Origin: Akkermansiaceae bacterium
GTDB taxonomy: Bacteria > Verrucomicrobiota > Verrucomicrobiia > Verrucomicrobiales > Akkermansiaceae
Length of the DNA stretch: 39,701 nt
NCBI GenBank assembly: GCA_043763755.1
Contig: JAYULG010000307.1
Span: forward strand, 1-39,701
Reading direction: 5' to 3'
The position numbers were made by a program, and so were the translations under genes. Under the pieces are notes generated by a model. It had not been told where the DNA came from. It ran no database searches and saw only the letters and a program-made list of their open reading frames with translations. Position 1 is the first letter of the stretch. Each line of letters opens with the position of its first letter. This document shows, one piece after another, positions 1 to 39,701 of this stretch.

Positions 1-1
1 T

Positions 2-640
2 CCTATATCACTGAATGATCCGTTTGGGCTTTGCGCACAAAGTGGCTGGAGTCAAGCAGGGCAATTCGCAAGTGATTTCGGGCAAGGACTTCTTGATTAT
101 ACTTGGTCCGACATGGGAAGCCAAATCCTCTCAATCACGAGGGCAGTGGGTGATGCGTATCCCCAAATCGGCGGGGCATTGAGTGAAATCAACAGAAACA
201 TGCCCCTAGAGGCTTTGGGGCCAAATCCGGGGATGTTTTTCGCAGGCGGAGGCCAAGCTCTCTCCTCCTCCTTTAGTAGAATATCTTCACTTATAAGTTC
301 TTCAGATGATGCCGCGTTAGCCGCAAATAGAGTAGCTCCGGCAGTTAGTGAAGGAACCTCCGTGTTTCGAGTCTGGGGAGATGAAGCTGGAGCGTGGGGG
401 AGATCATGGACCACGGTCGATCCGCGAACAGTTCCTAACTTCCGAAATGCAGCTGGCTTACCAACTCAGAACTCTGGACGATTTGTGACTGAGGGAACGT
501 TACAGAATACACGGGGTGTTACGACTCAGGCAGCAACACCTTTGCACGGTAACGCTGGAGGTTTGCCAGAAGTAGTCATCCCAAATTCTGCTTCACAAGT
601 CCGTCCTCTCAATGTGCAGGGCCTCAACCCACCATTCTAA
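2..640 (+). CDS. Rhs/YD-repeat polymorphic toxin, C-terminal part (5' end outside window)
   Basis: Frame +2 is open from base 2 and reads PISLNDPFGLCAQSGW...; PxxxxDPxGL is the Rhs core end/autoproteolysis motif. About 200 aa of C-terminal extension follow, ending VQGLNPPF*. Confidence 0.85.
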   Translation, partial: PISLNDPFGLCAQSGWSQAGQFASDFGQGLLDYTWSDMGSQILSITRAVGDAYPQIGGALSEINRNMPLEALGPNPGMFFAGGGQALSSSFSRISSLISSSDDAALAANRVAPAVSEGTSVFRVWGDEAGAWGRSWTTVDPRTVPNFRNAAGLPTQNSGRFVTEGTLQNTRGVTTQAATPLHGNAGGLPEVVIPNSASQVRPLNVQGLNPPF

Positions 641-642
641 CC

Positions 643-1011
643 ATGAATGATCCTGATTTTTATTTGGCCTCAACAGAAGGTTATGACCTCGAACAGCCAA
701 GGAGTTGCAAGCGCATACGGCCTATCGCTTCTGATTCGAGGACTGACATGTTGCTTATCGAAATTGATCCTCCGCTAATTGGCCAAAAATATGGATTAGG
801 AGGCCGTGATATTAGCCTCGTGATTATTGCGCCACGCCACAAAGGCGGTTCGTTGTTCCCAATTACTGAGTGGCCGACATTCGTTCATGTCGCACGACCT
901 TTGATCGAGAATATTGAGAGCCGAGATACGGTCGCAGATAACGAGTTTGAACTGATCGCGTGGGCAGAGATTTACAGGACCGAGGAAGCCGCTCGTCTGA
1001 AATTGATGTAA
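643..1011 (+). CDS. putative cognate immunity protein (122 aa)
   Basis: Small acidic ORF starting 2 nt after the Rhs stop codon, the typical toxin-immunity layout; family not recognised. Confidence 0.7.
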   Translation: MNDPDFYLASTEGYDLEQPRSCKRIRPIASDSRTDMLLIEIDPPLIGQKYGLGGRDISLVIIAPRHKGGSLFPITEWPTFVHVARPLIENIESRDTVADNEFELIAWAEIYRTEEAARLKLM

Positions 1012-1184
1012 TTCGCCAACATTTCCGGCCTCCAAAACCACCCTCTGGCCCGCGCTAACAACTCCCTCCCGGAAGATCGTCGCTCCGCACCCCCAAATGT
1101 TGCGCACTTATTTGACATCGTGCGCCGTTGCCAATTTATGACTGTATTGATTTCTAACAGATTACCACGATCTGATTGTTTTTC

Positions 1185-1200
1185 ATTCCCGTTGGGGTCG
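1185..1200 (+). mobile_element. possible att-site remnant: 3' fragment of a tRNA-Glu-like gene
   Basis: ATT-CCCGT-TGGGGTC-G matches the end of a T-loop, a 5-nt T-stem strand, a 7-nt acceptor strand and a discriminator, as in bacterial tRNA-Glu; no 5' half is present. Confidence 0.45.
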
Positions 1201-1257
1201 TACGGTTTGATGGCAAGTACGACGTGAGGTGGAACGGGAGCTTTCATGCGTGGTGAC

Positions 1258-1317
1258 GGTTTGGGATAGGTTTGGGATAAGTTTGGGATAGGTTTGGGAT
1301 AGGTTTGGGATAGGTTT
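1258..1317 (+). repeat. 11-bp tandem repeat (GGTTTGGGATA) x5.5
   Basis: Units start at 1258, 1269, 1280 (one G>A), 1291, 1302, with a partial unit at 1313. Confidence 0.95.
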
Positions 1318-1339
1318 TGGAGGCATGGCGGTGGCTCCC

Positions 1340-1373
1340 GATGGATGGCGTTTTTCCGGATGGATGGCGTTTT
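1340..1373 (+). repeat. 15-bp direct repeat GATGGATGGCGTTTT x2
   Basis: Copies at 1340-1354 and 1359-1373. Confidence 0.85.
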
Positions 1374-1735
1374 CTAACGCATTTGGGCGTGGCTGATCTG
1401 GTCAGCTATGCCCGCTTGTTTTGGTTTTACGACACCATCGGTCGCGCACCGTTTCGGTTATCCCTTCGCAGGGTGCTCCTCAGCAGAGCCTGCGTCCGTT
1501 TGGCTGAAAATCTATGATCCTCTTATCCGCAATTGAGATTGAGGATGGGAGGTGCAAGTGCTTATCCTACCGGCGTTTGAAGACGAAAACAACCGAGCAA
1601 CGGGTTCACCCAATGGGTGAAGGAGAATTTGATTTCAAATTCCTGCCTGCGGGCGGGCAATTTCACCTACGTGGCAGCGATGAGGCGCTCACCGCGTAAA
1701 AAGCTAGCTCACCTCAGACAAGTCCAGTAGTTAAT

Positions 1736-1921
1736 ATGCCAACTTTTGCATTACGTTTCGCGCGTGAGAATCTAATTGGAATTAGTGTTAAAAATATGCT
1801 TTTCCACTTAGGGTTAGTCTTTAAACATGATAGCGTTGATATACCGAATAAACTTATTTTTTGGACATTTCAAAGTAATCAAGTCCTCGCTGATTTGAAA
1901 AAATTTATGGAGGCCCCGTAG
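1736..1921 (+). pseudogene. AT-rich gene remnant, possibly an orphan immunity fragment
   Basis: Locally low-GC ORF with protein-like composition (GLVFKH...LIFWTF); in frame with ORF 1514-1699 across one TAA. Confidence 0.3.
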
Positions 1922-1955
1922 GCGTCCTGAACGAGCAGAATGCCTGTTACCCCAT

Positions 1956-2387
1956 CTAACGGATCACCCCACGGATGCGCTCGAGCAATGGCTGATCCGC
2001 TTCGAGTGCATCTGCCACAGCGCGAATGACATTTAAGGTGGGTCGAGATACATGATGTTCCATACCTTCTACATCGCGATAGATCGTCTCTTCATCGATG
2101 CCAAAAAGGCTGAGAAAACGAGTGAGTGTCTCGTGCCGTTCAATGATAGCGCGGGCGATGCGTTGGCCTTCCTCAGTCAGGATGGTGCCACGGTAGCGCT
2201 CGTGTTTCACGAGTCCTTCGGCATCCAGCCGCTGTAGCATATTGGTGACGCTGGCTTGAGAAATACCAAGTTTTTTAGAAATATCTACTGCGCGGGCATA
2301 GCCCTTTGCCTCGATCAAATGGAGGATTTGCTCAAGGTAATCGTCCATGGCTACGGAGCCACTGGTGCGCTTAGAGGTAGGGGGCAT
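1956..2387 (-). CDS. mntR: DtxR/MntR family metal-dependent transcriptional regulator
   Basis: DDYLEQI...GYARAVDIS..LGISQASVTNMLQRL HTH; ERHETL and DVEGMEHH metal sites; no FeoA/SH3 tail. Confidence 0.9.
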   Translation of the reverse strand: MPPTSKRTSGSVAMDDYLEQILHLIEAKGYARAVDISKKLGISQASVTNMLQRLDAEGLVKHERYRGTILTEEGQRIARAIIERHETLTRFLSLFGIDEETIYRDVEGMEHHVSRPTLNVIRAVADALEADQPLLERIRGVIR

Positions 2388-2399
2388 GGGATGGGGAAG

Positions 2400-3179
2400 C
2401 TATGGTTCTGCAAGCGGCAGGGAAAGCTCGGATTTTTGATAGAGATCCGCATTGGAAGCTTGAAATTCTGCTTTGAGGCGGACGCTGAGAGTAGAAAGGT
2501 CGATAAGATGCCAGCCAGAAAATGTCCATAAGCCATCTTTGCCATCGTGCTCGATGCCCACTAGAAGGTGAGTAGCAGCAGCGGTGATTTTGAGAGTCTC
2601 TTTTTTCGGCTCAAAGTAAAAAGTGCGGAAGGTGCTCGCAGCGGAGCCATGTTCGACAAGCTTGGGATCGAGGTAGAAAATACTGTTTGATTTCAGGTCG
2701 ATGATTTTGAGATCCGGGTAGCCAGAGCGCTGGTGATCACCCGTGCGAGTGGTGGGAATCTCGCAAGTGAAGCCGACCATCGCATTGATGCGCGTCTGAA
2801 TCCCATCCTCGAAGAAGCGCGATGCTTCGTTGATGCGGCGCAGCTCACGGACAGGCGAGCTTGGGAGATTTAGCTCCGTAATTGAGCCAGCGATTGCCTG
2901 CTCAATCGCGCCGATGACACGCTGGTGGGCCGGATTTTGCAAATCCAGCGGGATAACAGGTTTGCCTGAGCAGGCAGTGGCAATGGTGGCAAAAGGGAAC
3001 CTTCGCTTTGATAAATTTTCGCCCAGCAGGGAATGGACTAATTCCGAATCGCCAGTGGCTATGTGTGCGGTCGCGTGCGGTGGCGGCAACATGCGCATGG
3101 CTAATAAAACAAGTCCGCCGCCTAGTAGAAATGATAGGGCTAGCTGTGAAAAACGGTCCATCGGCTTTGGGGTATTCAT
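2400..3179 (-). CDS. membrane-anchored/secreted protein with PD-(D/E)xK restriction-endonuclease-like motif
   Basis: N-terminal hydrophobic segment LALSFLLGGGLVLLAM; FFED...GYPDLKII...YLDPK. ATG at 3179 overlaps the upstream gene's stop (ATGA). Confidence 0.7.
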   Translation of the reverse strand: MNTPKPMDRFSQLALSFLLGGGLVLLAMRMLPPPHATAHIATGDSELVHSLLGENLSKRRFPFATIATACSGKPVIPLDLQNPAHQRVIGAIEQAIAGSITELNLPSSPVRELRRINEASRFFEDGIQTRINAMVGFTCEIPTTRTGDHQRSGYPDLKIIDLKSNSIFYLDPKLVEHGSAASTFRTFYFEPKKETLKITAAATHLLVGIEHDGKDGLWTFSGWHLIDLSTLSVRLKAEFQASNADLYQKSELSLPLAEP

Positions 3180-3781
3180 GTGCGTTTCGATTGATGCCAA
3201 ACGGAGGTATCTGGGTGAAGCAAGATTTCAAGGGGTGCCTGGGCGAGCTGCATGGAATCAATGAGATGGGCGAGCAGCACGAGCGAGGCTGCGGCATCGA
3301 AGAGCGCATCGTGCCACGATTTTTCAGGCACCAGCCGCTCGATCTGTAAGGTGAGGCCATGATGGCTACATAGCGCACCTAACGAATGATCTGTTAGATG
3401 CGGCCACGCCGCTCGGGCGAGCAATAGCGTATCGAGCCAAGGGCCGAAGCCGTGACCCGGGAATGCGCGAAGAAAGCGCTTTTCAGTTCCCTTACCATGG
3501 GCAACGACGATGACACCATGTAGATGTTTTTTCACCTCTGGCCACAGCGAGAGCAGGGTAGGGGCTGCATGAAGATCTTCCGGGCGGATGCCATGAATTT
3601 TCTGCGCAGACCATAGGATGGGTTGATCAGTAAAAAGGTAAGATCCGTAGGATTCTCCGTGGCCATGGGTCATGCCCCAAGTGGCGATGCCGATTTGGAT
3701 CGGGTGATCGGTCTTGCCGCGGGCAGCACCGGCGGATTCGAAATCGATAGCGGTGAAGCGAGCTTGGTGGACGGATGGCAT
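3176..3781 (-). CDS. DEDDh 3'-5' exonuclease (DnaQ-like)
   Basis: ExoI motif IDFES, VAH..TEKRFL, ExoIII motif HDALFDA. Confidence 0.9.
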   Translation of the reverse strand: MPSVHQARFTAIDFESAGAARGKTDHPIQIGIATWGMTHGHGESYGSYLFTDQPILWSAQKIHGIRPEDLHAAPTLLSLWPEVKKHLHGVIVVAHGKGTEKRFLRAFPGHGFGPWLDTLLLARAAWPHLTDHSLGALCSHHGLTLQIERLVPEKSWHDALFDAAASLVLLAHLIDSMQLAQAPLEILLHPDTSVWHQSKRT

Positions 3782-3790
3782 GGCGCGAAA

Positions 3791-4909
3791 TTATACAAGC
3801 CCAGCGCGTGCAGCGGCGAAGCCGGGCCTGATAAAGTTAAAGATAATAGCAAGGCGCTGATCAAAGCTGATGAATGCGCTCTTGATCGCGTTGAGTGAAA
3901 GTTTCTCAAGTTCGTCTAAAGTGAGGTCAAATAATTCGGCTGCGAGCGTGGTCTCTTTTGTCATGGTAGTATCACTCATCAGCCGATCATCCGTATTTAG
4001 ACAAACTCGAAATCCTATACGAAAAAATTCCCCAAACGGATGCGTCTCCAGCGTCGCGCATGCTCCGGTGTGGAGGTTGCTGAGAAGACACATCTCCAGT
4101 GGGATGCGGTGATTCAAAATCGATTGCGCAAGACTGCCAAGTTTCTGGCTGCCATCGGGAAACGTGATGAAATCTTCGCGCAGCCGGGTGGCGTGTCCGA
4201 GGCGGTGTGCACCACAGTATTGGAGCGCTTGCCAGATGGATTCTGGGCCGTAGGCCTCGCCTGCATGGATGGTGATATTGAAATTTGCGCGCCGGATGGC
4301 ATGGCACGCAGCAAGGTGCTTTTTCGCGGGGAATCCATCCTCGCCGCCTGCAAGATCAAAGCCAACTACCCCGCCCTCACGATGGCGAATCGCGAGTTCT
4401 GCAGCTCCCAATGATTCTTCCATGTGGCGCATGGCGCAAATGATCAGGCCCCATGCTACACCATAGCTACGCTCGCCGCGCACTAGCCCACACAAGACAG
4501 CCGCCACCACCTCATCCTGCGTCAGCCCTTGCTGCGTGTGATAGACGGGCGCAAATCGCACCTCGGCATACACGACTCCATCGTTATACATATCTTCGAT
4601 GAATTCGAAGCCGATGCGCTCCAGCCCATCCGCCGTCTGCATCACCCCGATGGTATGGGAAAAACAATTGAGATATGCCGTGAGATTTCCACTCTGTGCA
4701 TTGCGGTGAAACCACGCGGCGAGTGCCGTGGGATCCGCCGTGGGCAAATGGGTGTAGCCAGTTTCCTTCGCTAAATCCGCTACTGTGCCGGGCCGTAAAC
4801 CACCATCGAGATGCTCGTGCAGCAGGACCTTCGGCAAACGGCGAATATCGATGCGCTCAGTGAGTGCCTTGCCTGACAGGGGAAGAATTCCATGGATGGG
4901 GGCAGGCAT
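3791..4909 (-). CDS. add: adenosine deaminase
   Basis: LPKVLLHEHLDG, GFDLAG, TIHAGE, RLGH, NTDD. Confidence 0.93.
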   Translation of the reverse strand: MPAPIHGILPLSGKALTERIDIRRLPKVLLHEHLDGGLRPGTVADLAKETGYTHLPTADPTALAAWFHRNAQSGNLTAYLNCFSHTIGVMQTADGLERIGFEFIEDMYNDGVVYAEVRFAPVYHTQQGLTQDEVVAAVLCGLVRGERSYGVAWGLIICAMRHMEESLGAAELAIRHREGGVVGFDLAGGEDGFPAKKHLAACHAIRRANFNITIHAGEAYGPESIWQALQYCGAHRLGHATRLREDFITFPDGSQKLGSLAQSILNHRIPLEMCLLSNLHTGACATLETHPFGEFFRIGFRVCLNTDDRLMSDTTMTKETTLAAELFDLTLDELEKLSLNAIKSAFISFDQRLAIIFNFIRPGFAAARAGLV

Positions 4910-4926
4910 GGTTTGGTGGAATCAGA

Positions 4927-5352
4927 TCACGCGCATTTAGGACAAACTCCGAAAAACTCCAATTCATGATAAAGGTTTTTAAAGCCAGATTTCTCGCGAA
5001 TTTCATCTTCAAGTTGGTGCACAGGGCAAGGGGCATTGATCGGTGCAATGCTCCCGCAAGCAGTGCAAATGAGGTAGTCATTGTGGCGATCTGGCATCAG
5101 AAGCGTGAAGTAAGCTGCGCGTTCATGTAACCCTAAACGGCGCACAAGCCCATGCTCATTGAGGCGCTGCAGCAGCCGGAAAACGGTGGCTTTGTCGCAC
5201 TGATCTGCAAGCCGTGCGGAGGTCGCCAGCTCGGAGAGCGTCATCGGACGTGGACTTTCCAGCAGCGTGGCGATGAGTTCTTCAAGAGCCTTCGTACGGC
5301 GCAGCCCGGCACTGCGGCACCTCTCGATGACGTCGCGAATCATGGTCTTCAT
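4927..5352 (-). CDS. Fur family transcriptional regulator
   Basis: ATVFRLL winged helix, HNDYLICTACG, C-terminal GVCPKC. Confidence 0.9.
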   Translation of the reverse strand: MKTMIRDVIERCRSAGLRRTKALEELIATLLESPRPMTLSELATSARLADQCDKATVFRLLQRLNEHGLVRRLGLHERAAYFTLLMPDRHNDYLICTACGSIAPINAPCPVHQLEDEIREKSGFKNLYHELEFFGVCPKCA

Positions 5353-5396
5353 GGGCGGAGAGTAGGTGGTTTAAGCCAAGAAGGAATGGGAAATTT

Positions 5397-6428
5397 CTAG
5401 AACAACTGGCTTTGTGGGTTTTCAGGAATTGCGGGCGGCATAGGGGCACCTATTTTTTGATAAGCGGCGGGCATCGCTGTGCGCCCGCGCGGTGTGCGCA
5501 TCAGAAAGCCTTGCATGATCAGGAAGGGTTCATGCACCTCTTCCAAGGTGGCCGCATCCTCGCCCACGGCCACTGCCAATGAATTTAGCCCCACCGGGCC
5601 GCCGTTGAATTTATAAATCAGCACCTCGAGCAAGCGCTTGTCCATTTCATCAAGCCCTTGTGCATCGATCTCGATCATCGCCAGCGCAGCATCGGCGATG
5701 TCCCTATCCACGCTGCCGGAGCCGCGCACTTGCGCATAGTCACGCACCCACCGCAGCAAGGCATTTGCCACCCGCGGAGTGCCGCGTGAGCGCGATGCGA
5801 TTTCCATCGCCCCCTCGCGTGCGATCGGCACTTCTAGTAATCCTGCAGAACGCTCAATGATCTGTGCAAGTTCATCGTGCGTGTAATAGTCGAGGCGGTT
5901 CGCAAGCCCAAACCGTGAGCGCAAAGGCGCGGTAAGCATGCCGGAGCGAGTGGTGGCACCCACCAGTGTGAAGCGTGGCAAGTTGATCTGGATGGACCGC
6001 GCCGAGGGGCCGGAATCAATGATAATATCTAGCCGGAAATCCTCCATCGCCGGGTAGAGATACTCCTCGATGGCGGGGTGCAGTCGGTGGATTTCATCAA
6101 TGAAAAGAATATCGCCCTTTTGGATATTCGTGAGGATTCCCGCCAGGTCTCCTGCTTTTTCGATTTGTGGGCCAGAGGTGGTGTGGAGTTGGGTGCCAGC
6201 CGCCTTCGCCACCAGATTTGCAAGAGTGGTTTTCCCTAGTCCAGGCGGGCCGGATAGCAACACATGGGCAAGCACATCACTGCGCCGTCTCGCCGCCTCG
6301 ATCATCAATAGCAGCCGTTCCTTGACCTTCTCTTGGCCGATGAACTCCGAAAACGCTGGTGGCCGCAGCGAGATATCAAACGGGGATGCAGGTGCTTCAG
6401 TAGCTTGTTGGTAAAAATGTTCAGGCAT
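5397..6428 (-). CDS. ruvB: Holliday junction branch migration helicase RuvB
   Basis: [40 protein letters not shown]; start placed at ATG 6428. Confidence 0.97.
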
Positions 6429-6618
6429 CGGACAACGTGCCCAAAATTCAAGCCCACCCATAAGCCTCTGAAAAGTGCCAAATTTTTCCGGCCCAATTCT
6501 GCTCGTGTTCCGCCGCTCAGCGGATATCAGGAAATGGCTGCTTGCTTGGGCGACTGAAATTCTTAGTCTGCCGCATGCTGAAAAGGCAACTACTTCGCTT
6601 ACTTGTCAGGGATAAATC

Positions 6619-7626
6619 ATGATCGAAAACTCGCCGAAGTTCATTTTTGCACTCACCAATCTTGGGTCTGAGAGGGCACTTAAACTCGAAGTGGAAGCGT
6701 TAAATTTGCCGTGGCTAGCGAGCTACCAGCGCAGAGGGTTTTTGACGTTTAAAGTGGCACAGGTGGCTGGCAGTTCTCTACAGCAGCTCGTGGGGCAGCC
6801 GCTTGCATGTGCGGGCCGACTGTGTATTTCGCTGGGTCGTGCGAATTCGCGCGAGGAAGCACTTGTGATGATTCGGGCAGATCCCGCCTATGTTGCTGGG
6901 CCTGTGCATTTTCTAAAAACGATTAATGGCTGGATGGAGCGCGAGGCAGAAGTTGCGCAGAAAGCGGCAGTGAATAGTGAGTGCATCGGGACGATTGTGC
7001 AGCTCGGTGCAAATGAATTTTGGGCGGGGCTGCATTGGCATGGCCCTTTCATCAGCCCGGACCCAGGCGGTGAATCAATTTTGGTGATGCCCACGGATTC
7101 ACCATCGCGAGCATGGTTAAAATTAGAGGAAGCCGTGCGGTTTTTTGACCTGAGTTTCTGCCGAAACGATGTGGTGGTGGAGCTTGGATGTGCCCCGGGC
7201 GGGGTGGTGCTGGCGCTCCTGCGGCGTGGGGTGTCTGTGATCGGCGTGGATCCTGCGGCGATGGCGGAGGTGATAGGCGAGTTCACCGTGCTGGAGCGCC
7301 CGAGCACATCCCAAGGGCGACCGTGGTTTTATCATTGCCGCAAGCCCGCAGCACTGGTGGCAAAGCGTGATCTTGGAGGCGATGTGACGTGGTTTATGTC
7401 TGACATGAATCAAACACCCGAGGTGGTGCTCGCTGAGTGTGGCCGTTTTTGCAAAATGGCACCGTCGATCCGGCATGTGTTTATCACTCTCAAGCTCACT
7501 GATGTGACGCGCATCGCGGAAAAAGCAAAGTGGCATGATGCACTGGCGGCGATGGATTTCAATTCCATACGCTTCCAACAATTCAGCGTGCATCACAAGG
7601 AATTTGCGCTATACGCCACCAAGTAG
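6619..7626 (+). CDS. FtsJ/RlmM-like SAM-dependent RNA methyltransferase
   Basis: PSRAWLKLEEA, ELGCAPGG, GVD, SDM, TLKL (K-D-K catalytic residues as in the RlmM family). Confidence 0.8.
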   Translation: MIENSPKFIFALTNLGSERALKLEVEALNLPWLASYQRRGFLTFKVAQVAGSSLQQLVGQPLACAGRLCISLGRANSREEALVMIRADPAYVAGPVHFLKTINGWMEREAEVAQKAAVNSECIGTIVQLGANEFWAGLHWHGPFISPDPGGESILVMPTDSPSRAWLKLEEAVRFFDLSFCRNDVVVELGCAPGGVVLALLRRGVSVIGVDPAAMAEVIGEFTVLERPSTSQGRPWFYHCRKPAALVAKRDLGGDVTWFMSDMNQTPEVVLAECGRFCKMAPSIRHVFITLKLTDVTRIAEKAKWHDALAAMDFNSIRFQQFSVHHKEFALYATK

Positions 7627-7724
7627 ATCCGTGGCGGGTAGAAGTTTTCCGCTTCCATCCAATGTTTTCCCTTGTCAAATCTTTCCCCCCTCCTCATACA
7701 TCCGCCCCCGCCGCAAGTGGGAAT

Positions 7725-7810
7725 GGGTAGATGCCCGAGTGGCTAAAGGGGGCAGACTGTAAATCTGCTAGCGTAAGCTTACGTTGGTTCGAATCCATCT
7801 CTACCCACCA
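7725..7810 (+). tRNA. tRNA-Tyr (GTA)
   Basis: Acceptor GGGTAGA/TCTACCC, anticodon arm GCAGA-CTGTAAA-TCTGC, long variable arm, GGTTCGAATCC, encoded CCA. Confidence 0.97.
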
Positions 7811-7828
7811 TTTACAGGTCAGTGAAAA

Positions 7829-7854
7829 GGGGAGCCTCGCGGCTCCCCATTTTT
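7829..7854 (+). terminator. intrinsic terminator after tRNA-Tyr
   Basis: GGGGAGCC-TCGC-GGCTCCCC followed by ATTTTT. Confidence 0.8.
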
Positions 7855-7922
7855 GTAGTAAGGCTGCCAGTGGGATTGCCCTAGGGAAAACGGTTTCGAT
7901 CAAAACGGCTTCTTCATGAACC

Positions 7923-7951
7923 TTGCATTTTATACATCACGATGCTAAATA
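7923..7951 (+). promoter_or_regulatory. putative sigma70 promoter (possibly leaderless transcript of the ATPase gene)
   Basis: TTGCAT-N17-TAAATA with extended TG, 7 nt before GTG 7959. Confidence 0.4.
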
Positions 7952-7958
7952 TTCCGGG

Positions 7959-9142
7959 GTGATTGAGCGGTGGGCATTAGCGGAAACCAAAGATTTGCTG
8001 GAAAGATTTCCGGCGGTCGTGCTCGTGGGACCGCGCCAAGTCGGCAAAACAACGTTGGCAAAACAACGTTGGCAAAATCCTGTGGGGTAGCTTATGGCGG
8101 ACACTATCTTGATTTGGAGAGCCAACGCGACCAACGCAAGCTTTCGGACCCAGAGGACTACCTTTCCCAGCGTGAGGACAGGCTGGTGATCCTTGATGAG
8201 ATTCAGCAGCTTCCAGAACTATTTACATCCTTGCGCGGACTGATCGACGAAGGACGCGCCAATGGTCGCAAAGCGGGACGATTCCTTCTTCTTGGCTCTG
8301 CTTCTCTTCAGCTCATTCAGCGCAGTAGCGAGACGCTTGCCGGACGTATCGCCTACGTGGAATTAAACCCGTTCGACGCCCTTGAAACCGACCCCATGCC
8401 AGTGCAAAAGCTGTAGCTTCGCGGTGAATTTCCAGACAGTTACTTGAGCGAAAGCGATGCGGCTAGCTCTGAATACCGTGACTTTCTGATCCGCTCCTAT
8501 CTCGAACGCGAGGTGATGCTTTACGGCAGCAGACTTGCGGCAGGAAAAGTCCGCAATTTTTGGACCATGCTGGCTCACGCGCAAGGCGGTGTCGCGAACA
8601 TTGCTGCCCTGTCCCGCAATCTTGAAATCGACGGTCGAACGGTGACTGCTCATCTCGATTTGCTGGAAAACATGCTTTTGCTCCGTAAGCTCCAGCCGTG
8701 GCACACCAACGTCGGCAAGCGCCTCGTCAAATCGCAAAAACTTTATATCAGGGATTCCGGGTTGCTTCACGAACTCCTCGGCATTGGCAATGACGAGATG
8801 CTTCTTGGCCATCCGGTAGTGGGTGGAAGCTGGGAAGGCTTAGTCATTGAAAATCTTCTTTCCTGCGTCCCACCTCGAACACAAGCGTATTTTTACCGCG
8901 CAAACTCTGGGGCTGAGATTGATCTTATCCTTAAGTTCCGCAACGGCGAGAGCTGGGCCATCGAAATTAAACGCGGTCTTTCGCCCGATTTAAGCAGGGG
9001 ATTTTACTCAGCTTTAGACGACGTAAAGCCCACAAAAAGCTTCGTGGTTTACGGCGGAGAGGATAGGTTTAGACTCTGGCCTGATATTGAAGCGATTAGC
9101 CTGTGTTTGTTGCAGACGACGTTGCTTGAGCTCAAACGCTAG
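7959..9142 (+). pseudogene. AAA_14 + DUF4143 ATP-binding protein, disrupted
   Basis: GTG 7959 frame gives Walker A GPRQVGKTT; a 14-bp duplication (8043-8070) shifts the frame; then ILDEIQ, LLGS; an in-frame TAG at 8414-8416 (L*LRGEFP for LWLRGGFP); KLYIRDSGLL, GGSWEG, EIDL..IEIK. Confidence 0.9.
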
Positions 9143-9166
9143 TGCCAGGCTGTTTTGAAATGGTAA

Positions 9167-9901
9167 TTATGCCCCGCGCATCAGGGAGATTTCTGCGAGA
9201 GAAATGAGTTGCTTGTAGAGATCCTCACGCGGGGTGGTTTTTAGGTCTGCCACTTTGACGGCACGCTCTAAGGTGAACTTTCCCGAGCGAGTGCGGCGGA
9301 GGGCGCTGAGGTGTGCGCCGCATCCAAGATTAGCACCGATATCATGGGCGTAGGTGCGGACGTAAAAGCCTTTCGAGCAGTTTACAATGAAGTCGATTTC
9401 CGGGAGGGCGATGCGCGTGACTTCGTTTGATGTGATATGAACTTTGCGTGGCTCACGCACGATTTCGATGCCTTTGCGGGCGAGTTTGTAAAGTGGCACA
9501 CCGTCTTTTTTAATCGCAGATACCATCGGCGGAATTTGCTCAAAGTCCCCCATAAAGCCATCGAAGGTTTTCTGAATTTGCTCTCGGGAATAGTCGCCAA
9601 CAGGCTTCGTTTCTAAGGTGTCACCTTGGCGATCTTGAGTGCTGGTGGTGTAGCCGAGCGTGAGTGTGCCGACGTATTGCTTATCCTCACTCATGAGTAA
9701 ATCTTGGATCTTGGTAGCGCGCCCGATGACTAGCATCAGCAAGCCAGTGGCCATGGGATCGAGGGTGCCGCAGTGGCCGATTTTTTTTGTATTCAGGGCG
9801 CGGCGGGCAATGGCCACCACATCATGCGAGGTCATATCTTCTGCCTTATCGATCAACAAGACGCCACTTGGGCCGTCAAAATCCTTGGATGGTTCTCTCA
9901 T
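9167..9901 (-). CDS. truB: tRNA pseudouridine(55) synthase
   Basis: TSHDVV, GHCGTLDPMATG, QIPPMVSAIK, CSKGFYVRT. Confidence 0.96.
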   Translation of the reverse strand: MREPSKDFDGPSGVLLIDKAEDMTSHDVVAIARRALNTKKIGHCGTLDPMATGLLMLVIGRATKIQDLLMSEDKQYVGTLTLGYTTSTQDRQGDTLETKPVGDYSREQIQKTFDGFMGDFEQIPPMVSAIKKDGVPLYKLARKGIEIVREPRKVHITSNEVTRIALPEIDFIVNCSKGFYVRTYAHDIGANLGCGAHLSALRRTRSGKFTLERAVKVADLKTTPREDLYKQLISLAEISLMRGA

Positions 9902-9919
9902 AAAAATGTTTCTAACAAA

Positions 9920-10921
9920 TCACGCATTGGCCATGCGGCGCTCAATGGCTGCTAACACAGCTTGTTTGGCGCAAGCTAGCGGGCCAGCCATGCGGATGCC
10001 CGCTGCAAGCGCGTGGCCACCGCCGCCGAATTCCATAGCGATCTCGCAAACATTGTAGCGGCGGTCTTTCGAGCGCATGGAAACGCGGATTTTTCCACAA
10101 GCAAGTTCCTCGAAAAAAACGGCCACTTGCACCCCGCGGATGGCGCGGATGATATCGATGAGGCCCTCGCTATCGTCCGGGGTGAGTGCGAGATCAATAC
10201 GCGTTTGATCGTGCATTTCCCAGTGCGCGATGATGCCGTCTGGGCTTCTTTCGAGCGTGTTGAGGAGGACCCGCATGAGCTCCACGCGGCGGTATGGGTG
10301 ATTGTCGTAGGTATTGGAATTAATGGTCCCTACATCAAGGCCACGGCGGATGAGGTCTGCGGCGAGATCATAAGTGGCGGCAGTGGTGGATGGATATTGA
10401 AACGAGCCGGTGTCAGTAGAAACGGCGACGTAAATGGCATCCCTGCTTTCCGGTGGCATCGGCAGCCCGAGGGCGACGATGAGCTGATAAAGGATCTGGC
10501 CAGTGGCGGGACTGGTGGCATCGATCAAATTGAGGTCGCCGTATTTTGGGTTTGAAATGTGGTGATCGATATTGATCCAGATCTTGGCTCGCGATGCGGC
10601 ATGGAGCGCGTTTTCCCCAAGGCGTGGCTTGGTGGCGGTGTCTAGAGCGATGGCTACCTCGCAGGCGAGCGGAACGGGTGGTGGCATCTCAATGCCTGCG
10701 GAACCCGCCATAAAGGCTAGGTTTTCGGGCAATCCATCTTCGTTGATCATCCGCACGCTCTTGCCCGCAGCAATGAGCGCGTAGCCGAGGGCGATCTGTG
10801 AGCCGATGGCATCCCCATCTGGGCGGACGTGGCTGAGCAGCACGAAGGATTGGTGACGCTGGAAAATTTCCCCGATGTCATGGAAACTGACATCGCGTGG
10901 GGTTTGTGTGAGATCGCTCAT
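9920..10921 (-). CDS. nrnA: DHH/DHHA1 phosphoesterase (nanoRNase/pAp phosphatase)
   Basis: HVRPDGDAIGS, NIDHH, DTGSF, GGGGHALAAG. Confidence 0.92.
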   Translation of the reverse strand: MSDLTQTPRDVSFHDIGEIFQRHQSFVLLSHVRPDGDAIGSQIALGYALIAAGKSVRMINEDGLPENLAFMAGSAGIEMPPPVPLACEVAIALDTATKPRLGENALHAASRAKIWINIDHHISNPKYGDLNLIDATSPATGQILYQLIVALGLPMPPESRDAIYVAVSTDTGSFQYPSTTAATYDLAADLIRRGLDVGTINSNTYDNHPYRRVELMRVLLNTLERSPDGIIAHWEMHDQTRIDLALTPDDSEGLIDIIRAIRGVQVAVFFEELACGKIRVSMRSKDRRYNVCEIAMEFGGGGHALAAGIRMAGPLACAKQAVLAAIERRMANA

Positions 10922-11039
10922 GAAAACGGCCCGCAGGGAGCGGGGACGGATTCTTTCTGCGGTGCTGTTTCGCGCAAGGATAAACCTGAAAATTGCTACG
11001 ATTGGCTGGGTGAAATTTGTGGCTTGCTAGCCACTTCAT

Positions 11040-11993
11040 TTAGACGGAGCGCTTGCGTCTAGCAATGAAGCCCAAGCCGGAAATCAGCGCCAGAAGGAAT
11101 GCGGATGGCTCTGGGATGACGAGAGGATTCTCTGGGTTATTTGTGAAAGTATCTACGCCAATGCCGAGGATCTTCGTATCTGCTTCATTGTCATTCTCTA
11201 CGCGCACGCCAAAGACTTGCTTGAGCTGCACATCGGTGCCTTCGAAGAATTTTTTGACTGAAAATACAGTAAGTGCCTGCGCTTGTGCGTGGTTTGTAGA
11301 ATCTTGGGGAGCATACCCCGTCGTCCAATCATGGTCATTGTAGGAGAGACCGTTGTCAGCTTGGCTGCCACCTAGGGCGAGGGTATTTCCGATCGGATTG
11401 CCAGCGATGTCTAGGGCGGTGACCATAAGAGTGCTATTTCCCCAGCGCTCAGAAATCAGCATGTGATCTGCTTCAAGCAGCGCACGTTGGAAGAGTAAAT
11501 CGTAATCAAATCCGCCTGGAGGAGCCGCAGGTGTAAGTATATCGTAAAAACTGTAGTTTCTGATGTCTGTATCTGTGGTGGTTCCGGCGAGGGCAGTGGC
11601 AAATGCTGCGGCGTTGGTGCTGTAAGTCCGAATGCCATTTTTATCGACACCGATTCCCGTTGGGCCAGTTCTACCCAGTGTTTGTGATCCACCCGTGATG
11701 CCAGCAAGCGCAGAATTCACATTCCTGACGAGGGCGCCTTCCGTATTGAAAAATGGCAGAGTCACCTGTGCACCATCTGTGATCGTGACTGAGCGAATAT
11801 ACACTGGAGCATTGCCAATGTTTGTGGGTCCTGCGGTCTCTGCAGTTTGATTGTAAAATCCAGAGGTCTCTTCGTAGAGCACGCTATTGATCTTAAGATT
11901 GTTTACAGTGCTGGTGACATCAAGCACAGCAGCGGGGGCTAGAACTGGCAGTAAGCTCAGAGTTGAAAGAGGGAGGAAGGAAGTAAGTTTCAT
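11040..11993 (-). CDS. PEP-CTERM sorting-domain surface protein
   Basis: Signal peptide MKLTSFLPLSTLSLLPVLAPAA; C-terminus VIPEPSAFLLALISGLGFIARRKR. Confidence 0.92.
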   Translation of the reverse strand: MKLTSFLPLSTLSLLPVLAPAAVLDVTSTVNNLKINSVLYEETSGFYNQTAETAGPTNIGNAPVYIRSVTITDGAQVTLPFFNTEGALVRNVNSALAGITGGSQTLGRTGPTGIGVDKNGIRTYSTNAAAFATALAGTTTDTDIRNYSFYDILTPAAPPGGFDYDLLFQRALLEADHMLISERWGNSTLMVTALDIAGNPIGNTLALGGSQADNGLSYNDHDWTTGYAPQDSTNHAQAQALTVFSVKKFFEGTDVQLKQVFGVRVENDNEADTKILGIGVDTFTNNPENPLVIPEPSAFLLALISGLGFIARRKRSV

Positions 11994-12321
11994 GGGGAAA
12001 ATGCTGGGAGGCAAATACAAGATCGTGGCAAAATTTCGCGGACGTAAAGAAAAAGATTAAATTTCATTCTTTTTCAACTGAATGCCTTGGTATTGCTTAG
12101 TTCATATAGGTCAATCAATTTTCAAATCCGCGAAATGTGACGGCGGATGTCACATATCCGCCGATTTTCACGGGAAATTTCAGGGCAAAGGAGGGCATAT
12201 TATGGGGTGACTTGAAACTACAAAATTTGATGCCACTTCGGCGAGTTGAGAATCTGTGATTGGCGGGATTGTGCAATTGGACTACGCTGCGCACGTGAGA
12301 GACGATTCATGGGTTCCCGAT

Positions 12322-12861
12322 ATGCAAATCCCGCTTCATGGGCAGCTTTTGCTCGCTGATCCCTCACTGCGCGACGGGATTTTCAATCGCTCAGTGGTGC
12401 TTTTGAATGACCATCGATCCGGGGCAGGAGCCTCAGGATTAATTCTAAATCGGCCCACTGGCAAGGTAGTGGGAGATTTCCTAAAGGACGATGAGTTCAA
12501 TGGAATGAAACAGCTAGCCGTTTACGAGGGCGGGCCTGTAGAGCCTGCGCAATTGACGTTTTCGTCGTTCTGGTGGAGCAAAAAACTGGGGCTGCGCTGG
12601 GCCATGAGAATTTCCGCTGAGCAAGTGCTCCAGCATTGTGGCAAGCCCGGCAGGATCGTAAGAGCCTTCATTGGATTTTCGGGCTGGGGTGATGGACAAC
12701 TTGAAGGTGAACTGCGCCGGAACTCATGGATCACTCTCGCTCCGACGCAAGATTTACTGGGGCAAGAACACGACCGCACGCTGTGGGCAAATTTACTCAA
12801 AAACCTTTCACCACTTCACCGAATTTTAGCGGAGGCCCCAGACGATCCGTTTTTAAATTAA
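12322..12861 (+). CDS. YqgE/AlgH family protein
   Basis: GQLLLADPSLRDGIFNRSVV, GLILNRP, GGPV, GFSGW..GQLEGE..NSW; start uncertain (12256/12295/12322). Confidence 0.9.
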   Translation: MQIPLHGQLLLADPSLRDGIFNRSVVLLNDHRSGAGASGLILNRPTGKVVGDFLKDDEFNGMKQLAVYEGGPVEPAQLTFSSFWWSKKLGLRWAMRISAEQVLQHCGKPGRIVRAFIGFSGWGDGQLEGELRRNSWITLAPTQDLLGQEHDRTLWANLLKNLSPLHRILAEAPDDPFLN

Positions 12862-12930
12862 TACTTGAAAGTTGATGATCGTAGGGGGTTGAATCCTCCG
12901 CTTTCACCAGCTCATTTTTACCGATTTTCC

Positions 12931-14136
12931 ATGCTCATTACGCCACTCCTGTTCAGTCCTATTGCTGAGATCATTACTGAGATCGCAGCCGGGCGGCTGG
13001 TGATCGTCGCGGATGATCCTGGCCGTGAAAATGAAGCAGACTTGATTGGCGCAGCTTCGCTATGCACCCCCGCGATGGTCAATTTCATGGCCGTCCATGC
13101 GCGTGGGCTCATTTGTGCGCCACTCACGGCAGAGCGAGCGGAGGAGCTTGATCTTCCCCAAATGGCGAGGCGCAACCGGGAAGGACAAAAAACGGCCTTC
13201 ACTGTCAGCGTGGACGCGGCAGGGGGGATCTCTACTGGCATTTCAGCCGCGGATCGTGCGCATACGATTCAGTTGCTGGCCAATCCACTCATCGGCCACG
13301 AAGCGTTCGTAATGCCGGGTCATGTTTTTCCGCTCCAAGGCCTTCCCGATGGGGTGCTGCGCCGTGCTGGACACACCGAAGCAGCGCTCGATCTTGCAGA
13401 ACTCGCCGGGCTGCCGCGTGCCGGAGTCATTTGCGAAATTATGAATGACGATGGCACCATGGCGCGTGTGGGTGAACTCGGCGAGTATCAGGAGAAACAT
13501 TCACTCAAGGCCTGCACCATAGCTCATCTCATCGAGTATCGCCGCCGCTCCGAAAAGCTCGTGCAGCGAGAGGAAACGATCTTAATGCCAACAGATTATG
13601 GGGATTTCGATTGTCACCTTTACCGAATTTCCACGGATGCGAGTCATCACCTCGCGCTCACTCGTGGCGAGATTCACCCGGAAATTCCCACTCTAGTGCG
13701 AGTTCATTCCGAGTGCTTAACTGGCGATGTCTTCCACTCGCAACGCTGCGATTGTGGTGGGCAGCTTGCAGCGGCGCTGGAGCACATTTCCATTGAAGGT
13801 GGAGTGCTCCTCTATCTTCGGCAAGAAGGCCGCGGAATCGGGCTTTCGGCAAAAATTCACGCATACAAACTCCAAGAACAAGGGCTGGACACCATCGAGG
13901 CCAATGAAAAATTGGGCTATGGATCAGACCTGCGGGACTACGGAATGGGTGCGCAAATCCTTTTTGACTTAGGTGTCCGGCGCATCCGCCTCCTTACAAA
14001 CAATCCCAAAAAAGTCATCGGCCTCGAGGGCTATGGCCTCGAAATCGTCGAGCAGCTTCCGATCTCTCTGCCCTCAAATCCTCATAACGAAAAATACTTA
14101 GAGACCAAGCGCACGCGCATGGGGCACACGCTCTAA
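12931..14136 (+). CDS. ribBA: bifunctional DHBP synthase / GTP cyclohydrolase II
   Basis: DDPGRENEADL, PGHVFPL, RAGHTEA, RVHSECLTGD..RCDCG, QEGRGIGL, LLTNNP. Confidence 0.96.
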   Translation: MLITPLLFSPIAEIITEIAAGRLVIVADDPGRENEADLIGAASLCTPAMVNFMAVHARGLICAPLTAERAEELDLPQMARRNREGQKTAFTVSVDAAGGISTGISAADRAHTIQLLANPLIGHEAFVMPGHVFPLQGLPDGVLRRAGHTEAALDLAELAGLPRAGVICEIMNDDGTMARVGELGEYQEKHSLKACTIAHLIEYRRRSEKLVQREETILMPTDYGDFDCHLYRISTDASHHLALTRGEIHPEIPTLVRVHSECLTGDVFHSQRCDCGGQLAAALEHISIEGGVLLYLRQEGRGIGLSAKIHAYKLQEQGLDTIEANEKLGYGSDLRDYGMGAQILFDLGVRRIRLLTNNPKKVIGLEGYGLEIVEQLPISLPSNPHNEKYLETKRTRMGHTL

Positions 14137-14189
14137 AGTCAAGCAAAGTCTTTATTGCACTTTTCCAAAGCATCCCCAAGACTCGCGCC

Positions 14190-14468
14190 ATGGAATTAGA
14201 TCTTATCGATGTTCAATTCGATCTCAGGAACATCAAGCCTCGTGAACTCGAAGAGGCAATCGAGGATCCATTTTCGGTGCGTTTTCTTCCCGATAATGAG
14301 CGTGTGGACGGCGCATCGCGCTACTACGCCCTTGGGCGCACCGTGGCAGATCGCTACTTGTTTCTTTCATTCGGCACGGATGGCAAGGTCACCCGCGTCG
14401 TTGCTGCCCGCGAGATGGCTGAATCTGAGAAGAAATTCTATGATCGCAAATACGCTGAATTCCGCTAA
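14190..14468 (+). CDS. BrnT-like (DUF497) toxin
   Basis: RYYALGRT..RYLFLSF...RVVAAREM..SEKKFY matches the BrnT C-terminal pattern. Confidence 0.75.
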   Translation: MELDLIDVQFDLRNIKPRELEEAIEDPFSVRFLPDNERVDGASRYYALGRTVADRYLFLSFGTDGKVTRVVAAREMAESEKKFYDRKYAEFR

Positions 14469-14491
14469 ACCCTCGTCCCTTTCCTTTCACT

Positions 14492-14764
14492 ATGCACATC
14501 GTTACCCGCTGGTCTGAGATTCCTGAATTTTCCGATGAGGCTGCCGAAGCTGCGTTTTGGGAAAATCATGAGCTGGATGGCCGCCTCATGGCCACATCCG
14601 TGCATGAAGCGGATTCTCGTGAATCCACCACCATCACTCTTCGCTTTGATCCTCGCATGCTTTCACGCATTAAACGCATCGCTCGTGGCCGCTTTCTCAA
14701 CTATCAATCCATGATGAAGCAATGGCTGGCCGAGCGACTCGAAGATGAAATGCGCAAGCTCTGA
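14492..14764 (+). CDS. CopG/BrnA-like RHH antitoxin
   Basis: IPEFSDEAAEAAFWENH, ITLR...IKRIA...YQSMMKQWLAERL. Confidence 0.8.
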   Translation: MHIVTRWSEIPEFSDEAAEAAFWENHELDGRLMATSVHEADSRESTTITLRFDPRMLSRIKRIARGRFLNYQSMMKQWLAERLEDEMRKL

Positions 14765-14772
14765 GTAAAACG

Positions 14773-15168
14773 ATGTGGGTTCCGCGGCAGCCTCGTTTTT
14801 GGCTTCTTGGATTCACCACATGGTTCGTGGTGCTATGGATTCTTTCGTCAGGCGCGCAACCTGAGGGCATCATGCCAACGTTTCCATTCGGAGATAAGGT
14901 CGCGCACTTCGGCTACTTTTTCGGAGGCTCTGGCCTGCTTACGGCCTATTTTTTCACGCGGCGGCTAGGCGAACCTTGCTGGAAAATCATCTCTCTCAGT
15001 GTGATTCTCACCCTCGGATTGATCGGGCTGTTAGATGAGTTTCACCAAAGCTTCGTCTCTGGGCGCAGCGGCAATGATCCGTTCGATTGGTTCGCAGATG
15101 TCCTTGGCGCCGCAGCCGGAGTGTGGGTTTTTAAATTCACTCATACTCGGTTCAACTGGAAATCATAG
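14773..15168 (+). CDS. VanZ family membrane protein
   Basis: DKVAHF, DEFHQSFVSGRSG..D.FAD.LG. Confidence 0.88.
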   Translation: MWVPRQPRFWLLGFTTWFVVLWILSSGAQPEGIMPTFPFGDKVAHFGYFFGGSGLLTAYFFTRRLGEPCWKIISLSVILTLGLIGLLDEFHQSFVSGRSGNDPFDWFADVLGAAAGVWVFKFTHTRFNWKS

Positions 15169-15226
15169 ATTGGAGGCCCTAAATCCGCTTTTCATTCAGC
15201 GGCATAGCCCTTAATACATCCACATC

Positions 15227-16189
15227 ATGAGTATGAACCAACTCGATCAACTGAAGCAATTCACCACCGTCGTCGCCGATACCGGAGACTTCGAGTCGAT
15301 GAAAATCTACAAACCCCAAGATGCGACGACGAATCCATCGCTCATCCTACAAGCTGCGGCTAAGCCCGAGTATAAGCATCTTGTCGAGCAAGCAGTGGCC
15401 GAAATTAAGGCCAGTGGCCTCACTGGTCCCGCGCTGCTTGAAGCTGTTCTTGACCGCATCCTGATTCTTTTTGGATTGGAGATTCTAAAGATCGTTCCAG
15501 GTCGTGTTTCTACCGAAGTAGATGCGCGCCTGTCTTTCGATAGTGTTGCTACCATTGCAAAGGCCCACCAACTCATCACGGCCTACGAAAAAGAAGGTCA
15601 CTCTCGTGACCGCATTCTCATAAAAATCGCCTCCACTTGGGAAGGCATCAAAGCGGCGGAAGCACTGGAAAAGGAAGGAATTCATTGCAATTTAACGCTG
15701 CTCTTTTCTTTCGCTCAAGCCGTGGCTTGTGCTGAGGCTGGTGTGCAGCTCATCTCGCCTTTTGTAGGGCGCATTCTCGATTGGCACAAAGCCGCCACGG
15801 GCAAAGATTTCCAAGGCGATGAAGACCCTGGTGTCATTTCCGTCCGCGCAATCTATAACTACTATAAAAAATTCGGTTATAAAACTGAAGTGATGGGTGC
15901 CTCGTTCCGGAACAAAGGAGAAATCCTCGCGCTCGCCGGATGTGATCTTCTCACCATCAGCCCCAGCCTATTGGCGGAGCTTCAAAGCTCTGATGAACCC
16001 ATCACAGCTCGCCTAACCGTATCTGAGGCTGTAGCGAGCAGTTCTGAAAAAATCACTCTCAACGAAAGTTCTTTCCGCTTTGCTCTCAATGAGGATGCCA
16101 TGGCTACTGAAAAAACTGCCCATGGGATCCGTGCGTTTTCCGCAGATATCGTGAAACTGGAAAAACTCATCGAGGGTATGATTGCATAA
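15227..16189 (+). CDS. tal: transaldolase
   Basis: [48 protein letters not shown]. Confidence 0.97.
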
Positions 16190-16297
16190 TTTTCGTGAGA
16201 TCATTTTATCTGACTCAATGCGGACATTGTTCGATTTAAAAAATTCAATTGACGAGTCTCGGGTATACCTATAGCTATCGCGCCCACCCGTAAAAAT

Positions 16298-16447
16298 ATG
16301 CATCCTCATTTCCACACTATCATTTCCCAAGCTACCCGGTGGCCTTCCCGGGTATGTATGGCTGGATCCGGGAGTGATGAGTTTACAATGACAGAACATC
16401 AACAGTTTACTGTCAGAATGTCATTCAATCGGGAGGCAAGCAGGTAG
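16298..16447 (+). CDS. putative leader peptide (49 aa) of the rtcB operon
   Basis: ATG 16298 after A-rich TAAAAAT is open to TAG 16445-16447: MHPHFHTIISQATRWPSRVCMAGSGSDEFTMTEHQQFTVRMSFNREASR; the last codons overlap the antiterminator strand. Confidence 0.55.
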   Translation: MHPHFHTIISQATRWPSRVCMAGSGSDEFTMTEHQQFTVRMSFNREASR

Positions 16448-16498
16448 GAAAGATCTCAACAAGATCATCGGAATTTTTCGATAACCCTGCCCGCTTCC
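16432..16498 (+). promoter_or_regulatory. putative antiterminator (three-way junction)
   Basis: GGAGGC-AA-GCAGG (16432-16444) pairs with CCTGC-CC-GCTTCC (16486-16498), enclosing hairpins GATCT/AGATC and ATCGGA/TTCGAT. Confidence 0.6.
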
Positions 16499-16519
16499 AC
16501 AGTCGGCAGGTTTTTTTTT
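16486..16519 (+). terminator. intrinsic terminator/attenuator upstream of rtcB
   Basis: CCTGCC.GCT-TCCAC-AGT.GGCAGG followed by T9, 57 nt before the rtcB ATG. Confidence 0.8.
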
Positions 16520-16576
16520 GTTATAAATAAAATCACCCACTCATCTATTCCCTATCTCTCTTTTTAAAAATTACTT

Positions 16577-17971
16577 ATGAACTCACAGAATTTAATCAAC
16601 CTTGGGATCCCACGAGGTGAAGCCATTTTAGCTGCCAAGAAATTCATTTATCACTTCATGATCAGCGGTGGTGCCAGCGAGCAATTGGAAGATGAAATTT
16701 TAAAGATCATTTCCGATCCATGCACGTATTTTCATGATGAATTGCGCAGCCCACTCGCTCATGCGATCTATCGTCCAGCCTTCATTCCGCGTGCCGAAGC
16801 TGCACCATGGCGGCAATGGGGTGTGGATCTAGAGCTGGAAGCAGTGAAGCAAATGATGAATGCCTGTGACCTTCCTGTGGCAGTAGCCGGTGCCTTGATG
16901 CCGGATGCGCACCCAGGATATGGCTTACCCATCGGTGGCGTTCTTGCCACAGAAAATGCAGTGATTCCCTATGCGGTCGGTGTTGATATCGCCTGCCGCA
17001 TGAAGCTCAGTGTGTATGACCTCAGAACAAACCTTATCCTCGGACAAAGGGATCGTCTTGTTAATATTCTCGAGGATGAGACACGCTTCGGTATCGGCTC
17101 GAGTTTCCAGAAACGCCGCCAGCACGCCGTCATGGACGAGGATTGGAGCGTTACTTCAGTGACGAAACGCCTGCGAGATAAAGCATGGAATCAGCTAGGC
17201 ACGAGCGGCAGTGGCAATCATTTCGTAGAGTTTGGTGCCTTCACAGTCACCTGTGACACATTAGGGTTACCGCAGGGTGAATACCTTGCCTTACTCAGTC
17301 ATTCCGGCTCGCGCGGTACAGGCGCACATGTTTGTGATACCTATAGCAAACGTGCGATGGACCGCCGAAGTGAGTTGCCAAAAGAACTGAAGAGTCTGGC
17401 ATGGCTCACGCTCGATGAAGAGGATGGCCAAGAGTATTGGAATGCTATGAATCTGATGGGCCGCTACGCCGCTGCAAATCATGAACTGATTCATTATCAT
17501 ATCGCTAAGAAATTGGGTGCTCGTGTGATTCTAGACATCGAAAATCATCATAATTTCGCATGGAAGGAAACCCATGTCATCGGAGGAGTGGAGCGGGAGG
17601 TAATCGTCCATCGCAAGGGAGCCACACCGGCTGGCGCAGGGGTTTTAGGAATCATTCCTGGCTCAATGGCTACACCAGGCTTCGTCGTCCGTGGCAAGGG
17701 CCAGTCTGAATCACTCCACAGTGCATCCCACGGGGCAGGCCGTGCGATGAGCCGCACTAAAGCGCTACAGTCATTCACATGGAGCGGCACCAAGAAACTG
17801 CTCAAAGAGCGCGGAGTGGACCTTATTTCTGCGGGTCTGGATGAGGTTCCTGGCGTTTACAAAGACATCCATAGCGTGATGGCTGCCCAAGATGATCTGG
17901 TAGAAGTGTTGGGAAGATTTGACCCTAAACTTGTGAAAATGTGCCCGCCCGGTGAGCGGGCGGAAGACTGA
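16577..17971 (+). CDS. rtcB: RtcB family RNA ligase
   Basis: MPDAHPGYGLPIGG, VGVDIACRM, GTSGSGNHF, HSGSRG, HHN, HRKGAT, IPGSM, SHGAGR. Confidence 0.96.
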   Translation: MNSQNLINLGIPRGEAILAAKKFIYHFMISGGASEQLEDEILKIISDPCTYFHDELRSPLAHAIYRPAFIPRAEAAPWRQWGVDLELEAVKQMMNACDLPVAVAGALMPDAHPGYGLPIGGVLATENAVIPYAVGVDIACRMKLSVYDLRTNLILGQRDRLVNILEDETRFGIGSSFQKRRQHAVMDEDWSVTSVTKRLRDKAWNQLGTSGSGNHFVEFGAFTVTCDTLGLPQGEYLALLSHSGSRGTGAHVCDTYSKRAMDRRSELPKELKSLAWLTLDEEDGQEYWNAMNLMGRYAAANHELIHYHIAKKLGARVILDIENHHNFAWKETHVIGGVEREVIVHRKGATPAGAGVLGIIPGSMATPGFVVRGKGQSESLHSASHGAGRAMSRTKALQSFTWSGTKKLLKERGVDLISAGLDEVPGVYKDIHSVMAAQDDLVEVLGRFDPKLVKMCPPGERAED

Positions 17972-17973
17972 CC

Positions 17974-18582
17974 ATGAAACCTATTATCCATCGTCCCATC
18001 GTGCTTGTTTTGAATCGAAACTGGCAAGCCATTCACGTCAAGACACCTGCCCAAGCGTTTTGCATGATGGCCACCGCAGCGGCAATGGCGCTCGATATCG
18101 AAGATGATGGATCCATCTGGCCTGTGACATGGGACGCATGGCTCAAGCTGCCGCTCCGTGGGCAGCACCAATCGATCCAAACATCGCGCGGTGCCGTGCG
18201 AATCCCAACGGTGGTCGTAGCGGCAAGCTATGCGCTGATTCCTCTGTGCCGCCCGCGCTTCGGTGCGCGTGGGATCTGGGCGCGCGATGGTGGTATTTGC
18301 CAATACACGGGCCGCAAGCTTTCTGCAAAAGAGGGAAACATCGATCACATTGTCCCTCGCTCACGGGGCGGCGGCTCCACGTGGCAAAATTGTGTGCTTT
18401 CCCACCGTGAGATCAATGAGCGTAAAGCGGATCGCTTGCCCCACGAGGCAGGTCTTCGTTTGCTCCGCAAGCCTACGGTGCCCCGTGCCATGCCTGCTTG
18501 CGTATTTATCCACAATACCCATGGAATCGCTGATTGGGGCCGCTTTTTGATCGATAGGAAAGTGGTGGGAACATCCACTTGA
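17974..18582 (+). CDS. HNH endonuclease (McrA-like)
   Basis: VLVLNRNWQ, RDGGICQYTG, NIDHIVPRSRGG..TWQNCV...N..K. Confidence 0.9.
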   Translation: MKPIIHRPIVLVLNRNWQAIHVKTPAQAFCMMATAAAMALDIEDDGSIWPVTWDAWLKLPLRGQHQSIQTSRGAVRIPTVVVAASYALIPLCRPRFGARGIWARDGGICQYTGRKLSAKEGNIDHIVPRSRGGGSTWQNCVLSHREINERKADRLPHEAGLRLLRKPTVPRAMPACVFIHNTHGIADWGRFLIDRKVVGTST

Positions 18583-18614
18583 AAAACTATTTAAAAGAAC
18601 AACACTACAACTCG

Positions 18615-19088
18615 ATGCCATCTTATCCGCAACCTGGAACCCAGGCTCCTCTGTTCGACGCTTATGCCGTGGGTGGCGAGTATGGCAGTGGCACACTCCT
18701 CACGCTTGAGGAACTCCTTGGTATGACTGTGATTCTCTACTTCTATCCGAAGGACGATACCCCAGGCTGCACCTCCCAAGCCTGTGGCATTCGTGATGAA
18801 TGGATAGACATTCCCGAGAAGGTAAGTGTGTTTGGTGTGAGTGTCGATTCGACAAAAAGCCACGAAAAGTTTATCAACAAATACCAGCTTCCATTCCCAC
18901 TTTTGAGCGATAGTGATCATAGCATTGCTAAGCTTTATGGTGTCTGGGTGGAAAAGAATATGTATGGAAAGACCTACTTTGGCACCGAGCGCACCACATT
19001 CATTATAGATCCTAAAGGAAATATAAAAGCCGTCTTACCGAAGGTGAAAGCAGACATGCACTTGGAGCAATTGCTGAGGATTCTGTAG
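18615..19088 (+). CDS. bcp: peroxiredoxin Q / Bcp
   Basis: YFYPKDDTPGCTSQAC, RTTFIID; alternative TTG start at 18579 overlaps the HNH stop. Confidence 0.93.
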   Translation: MPSYPQPGTQAPLFDAYAVGGEYGSGTLLTLEELLGMTVILYFYPKDDTPGCTSQACGIRDEWIDIPEKVSVFGVSVDSTKSHEKFINKYQLPFPLLSDSDHSIAKLYGVWVEKNMYGKTYFGTERTTFIIDPKGNIKAVLPKVKADMHLEQLLRIL

Positions 19089-19120
19089 TCCCTTGATTCC
19101 TGCGTCCGGCGGTATGACAC

Positions 19121-19161
19121 AAAAAAACCTAGCACCCAAGAAAGGGAGCTAGGTATTTTTT
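19121..19161. terminator. bidirectional intrinsic terminator
   Basis: A-run, ACCTAGC..CCC/GGG..GCTAGGT stem, T-run, between the convergent bcp and RRM genes. Confidence 0.8.
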
Positions 19162-19182
19162 GAAATTTCAGTCGGAAGATGA

Positions 19183-19608
19183 TTACCAACGGCCACCACC
19201 ACCGCCGCCGCCGCCGCGACGATCACCGCCACCGCCACCGCCACCACCACCTTTGTAGCCACCGCCGCCGCCGCCACCTTTGTAGCCGCCGCCACCGCCA
19301 CCACCGTAGCCGCCGCCGCCACCACCGCCGCCGTAGCCACCACCACCGCCGCCGCTTGGACGGGATTCTTTTGGCTCAGAAGCATTAACGCGAAGAGGGC
19401 GACCGTTGTAGTCTTTGTCGTTGAGTGCCTCGATGGCTGCGTTCAACTGGCTTTGGTCACCGAGGGTCACGAAGGCAAATCCTTTCGATTGCCCGGTCTC
19501 ACGATCAGTGATGATTTTGACCCGTTCGACAGGGCCGAAAGCGGCGAAGAGTTCGGAAACATCGCCTTCAGTAGCAGTGTAAGGCAAGTTGCCTACGTAG
19601 ATATCCAT
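19183..19608 (-). CDS. RRM RNA-binding protein with Gly-rich tail
   Basis: RNP2 IYVGNL, RNP1 KGFAFV, GRPLRVN, then GGGGY(K) repeats. Confidence 0.95.
   Translation of the reverse strand: MDIYVGNLPYTATEGDVSELFAAFGPVERVKIITDRETGQSKGFAFVTLGDQSQLNAAIEALNDKDYNGRPLRVNASEPKESRPSGGGGGGYGGGGGGGGYGGGGGGGYKGGGGGGGYKGGGGGGGGGDRRGGGGGGGGRW
19190..19356 (-). repeat. Gly-codon low-complexity repeat (GGC/GGT)n
   Basis: Runs of ccgccgcca on the + strand encoding the GGGGY(K) units. Confidence 0.9.
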
Positions 19609-19758
19609 ATAATTCAATTCTAATGACGCCATGGTTTTAAAACACTTCTTCGGATCATGGCGTCACAGATCAAACAAAATGCGAGGGGGTTATCTTTTAT
19701 TTCCCAAACGAAGTGCGTTTTGGCCTGCCTGACGATAAATAGCAATGAATGATTTTAT

Positions 19759-20619
19759 TTATATTTTTTCGGGAGTGAGCCAATGTTCGCGGCGGAACCA
19801 AGTTTCTTGCCGTTTGGCGTATTGGCGAGTGGCGGCGTTGATGAGTTCCTCACAAGTGTGGAGGTCGATTTCACCATGCAGTAGCGAGCGGATTTCCCGG
19901 AAGCCGATGGCTTTTTCGCAATGAGAGGAAACGTCTGTGAGGGCGGCCACCTCTTGAATGGCACCATTTTCTAACATGGCGCGGGTGCGGCGGGAAATGC
20001 GATAGTGGAGAATCTCGCGCGGGCGATGAATGACGATTCCGCGGAGTGTAGCGGAGATCTGGGCAGTGCGAGTAGCCCACCCGTCGCGCAATTCGGAAGC
20101 TTTTTGGCCGGATAGGAGGCAAATTTCCAACGCTCTGGAGACAAAGCGCCGATTTTCAAGGGCGGTGCGTGAGGCTTCCAAGGGATCAAGCTGGGTCAAG
20201 CGGGCGATGAGTTCGCAGAGCGAGAGTGCGTCCATCTGAGCGCGGAGGCCGGCATCTGCGCGGGGCAGTGGAGCGGGGCCGTGGGTGAGGAACTTGAGGT
20301 AAAGGCCAGAACCACCAGTGATGATCGGGGTTTTTCCGCGGGCTTGGATATCATGAATGATGGGTAGGGCGAGCCGATGGTAACTGCCAGCATCGTTTGG
20401 GGTGGCGGGTGGCAGCACACTGTAGAGGTGGTGGGGCACTTGGGGAAAATCGTGGGGAGATGGTGCAGCACTGAGGGTTTCAATGCCTCGATAGAGCTGA
20501 AATGCGTCCGCATTGAGGATTTCACCATTGAGCTTGTGTGCGTATTCCAGTGCTAAGCTGGATTTCCCAGAAGCGGTGGGGCCGCAGATGTAAAATGGCT
20601 GGGGTGGGGAGGCTGGCAT
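19759..20619 (-). CDS. miaA: tRNA dimethylallyltransferase
   Basis: GPTASGKS, NADAFQLYRG, GGSGLY, AIGFRE, TRQYAKRQETWF. Confidence 0.95.
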   Translation of the reverse strand: MPASPPQPFYICGPTASGKSSLALEYAHKLNGEILNADAFQLYRGIETLSAAPSPHDFPQVPHHLYSVLPPATPNDAGSYHRLALPIIHDIQARGKTPIITGGSGLYLKFLTHGPAPLPRADAGLRAQMDALSLCELIARLTQLDPLEASRTALENRRFVSRALEICLLSGQKASELRDGWATRTAQISATLRGIVIHRPREILHYRISRRTRAMLENGAIQEVAALTDVSSHCEKAIGFREIRSLLHGEIDLHTCEELINAATRQYAKRQETWFRREHWLTPEKI

Positions 20620-20681
20620 CTTATAATGAGAGGGTCTGCATTGGACGGAGAGGCGAAGGTAGAAACGCCGCAATCACAAAA

Positions 20682-20712
20682 CAAAAATGCCGAACGGGGT
20701 GGCCCGTTCGGC
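20682..20712 (-). terminator. intrinsic terminator after hpf
   Basis: 10-bp stem GCCGAACGGG/CCCGTTCGGC followed by a T-rich tail on the minus strand. Confidence 0.8.
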
Positions 20713-20733
20713 TGCTGAATGGATTTTTGAGGA

Positions 20734-21321
20734 TCAGTCTTTGATATCGAGCGCGGCGTATTCTCCATCTTTCCGGCGATAAACGATGGTAAGGCAGCCG
20801 CGGCGGGCGCTTTTATAGAGGACGAAGGGACGCTCCGTGAGCTCTAGCTGCATGATGGCATCTTCCTTATACATGGTGCGGACCGAGTAGTTTTCTGGGT
20901 GTACGATGAATGGGATGGGGTCTTCGTCTGAGTTCTCTGGGTGATCAAGAACATCTGCGGTGAAGTAACGTTCTTCAAGATAGCGGATGGATTCATTGCG
21001 ATGCGGGCGGTGTTTTTTGAGCAAACGTGTTTTGTGTTTGCGCATGCGGCGGGCGATTTTCTCGATAGTTTCATCAAGCGCGGCATACATATCCTTGCCC
21101 TCAGTGTGGGCCTCAATGGTGATGTGATTTGCACAGAAGAGAATAATTTCGGCAATGTGGCGGTTCTTTTGAACGTCGAGAATGACCTTGGCTTCAATAA
21201 TGCGCGGATAATCGAGATGCAGACCTTGGATTTTTTTATGGGCATGGTCCCGGAGTGCATCCGTCACATGTTCGTGTCTCACGGTGACGGTGATTGGCAG
21301 ATTCACGTTTGCAGTTTGCAT
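20734..21321 (-). CDS. hpf: long-form ribosome hibernation promoting factor (HPF/RaiA)
   Basis: VTDALRDHA..KI, DMYAALD..IEKIARRMRKHK, C-terminal EDAIMQLEL..IVYRRKDG. Confidence 0.92.
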   Translation of the reverse strand: MQTANVNLPITVTVRHEHVTDALRDHAHKKIQGLHLDYPRIIEAKVILDVQKNRHIAEIILFCANHITIEAHTEGKDMYAALDETIEKIARRMRKHKTRLLKKHRPHRNESIRYLEERYFTADVLDHPENSDEDPIPFIVHPENYSVRTMYKEDAIMQLELTERPFVLYKSARRGCLTIVYRRKDGEYAALDIKD

Positions 21322-21488
21322 GTTTATTTTTGGTTTGAGGTTAGATGTGCGGATGGCGGTTCTAACAGCCTTATCCGTTTAAAACTATGCACCAAAATCT
21401 TGAGGATAGCTATGCAAGAGTTTTAAAAAAGTCCCCTACGCGAAGGCGGATGGGATACACACATGCTACAGCCGCACAGCCATTCTGC

Positions 21489-23027
21489 TCAGCGCGGTTT
21501 GGTGAGTTCTTCAAAAGTAGAACCTTTGCGGTCAGATTCTGGGACGTCCTTGGACGCTGCGGCCGGGGTAGCGAGAAAGAGATCTTTAAAATCGTCTTGT
21601 GGGTTTTCAGCCGTCCCACTGACCTTAATGGTAAGCCAGCAATAGCCGTCTGAAACGGGACCAAATAGTGTTTTAAGACTCGGGGAATTTTCCGCGGAGA
21701 CGATCATATTTTCCGCAACTCCTACTTCGAGCTCGCCGGTGAGGACTTGGGTGGGCGAGAGTTTGAGTTGACCTCGGAGAGCCATTCGGCCTTTGCTTTG
21801 AAGGTCGATATTTTGAATAATGATGCCTTTTTCGTCCCTGATGATGGTGGCCGTTGCATTCTCACCGAGGAATGAAGGTTTTTTAAACCACTCATCTTCT
21901 AACGTGCGGCTGAGTGAAAAAAGGAAAGGGAATTTCGATATCTCAAATACGGATGCAAGATTTTTACGAATGGTCAGCGTGAGCTTCTGGGCAGGTTTAG
22001 CCGTGGGATAAAATGAGTAGATGTTTGAATCCTTGGTGGGGATTGAATCAACGTTGCCAGCCAGCAACTCATCAAAATTCGGGCCTAGAATTCCGCCTAG
22101 CGGGTAATCTTTGATTTCCACAGCGAGGTTGGACGAGCGGTCTGGGGTATATGGAGAAATGGTGCCTGCCAGCTCAAAGATACCATCGTTTCCAGTGGGA
22201 TCTCCCAGACTCAGGCTGATCACATCGATTTCATTGCCACGAAATTCCATGAACGCACGGTCTAGAGTAAGCTTCGGCCAACCAGGGAGAGTCAGATTGC
22301 CTCCGCTGAAATTCGATTGAAGCCGATTGCTCACGGGATTTGGGAATAGTGAGGCTTCAGAACCAGACAAGGAAATGATAGGCTGCTCGCCGAAGGACAT
22401 CTCCAGTTTGGAAACACGGTAACGGTTGAAAAAAATGGGTGCTGCGGCTTCTGAGGCGGATCCTGTGATCAAGGGCTGGTCCAAGTCTGGAAGGCGGAGC
22501 TTGAGCTTGGCATAGGTGGCAGTCACTTCTTCCCCCTTCATGGCTTTTCCTAAAAAGCTAGAGGGTGCCACTTCTGCGGTGAGACCTCTAATGTCGAGAG
22601 ACTCCATCACGTTTCCTTGCGGCCAGATAAGATTCAGGCGTCCTGCATTCGCAGTGCGAGGATTCATCCGGAACGTTTCGATTTCCGGAGTGCCTCCCGT
22701 GGCTGCGAGAATTTTTTCAAGCAAACTCACCCTAAATCCCGGGCTGTTTGCATACATGAGGGCTGAGCCTGCTCCAAGTAGGGCTAAAACGATAAGAATG
22801 GTGGAGGCCACTACTTGGAAAATGCGTGCACGGCGCGTCTGTTTTTGGTGCTCTTTCTTGGGCTGTTCCGAGCGGCGCTTACGCTTGCGGACTTTGATGG
22901 CCTCAGTGCCATCTGCCCGGATGACCCTTTCACCTCCCTCCTCAGATTCTGGGGATGGGTTACTTTTGAGGCGCTCCATCATCTCATCAATGGAGTATTT
23001 CTCTGGTTCGCTAGGAACGGATGGCAT
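21489..23027 (-). CDS. bitopic inner-membrane protein, possibly AsmA-like
   Basis: Basic cytoplasmic N-terminus, one TM segment, beta-rich large domain ending LTIKVSGTAENPQDDF. Confidence 0.65.
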   Translation of the reverse strand: MPSVPSEPEKYSIDEMMERLKSNPSPESEEGGERVIRADGTEAIKVRKRKRRSEQPKKEHQKQTRRARIFQVVASTILIVLALLGAGSALMYANSPGFRVSLLEKILAATGGTPEIETFRMNPRTANAGRLNLIWPQGNVMESLDIRGLTAEVAPSSFLGKAMKGEEVTATYAKLKLRLPDLDQPLITGSASEAAAPIFFNRYRVSKLEMSFGEQPIISLSGSEASLFPNPVSNRLQSNFSGGNLTLPGWPKLTLDRAFMEFRGNEIDVISLSLGDPTGNDGIFELAGTISPYTPDRSSNLAVEIKDYPLGGILGPNFDELLAGNVDSIPTKDSNIYSFYPTAKPAQKLTLTIRKNLASVFEISKFPFLFSLSRTLEDEWFKKPSFLGENATATIIRDEKGIIIQNIDLQSKGRMALRGQLKLSPTQVLTGELEVGVAENMIVSAENSPSLKTLFGPVSDGYCWLTIKVSGTAENPQDDFKDLFLATPAAASKDVPESDRKGSTFEELTKPR

Positions 23028-23069
23028 GGGTGATTGATGATAAAGTGCGGAACGGGCAGAGAAGCGCGC

Positions 23070-25487
23070 TCATCTGTTGCGATAGGGACGGCCTGTGGGA
23101 TCGATGATTTCGACGTTCACGAGGAAGATGATTGCTTTGGAAATGGGCTGTCTGGCTTTCGTCTGGAAGAAGCGCCCGAGTAATGGGATACTGCCCAAAA
23201 CTGGCACTTTGTCTTCCACATCCTGAATGCTGTTTCTGAGTAAACCACCCACTACAATCGTTCCACCATCGACAATCTTCAAACTCGAAGTGACAGAATT
23301 TTTACTGAAAATAGGCATCAGAATCGCATTCTCCGTAATCGGAACGGTGACCGAGCCTTGAAGGCCATTTCTGACTTGGTTGATCGGGCTACCATAATTC
23401 ACGAAGCCATCGAAATTAACAAACTGAGGGCTGAGAGTTACATCAATGTATTGTTTGTTCCCATCTGCTACAGGGAGAACTTCGAGGGTGACTCCGGTAT
23501 CGCGTTTTTCAAAAGCGGTAGGAGTAGCTGGAGTCACGGCTGCGGAATCTCTACTGCCGTCAATAACATTGCCATTTTCATCGATAATGATGACGGATGT
23601 ATCGCCTGCGGTGTTTGTAGGAAGTTCTGGGGGCTCATACTCGGTGGGGTAGATAAATTCTCGGACAAAGGCAACGGAAGAGGACTGGCCACTGCGAGTA
23701 GTGACGGCGGGCTTTGAGAGAACATCCGTGCTTTTTTCAAGGTCTAAGCCGCGCATGAGCGTGCTAATCGTAGCTTCATCAATGTTCCCACGGAGACCCA
23801 TGATACCCGGCGCACGTGCGCTGGTCTGACGGCCTCTTTGTGCACCAATCACCGCATCAATGCTATCGCCCGTGATAGCAGCGTCTCCACTGCGAAGACC
23901 CGCAGTGAGCGGATCTGCCGTGGCGACTGAGTCTGGCACATCCGTAACGGCATTGCCATTTCCCGTGGTGCCGCCAGAAACGCCCACCTCACCATCACCG
24001 ATACCGAAAGGTGTGAGTAACCAATCAAATCCGAGTTCTTGGAGGTTTATCTGCTCAGTTTCTATCATGGTAACCCGCACAGAAATCATCATCGGCTCGG
24101 CTTGGGCGATGGATTGGATCACTTGGGCGATGAAATCTTGGTTGGCAGGTGTATTAACCACTCGCAGCATGTTATTTCCCGGAAGGTAGGCGACGCTTGA
24201 ACCCTCCGGAAAGGCGATGCCTTGCTTTTCGAGTGCTTCTCTCGCGCCCATGCGGGTCGCGAGAACTCCACTCGTCGCAGGATCTGCTGCGAAAGGATCT
24301 GTGCTTGCAGTGACGGTGGCTCCACTTGTGAGGCTGCTGATAAAATCTGGTGGAACACGATAGCTACGGCTGACGAGTGCATCAGAAGTGGAACCAAGGG
24401 GGCTGATGATCACTGAGAAATCATCCGTGGTGAAAGCCGTTTGTGTGAGCTCGGCGATGTATCTGAGGGCTTGGGAGAGTGGGACTTGAGAGAGCCTCAA
24501 ATCAAAGCGAAGTTCTTGGATTCTCTTTGCGGCCTCTGAATCTGGCGGCCCAAGGTTGATGGTGAAGTTCACTCCTCTGCGTGAGGGATCCGTCTCGAGG
24601 GTGTCATTTTCCGCAGCGCGGACGCGGAGAAAATCGATGGCTTCCGAGAGGGTGGTTTGATCAAGGGCGATTTGTGGAATGATGATGCGGTCTATCTTGT
24701 TGGAGGCAGGAATAGTATCCATTCCAAGTGCGCCTGAGGAGCTTTGTAAGACCCCCGGGTCTAGCTCCAGCGGTGGGACTTGCAGTTCCCAAGCAGCATC
24801 CACTTGGCCGAGCATTTCGGCGCGGGTATGATCGTAGGCAGATTTTAAGTAAGTGCTTTTTGCGGTGGCTACTTGCTCCATGCCACGGCGGGCGGCGGTG
24901 TTGGTAGGATCGATTCGTAAAACCTTTTCATATTCCTGCTTAGCTTGATCATATTTGCCGAGGCCAAATGCACCTTCTGCGGTATAAAGCAGGCGGCGGA
25001 CTGAATCCACGTTCTTGGCATGCTCTTTGGTCAGCGCAGGATTAGTGCGAAGCGGATCGTTGAGCTCGTTGCGGAATGCCAATGCATCAGAGTCTTGTGG
25101 GGAAATGGAGAGAGCTTTTTCCACCACGGCGAGTGCACCTGAAACATCGCCTTTGCGGGAAAGAGCGCGTGCGTATTCAACTGAGGCTTGAGCGTGGCGC
25201 TGGGTCGCGGCTGCGCGCAGGGTGGTATTGCCAAGCTCGTCTGCAATTAGATCCCGCGCTCCTGCGTAGGCCTCCACGGCATCTGCGTAGCGAGCGTTCT
25301 CGTAGGCAGCATCTCCCTTGCTGAGAAGTTCTCTGGCTTCCTCTAGGCCCACATTACTGCGAGATTTTTCTCTTTTGGGGCCAACGGGCGACTGATTTTC
25401 TCCACCTTGGAGAGTTGTGAGACAACAAGCGAAAGCCACGCAGCAGGCGCGGAAGTGGATCAGATAAGTTGGCGCGAATGTCTCCAT
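23070..25487 (-). CDS. Amuc_1098-type TPR + secretin outer-membrane protein
   Basis: TPR helices, then secretin motifs ELGFDW, P.VTTRSGQ, GVTLEVLP, DGGTIVVGGL, DKVPVLGSIPLLGRFFQ. Confidence 0.88.
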   Translation of the reverse strand: METFAPTYLIHFRACCVAFACCLTTLQGGENQSPVGPKREKSRSNVGLEEARELLSKGDAAYENARYADAVEAYAGARDLIADELGNTTLRAAATQRHAQASVEYARALSRKGDVSGALAVVEKALSISPQDSDALAFRNELNDPLRTNPALTKEHAKNVDSVRRLLYTAEGAFGLGKYDQAKQEYEKVLRIDPTNTAARRGMEQVATAKSTYLKSAYDHTRAEMLGQVDAAWELQVPPLELDPGVLQSSSGALGMDTIPASNKIDRIIIPQIALDQTTLSEAIDFLRVRAAENDTLETDPSRRGVNFTINLGPPDSEAAKRIQELRFDLRLSQVPLSQALRYIAELTQTAFTTDDFSVIISPLGSTSDALVSRSYRVPPDFISSLTSGATVTASTDPFAADPATSGVLATRMGAREALEKQGIAFPEGSSVAYLPGNNMLRVVNTPANQDFIAQVIQSIAQAEPMMISVRVTMIETEQINLQELGFDWLLTPFGIGDGEVGVSGGTTGNGNAVTDVPDSVATADPLTAGLRSGDAAITGDSIDAVIGAQRGRQTSARAPGIMGLRGNIDEATISTLMRGLDLEKSTDVLSKPAVTTRSGQSSSVAFVREFIYPTEYEPPELPTNTAGDTSVIIIDENGNVIDGSRDSAAVTPATPTAFEKRDTGVTLEVLPVADGNKQYIDVTLSPQFVNFDGFVNYGSPINQVRNGLQGSVTVPITENAILMPIFSKNSVTSSLKIVDGGTIVVGGLLRNSIQDVEDKVPVLGSIPLLGRFFQTKARQPISKAIIFLVNVEIIDPTGRPYRNR

Positions 25488-25551
25488 GCGAAAAGGTTTC
25501 CTGATTCATAGAGAGCTTGAGCGTTGAGCGTAAGCGCAAAATCTAGGAAAA

Positions 25552-25689
25552 TCATCTTTTCGGGTGCCATGCGAATTCGAGCTGGATTTCTTTGTGCTTC
25601 CTCATTTTTTGTGTTGGTGAAAAGTGTCCGGCGAGCGTTTGTTTTGCCAACCGGATGAATCTATCAAGCAAGGGTTTTAAGCTCTTCAT
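25552..25689 (-). CDS. small basic hypothetical protein (45 aa)
   Basis: Fills the ribF-secretin gap on the same strand; amphipathic helix, then QLEFAWHPKR. Confidence 0.45.
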   Translation of the reverse strand: MKSLKPLLDRFIRLAKQTLAGHFSPTQKMRKHKEIQLEFAWHPKR

Positions 25690-25720
25690 GTGAGCAGTGT
25701 TCAAATGAGCGCATCTTCTG

Positions 25721-26665
25721 TCAATCTTGTGCTTCACATATTTTGAAAAAATCTTTCGCTTCCTGCATATCCCGTTGAATCTGAATCTTTAGTGCATCTA
25801 ATGAGGGGAATTTGATTTCTGGTCTCACGTATCTATCGAATCGAATTTCCAAGGATTGGCCGTAGAGATCTTCCACAAAATGGATGAGATGAATTTCGAC
25901 CGAGTGAGATTTACCATCCACGCTTGGGCGCATTCCGAGGTTGGCAATGCTGGGGACCGAGCGCCCATCTGCGAGAATGGTGGTGACGATCCAAACTCCG
26001 TCGGGAGGCAATTGAGTATCGGGCGTGGAAAGATTTGCGGTGGGAAAACCGAGGGTGCGGCCGATTTTTTTACCCTCAATGACGATTCCAGATAGCGAAT
26101 ACGGCCGCCCCAGCATGCTGTGGGCTGCGCTCAAGTTTCCATCGCGGATGGCCTGCCGGATGCGAGTGCTACTAATGCGATCACCATCAAACATCACGGG
26201 AGGCACCGCCTCGAGGTGATAGCCGCCATATTGCGCTTCACGGCGCAGAAGAGCCACATCCCCTGAGCGCCCCTTGCCAAAGCGCCAATCTTCCCCCACC
26301 GCGAGCGTCCGGACGGCAGCGCTGGTGAGTTTTGCGACGAACTCAGAAGCATCCATCGCCGCGAAGGTGACATCGAAATGCAGCGGTATGAAAAGGTCGA
26401 CACCCTGTGCACAGACGATTTCTGCCTTGTGCGCAAGGGTAGCAAGCAGGGATTTCGGTGCCTTTTCCGGGGCAATCACGCGGATCGGGTGAGGATCAAA
26501 AGTCAGCACGCCAGCTAGCCCACCGTGTTTTTGAGCGGCTTGGACGGCGCGCTGGATCACTTCTTGGTGGCCGATGTGGACGCCATCAAACACGCCTAGC
26601 GCGAGATGCAATGGCCCGGCCACGGCGGCAAGTTCTTCAAAATTCCGGCAAATCAACACGCCCAA
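25721..26665 (-). CDS. ribF: bifunctional riboflavin kinase/FAD synthetase
   Basis: GVFDGVHIGHQ, TFDPHP, ISSTRIR, GRTLGFPTAN, NLGMRPS. Confidence 0.95.
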   Translation of the reverse strand: MGVLICRNFEELAAVAGPLHLALGVFDGVHIGHQEVIQRAVQAAQKHGGLAGVLTFDPHPIRVIAPEKAPKSLLATLAHKAEIVCAQGVDLFIPLHFDVTFAAMDASEFVAKLTSAAVRTLAVGEDWRFGKGRSGDVALLRREAQYGGYHLEAVPPVMFDGDRISSTRIRQAIRDGNLSAAHSMLGRPYSLSGIVIEGKKIGRTLGFPTANLSTPDTQLPPDGVWIVTTILADGRSVPSIANLGMRPSVDGKSHSVEIHLIHFVEDLYGQSLEIRFDRYVRPEIKFPSLDALKIQIQRDMQEAKDFFKICEAQD

Positions 26666-26690
26666 GATCTAACCAGCGGAAACGATGAAT

Positions 26691-26825
26691 TCAAGCCTTG
26701 GGAGTTCTATCGCAGCCGCAATTGTGGCCGCAGCTTGATTTTTTCTTGGGCCGCGAAAGGGAGACGAGGAAGGCCGTGAGAGTGATGATGACGATCCCTG
26801 CTGCGGTGTAAGTTTGCCAGTCCAT
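26691..26825 (-). CDS. FeoB-associated Cys-rich small membrane protein
   Basis: MDWQTYTAAGIVIITL TM segment plus SCGHNCGC directly after feoB. Confidence 0.8.
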   Translation of the reverse strand: MDWQTYTAAGIVIITLTAFLVSLSRPKKKSSCGHNCGCDRTPKA

Positions 26826-26832
26826 GATGGTG

Positions 26833-28725
26833 TTAGAATCCGGTGAGAGTGCCGATTTGAAATACCAATAAGGAAGCACAGTAAGCGAAGATTGTCATGA
26901 AGAGAAACTGGCCGACCGCCCATTTCCATGAGCCTGACTCTCGTGCGACCACGGCACTGGTGGGTAGGCACTGCAGTGCGTAAATGAAAAATACGAGTAG
27001 TGAGATGAGCGAGAGTGGCGTGAAGATCGGCCTGCCATCTGGCCACTTGGCTGATGCGAGTTGGTCTCTCAAAAGGCTGCGGGTTTGTTCCTCATCATCC
27101 GCATCTTTCACCCGGTAGAGAATGCCCATGGAGGTATTAAAAACCTCGCGGGCGGCGAACGAAGTGAGAATGGCAGTGCCCATCCGCCCATCGAAGCCGA
27201 GGGGCTTGACGATTGGCTCGATTACCGCGCCGATGCGGCCCATGGCACTGTGTGCGAGTGCATCTGCTGAGTCATCGCCCTGAACTTTCGGGTAGGTGCT
27301 GAGTGCCCAAAGAAGAATGGATAGCCCTAAAATCACAGTGCCTGCCTTTTTCACGAAGGCCAAAGCCCGCTCAATGACGTGGCGCAGGATGTAGTCCCAC
27401 TGCGGCCGCCGGTAGGGTGGTAATTCCAGCAGGAAATGCCCGGGGCTAATGTCTTCACCCAGCCGCCCACGTAGCAGGCGGGCGACGACGAAGGCCGTGA
27501 GAGTGCCAAATAGGTAGATGCCAAACAGCACCATGGCCTGCTTCCATGTGCCTTCTTTTTCATGAAGTAGCAGGGGAATGAGCAGAAAATAAACAGGTAG
27601 CCGCGCAGAGCAGCTCATCCAGGGCGCGATGAAAATGGTTACCAATCTCTCCTTGGCGGAATGAATCGTGCGAGTGGCCATCACACCAGGTATAGCGCAG
27701 GCAAATGAGCTGAAAAGTGGCAGGAATGATTTGCCGCTGAGGCCCGCTTTTGCCATCACACCATCCATCAAATACGCTGCGCGGGCCATATAACCTGAGC
27801 TTTCCAGCAGCCCGATAAACAGAAAAAGCAGGACGATCTGCGGTAGAAACATAATCACACCCCCCACTCCGCCGAGGATGCCGTCTATCAAGAGTGACCT
27901 CAAATCGCCATCGGCCATGCGGGCTTGGATGAAATCGCCAAGCTGCCCTTGCAGGCCCTCGATCCAGCCCATCGGCGTTTGGGCAAATGAGAAGATGGAC
28001 CAAAAAACAGAGAAGAAAATCAGCGCCATGCAAAACCAACCGTAAACCGGGTGCAGCAAGACTGAATCGACCCGATCTGAGGAAGTCTGCTGGTGTGCAT
28101 CTGGCCTGCGGGCAGCTAATTCGCAAAGGCGAGTGATGAATTTCCTGCGCTCAGCTTCGGGCTCGGAATGATGAGAAATCCAGACTGGCTCACTGATTGC
28201 CGGATGTGGCAGGCGCATCGCTTGTTTCAGCTCGACGATGCCTCTGCGGGCACTGGCTTGCATGGGCACGACGGGGATGCCGAGTTCCTCAGAGATTTTT
28301 ACCGGATCAAGGCGCAGGCCAGATTTCTCGGCTACATCCACCATATTGAGGGCGAGGATGCACGGGATGCCGAGTTCGACGATTTGCAGGGTGAGCTGCA
28401 AATGGCGCTCAAGGTTTGAAGCATCTACCACGCAGACGACAAGGTCGGGCTTGGATTCGCCGGGGAGCACGCCATTGAGGGCATCCAGCGCGACTTTTTC
28501 ATCAGGTGAATCCGCCCTGAGCGAGTAGCAACCGGGCAGATCTAGCACGCGTAATTTGCGGCCATGGGGGGTGAAGGTGAATCCAGATTTTACCTCTACC
28601 GTCACTCCTGAATAGTTCCCCACCTGCTGATTCGCACCGGTGAGGGCATTGAAAAGGGTGGTTTTCCCAGCGTTTGGGTTTCCGATAAGCGCGATGGTGG
28701 AGGGGCTTCCCGGAGTGGACGGCAT
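26833..28725 (-). CDS. feoB: ferrous iron transporter B
   Basis: GNPNAGKTT, GNYSGVTVE, DLPG, NMVD, LESSGYMARAA, CSARLP, AAREV. Confidence 0.96.
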   Translation of the reverse strand: MPSTPGSPSTIALIGNPNAGKTTLFNALTGANQQVGNYSGVTVEVKSGFTFTPHGRKLRVLDLPGCYSLRADSPDEKVALDALNGVLPGESKPDLVVCVVDASNLERHLQLTLQIVELGIPCILALNMVDVAEKSGLRLDPVKISEELGIPVVPMQASARRGIVELKQAMRLPHPAISEPVWISHHSEPEAERRKFITRLCELAARRPDAHQQTSSDRVDSVLLHPVYGWFCMALIFFSVFWSIFSFAQTPMGWIEGLQGQLGDFIQARMADGDLRSLLIDGILGGVGGVIMFLPQIVLLFLFIGLLESSGYMARAAYLMDGVMAKAGLSGKSFLPLFSSFACAIPGVMATRTIHSAKERLVTIFIAPWMSCSARLPVYFLLIPLLLHEKEGTWKQAMVLFGIYLFGTLTAFVVARLLRGRLGEDISPGHFLLELPPYRRPQWDYILRHVIERALAFVKKAGTVILGLSILLWALSTYPKVQGDDSADALAHSAMGRIGAVIEPIVKPLGFDGRMGTAILTSFAAREVFNTSMGILYRVKDADDEEQTRSLLRDQLASAKWPDGRPIFTPLSLISLLVFFIYALQCLPTSAVVARESGSWKWAVGQFLFMTIFAYCASLLVFQIGTLTGF

Positions 28726-28747
28726 GAGGAGCTGGGCTTGCTAAAAT

Positions 28748-28960
28748 TTACAAAACTGGCGAGACGAGCACCTGCTCTGCTAGCTCGCTGCTGATGGCCA
28801 TGCGGGTGCCACATATCGCGCAGATCATGTTCCTTCCGCTGGTAAGCTTGCGAAGCATCAGTTCTTCGCAAAATCCCAACTCGCGAAGGCGATCACAACC
28901 AGGGCCGCTTAGGACACGGATCCGCACGTCACAGCCCGCCTTGACCTGATTGAGCGTCAT
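28748..28960 (-). CDS. feoA: ferrous iron transport protein A
   Basis: RLRELGF...GTRMAIS..LAEQVLV, upstream of feoB. Confidence 0.88.
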   Translation of the reverse strand: MTLNQVKAGCDVRIRVLSGPGCDRLRELGFCEELMLRKLTSGRNMICAICGTRMAISSELAEQVLVSPVL

Positions 28961-29021
28961 GGCGCTATCGATTGTGAGATCGGCGGCGTTTGCGGAAAAC
29001 ATCTACGAGGAGAGTCGTCAA

Positions 29022-29038
29022 TTGAGAATGATTTGCAA
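29022..29038. promoter_or_regulatory. Fur-box-like operator upstream of feoA
   Basis: TTGAGAAT-G-ATTTGCAA, an 8-1-8 near-palindrome resembling TGAGAATnATTCTCA. Confidence 0.65.
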
Positions 29039-29080
29039 CAGTAAATCTTCGTTTCCAGCGGTTTATTCGCGTAGGAACCA

Positions 29081-29803
29081 CTAGCGGCCCTCTTGGATTC
29101 TTTCGGCAAGCATAGCAGGCAGACCTGCCGCTAGAATTTTATCCTGAGTCTTGGTGATCTCATACTCCACGCGGCGGAAAACGAGGAGTCGTCTCTCAGT
29201 GTCGAAAATGGCGTAGCAAGCCCGCCAATCGCCATCACGAGGTTGGCCCACCGAGCCTACGTTGATGAAGTATTTCATCCCATCTTCAATGGCGATGGAG
29301 TCGGCAAGCACCTCGGCGACGCGGTCAGTTTTCACATAAACTCGAGGGACGTGGGTGTGGCCATGGAAGCAAATTTGAGTGAATTGATAGGAAAAATTGG
29401 CCATCGCATCGAAGCGATTTGTCACATAGTTCCAGTTTGCGGGCTGGTCCAAGGTGCTGTGCACAACGGTAAAATCCGCCACTTGCCGGACCATCCGCAG
29501 CCGAGTGAGCCATCTTCTTTGCTCTTCGTTGAGTTGCTTGCGCGTCCATTCTAGCGCCTGGGCGGCCACTGGATTCATTGTTTCGAGCGAGTGATTTCCC
29601 GCTGCATCATTGTCGTGATTCCCCTTCACCGTCGGGCAATCCATTGACTTGATGATCTCAAGACAAGCGGCTGGATCTGCGTTGTAGCCGACGATGTCTC
29701 CCATGCAGACAAAATCGGTAACGCTTTGCAAAGAAGCATCTTCGAGGACGGCCTCGAGGGCTTCTAAATTGGCGTGAATATCACCGAGGAGAGCAATCCG
29801 CAT
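29081..29803 (-). CDS. metallophosphoesterase (calcineurin-like)
   Basis: GDIHAN, GDIVGY, GNHD, GHTH, NVGSVGQPRDGD. Confidence 0.93.
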   Translation of the reverse strand: MRIALLGDIHANLEALEAVLEDASLQSVTDFVCMGDIVGYNADPAACLEIIKSMDCPTVKGNHDNDAAGNHSLETMNPVAAQALEWTRKQLNEEQRRWLTRLRMVRQVADFTVVHSTLDQPANWNYVTNRFDAMANFSYQFTQICFHGHTHVPRVYVKTDRVAEVLADSIAIEDGMKYFINVGSVGQPRDGDWRACYAIFDTERRLLVFRRVEYEITKTQDKILAAGLPAMLAERIQEGR

Positions 29804-29873
29804 GAAACGAGTGAAGACTAGTGGCGAGGGTTTTCATCGTTGGTAGGGCATCTGTCGAGGCGAAACGCTGAGC

Positions 29874-30851
29874 TCATTTGCTGAACCAATCATCGGTCAC
29901 AGTGGGCGATTGCAGGGCTTGCTTGAAAATGCTGTTTTTGGGATCGATCTTGAGATTTTTTTCTAACGCTTGGAGGGCAGCGGCTACGCCAAAAACCGGA
30001 TATCGCTCGCGAGTGCGCTGCCAGTGGCTGCAAAGCGCATCATAGGCGGCCTCGGGCGTGCCGAAGATCTCAATCGCCCGTTTTTCCTTCTCCATTGCGG
30101 GGTTTTCGTGGGCTTCCAGCACGAATAAGAGAGTCTTCAGTGTGGGTGTGCGGTTTTTACGGATCTTGTAAAGTGAGCGAGCGAGTGTGAGTGCTTCCAG
30201 CTCGCGCCCTTTGACACGTGCAAGGCTGTAAAGTTGCGCCCGCTGGATGAATTCGAGAGCATTACCAGTTTTCACCGCTTTTCCATAGGCATCGGCGGCG
30301 GCTGCGAAGGTGGTGTCTGGATCGCCGAAGGCCGGGAACTTATTCGAGTCAGACAGCATGAAACCGAGGTAGGCGAGCAAGTTCCAGTTGTCCAGGTTAT
30401 TGCGAATACCACGCTCGAGAAATGCGCGCCCGCGGACGATCGAGGCGCGCCACGCCTCCCGGCGGCGGAGCGGCGAGAGCTTTGTCTCGTTCAGATAAAA
30501 TGAAGCCGCGTTGTAGGCAGAATGCCAAGCCCCAGTCTCCCAGTAATAGCGGGTGCGTGGAGCGAGATCCACGATAGTGCGGTAGGTTTCTGCCACATCG
30601 TCCCAGCGTTGTTCTTGGAAAAACGCAAACGCGCGCAAATTAAAAAAGGTGGCTACCAAGGTGCGCAAGCCTCCGAGCACCACGGCAGAGCTGGTTTGAT
30701 CAATCTTATCCCGCGTATCGATTTCCAGCGGCATGGGAGCTAGCCCGGCGCCGCGTAATTCGCTACTGAGCTTGGCTTCAAATGGCATCCTTACCGCGCC
30801 CATCGCCAGCACAGCCAACGTAAGCACACCGATTTTTAATGGCGGTTTCAC
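29874..30851 (-). CDS. membrane-anchored helical/TPR-like hypothetical protein
   Basis: N-terminal TM segment, LGGLR, AWHSAYN, FLERGIRNN; co-oriented with the ABC genes. Confidence 0.75.
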   Translation of the reverse strand: MKPPLKIGVLTLAVLAMGAVRMPFEAKLSSELRGAGLAPMPLEIDTRDKIDQTSSAVVLGGLRTLVATFFNLRAFAFFQEQRWDDVAETYRTIVDLAPRTRYYWETGAWHSAYNAASFYLNETKLSPLRRREAWRASIVRGRAFLERGIRNNLDNWNLLAYLGFMLSDSNKFPAFGDPDTTFAAAADAYGKAVKTGNALEFIQRAQLYSLARVKGRELEALTLARSLYKIRKNRTPTLKTLLFVLEAHENPAMEKEKRAIEIFGTPEAAYDALCSHWQRTRERYPVFGVAAALQALEKNLKIDPKNSIFKQALQSPTVTDDWFSK

Positions 30852-30855
30852 GTTG

Positions 30856-31776
30856 TTAGAATTCCTTTTCCGAGAAAATAAACCACGAGGCTAGCGTGAA
30901 AAAAACCGCATAAAACAGCCCGATCAACGTCAGTTTTCCTAACATCATCAATGGCAGTGCTTGGCCCTCGATGACGGCATCGATGACATTGAAGAGTTGG
31001 AAATCCGGCAGCACCAATGATATCAATAACGAGATCAAGCGGGTGACGACTCCCTCGCCCGCAGCCCCAGCTTGGAGGTAGGCATCACGCGCATCCGCTT
31101 GGAAGTGGCCGATGAAATAGATCAAGAAACTCACAATCGTGGTGAACAAGGTGCTTGATGAAAATGTGGAAATTAGCAAAGCCAGCGAGGCCATGATAGA
31201 CGCACGCAGAAAGACTGCGAATACCGCACCCTGCAACGACCAATTCGGCCCGTGCTGAAGTGTCTCAGCCTTCATTGCTGCGATGGCATCCGGCGGCCAA
31301 CCGAGGGTTTTTGCCATCTGCATTTGATCTTCCATCACCATGCCAGTGCGGATGTGCAGCACGGCCGTCATCAATAAATCCATCAACGCTAGTGACACAA
31401 AAACGAGCATCAGCACCCCTAACAATTTCCCTGCTAGGTAATCAAACCGTGGCACAGGTTTTGCCAAAATCGTGTAGAGTGTGCGATCCTCCACGTCCTT
31501 GGGAAGGAGCAGTGCGGTCGCCACGATGGCAAGCACCACGGAGAACAACGTCATCGTCCCTAGCGACCAACTTTTGATCGAGCGAAGTACGTTTAGGCCC
31601 ATCGATTCCGGTCCCTCGTGTTGTGGTAGATCGAAGAAATTACTCGCGATCATGATGATGCCGAAGATCACCAAAAAGTAGAACACCTTCATCCTCACCA
31701 ATTGGGTGAAGGCATGCAGCGCGATCACGGAAATGCGGCTCAAGTGCGATGTGAAAGAATAGATCATCTGGCTCAC
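30856..31776 (-). CDS. ABC-2 type permease
   Basis: DVEDRTLYTILAKPVPR..YLAGKLLG, six hydrophobic segments. Confidence 0.88.
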   Translation of the reverse strand: MSQMIYSFTSHLSRISVIALHAFTQLVRMKVFYFLVIFGIIMIASNFFDLPQHEGPESMGLNVLRSIKSWSLGTMTLFSVVLAIVATALLLPKDVEDRTLYTILAKPVPRFDYLAGKLLGVLMLVFVSLALMDLLMTAVLHIRTGMVMEDQMQMAKTLGWPPDAIAAMKAETLQHGPNWSLQGAVFAVFLRASIMASLALLISTFSSSTLFTTIVSFLIYFIGHFQADARDAYLQAGAAGEGVVTRLISLLISLVLPDFQLFNVIDAVIEGQALPLMMLGKLTLIGLFYAVFFTLASWFIFSEKEF

Positions 31777-32636
31777 GGTTTGTCTTCCCTCACTGTTTCT
31801 CTTAAAAATAAACGCTCCAGTGTCGTGCGCGGTTTCCCTACCCGCACCACCGTTGCTCCGGCAGAATTTGCCACTATCTCGCTGATGCGAGAGACCAATT
31901 CAGGACTCGCATCTTTTATAATAATTTCGGTTTGATCCTCGATCGCGATGAGATCCTCCAAGCGGCCCTCTTTCACCATTTTTCCTTGGAAAATGATTCC
32001 TACATGATCGCATACCTCTTGCACTTGCTCTAGTAGATGGGAGCACAGGAAAACGGTCATACCTCGCTCACGCAGCTTCAGGATGAGATCACGGATTTGG
32101 CGCGAGCCCACTGGATCCACGCCAGCGGTAGGCTCATCTAGAATCACTAATTTGGGATCTTGGACGAGTGCCTGTGCGAGGCCGATGCGCTGCAACATCC
32201 CTTTCGAGTAGCCGCCTATTCTACGATCCCGCGCTCCTTGGAGATCGACTAATTCTAATAACTCACTCACTCGCTCCTCCAGCGGGCGTCCTTTCAAGCC
32301 GCAAAGTTTGCCGTAAAAGCGCAAAGTTTCTGCGCCGCTCAAGTGCTTGTAAAAATAAGGGTTCTCAGGCAAAAATCCCACGTCATTGCGTGAATCGACC
32401 CGCAGCGAATCTTTACCAAAGATCGCACAATGCCCGGAAGTGGGCGCTACCAGCCCGAGCAGTGCCTTCATCGTGGTGGATTTGCCAGAACCATTCGGCC
32501 CGATGAGGCCATAGACCTCGCCCGGCATGATGCGGATGGAAACATCATCCACTGCCCGCAGCAATTGCCGGCGGAAGGACGTTTTAAAGTCTTTCACCAA
32601 GTTTTTGATCTCTACGGCGGGTTTCAATTCATCCAT
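31773..32636 (-). CDS. ABC transporter ATP-binding protein
   Basis: GPNGSGKST, YSKGMLQR, ILDEPT, SH. Confidence 0.94.
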   Translation of the reverse strand: MDELKPAVEIKNLVKDFKTSFRRQLLRAVDDVSIRIMPGEVYGLIGPNGSGKSTTMKALLGLVAPTSGHCAIFGKDSLRVDSRNDVGFLPENPYFYKHLSGAETLRFYGKLCGLKGRPLEERVSELLELVDLQGARDRRIGGYSKGMLQRIGLAQALVQDPKLVILDEPTAGVDPVGSRQIRDLILKLRERGMTVFLCSHLLEQVQEVCDHVGIIFQGKMVKEGRLEDLIAIEDQTEIIIKDASPELVSRISEIVANSAGATVVRVGKPRTTLERLFLRETVREDKP

Positions 32637-32738
32637 CAGTGGGGTTAGTATAGGAATGAGGACGCAGGAAAGGCAAAGGGCATTTTGTATTTTCTGGAGC
32701 GGGTTTCTGATCAACTTAAAAGCCTTGCCGGGTTTGCA

Positions 32739-33839
32739 GTGGTGGCCAAGCTCACAGCGATCTTGGCAGCGATTCGAAATACTCAACTAGACGGTTGGCG
32801 GGCATTCGCAGTGCTGGGTGTGATCTGGCTGCACTGGGCACCCAAAGAGTGGCGAGGGCCGTTTCCTTTTGAAATTGGCTTATTCTTTTTTCTCACTCTC
32901 ACAGGATTTCTCATCACGCGCATCCTGCTGCGCGAGAAAAAATTGTGTGAGAATCTGGAATGCGAGGGTGCCTCCCGAGGCTGGCGAGGAAAAGCCTATA
33001 TCGCATTTCAGAAGCGGCGCATGTTGCGCATTCTATTGCCGTGTTATGTGGCTATGATTTTTGCGATCATGGTCGGTGCGCCAGATATAAGTGCACATCC
33101 ATGGATATACGCAGGGCATCTTTCAAATTTCCACATGGCATACATGGAGCGGTGGCCCTCCGGCACGGCACATTATTGGACTCTGGCACTGCAGATACAG
33201 TTCTACTTATTCTGGCCTATCTTGGTATTTTGGGTGCCACAGAAAAGTTTAGTATATGTTTTCGGCGCGATTGTAGCACTGGCACCGCTGGGGCGCATGA
33301 TGATGGAAAATTATTCTCCACAAATCTATCATAGTGAAGCGCTGCCATTTGTATCTTGTGATTACTTTGCAGTGGGGGCCATCTTGGCTCTTGCCATGGA
33401 GAGAGGCATGGCGGCGGGAAATTTCCGCTTAAAGTGGCTGGCACTCGCTGCTCTTGGCGGCTATACGATTCTCTATGTTTTCAACGAGCGGGGTCAAAAA
33501 ATTAGTGGGCTATGTTTTATCCAACAAACACTAGTCGCCATCGCATTCGCAGGATTGATCTCTGCAACGCTGGCGGGTTTTAGCGGAATCCTTGGTCGGG
33601 TGTTAGATCATCCCTTTGTGCAAGAGATCGGGCGGCTGAGTTTCGGACTATATCTTTTCCACACTCTAGTACCTTTGTTTCTCGGCTGGATCATGCCTTT
33701 TCTATGGCATCCATTTTTCAGCGGGCCGTGGGTGATCCTGCGCTTGATTGCTTTTGCGCTCACTTCTTGGGGTTTTGCGATTCTTTGTTTGAAGTATCTT
33801 GAGGGCAGATCACAGTTGCCAAAGCAGCAGAAAATTTAG
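32739..33839 (+). CDS. acyltransferase 3 family membrane protein
   Basis: LDGWRAFAVLGV..H, FFLTLTGFLIT, RRMLRI, HYWTLALQIQFY, SFGLYLFH; start approximate. Confidence 0.87.
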   Translation: MVAKLTAILAAIRNTQLDGWRAFAVLGVIWLHWAPKEWRGPFPFEIGLFFFLTLTGFLITRILLREKKLCENLECEGASRGWRGKAYIAFQKRRMLRILLPCYVAMIFAIMVGAPDISAHPWIYAGHLSNFHMAYMERWPSGTAHYWTLALQIQFYLFWPILVFWVPQKSLVYVFGAIVALAPLGRMMMENYSPQIYHSEALPFVSCDYFAVGAILALAMERGMAAGNFRLKWLALAALGGYTILYVFNERGQKISGLCFIQQTLVAIAFAGLISATLAGFSGILGRVLDHPFVQEIGRLSFGLYLFHTLVPLFLGWIMPFLWHPFFSGPWVILRLIAFALTSWGFAILCLKYLEGRSQLPKQQKI

Positions 33840-33874
33840 GCCAAAGATGGCATTCTAGCCGCTCATTTCTATCT

Positions 33875-34714
33875 ATGAAACTCAGCTCATATCAATATGG
33901 TAAACAGAAGGTAAGAGTGATGAAAATCATCCGTGATGGGTCTTTTCATACCGCCAAGGAACTAACTGTAGATGTGGCGCTGCAAGGGGATTTTAAAAGC
34001 TCCTACACGGCTGGTGATAATAGTATGATCGTCGCCACGGACACGATCAAGAATACGGTGCAGGCTCTGGCGAAGGATCATCTTGGCCATGAAACGGAGC
34101 GCTTCCTTATCTTTCTCGCAGAGCATTTTATCTCGAAGTATCCGCAGATCCACACGGCATCCGTCAGCGCCAGTGAGCGGGTGTGGGGGCGACTCGATAT
34201 TGCTGGTGTGCCGCATCCACACGCATTTTCCGCGAGTGAACGTGCCGAACCATTTGCCACTGCCATCGCGACGCGTGAGGGGACAAAAGTAAGCTCGGGA
34301 ATCGGAAGTCTGCTATTGATGAAATCCACGGGATCGAGCTTTGCGGATTTTCCCTGTTGCGAGTTCACCACGCTGCCAGAGACGCACGATCGGATTCTGG
34401 CCACGTCTCTCACAGCCAGTTGGAAATGGGCGGCGGCCCCAGCAAGTTACACGCATGCGAATGCGGCGATTGTTCGGGCCATGCTCGTGCCATTTGCAAA
34501 TCATCACAGCCCAAGTGCCCAGACGACTTTGTTTGAAATGGCATCTGCAGCACTTCAGGAGTGCCCAGAGATTGGAGAAGTTCATTTGGCGATGCCCAAC
34601 AAGCATTTCCTACTGGTGCCGCTGGAGCGATTTGGGATGGAAAATGCCAGCGAGATTTTCCTACCCACGGATGAGCCACACGGCCAAATTGAGGCGAACG
34701 TGGTGAGAGATTGA
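33875..34714 (+). CDS. pucL: urate oxidase (uricase)
   Basis: YGK, ATDTIKN, KSTGSSF, RILAT, SPSAQTTL, MPNKH, P.GQIE. Confidence 0.93.
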   Translation: MKLSSYQYGKQKVRVMKIIRDGSFHTAKELTVDVALQGDFKSSYTAGDNSMIVATDTIKNTVQALAKDHLGHETERFLIFLAEHFISKYPQIHTASVSASERVWGRLDIAGVPHPHAFSASERAEPFATAIATREGTKVSSGIGSLLLMKSTGSSFADFPCCEFTTLPETHDRILATSLTASWKWAAAPASYTHANAAIVRAMLVPFANHHSPSAQTTLFEMASAALQECPEIGEVHLAMPNKHFLLVPLERFGMENASEIFLPTDEPHGQIEANVVRD

Positions 34715-34775
34715 TCGCCAAGCTGCACTAGGGACGCCTTGGTAGCTATAGGAATGATTTTGCCGGACTGATTTC

Positions 34776-34804
34776 TTGCAATGATCCAAAAAGGACGATA
34801 GCTT
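34776..34804 (+). promoter_or_regulatory. putative sigma70 promoter
   Basis: TTGCAA-N17-TAGCTT upstream of ORF 34858. Confidence 0.5.
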
Positions 34805-34857
34805 CCACCTCCCTTACATTGTGACAGAAAAATCTACAGATTGACCCATGAATTACG

Positions 34858-35085
34858 ATGATGAATGCGAAAACGAAAAACAACATTGGCCGCAATTTTG
34901 AGCGGGCATCTTCCCAGTTGCACTACGATGGAAATGATCCCACTTCGTTTCGTGACTGTTATTCCCACTACGATCTTGAGTGGATCGCTTTTGTGAGTGA
35001 ATGCCGCAAGCGCAAAGATAACGGCGGCATTGATAAGATTACTCTCGAAGTCCTACCCAACGTTTGGAATACTCCCCGGCACTGA
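34858..35085 (+). CDS. small hypothetical protein (about 75 aa)
   Basis: Fills an intergenic gap, has its own promoter-like sequence and an A-rich 5' coding region. Confidence 0.55.
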   Translation: MMNAKTKNNIGRNFERASSQLHYDGNDPTSFRDCYSHYDLEWIAFVSECRKRKDNGGIDKITLEVLPNVWNTPRH

Positions 35086-35152
35086 GCTATACTTTCCTGA
35101 GATAAGGGCAGCTCGATAGAGCTACGAAAACGCGTACCAATATTCTAACAAC

Positions 35153-37156
35153 TTAAGTATCATCCAGCAGGCCCTTGAGACCACCGAAGAAGTTTTCTAA
35201 TTCATCCGTGCTTGGTGCAGCACCCAAGATATCATCGTAGGTGGTATGGGTGAGAAATTTATCATCTAGTTCACCGATGAAGCTGCTGGGTTGGCAGCCA
35301 GTTTCTTGGCCCCATTTGATACGGGTGGCGCAGTAGGTCATCGTAAGCTGGTCTTGAGCGCGGGTGATTCCTACGTATAAAAGGCGGCGTTCTTCGTCCT
35401 TGGTCCCCTCTGCGATGCTGCGAGTGTGAGGGAGGAATCCTTCTTCCAAGCCAATGAGAAATACGATGGGAAACTCCAGTCCTTTTGATGCATGGAGAGT
35501 GATGAGAGTAGCACCTTGTTTTTTTTCCAAATCCTCGTCTTCCCGCTCTGATGCAAGGGCGCTGGCATCGAGAAACTTTTGCAAACTTTTGCCCTTCTCG
35601 GTAGCGGCGCGGAGGCTATCGATCACGCTTTGGATACCCTCGCCACGCTGTTGCCGCTCCTGTTCGGTTTTGCAACCGCGCTCAATCCACGGTTGGTATT
35701 TGATTTCTTTGATGAGGCCATGAAGGACATCCGCAGCATTAATTTTGGCGATATCGATACGGTTTTTCGCCCCCGCGATTAGGGCGATGAAGTCTTGGAT
35801 GGAATCCGCTGCCTTGTTCCCAAGATTTGCAGTGAAAAATGGATCGCAAAGAGCACCCCAGACGGACTGATTATTTTCCCGGCTCCACTCGGTGGCAAGT
35901 ACGGCGGTGGCTTGGCCGATGCCACGGTTCGGCGCGTTTAAAATGCGGAGAAGCGGCACATCCGCATCCGGGGAGGCGAGTAGCTGGGCGTAAGCGAGCA
36001 CATCTCGCACCTCCCGGCGATCGTAAAAACTTTGCGCGCCCACCATCCGGTAGGGGATTTTCCGCTCACGAAATGCTAGTTCTAGTTTGCGGCTCTGGCT
36101 ATTGGTGCGGAATAGAATCGCAAAATCCTCCCACTCACGGCCCACTGCACCTTTCTCTGCTAAAATTTCCTCCGCAATAAATTCTGCCTCTTGCTCATCT
36201 CCCGGCATGGCGACGATGCGCACCGGATCGCCACCAGCGCGGGTGGATCTGAGGATTTTTTCACGCCGCCCGAGGTTATGCCTGATCAAGCTATTGGCCG
36301 TATGCAGCACGGCGTGGGTGGAGCGGTAGTTTTCCTCCAGCCTGATGATTTTGGGATTGGGGAAAAATTTCTCGAATTGCAGGATGTTTGCCACTTCCGC
36401 ACCGCGCCAGCCGTAGATCGATTGATCATCATCGCCCACCACGCAAACGTGATAGGGCGCTCCCACGAGCTGCTGGAGGAGCTGCATTTGTAGGGCATTG
36501 GTGTCTTGGAATTCATCCACGGTCACGCGAGTGTAGCGCTGCCGGAAGATGTCCCTCACATCGGCATGCTCGCGCAGGACCCGCTCGGCAAGCAGCAGGA
36601 GATCATCGAAATCGACGGCATTTTGCGCTCGTAGCTCGTTGTTGTAAGCCACTGCGAGCGTGGCAAAGTAGTCGTCCGTGAGATCACAAAGCTCGATGCC
36701 CTTATTTTTTGCCTTGGAAATTTCGGATAGCACGGCATCCGGTTTGACTTTCTCATCGCTGCCGCCGTGGCGGACGAGGAGTTGCTTCATGATGCCCACT
36801 TGGTCTGAGTGCGAGCAGATGGAAAAATTCTTTTTGTAGCCGATGCGGTCGATCCCACCGCGGAGGATGCGGACGCACAGCGAGTGGAAGGTACAGACCG
36901 TCATCGCTTCCGCCGCTTTTTTCGTGACCATGCCGGAGATGCGCTCGCGCATTTCACTGGCGGCCTTATTAGTGAAAGTAACGGCAAGGATTTCTGCGGG
37001 ATCGATCCTTTTTTCTAACATGTGAGCGATGCGGCAGGTGACGGTGCGGGTCTTTCCAGTGCCCGCACCAGCTAGCAACATGACTGGGCCGTCGAGCGCG
37101 CCCACGGCTTCGCGCTGGGCCTTGTTGAGAGAGTCGAATGAGAACGTGCTAACCAT
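35153..37156 (-). CDS. UvrD/Rep/PcrA family DNA helicase
   Basis: AGAGTGKT, VTFTNKAA, VDEFQDTN, VGDDDQSIYGWRGA, LEENYRS, TLHASKGLEF, YVGITRA. Confidence 0.95.
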   Translation of the reverse strand: MVSTFSFDSLNKAQREAVGALDGPVMLLAGAGTGKTRTVTCRIAHMLEKRIDPAEILAVTFTNKAASEMRERISGMVTKKAAEAMTVCTFHSLCVRILRGGIDRIGYKKNFSICSHSDQVGIMKQLLVRHGGSDEKVKPDAVLSEISKAKNKGIELCDLTDDYFATLAVAYNNELRAQNAVDFDDLLLLAERVLREHADVRDIFRQRYTRVTVDEFQDTNALQMQLLQQLVGAPYHVCVVGDDDQSIYGWRGAEVANILQFEKFFPNPKIIRLEENYRSTHAVLHTANSLIRHNLGRREKILRSTRAGGDPVRIVAMPGDEQEAEFIAEEILAEKGAVGREWEDFAILFRTNSQSRKLELAFRERKIPYRMVGAQSFYDRREVRDVLAYAQLLASPDADVPLLRILNAPNRGIGQATAVLATEWSRENNQSVWGALCDPFFTANLGNKAADSIQDFIALIAGAKNRIDIAKINAADVLHGLIKEIKYQPWIERGCKTEQERQQRGEGIQSVIDSLRAATEKGKSLQKFLDASALASEREDEDLEKKQGATLITLHASKGLEFPIVFLIGLEEGFLPHTRSIAEGTKDEERRLLYVGITRAQDQLTMTYCATRIKWGQETGCQPSSFIGELDDKFLTHTTYDDILGAAPSTDELENFFGGLKGLLDDT

Positions 37157-37281
37157 CGGCGGCCGGATGGAAGCGGGGAAGGGGAGCCTTGGCAATAGCG
37201 GGGGTGGTAGAGTTGGCCTTGTTTGCGGGAGCGCAGTGCTTTGCGCTTGGCGATGGCGTGCGGAAAGAGAGGATCGCGCCA

Positions 37282-38085
37282 GTGAATTCTGCGCCTCTTG
37301 GATTTTTTGACTCTGGTGTTGGCGGCTTGACCGTTGTGCGGGCGGTGCAAGAGCTTTTACCGGCAGAGTCTATCCTGTATCTCGGGGACACAGCGCGGCT
37401 ACCTTACGGCTCAAAAAGCCCGGAGACCATCCGCCAATTCGCCGATGAGGACGTGCGTTTTCTCATTTCAAAAGGCGTGAAAGCCATCGTCGTGGCCTGC
37501 AATACTGCCACGGCTCACGCATTGCCACGGCTGCACCAGCAATACCGCATCCCCATTCTCGGTGTGATCGAGCCAGGCGTGGAAGCTGCGTTGGCAAATC
37601 CGCAGGCGGCGCGCATCGGCATCATCGCCACCCGTGGGACCATCAGTTCTCACGCATACCAGCACGCTTTGGCATTGCGGCGCACCGGGCTTATCATCCA
37701 TGCCCAAGCCACTCCTCTACTGGTCCCATTGATTGAGGAAAATTGGCTCGATCATCCGGCGACGCGGGCCGTGCTGCTCACCTATCTGGAGCCGATGGTA
37801 GAAAAAGGTATCGATACCCTCATGCTAGCCTGCACTCATTATCCGCTGCTGATTCCGGTGCTTCGCGAAATTTTACCCCCAGACGTATGCCTCGTGGACT
37901 CTGCCACCACATGCGCTGAGCATCTGAAAAGGGAACTCACGCGCCTCGATCTGCTCGCCGCCGCAGACAGTGATGGGCAACTTGAACTTCATTTGACGGA
38001 CCTTTCCGATGAATTCGAGTCGCTCGCACGGCAGTTTTTACGAAAATCCCCAGGCCGCATCCACCGCACCGTGCTGGGTGTTTGA
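37282..38085 (+). CDS. murI: glutamate racemase
   Basis: FDSGVGG, PYG.KS, ACNTA, ACTHY. Confidence 0.95.
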   Translation: MNSAPLGFFDSGVGGLTVVRAVQELLPAESILYLGDTARLPYGSKSPETIRQFADEDVRFLISKGVKAIVVACNTATAHALPRLHQQYRIPILGVIEPGVEAALANPQAARIGIIATRGTISSHAYQHALALRRTGLIIHAQATPLLVPLIEENWLDHPATRAVLLTYLEPMVEKGIDTLMLACTHYPLLIPVLREILPPDVCLVDSATTCAEHLKRELTRLDLLAAADSDGQLELHLTDLSDEFESLARQFLRKSPGRIHRTVLGV

Positions 38086-38154
38086 TGGTTAATCTTGATT
38101 GGTGCATGTTTTTTTGAACAATGCGCACTCGCACTTGTTGACTCTTAGCTACGC

Positions 38155-39504
38155 ATGACAAAACTTTTTGGAACCGATGGCATCCGTGGCCGCGTCAATG
38201 AATACCCGATCACGGCGGAAGTCGCTCTGCGGATGGGCAAGGCTGTGGCCCAAGTTTTGCGATCGGAAGAACCGAATCGAAATCGTGTGATCTTAGGGAA
38301 AGACACCCGCATTTCCGGCTACATGTTAGAGACGGCGCTCACCAGTGGGCTAGTCTCGATGGGCATGGAAGTCTTGCTCGTCGGCCCGCTGCCCACTCCC
38401 GCAGTGGCGCATCTCACCAAGTCCATGGGAGCCTCTGCCGGCATCATGATCACGGCTTCACATAATCCTTATGAGGACAATGGGATCAAAATTTTCGGCC
38501 ACGATGGCTTCAAGCTCGGTGATGTAATTGAGGCGCTCATCGAGCGTCACATTCTTGGCAATGAACCTGAAGCGCCACCACTCCATCCCAAGTTCATTGG
38601 TAAGGCCCGGCGGATCGATGATGCGCGTGGCCGTTACATTGAGTTTGCAAAGCAGACGGCGGATAATATCCCACTCCACGGCATCAAGTTGGTGCTGGAT
38701 TGTGGAAATGGTGCGGCTTACTCGATTGCACCTGTCATTTTCAGAGAACTCGGTGCGGAAGTCGTCACCATGGCCACCGCCCCAGATGGCCTCAACATCA
38801 ATGCGGATTGTGGCGCACTCCACCCAGAGCGGGCTGGCGAGCTTGTCCGCTTACATCAGGCTGATCTCGGCATCTCCTTTGATGGCGATGCAGATCGCGT
38901 CATTTTCACAGATGCAAATGGCGCCACCGTCAGCGGCGATCGCATCCTCGCGCTCTGTGCCATCGGCCTCAAGGAGCAGGGGAAATTAAAAAAAGATACC
39001 CTCGTCGCCACCAACATGAGCAATCTCGGCTTGGTAGAGGCCATGAGGGGAAATGGCATCCACGTCGAGTGTACGGCCGTGGGAGACCGCAACGTCATCG
39101 ACTGCATGCGGAAAAATGGCTATAATTTCGGCGGCGAGAATTCAGGGCACCTCATCTTTGGCGATTACGTCACCACTGGAGATGGGATTCTGAGCGCTCT
39201 GCAAGTCCTCCGCCTCATGCTCGCACGGAAGGCCAGCCTCGCCGAGCTGGCCACCGTCATGCACGAGTATCCCACCCATCTCGAAAACATGCCTGTAGGC
39301 TCAAAGCCGCCGCTGGATTCGCTCCTCCACCTCCAAGCCCTGATGAAGCAAGCCACGTCTGAGTTTGGCGAAAATGGCCGCCATCTCATCCGCTACTCCG
39401 GCACTGAGAATAAAATCCGCATCCTTGTAGAGCATCGTGAGCGCGAGCAAGTCACTCAATGGATTTCTCGCTTCAGCGCTGTAATCCAACAGGAAATCGG
39501 TTAG
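38155..39504 (+). CDS. glmM: phosphoglucosamine mutase
   Basis: FGTDGIRG, ITASHNP, DGDADR, GGENSGH, RYSGTE. Confidence 0.96.
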   Translation: MTKLFGTDGIRGRVNEYPITAEVALRMGKAVAQVLRSEEPNRNRVILGKDTRISGYMLETALTSGLVSMGMEVLLVGPLPTPAVAHLTKSMGASAGIMITASHNPYEDNGIKIFGHDGFKLGDVIEALIERHILGNEPEAPPLHPKFIGKARRIDDARGRYIEFAKQTADNIPLHGIKLVLDCGNGAAYSIAPVIFRELGAEVVTMATAPDGLNINADCGALHPERAGELVRLHQADLGISFDGDADRVIFTDANGATVSGDRILALCAIGLKEQGKLKKDTLVATNMSNLGLVEAMRGNGIHVECTAVGDRNVIDCMRKNGYNFGGENSGHLIFGDYVTTGDGILSALQVLRLMLARKASLAELATVMHEYPTHLENMPVGSKPPLDSLLHLQALMKQATSEFGENGRHLIRYSGTENKIRILVEHREREQVTQWISRFSAVIQQEIG

Positions 39505-39513
39505 AAAATCTCC

Positions 39514-39701
39514 ATGCACGATGATTCTCCAGCCTGCCACCCGCTTTCCCTTACTCGGAAAATAGAAGACTATCCTATCGGAAATATCCCGCTGCACGAG
39601 CACCAGCAGCGTGTGGTGGCTTCTTCAGACATAGGCTTTCATTCCCACGCTTGGTTAGATTTAGCAGAAATTACCAATCTAGATGGCACGCTCACAGATG
39701 G
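39514..39701 (+). CDS. partial CDS, possibly GlmU-related sugar nucleotidyltransferase N-terminus
   Basis: Open to the window end: MHDDSPACHPLSLTRKIEDYPIGNIPLHEHQ..., resembling the PLTxTRxxxDxxIG pattern; starts 9 nt after glmM. Confidence 0.5.
   Translation, partial: MHDDSPACHPLSLTRKIEDYPIGNIPLHEHQQRVVASSDIGFHSHAWLDLAEITNLDGTLTD

What the first reader, a model, noticed from the sequence alone, without database searches (positions are those of the whole stretch)
16298..16519. Candidate leader-peptide transcription attenuator controlling an rtcB RNA-repair operon
Seen: a 49-codon uORF (16298-16447), too short for the ORF track, whose last codons (GGAGGCAAGCAGG, 16432-16444) can pair with CCTGCCCGCTTCC (16486-16498). 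That second segment is also the 5' arm of an intrinsic terminator (CCTGCC/GGCAGG + U9) 57 nt before rtcB, so the two helices are mutually exclusive. Two small hairpins inside the loop bring the antiterminator strands together. Inference: a ribosome reaching the stop codon occludes the antiterminator, so transcription terminates; a stalled or absent ribosome (damaged tRNA/rRNA, ribotoxin, antibiotic) lets it form, so rtcB-HNH-bcp is transcribed. Established: rtcB is induced by translation stress through RtcR/sigma54 in enterobacteria, and uORF attenuators control ABC-F and hflXr genes in Firmicutes. No rtcR is present here, and I know of no described attenuator for rtcB in Verrucomicrobiota.
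Basis: partly seen in the sequence, partly recalled or inferred. Interest (0 to 1): 0.85.

Follow-up and report, generated by a model that had tools for sequence, protein, structure and literature searches.

The report
Ribosome-sensing switch before RNA-repair gene
A short reading frame wired to a transcription stop signal sits in front of the RNA-repair gene rtcB here and in dozens of related Verrucomicrobiota, and it likely lets the repair genes (and, in relatives, banks of spare tRNA genes) be read only when ribosomes fail to finish translating it; this type of switch is known from other bacteria but was not found described for rtcB.

Summary
The stretch 16249-16519 is one copy of a conserved leader: promoter-like TTGAC-N18-TA, a 39-63-codon uORF, an antiterminator strand that overlaps its stop codon, and a terminator with a U-run. 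I found 67 distinct copies in two Verrucomicrobiota orders. They head tRNA array-rtcB-HNH operons (own genus/family) or rlaP-rtcB operons (Chthoniobacterales); this genome has no array. The frame stays open in 51 of 51 family copies, although the peptide evolves almost neutrally (dN/dS 0.76). Antiterminator pairing covaries among distant copies (0 of 5000 swaps as good) but not among close ones. Folding predicts that the antiterminator forms unless a ribosome is within about 4 codons of the stop. Against: at equilibrium the terminator wins without any ribosome in 28 of 36 copies, so the switch must be kinetic, and there are no expression data. It works like the mycobacterial whiB7 uORF attenuator; no Rfam match and no paper found for rtcB. 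The scan reported similar leaders earlier on other DNA (e1-9062478, e1-8533095, e1-9857382).

The parts
16249..16277 (+). Promoter-like element: -35 TTGACG, 17 nt, -10 TAGCTA (inferred start of transcript near 16284)
   Evidence: TTGAC was required by my search; TA at positions 24-25 was not, and is present in 92-96% of 50 leader promoters. Several tRNA promoters of this genome have the same -10 form lacking T(-7). Not mapped experimentally.
16298..16447 (+). uORF, 49 codons, stop TAG; inferred ribosome sensor
   Evidence: ATG 47-50 nt after the -35 and an open frame to the antiterminator in 51 of 51 family copies; no Pfam or NCBIfam match
16432..16448 (+). Antiterminator 5' strand (A): last four codons plus stop
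16452..16482 (+). Two small hairpins inside the antiterminator loop (possible polymerase pause or spacer; variable among homologues, CATCG conserved in the family)
16486..16498 (+). Shared strand (B): pairs with A or with C
16502..16519 (+). Terminator 3' arm (C) and U9 run
   Evidence: 97% of cells paired over 22 close homologues, with C-G/U-G/U-A at one pair; more compensatory changes in distant copies
16577..17971 (+). rtcB RNA ligase, 464 aa; first controlled gene
   Evidence: PF01139; 75-80% identical to rtcB behind tRNA arrays in relatives
17974..18582 (+). HNH endonuclease gene, follows rtcB in relatives too

Best explanation
This is a conserved leader in which a short reading frame overlaps one arm of an antiterminator, and it likely acts as a ribosome-dependent transcription attenuator that reports general translation failure to an RNA-repair operon. 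Shown from sequence: the promoter-like motif, the open uORF, the A/B/C strands, their covariation in distant copies, and the link to rtcB. Predicted: as polymerase makes strand B, A pairs with it first and blocks the terminator; a ribosome that reaches the last 4-5 codons covers A, so B pairs with C and transcription ends at the U-run (about 16517). Inferred: a ribosome that is slowed or missing anywhere upstream (cleaved or uncharged tRNA, damaged rRNA, antibiotic) leaves A:B intact, so rtcB-HNH is transcribed, along with the spare-tRNA array, Ro60-like or rlaP genes in relatives. The peptide is probably not the product; across the family it tends to use nearly all amino acids, which would make it a broad sensor.
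For: (1) Conservation independent of the search key. A metagenome pattern fixing only CATCG and the terminator gave 119 matches; the 14 with a U-run all carry the uORF end (13 with GCAGGTAG, one with the stop 6 nt later), and I saw it in none of the other 105. A model built on the 3' 91 nt hit 36 of 151 genus genomes at 68 bits or more, next best 41; the 35 other than this genome (5 of them training sequences) all have the promoter, ATG at +47-50 and an open frame to the antiterminator. (2) The frame is kept across 10 length classes (49-63 codons) in 51 of 51, while the other frames hold stops in 24 and 27 of 51 and shuffled sequence is stop-free 15% of the time. When the stop is lost, another follows within 4 codons (5 of 67). 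(3) dN/dS 0.76 over 18 disjoint pairs and 0.78 over 3. (4) In 16 Chthoniobacterales leaders A, B and C change together: GCGAGC/GCUCGC, CCAGGCA/UGCCUGG, and L278 with C/G/C at a position that is A/U/A elsewhere. Native A:B -11.1 against -9.0 kcal/mol swapped over 23 types, and -13.2 against -10.1 within that order, 0 of 5000 each. (5) Nascent-RNA folding: A:B forms with P of 0.95 or more without a ribosome in 36 of 36, and 0.03 or less with the A-site 3 or fewer codons from the stop. (6) Linkage: 31 of 33 genus genomes with this rtcB subfamily have the leader, 25 on the same contig 57-4200 nt upstream; 113 of 151 have neither. (7) Amino-acid breadth: 28 of 51 family uORFs use all 20 amino acids; one per cluster, 548 against 503+/-7 expected, 0 of 2000. 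(8) Precedent: rtcB, an HNH gene and a tRNA array are co-induced by translation stress in Anabaena (PMC8421152, PMC10272220; passages).
Against: No transcript, ribosome or reporter data. With the full leader at equilibrium and no ribosome, the terminator still wins in 13 of 20 family copies and 15 of 16 Chthoniobacterales copies, so the model needs A:B to be kinetically trapped; in this window the antiterminator does win (P(term) 0.13-0.22), but a ribosome at codons 20-25 raises P(term) to about 0.7. Among 22 close homologues antiterminator covariation is not above shuffles (178-477 of 500; within-family swap 2344 of 5000), and two A-C mismatches are common. Swap tests do not correct for kinship. 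The best partner for B lies at the stop in only 15 of 20. This window's uORF has only 17 amino acids (no K, L, Y), which is chance level. One genome (G654) has rtcB with no leader in 1770 nt upstream. The 16 Chthoniobacterales leaders were picked by eye from 28 rlaP loci; in the other 12 I looked only 330 nt upstream.
Confidence: 0.8

Rival explanations
1. The uORF encodes a small functional peptide or a specific arrest peptide; the terminator ends its short transcript, and read-through depends on one ligand or drug acting on a peptide motif.
For: dN/dS is slightly below 1; W and a PTxWS or WxMDCV patch recur; the amino-acid breadth implies some selection on the peptide.
Against: Lengths run 39-63, the middle is unalignable, W is missing in several copies and lies about 40 or about 20 codons from the stop in the two orders; L295 ends in another frame relative to strand A yet still covers it.
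Confidence: 0.08
2. The hairpin is a fixed, leaky terminator that sets a low basal level; A:B is incidental and control lies at the promoter (a TrcR-like repressor).
For: The terminator wins at equilibrium in 28 of 36 copies; Anabaena uses a promoter repressor for the same genes; single-locus complementarity is near chance.
Against: A changes in step with B and C in distant copies; apart from -35 and -10, only positions 9 and 18 of the promoter are moderately conserved, with no clear operator; the open frame and stop position would be unexplained.
Confidence: 0.08
3. In this genome the hairpin serves only as the tal terminator and the leader is a decaying relic; rtcB has its own promoter or is silent.
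For: No clear terminator between tal and the leader; the array is absent; this copy has a weaker terminator (-12.5 against -17.6 to -23.6), lacks the GUUC/GAAC extension and three amino acids.
Against: Promoter, ATG spacing, frame, stop and both helices are intact despite only 60% nucleotide identity to the closest uORF compared; no promoter-like site on + after the U-run; rtcB and HNH are intact.
Confidence: 0.04

Closest known systems
whiB7/wblC uORF transcription attenuator of Actinobacteria (bioRxiv 10.1101/2023.06.02.543512 = PMC10274678, passages read; its source Lee, Lee and Roe 2021 seen only as a reference)
   Same: Long, variable uORF; efficient translation gives an intrinsic terminator, poor translation gives an antiterminator; broad sensing set by amino-acid content.
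   Different: Different phylum; controls RNA ligase, tRNA arrays and rlaP directly, not a transcription factor; family leans to all 20 amino acids rather than alanine. Sequence relation not tested.
Anabaena trn L-array / rtcB / HNH regulon under TrcR (PMC8421152, PMC10272220; passages read)
   Same: Same cargo (long tRNA array, rtcB, HNH), induced by translation stress; L-arrays are noted in Verrucomicrobia.
   Different: Control there is a promoter repressor; the word stem 'attenuat' and 'leader' occur 0 times in both main texts. Supplements not examined.
Bacillus bmrCD / vmlR leader-peptide attenuators (PMC13689557, passages read)
   Same: uORF, antiterminator and terminator responding to ribosome-targeting drugs.
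   Different: They use an anti-antiterminator, so a stalled ribosome is needed to open them; here the antiterminator is predicted to be the default of ribosome-free nascent RNA.
RtcR/sigma54 rtcBA of E. coli and Salmonella (as summarised in PMC10272220)
   Same: rtcB induced by RNA damage.
   Different: No RtcR found in this genome.

Membership tests
Ribosome-dependent transcription attenuators (whiB7 type) | uORF in the leader, kept open across species | tested here: met
   51 of 51 and 16 of 16
Ribosome-dependent transcription attenuators (whiB7 type) | Intrinsic terminator before the first gene | tested here: met
   (by sequence and covariation)
Ribosome-dependent transcription attenuators (whiB7 type) | Mutually exclusive antiterminator overlapped by the uORF end | tested here: met
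   covaries in distant copies; not significant among close copies
Ribosome-dependent transcription attenuators (whiB7 type) | Read-through depends on uORF translation in cells | not testable with these tools
   needs 3'-end mapping and reporters
whiB7/wblC leader family itself | Lies before whiB7/wblC in Actinobacteria | tested here: not met
   downstream genes are tRNAs, rlaP or rtcB
Amino-acid-specific attenuators (trpL, hisL type) | Run of cognate codons in the leader peptide | tested here: not met
   no runs; composition is broad
bmrCD/vmlR-type attenuators | Anti-antiterminator that makes termination the default without ribosome | tested here: not met
   A:B forms in ribosome-free nascent RNA in 36 of 36; prediction only
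Rfam families (riboswitch, T-box, leaders) | Match at gathering score | tested here: not met
RtcR-controlled rtc operons | RtcR gene present | tested here: not met
   genome 93.7% complete

The most novel reading that the evidence does not exclude
Verrucomicrobiota have replaced the protein sensors of RNA damage (RtcR, TrcR) by an RNA-only test track: a leader ORF selected to demand nearly every aminoacyl-tRNA, so that cleavage or loss of any tRNA switches on the ligase that repairs tRNA and the spare tRNAs that replace it, closing a feedback loop. The same module stays with rtcB when the array is lost, as here.
Probability: 0.5. Interest if true: 0.8.

Novelty: new variant of a known kind. 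Interest (0 to 1): 0.64.

Why it matters
How bacteria without RtcR or TrcR switch on RNA repair and cryptic tRNA arrays is open. This leader gives a concrete, cheaply testable answer for two orders of Verrucomicrobiota, and a natural series of 67 variants. It would extend whiB7-type general translation sensing from antibiotic resistance to RNA repair, and could serve as a reporter for which stresses (ribotoxins, starvation, drugs) RtcB answers in these organisms.

Tried and rejected
Rfam: nothing for the leader. Sequencing runs: no RNA holder listed, which is no evidence. DNA search of 301 family genomes found only 1 relative and the exact pattern 2 of 400 order genomes: too insensitive, replaced by a covariance model. 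Weak model hits (41 bits or less): 15 fetched, and the 11 visible in the cut output were ordinary gene-end terminators, so no paralogous leaders were found; only one copy in this genome. An architecture scan of 76 rtcB loci found no further leader of this kind (3 kb or less upstream; it also missed known copies L003 and L038). A specific role for UAG or the rare AGG codon was rejected: Chthoniobacterales copies end in TAG, TAA or TGA after AGC, CGC or AGG, and a ribosome stalled there would cover A. A suspected internal frameshift in this window's uORF was rejected: it aligns without gaps to L247. tRNA remnants in the spacer: none. Paper searches with no report of an rtcB or tRNA-array attenuator: 0; 0; listings only, open-access library only.

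Full report
Observation. The antiterminator and terminator share 16486-16498 and cannot coexist; in this window the antiterminator state is 4.5 kcal/mol better. By itself that is weak evidence: the terminator is only -12.5 kcal/mol, and a shuffled G-rich 16428-16450 suppresses it in 67 of 200 trials. No Rfam family matches. The flanking genes are tal, rtcB, HNH and bcp. RtcR was not found in the genome.

Relatives. The closest rtcB genes (75-80% identical) lie behind tRNA arrays. The window's intergenic DNA found homologues 0.3-1.9 kb upstream of those rtcB genes, at the head of the arrays. Two searches that did not use the promoter or the reading frame enlarged the set. A metagenome pattern for the terminator gave 119 matches; 14 had 7 or more T in the next 11 nt and all 14 were leaders; the other 105 were dropped as chance matches. 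A covariance model of the 3' 91 nt gave 36 strong hits in 151 genus genomes. In the same sample this rtcB subfamily is in 33 genomes; 31 have both, 5 only the leader, 2 only rtcB. Of those two, one contig ends inside the array and one has no leader; one leader-only genome has array and HNH but no rtcB next to them. Record titles place these relatives in Akkermansiaceae/Luteolibacter. Weak hits in two Chthoniobacterales/Spartobacteria loci led to a search with the rlaP gene: 16 of 28 loci showed the same architecture directly before rlaP, 12 of them with rtcB seen behind it.

The uORF. After removing duplicates there are 51 family and 16 Chthoniobacterales leaders. In the family the first ATG is 47-50 nt after the -35 and is in frame with the stop in all 51, over ten lengths; the other two frames have stops in about half. 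For the second order my script chose the ORF by length and position, but the first ATG after the promoter gave the same ORF in 12 of 16. In 62 of 67 the last three codons are strand A; in five the stop has moved 6-12 nt downstream and still covers it. The peptide changes almost freely (dN/dS 0.76 and 0.78). Following a lead from earlier scan notes I counted amino-acid types: 28 of 51 use all 20, and one representative for each of 30 clusters gives 548 types against 503+/-7 in stop-free shuffles. This window's copy does not show it (17 types).

The RNA switch. Among close homologues both helices are nearly invariant, so antiterminator covariation is not above shuffles and the terminator is borderline. 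Across orders the three strands change together: A GCAGGCAGG / B CCYGCCCGC / C GCCGGCRGG in the family; A GCGAGCAGC / B CCYGCUCGC / C GCGAGCRGG in Chthoniobacterales, with further separate triple changes in L270-272, L278 and L281. Native A:B pairs beat swapped pairs in 5000 of 5000 trials overall and within that order, but not within the family; kinship is not corrected. In RNA cut at the end of B, A:B forms in 36 of 36 without a ribosome, persists with a modelled ribosome up to about 7-10 codons before the stop (two exceptions at single positions), and is gone within 3 codons. With the stop blocked the terminator forms in 36 of 36. However, on the full leader the terminator also wins without a ribosome in 28 of 36, so the order of synthesis must decide.

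Mechanism. I infer: healthy ribosome reaches the stop, covers A, B:C forms, transcription ends; slowed or absent ribosome leaves A:B, polymerase reads into rtcB-HNH (confidence 0.8). Rivals are a peptide-specific stall, a fixed terminator with promoter control, and a relic acting as tal terminator; tal and bcp are neighbours only in this genome among the 23 leader loci checked.

Known systems. The logic matches the whiB7/wblC attenuator (passages); the cargo matches the Anabaena trn/rtcB/HNH regulon, which uses the repressor TrcR (passages); Bacillus bmrCD/vmlR use an extra anti-antiterminator (passages). Six searches found no paper on an attenuator for rtcB or tRNA arrays; subscription papers and supplements were not seen. 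Earlier notes of this scan describe similar leaders before tRNA arrays and rtcB in other genomes; I could not compare their sequences. Verdict: real, conserved, a new variant of a known kind; interest 0.64.

Noticed in passing
L004 about 980-1080; L198 about 205-300 nt after the terminator; also L003, L142: A conserved, roughly 100-nt element with a tRNA-like look lies between the leader and the first array tRNA; no Rfam hit at E 0.01 in L004, L142 or L198.
   Followed up: partly
L211:5870-6673 (also L134, L212): A 268-aa protein with no Pfam match sits between the tRNA array and rtcB.
   Followed up: partly
L063:580-2004; L212, L248: TROVE (Ro60-like), SPFH and rlaP genes join the same rtcB operons in some relatives.
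   Followed up: partly
L274 and L277, 330 nt upstream of rlaP: The uORF starts about 20 nt after what looks like a tRNA-Leu gene, so the attenuator would act on read-through from a tRNA transcript.
   Followed up: no
L007:2780-3000: A different 21-codon uORF and a strong terminator 16 nt before rtcB; possibly an independent attenuator.
   Followed up: no
L300 (G635): Leader, 11 tRNA genes, then HNH, with no rtcB in between.
   Followed up: partly
genome G000, tRNA gene promoters: Several putative housekeeping promoters read TTG(A/C)C-N18-TA without the usual T at -7, which explains why the standard scan missed the leader promoter.
   Followed up: partly
window 14209-14764: Small overlapping gene pair, the second weakly like BrnA antitoxin; possible toxin-antitoxin pair.
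   Followed up: no
window 18579-19088: bcp-type peroxiredoxin overlaps the HNH stop here but was not seen next to the operon in relatives.
   Followed up: partly
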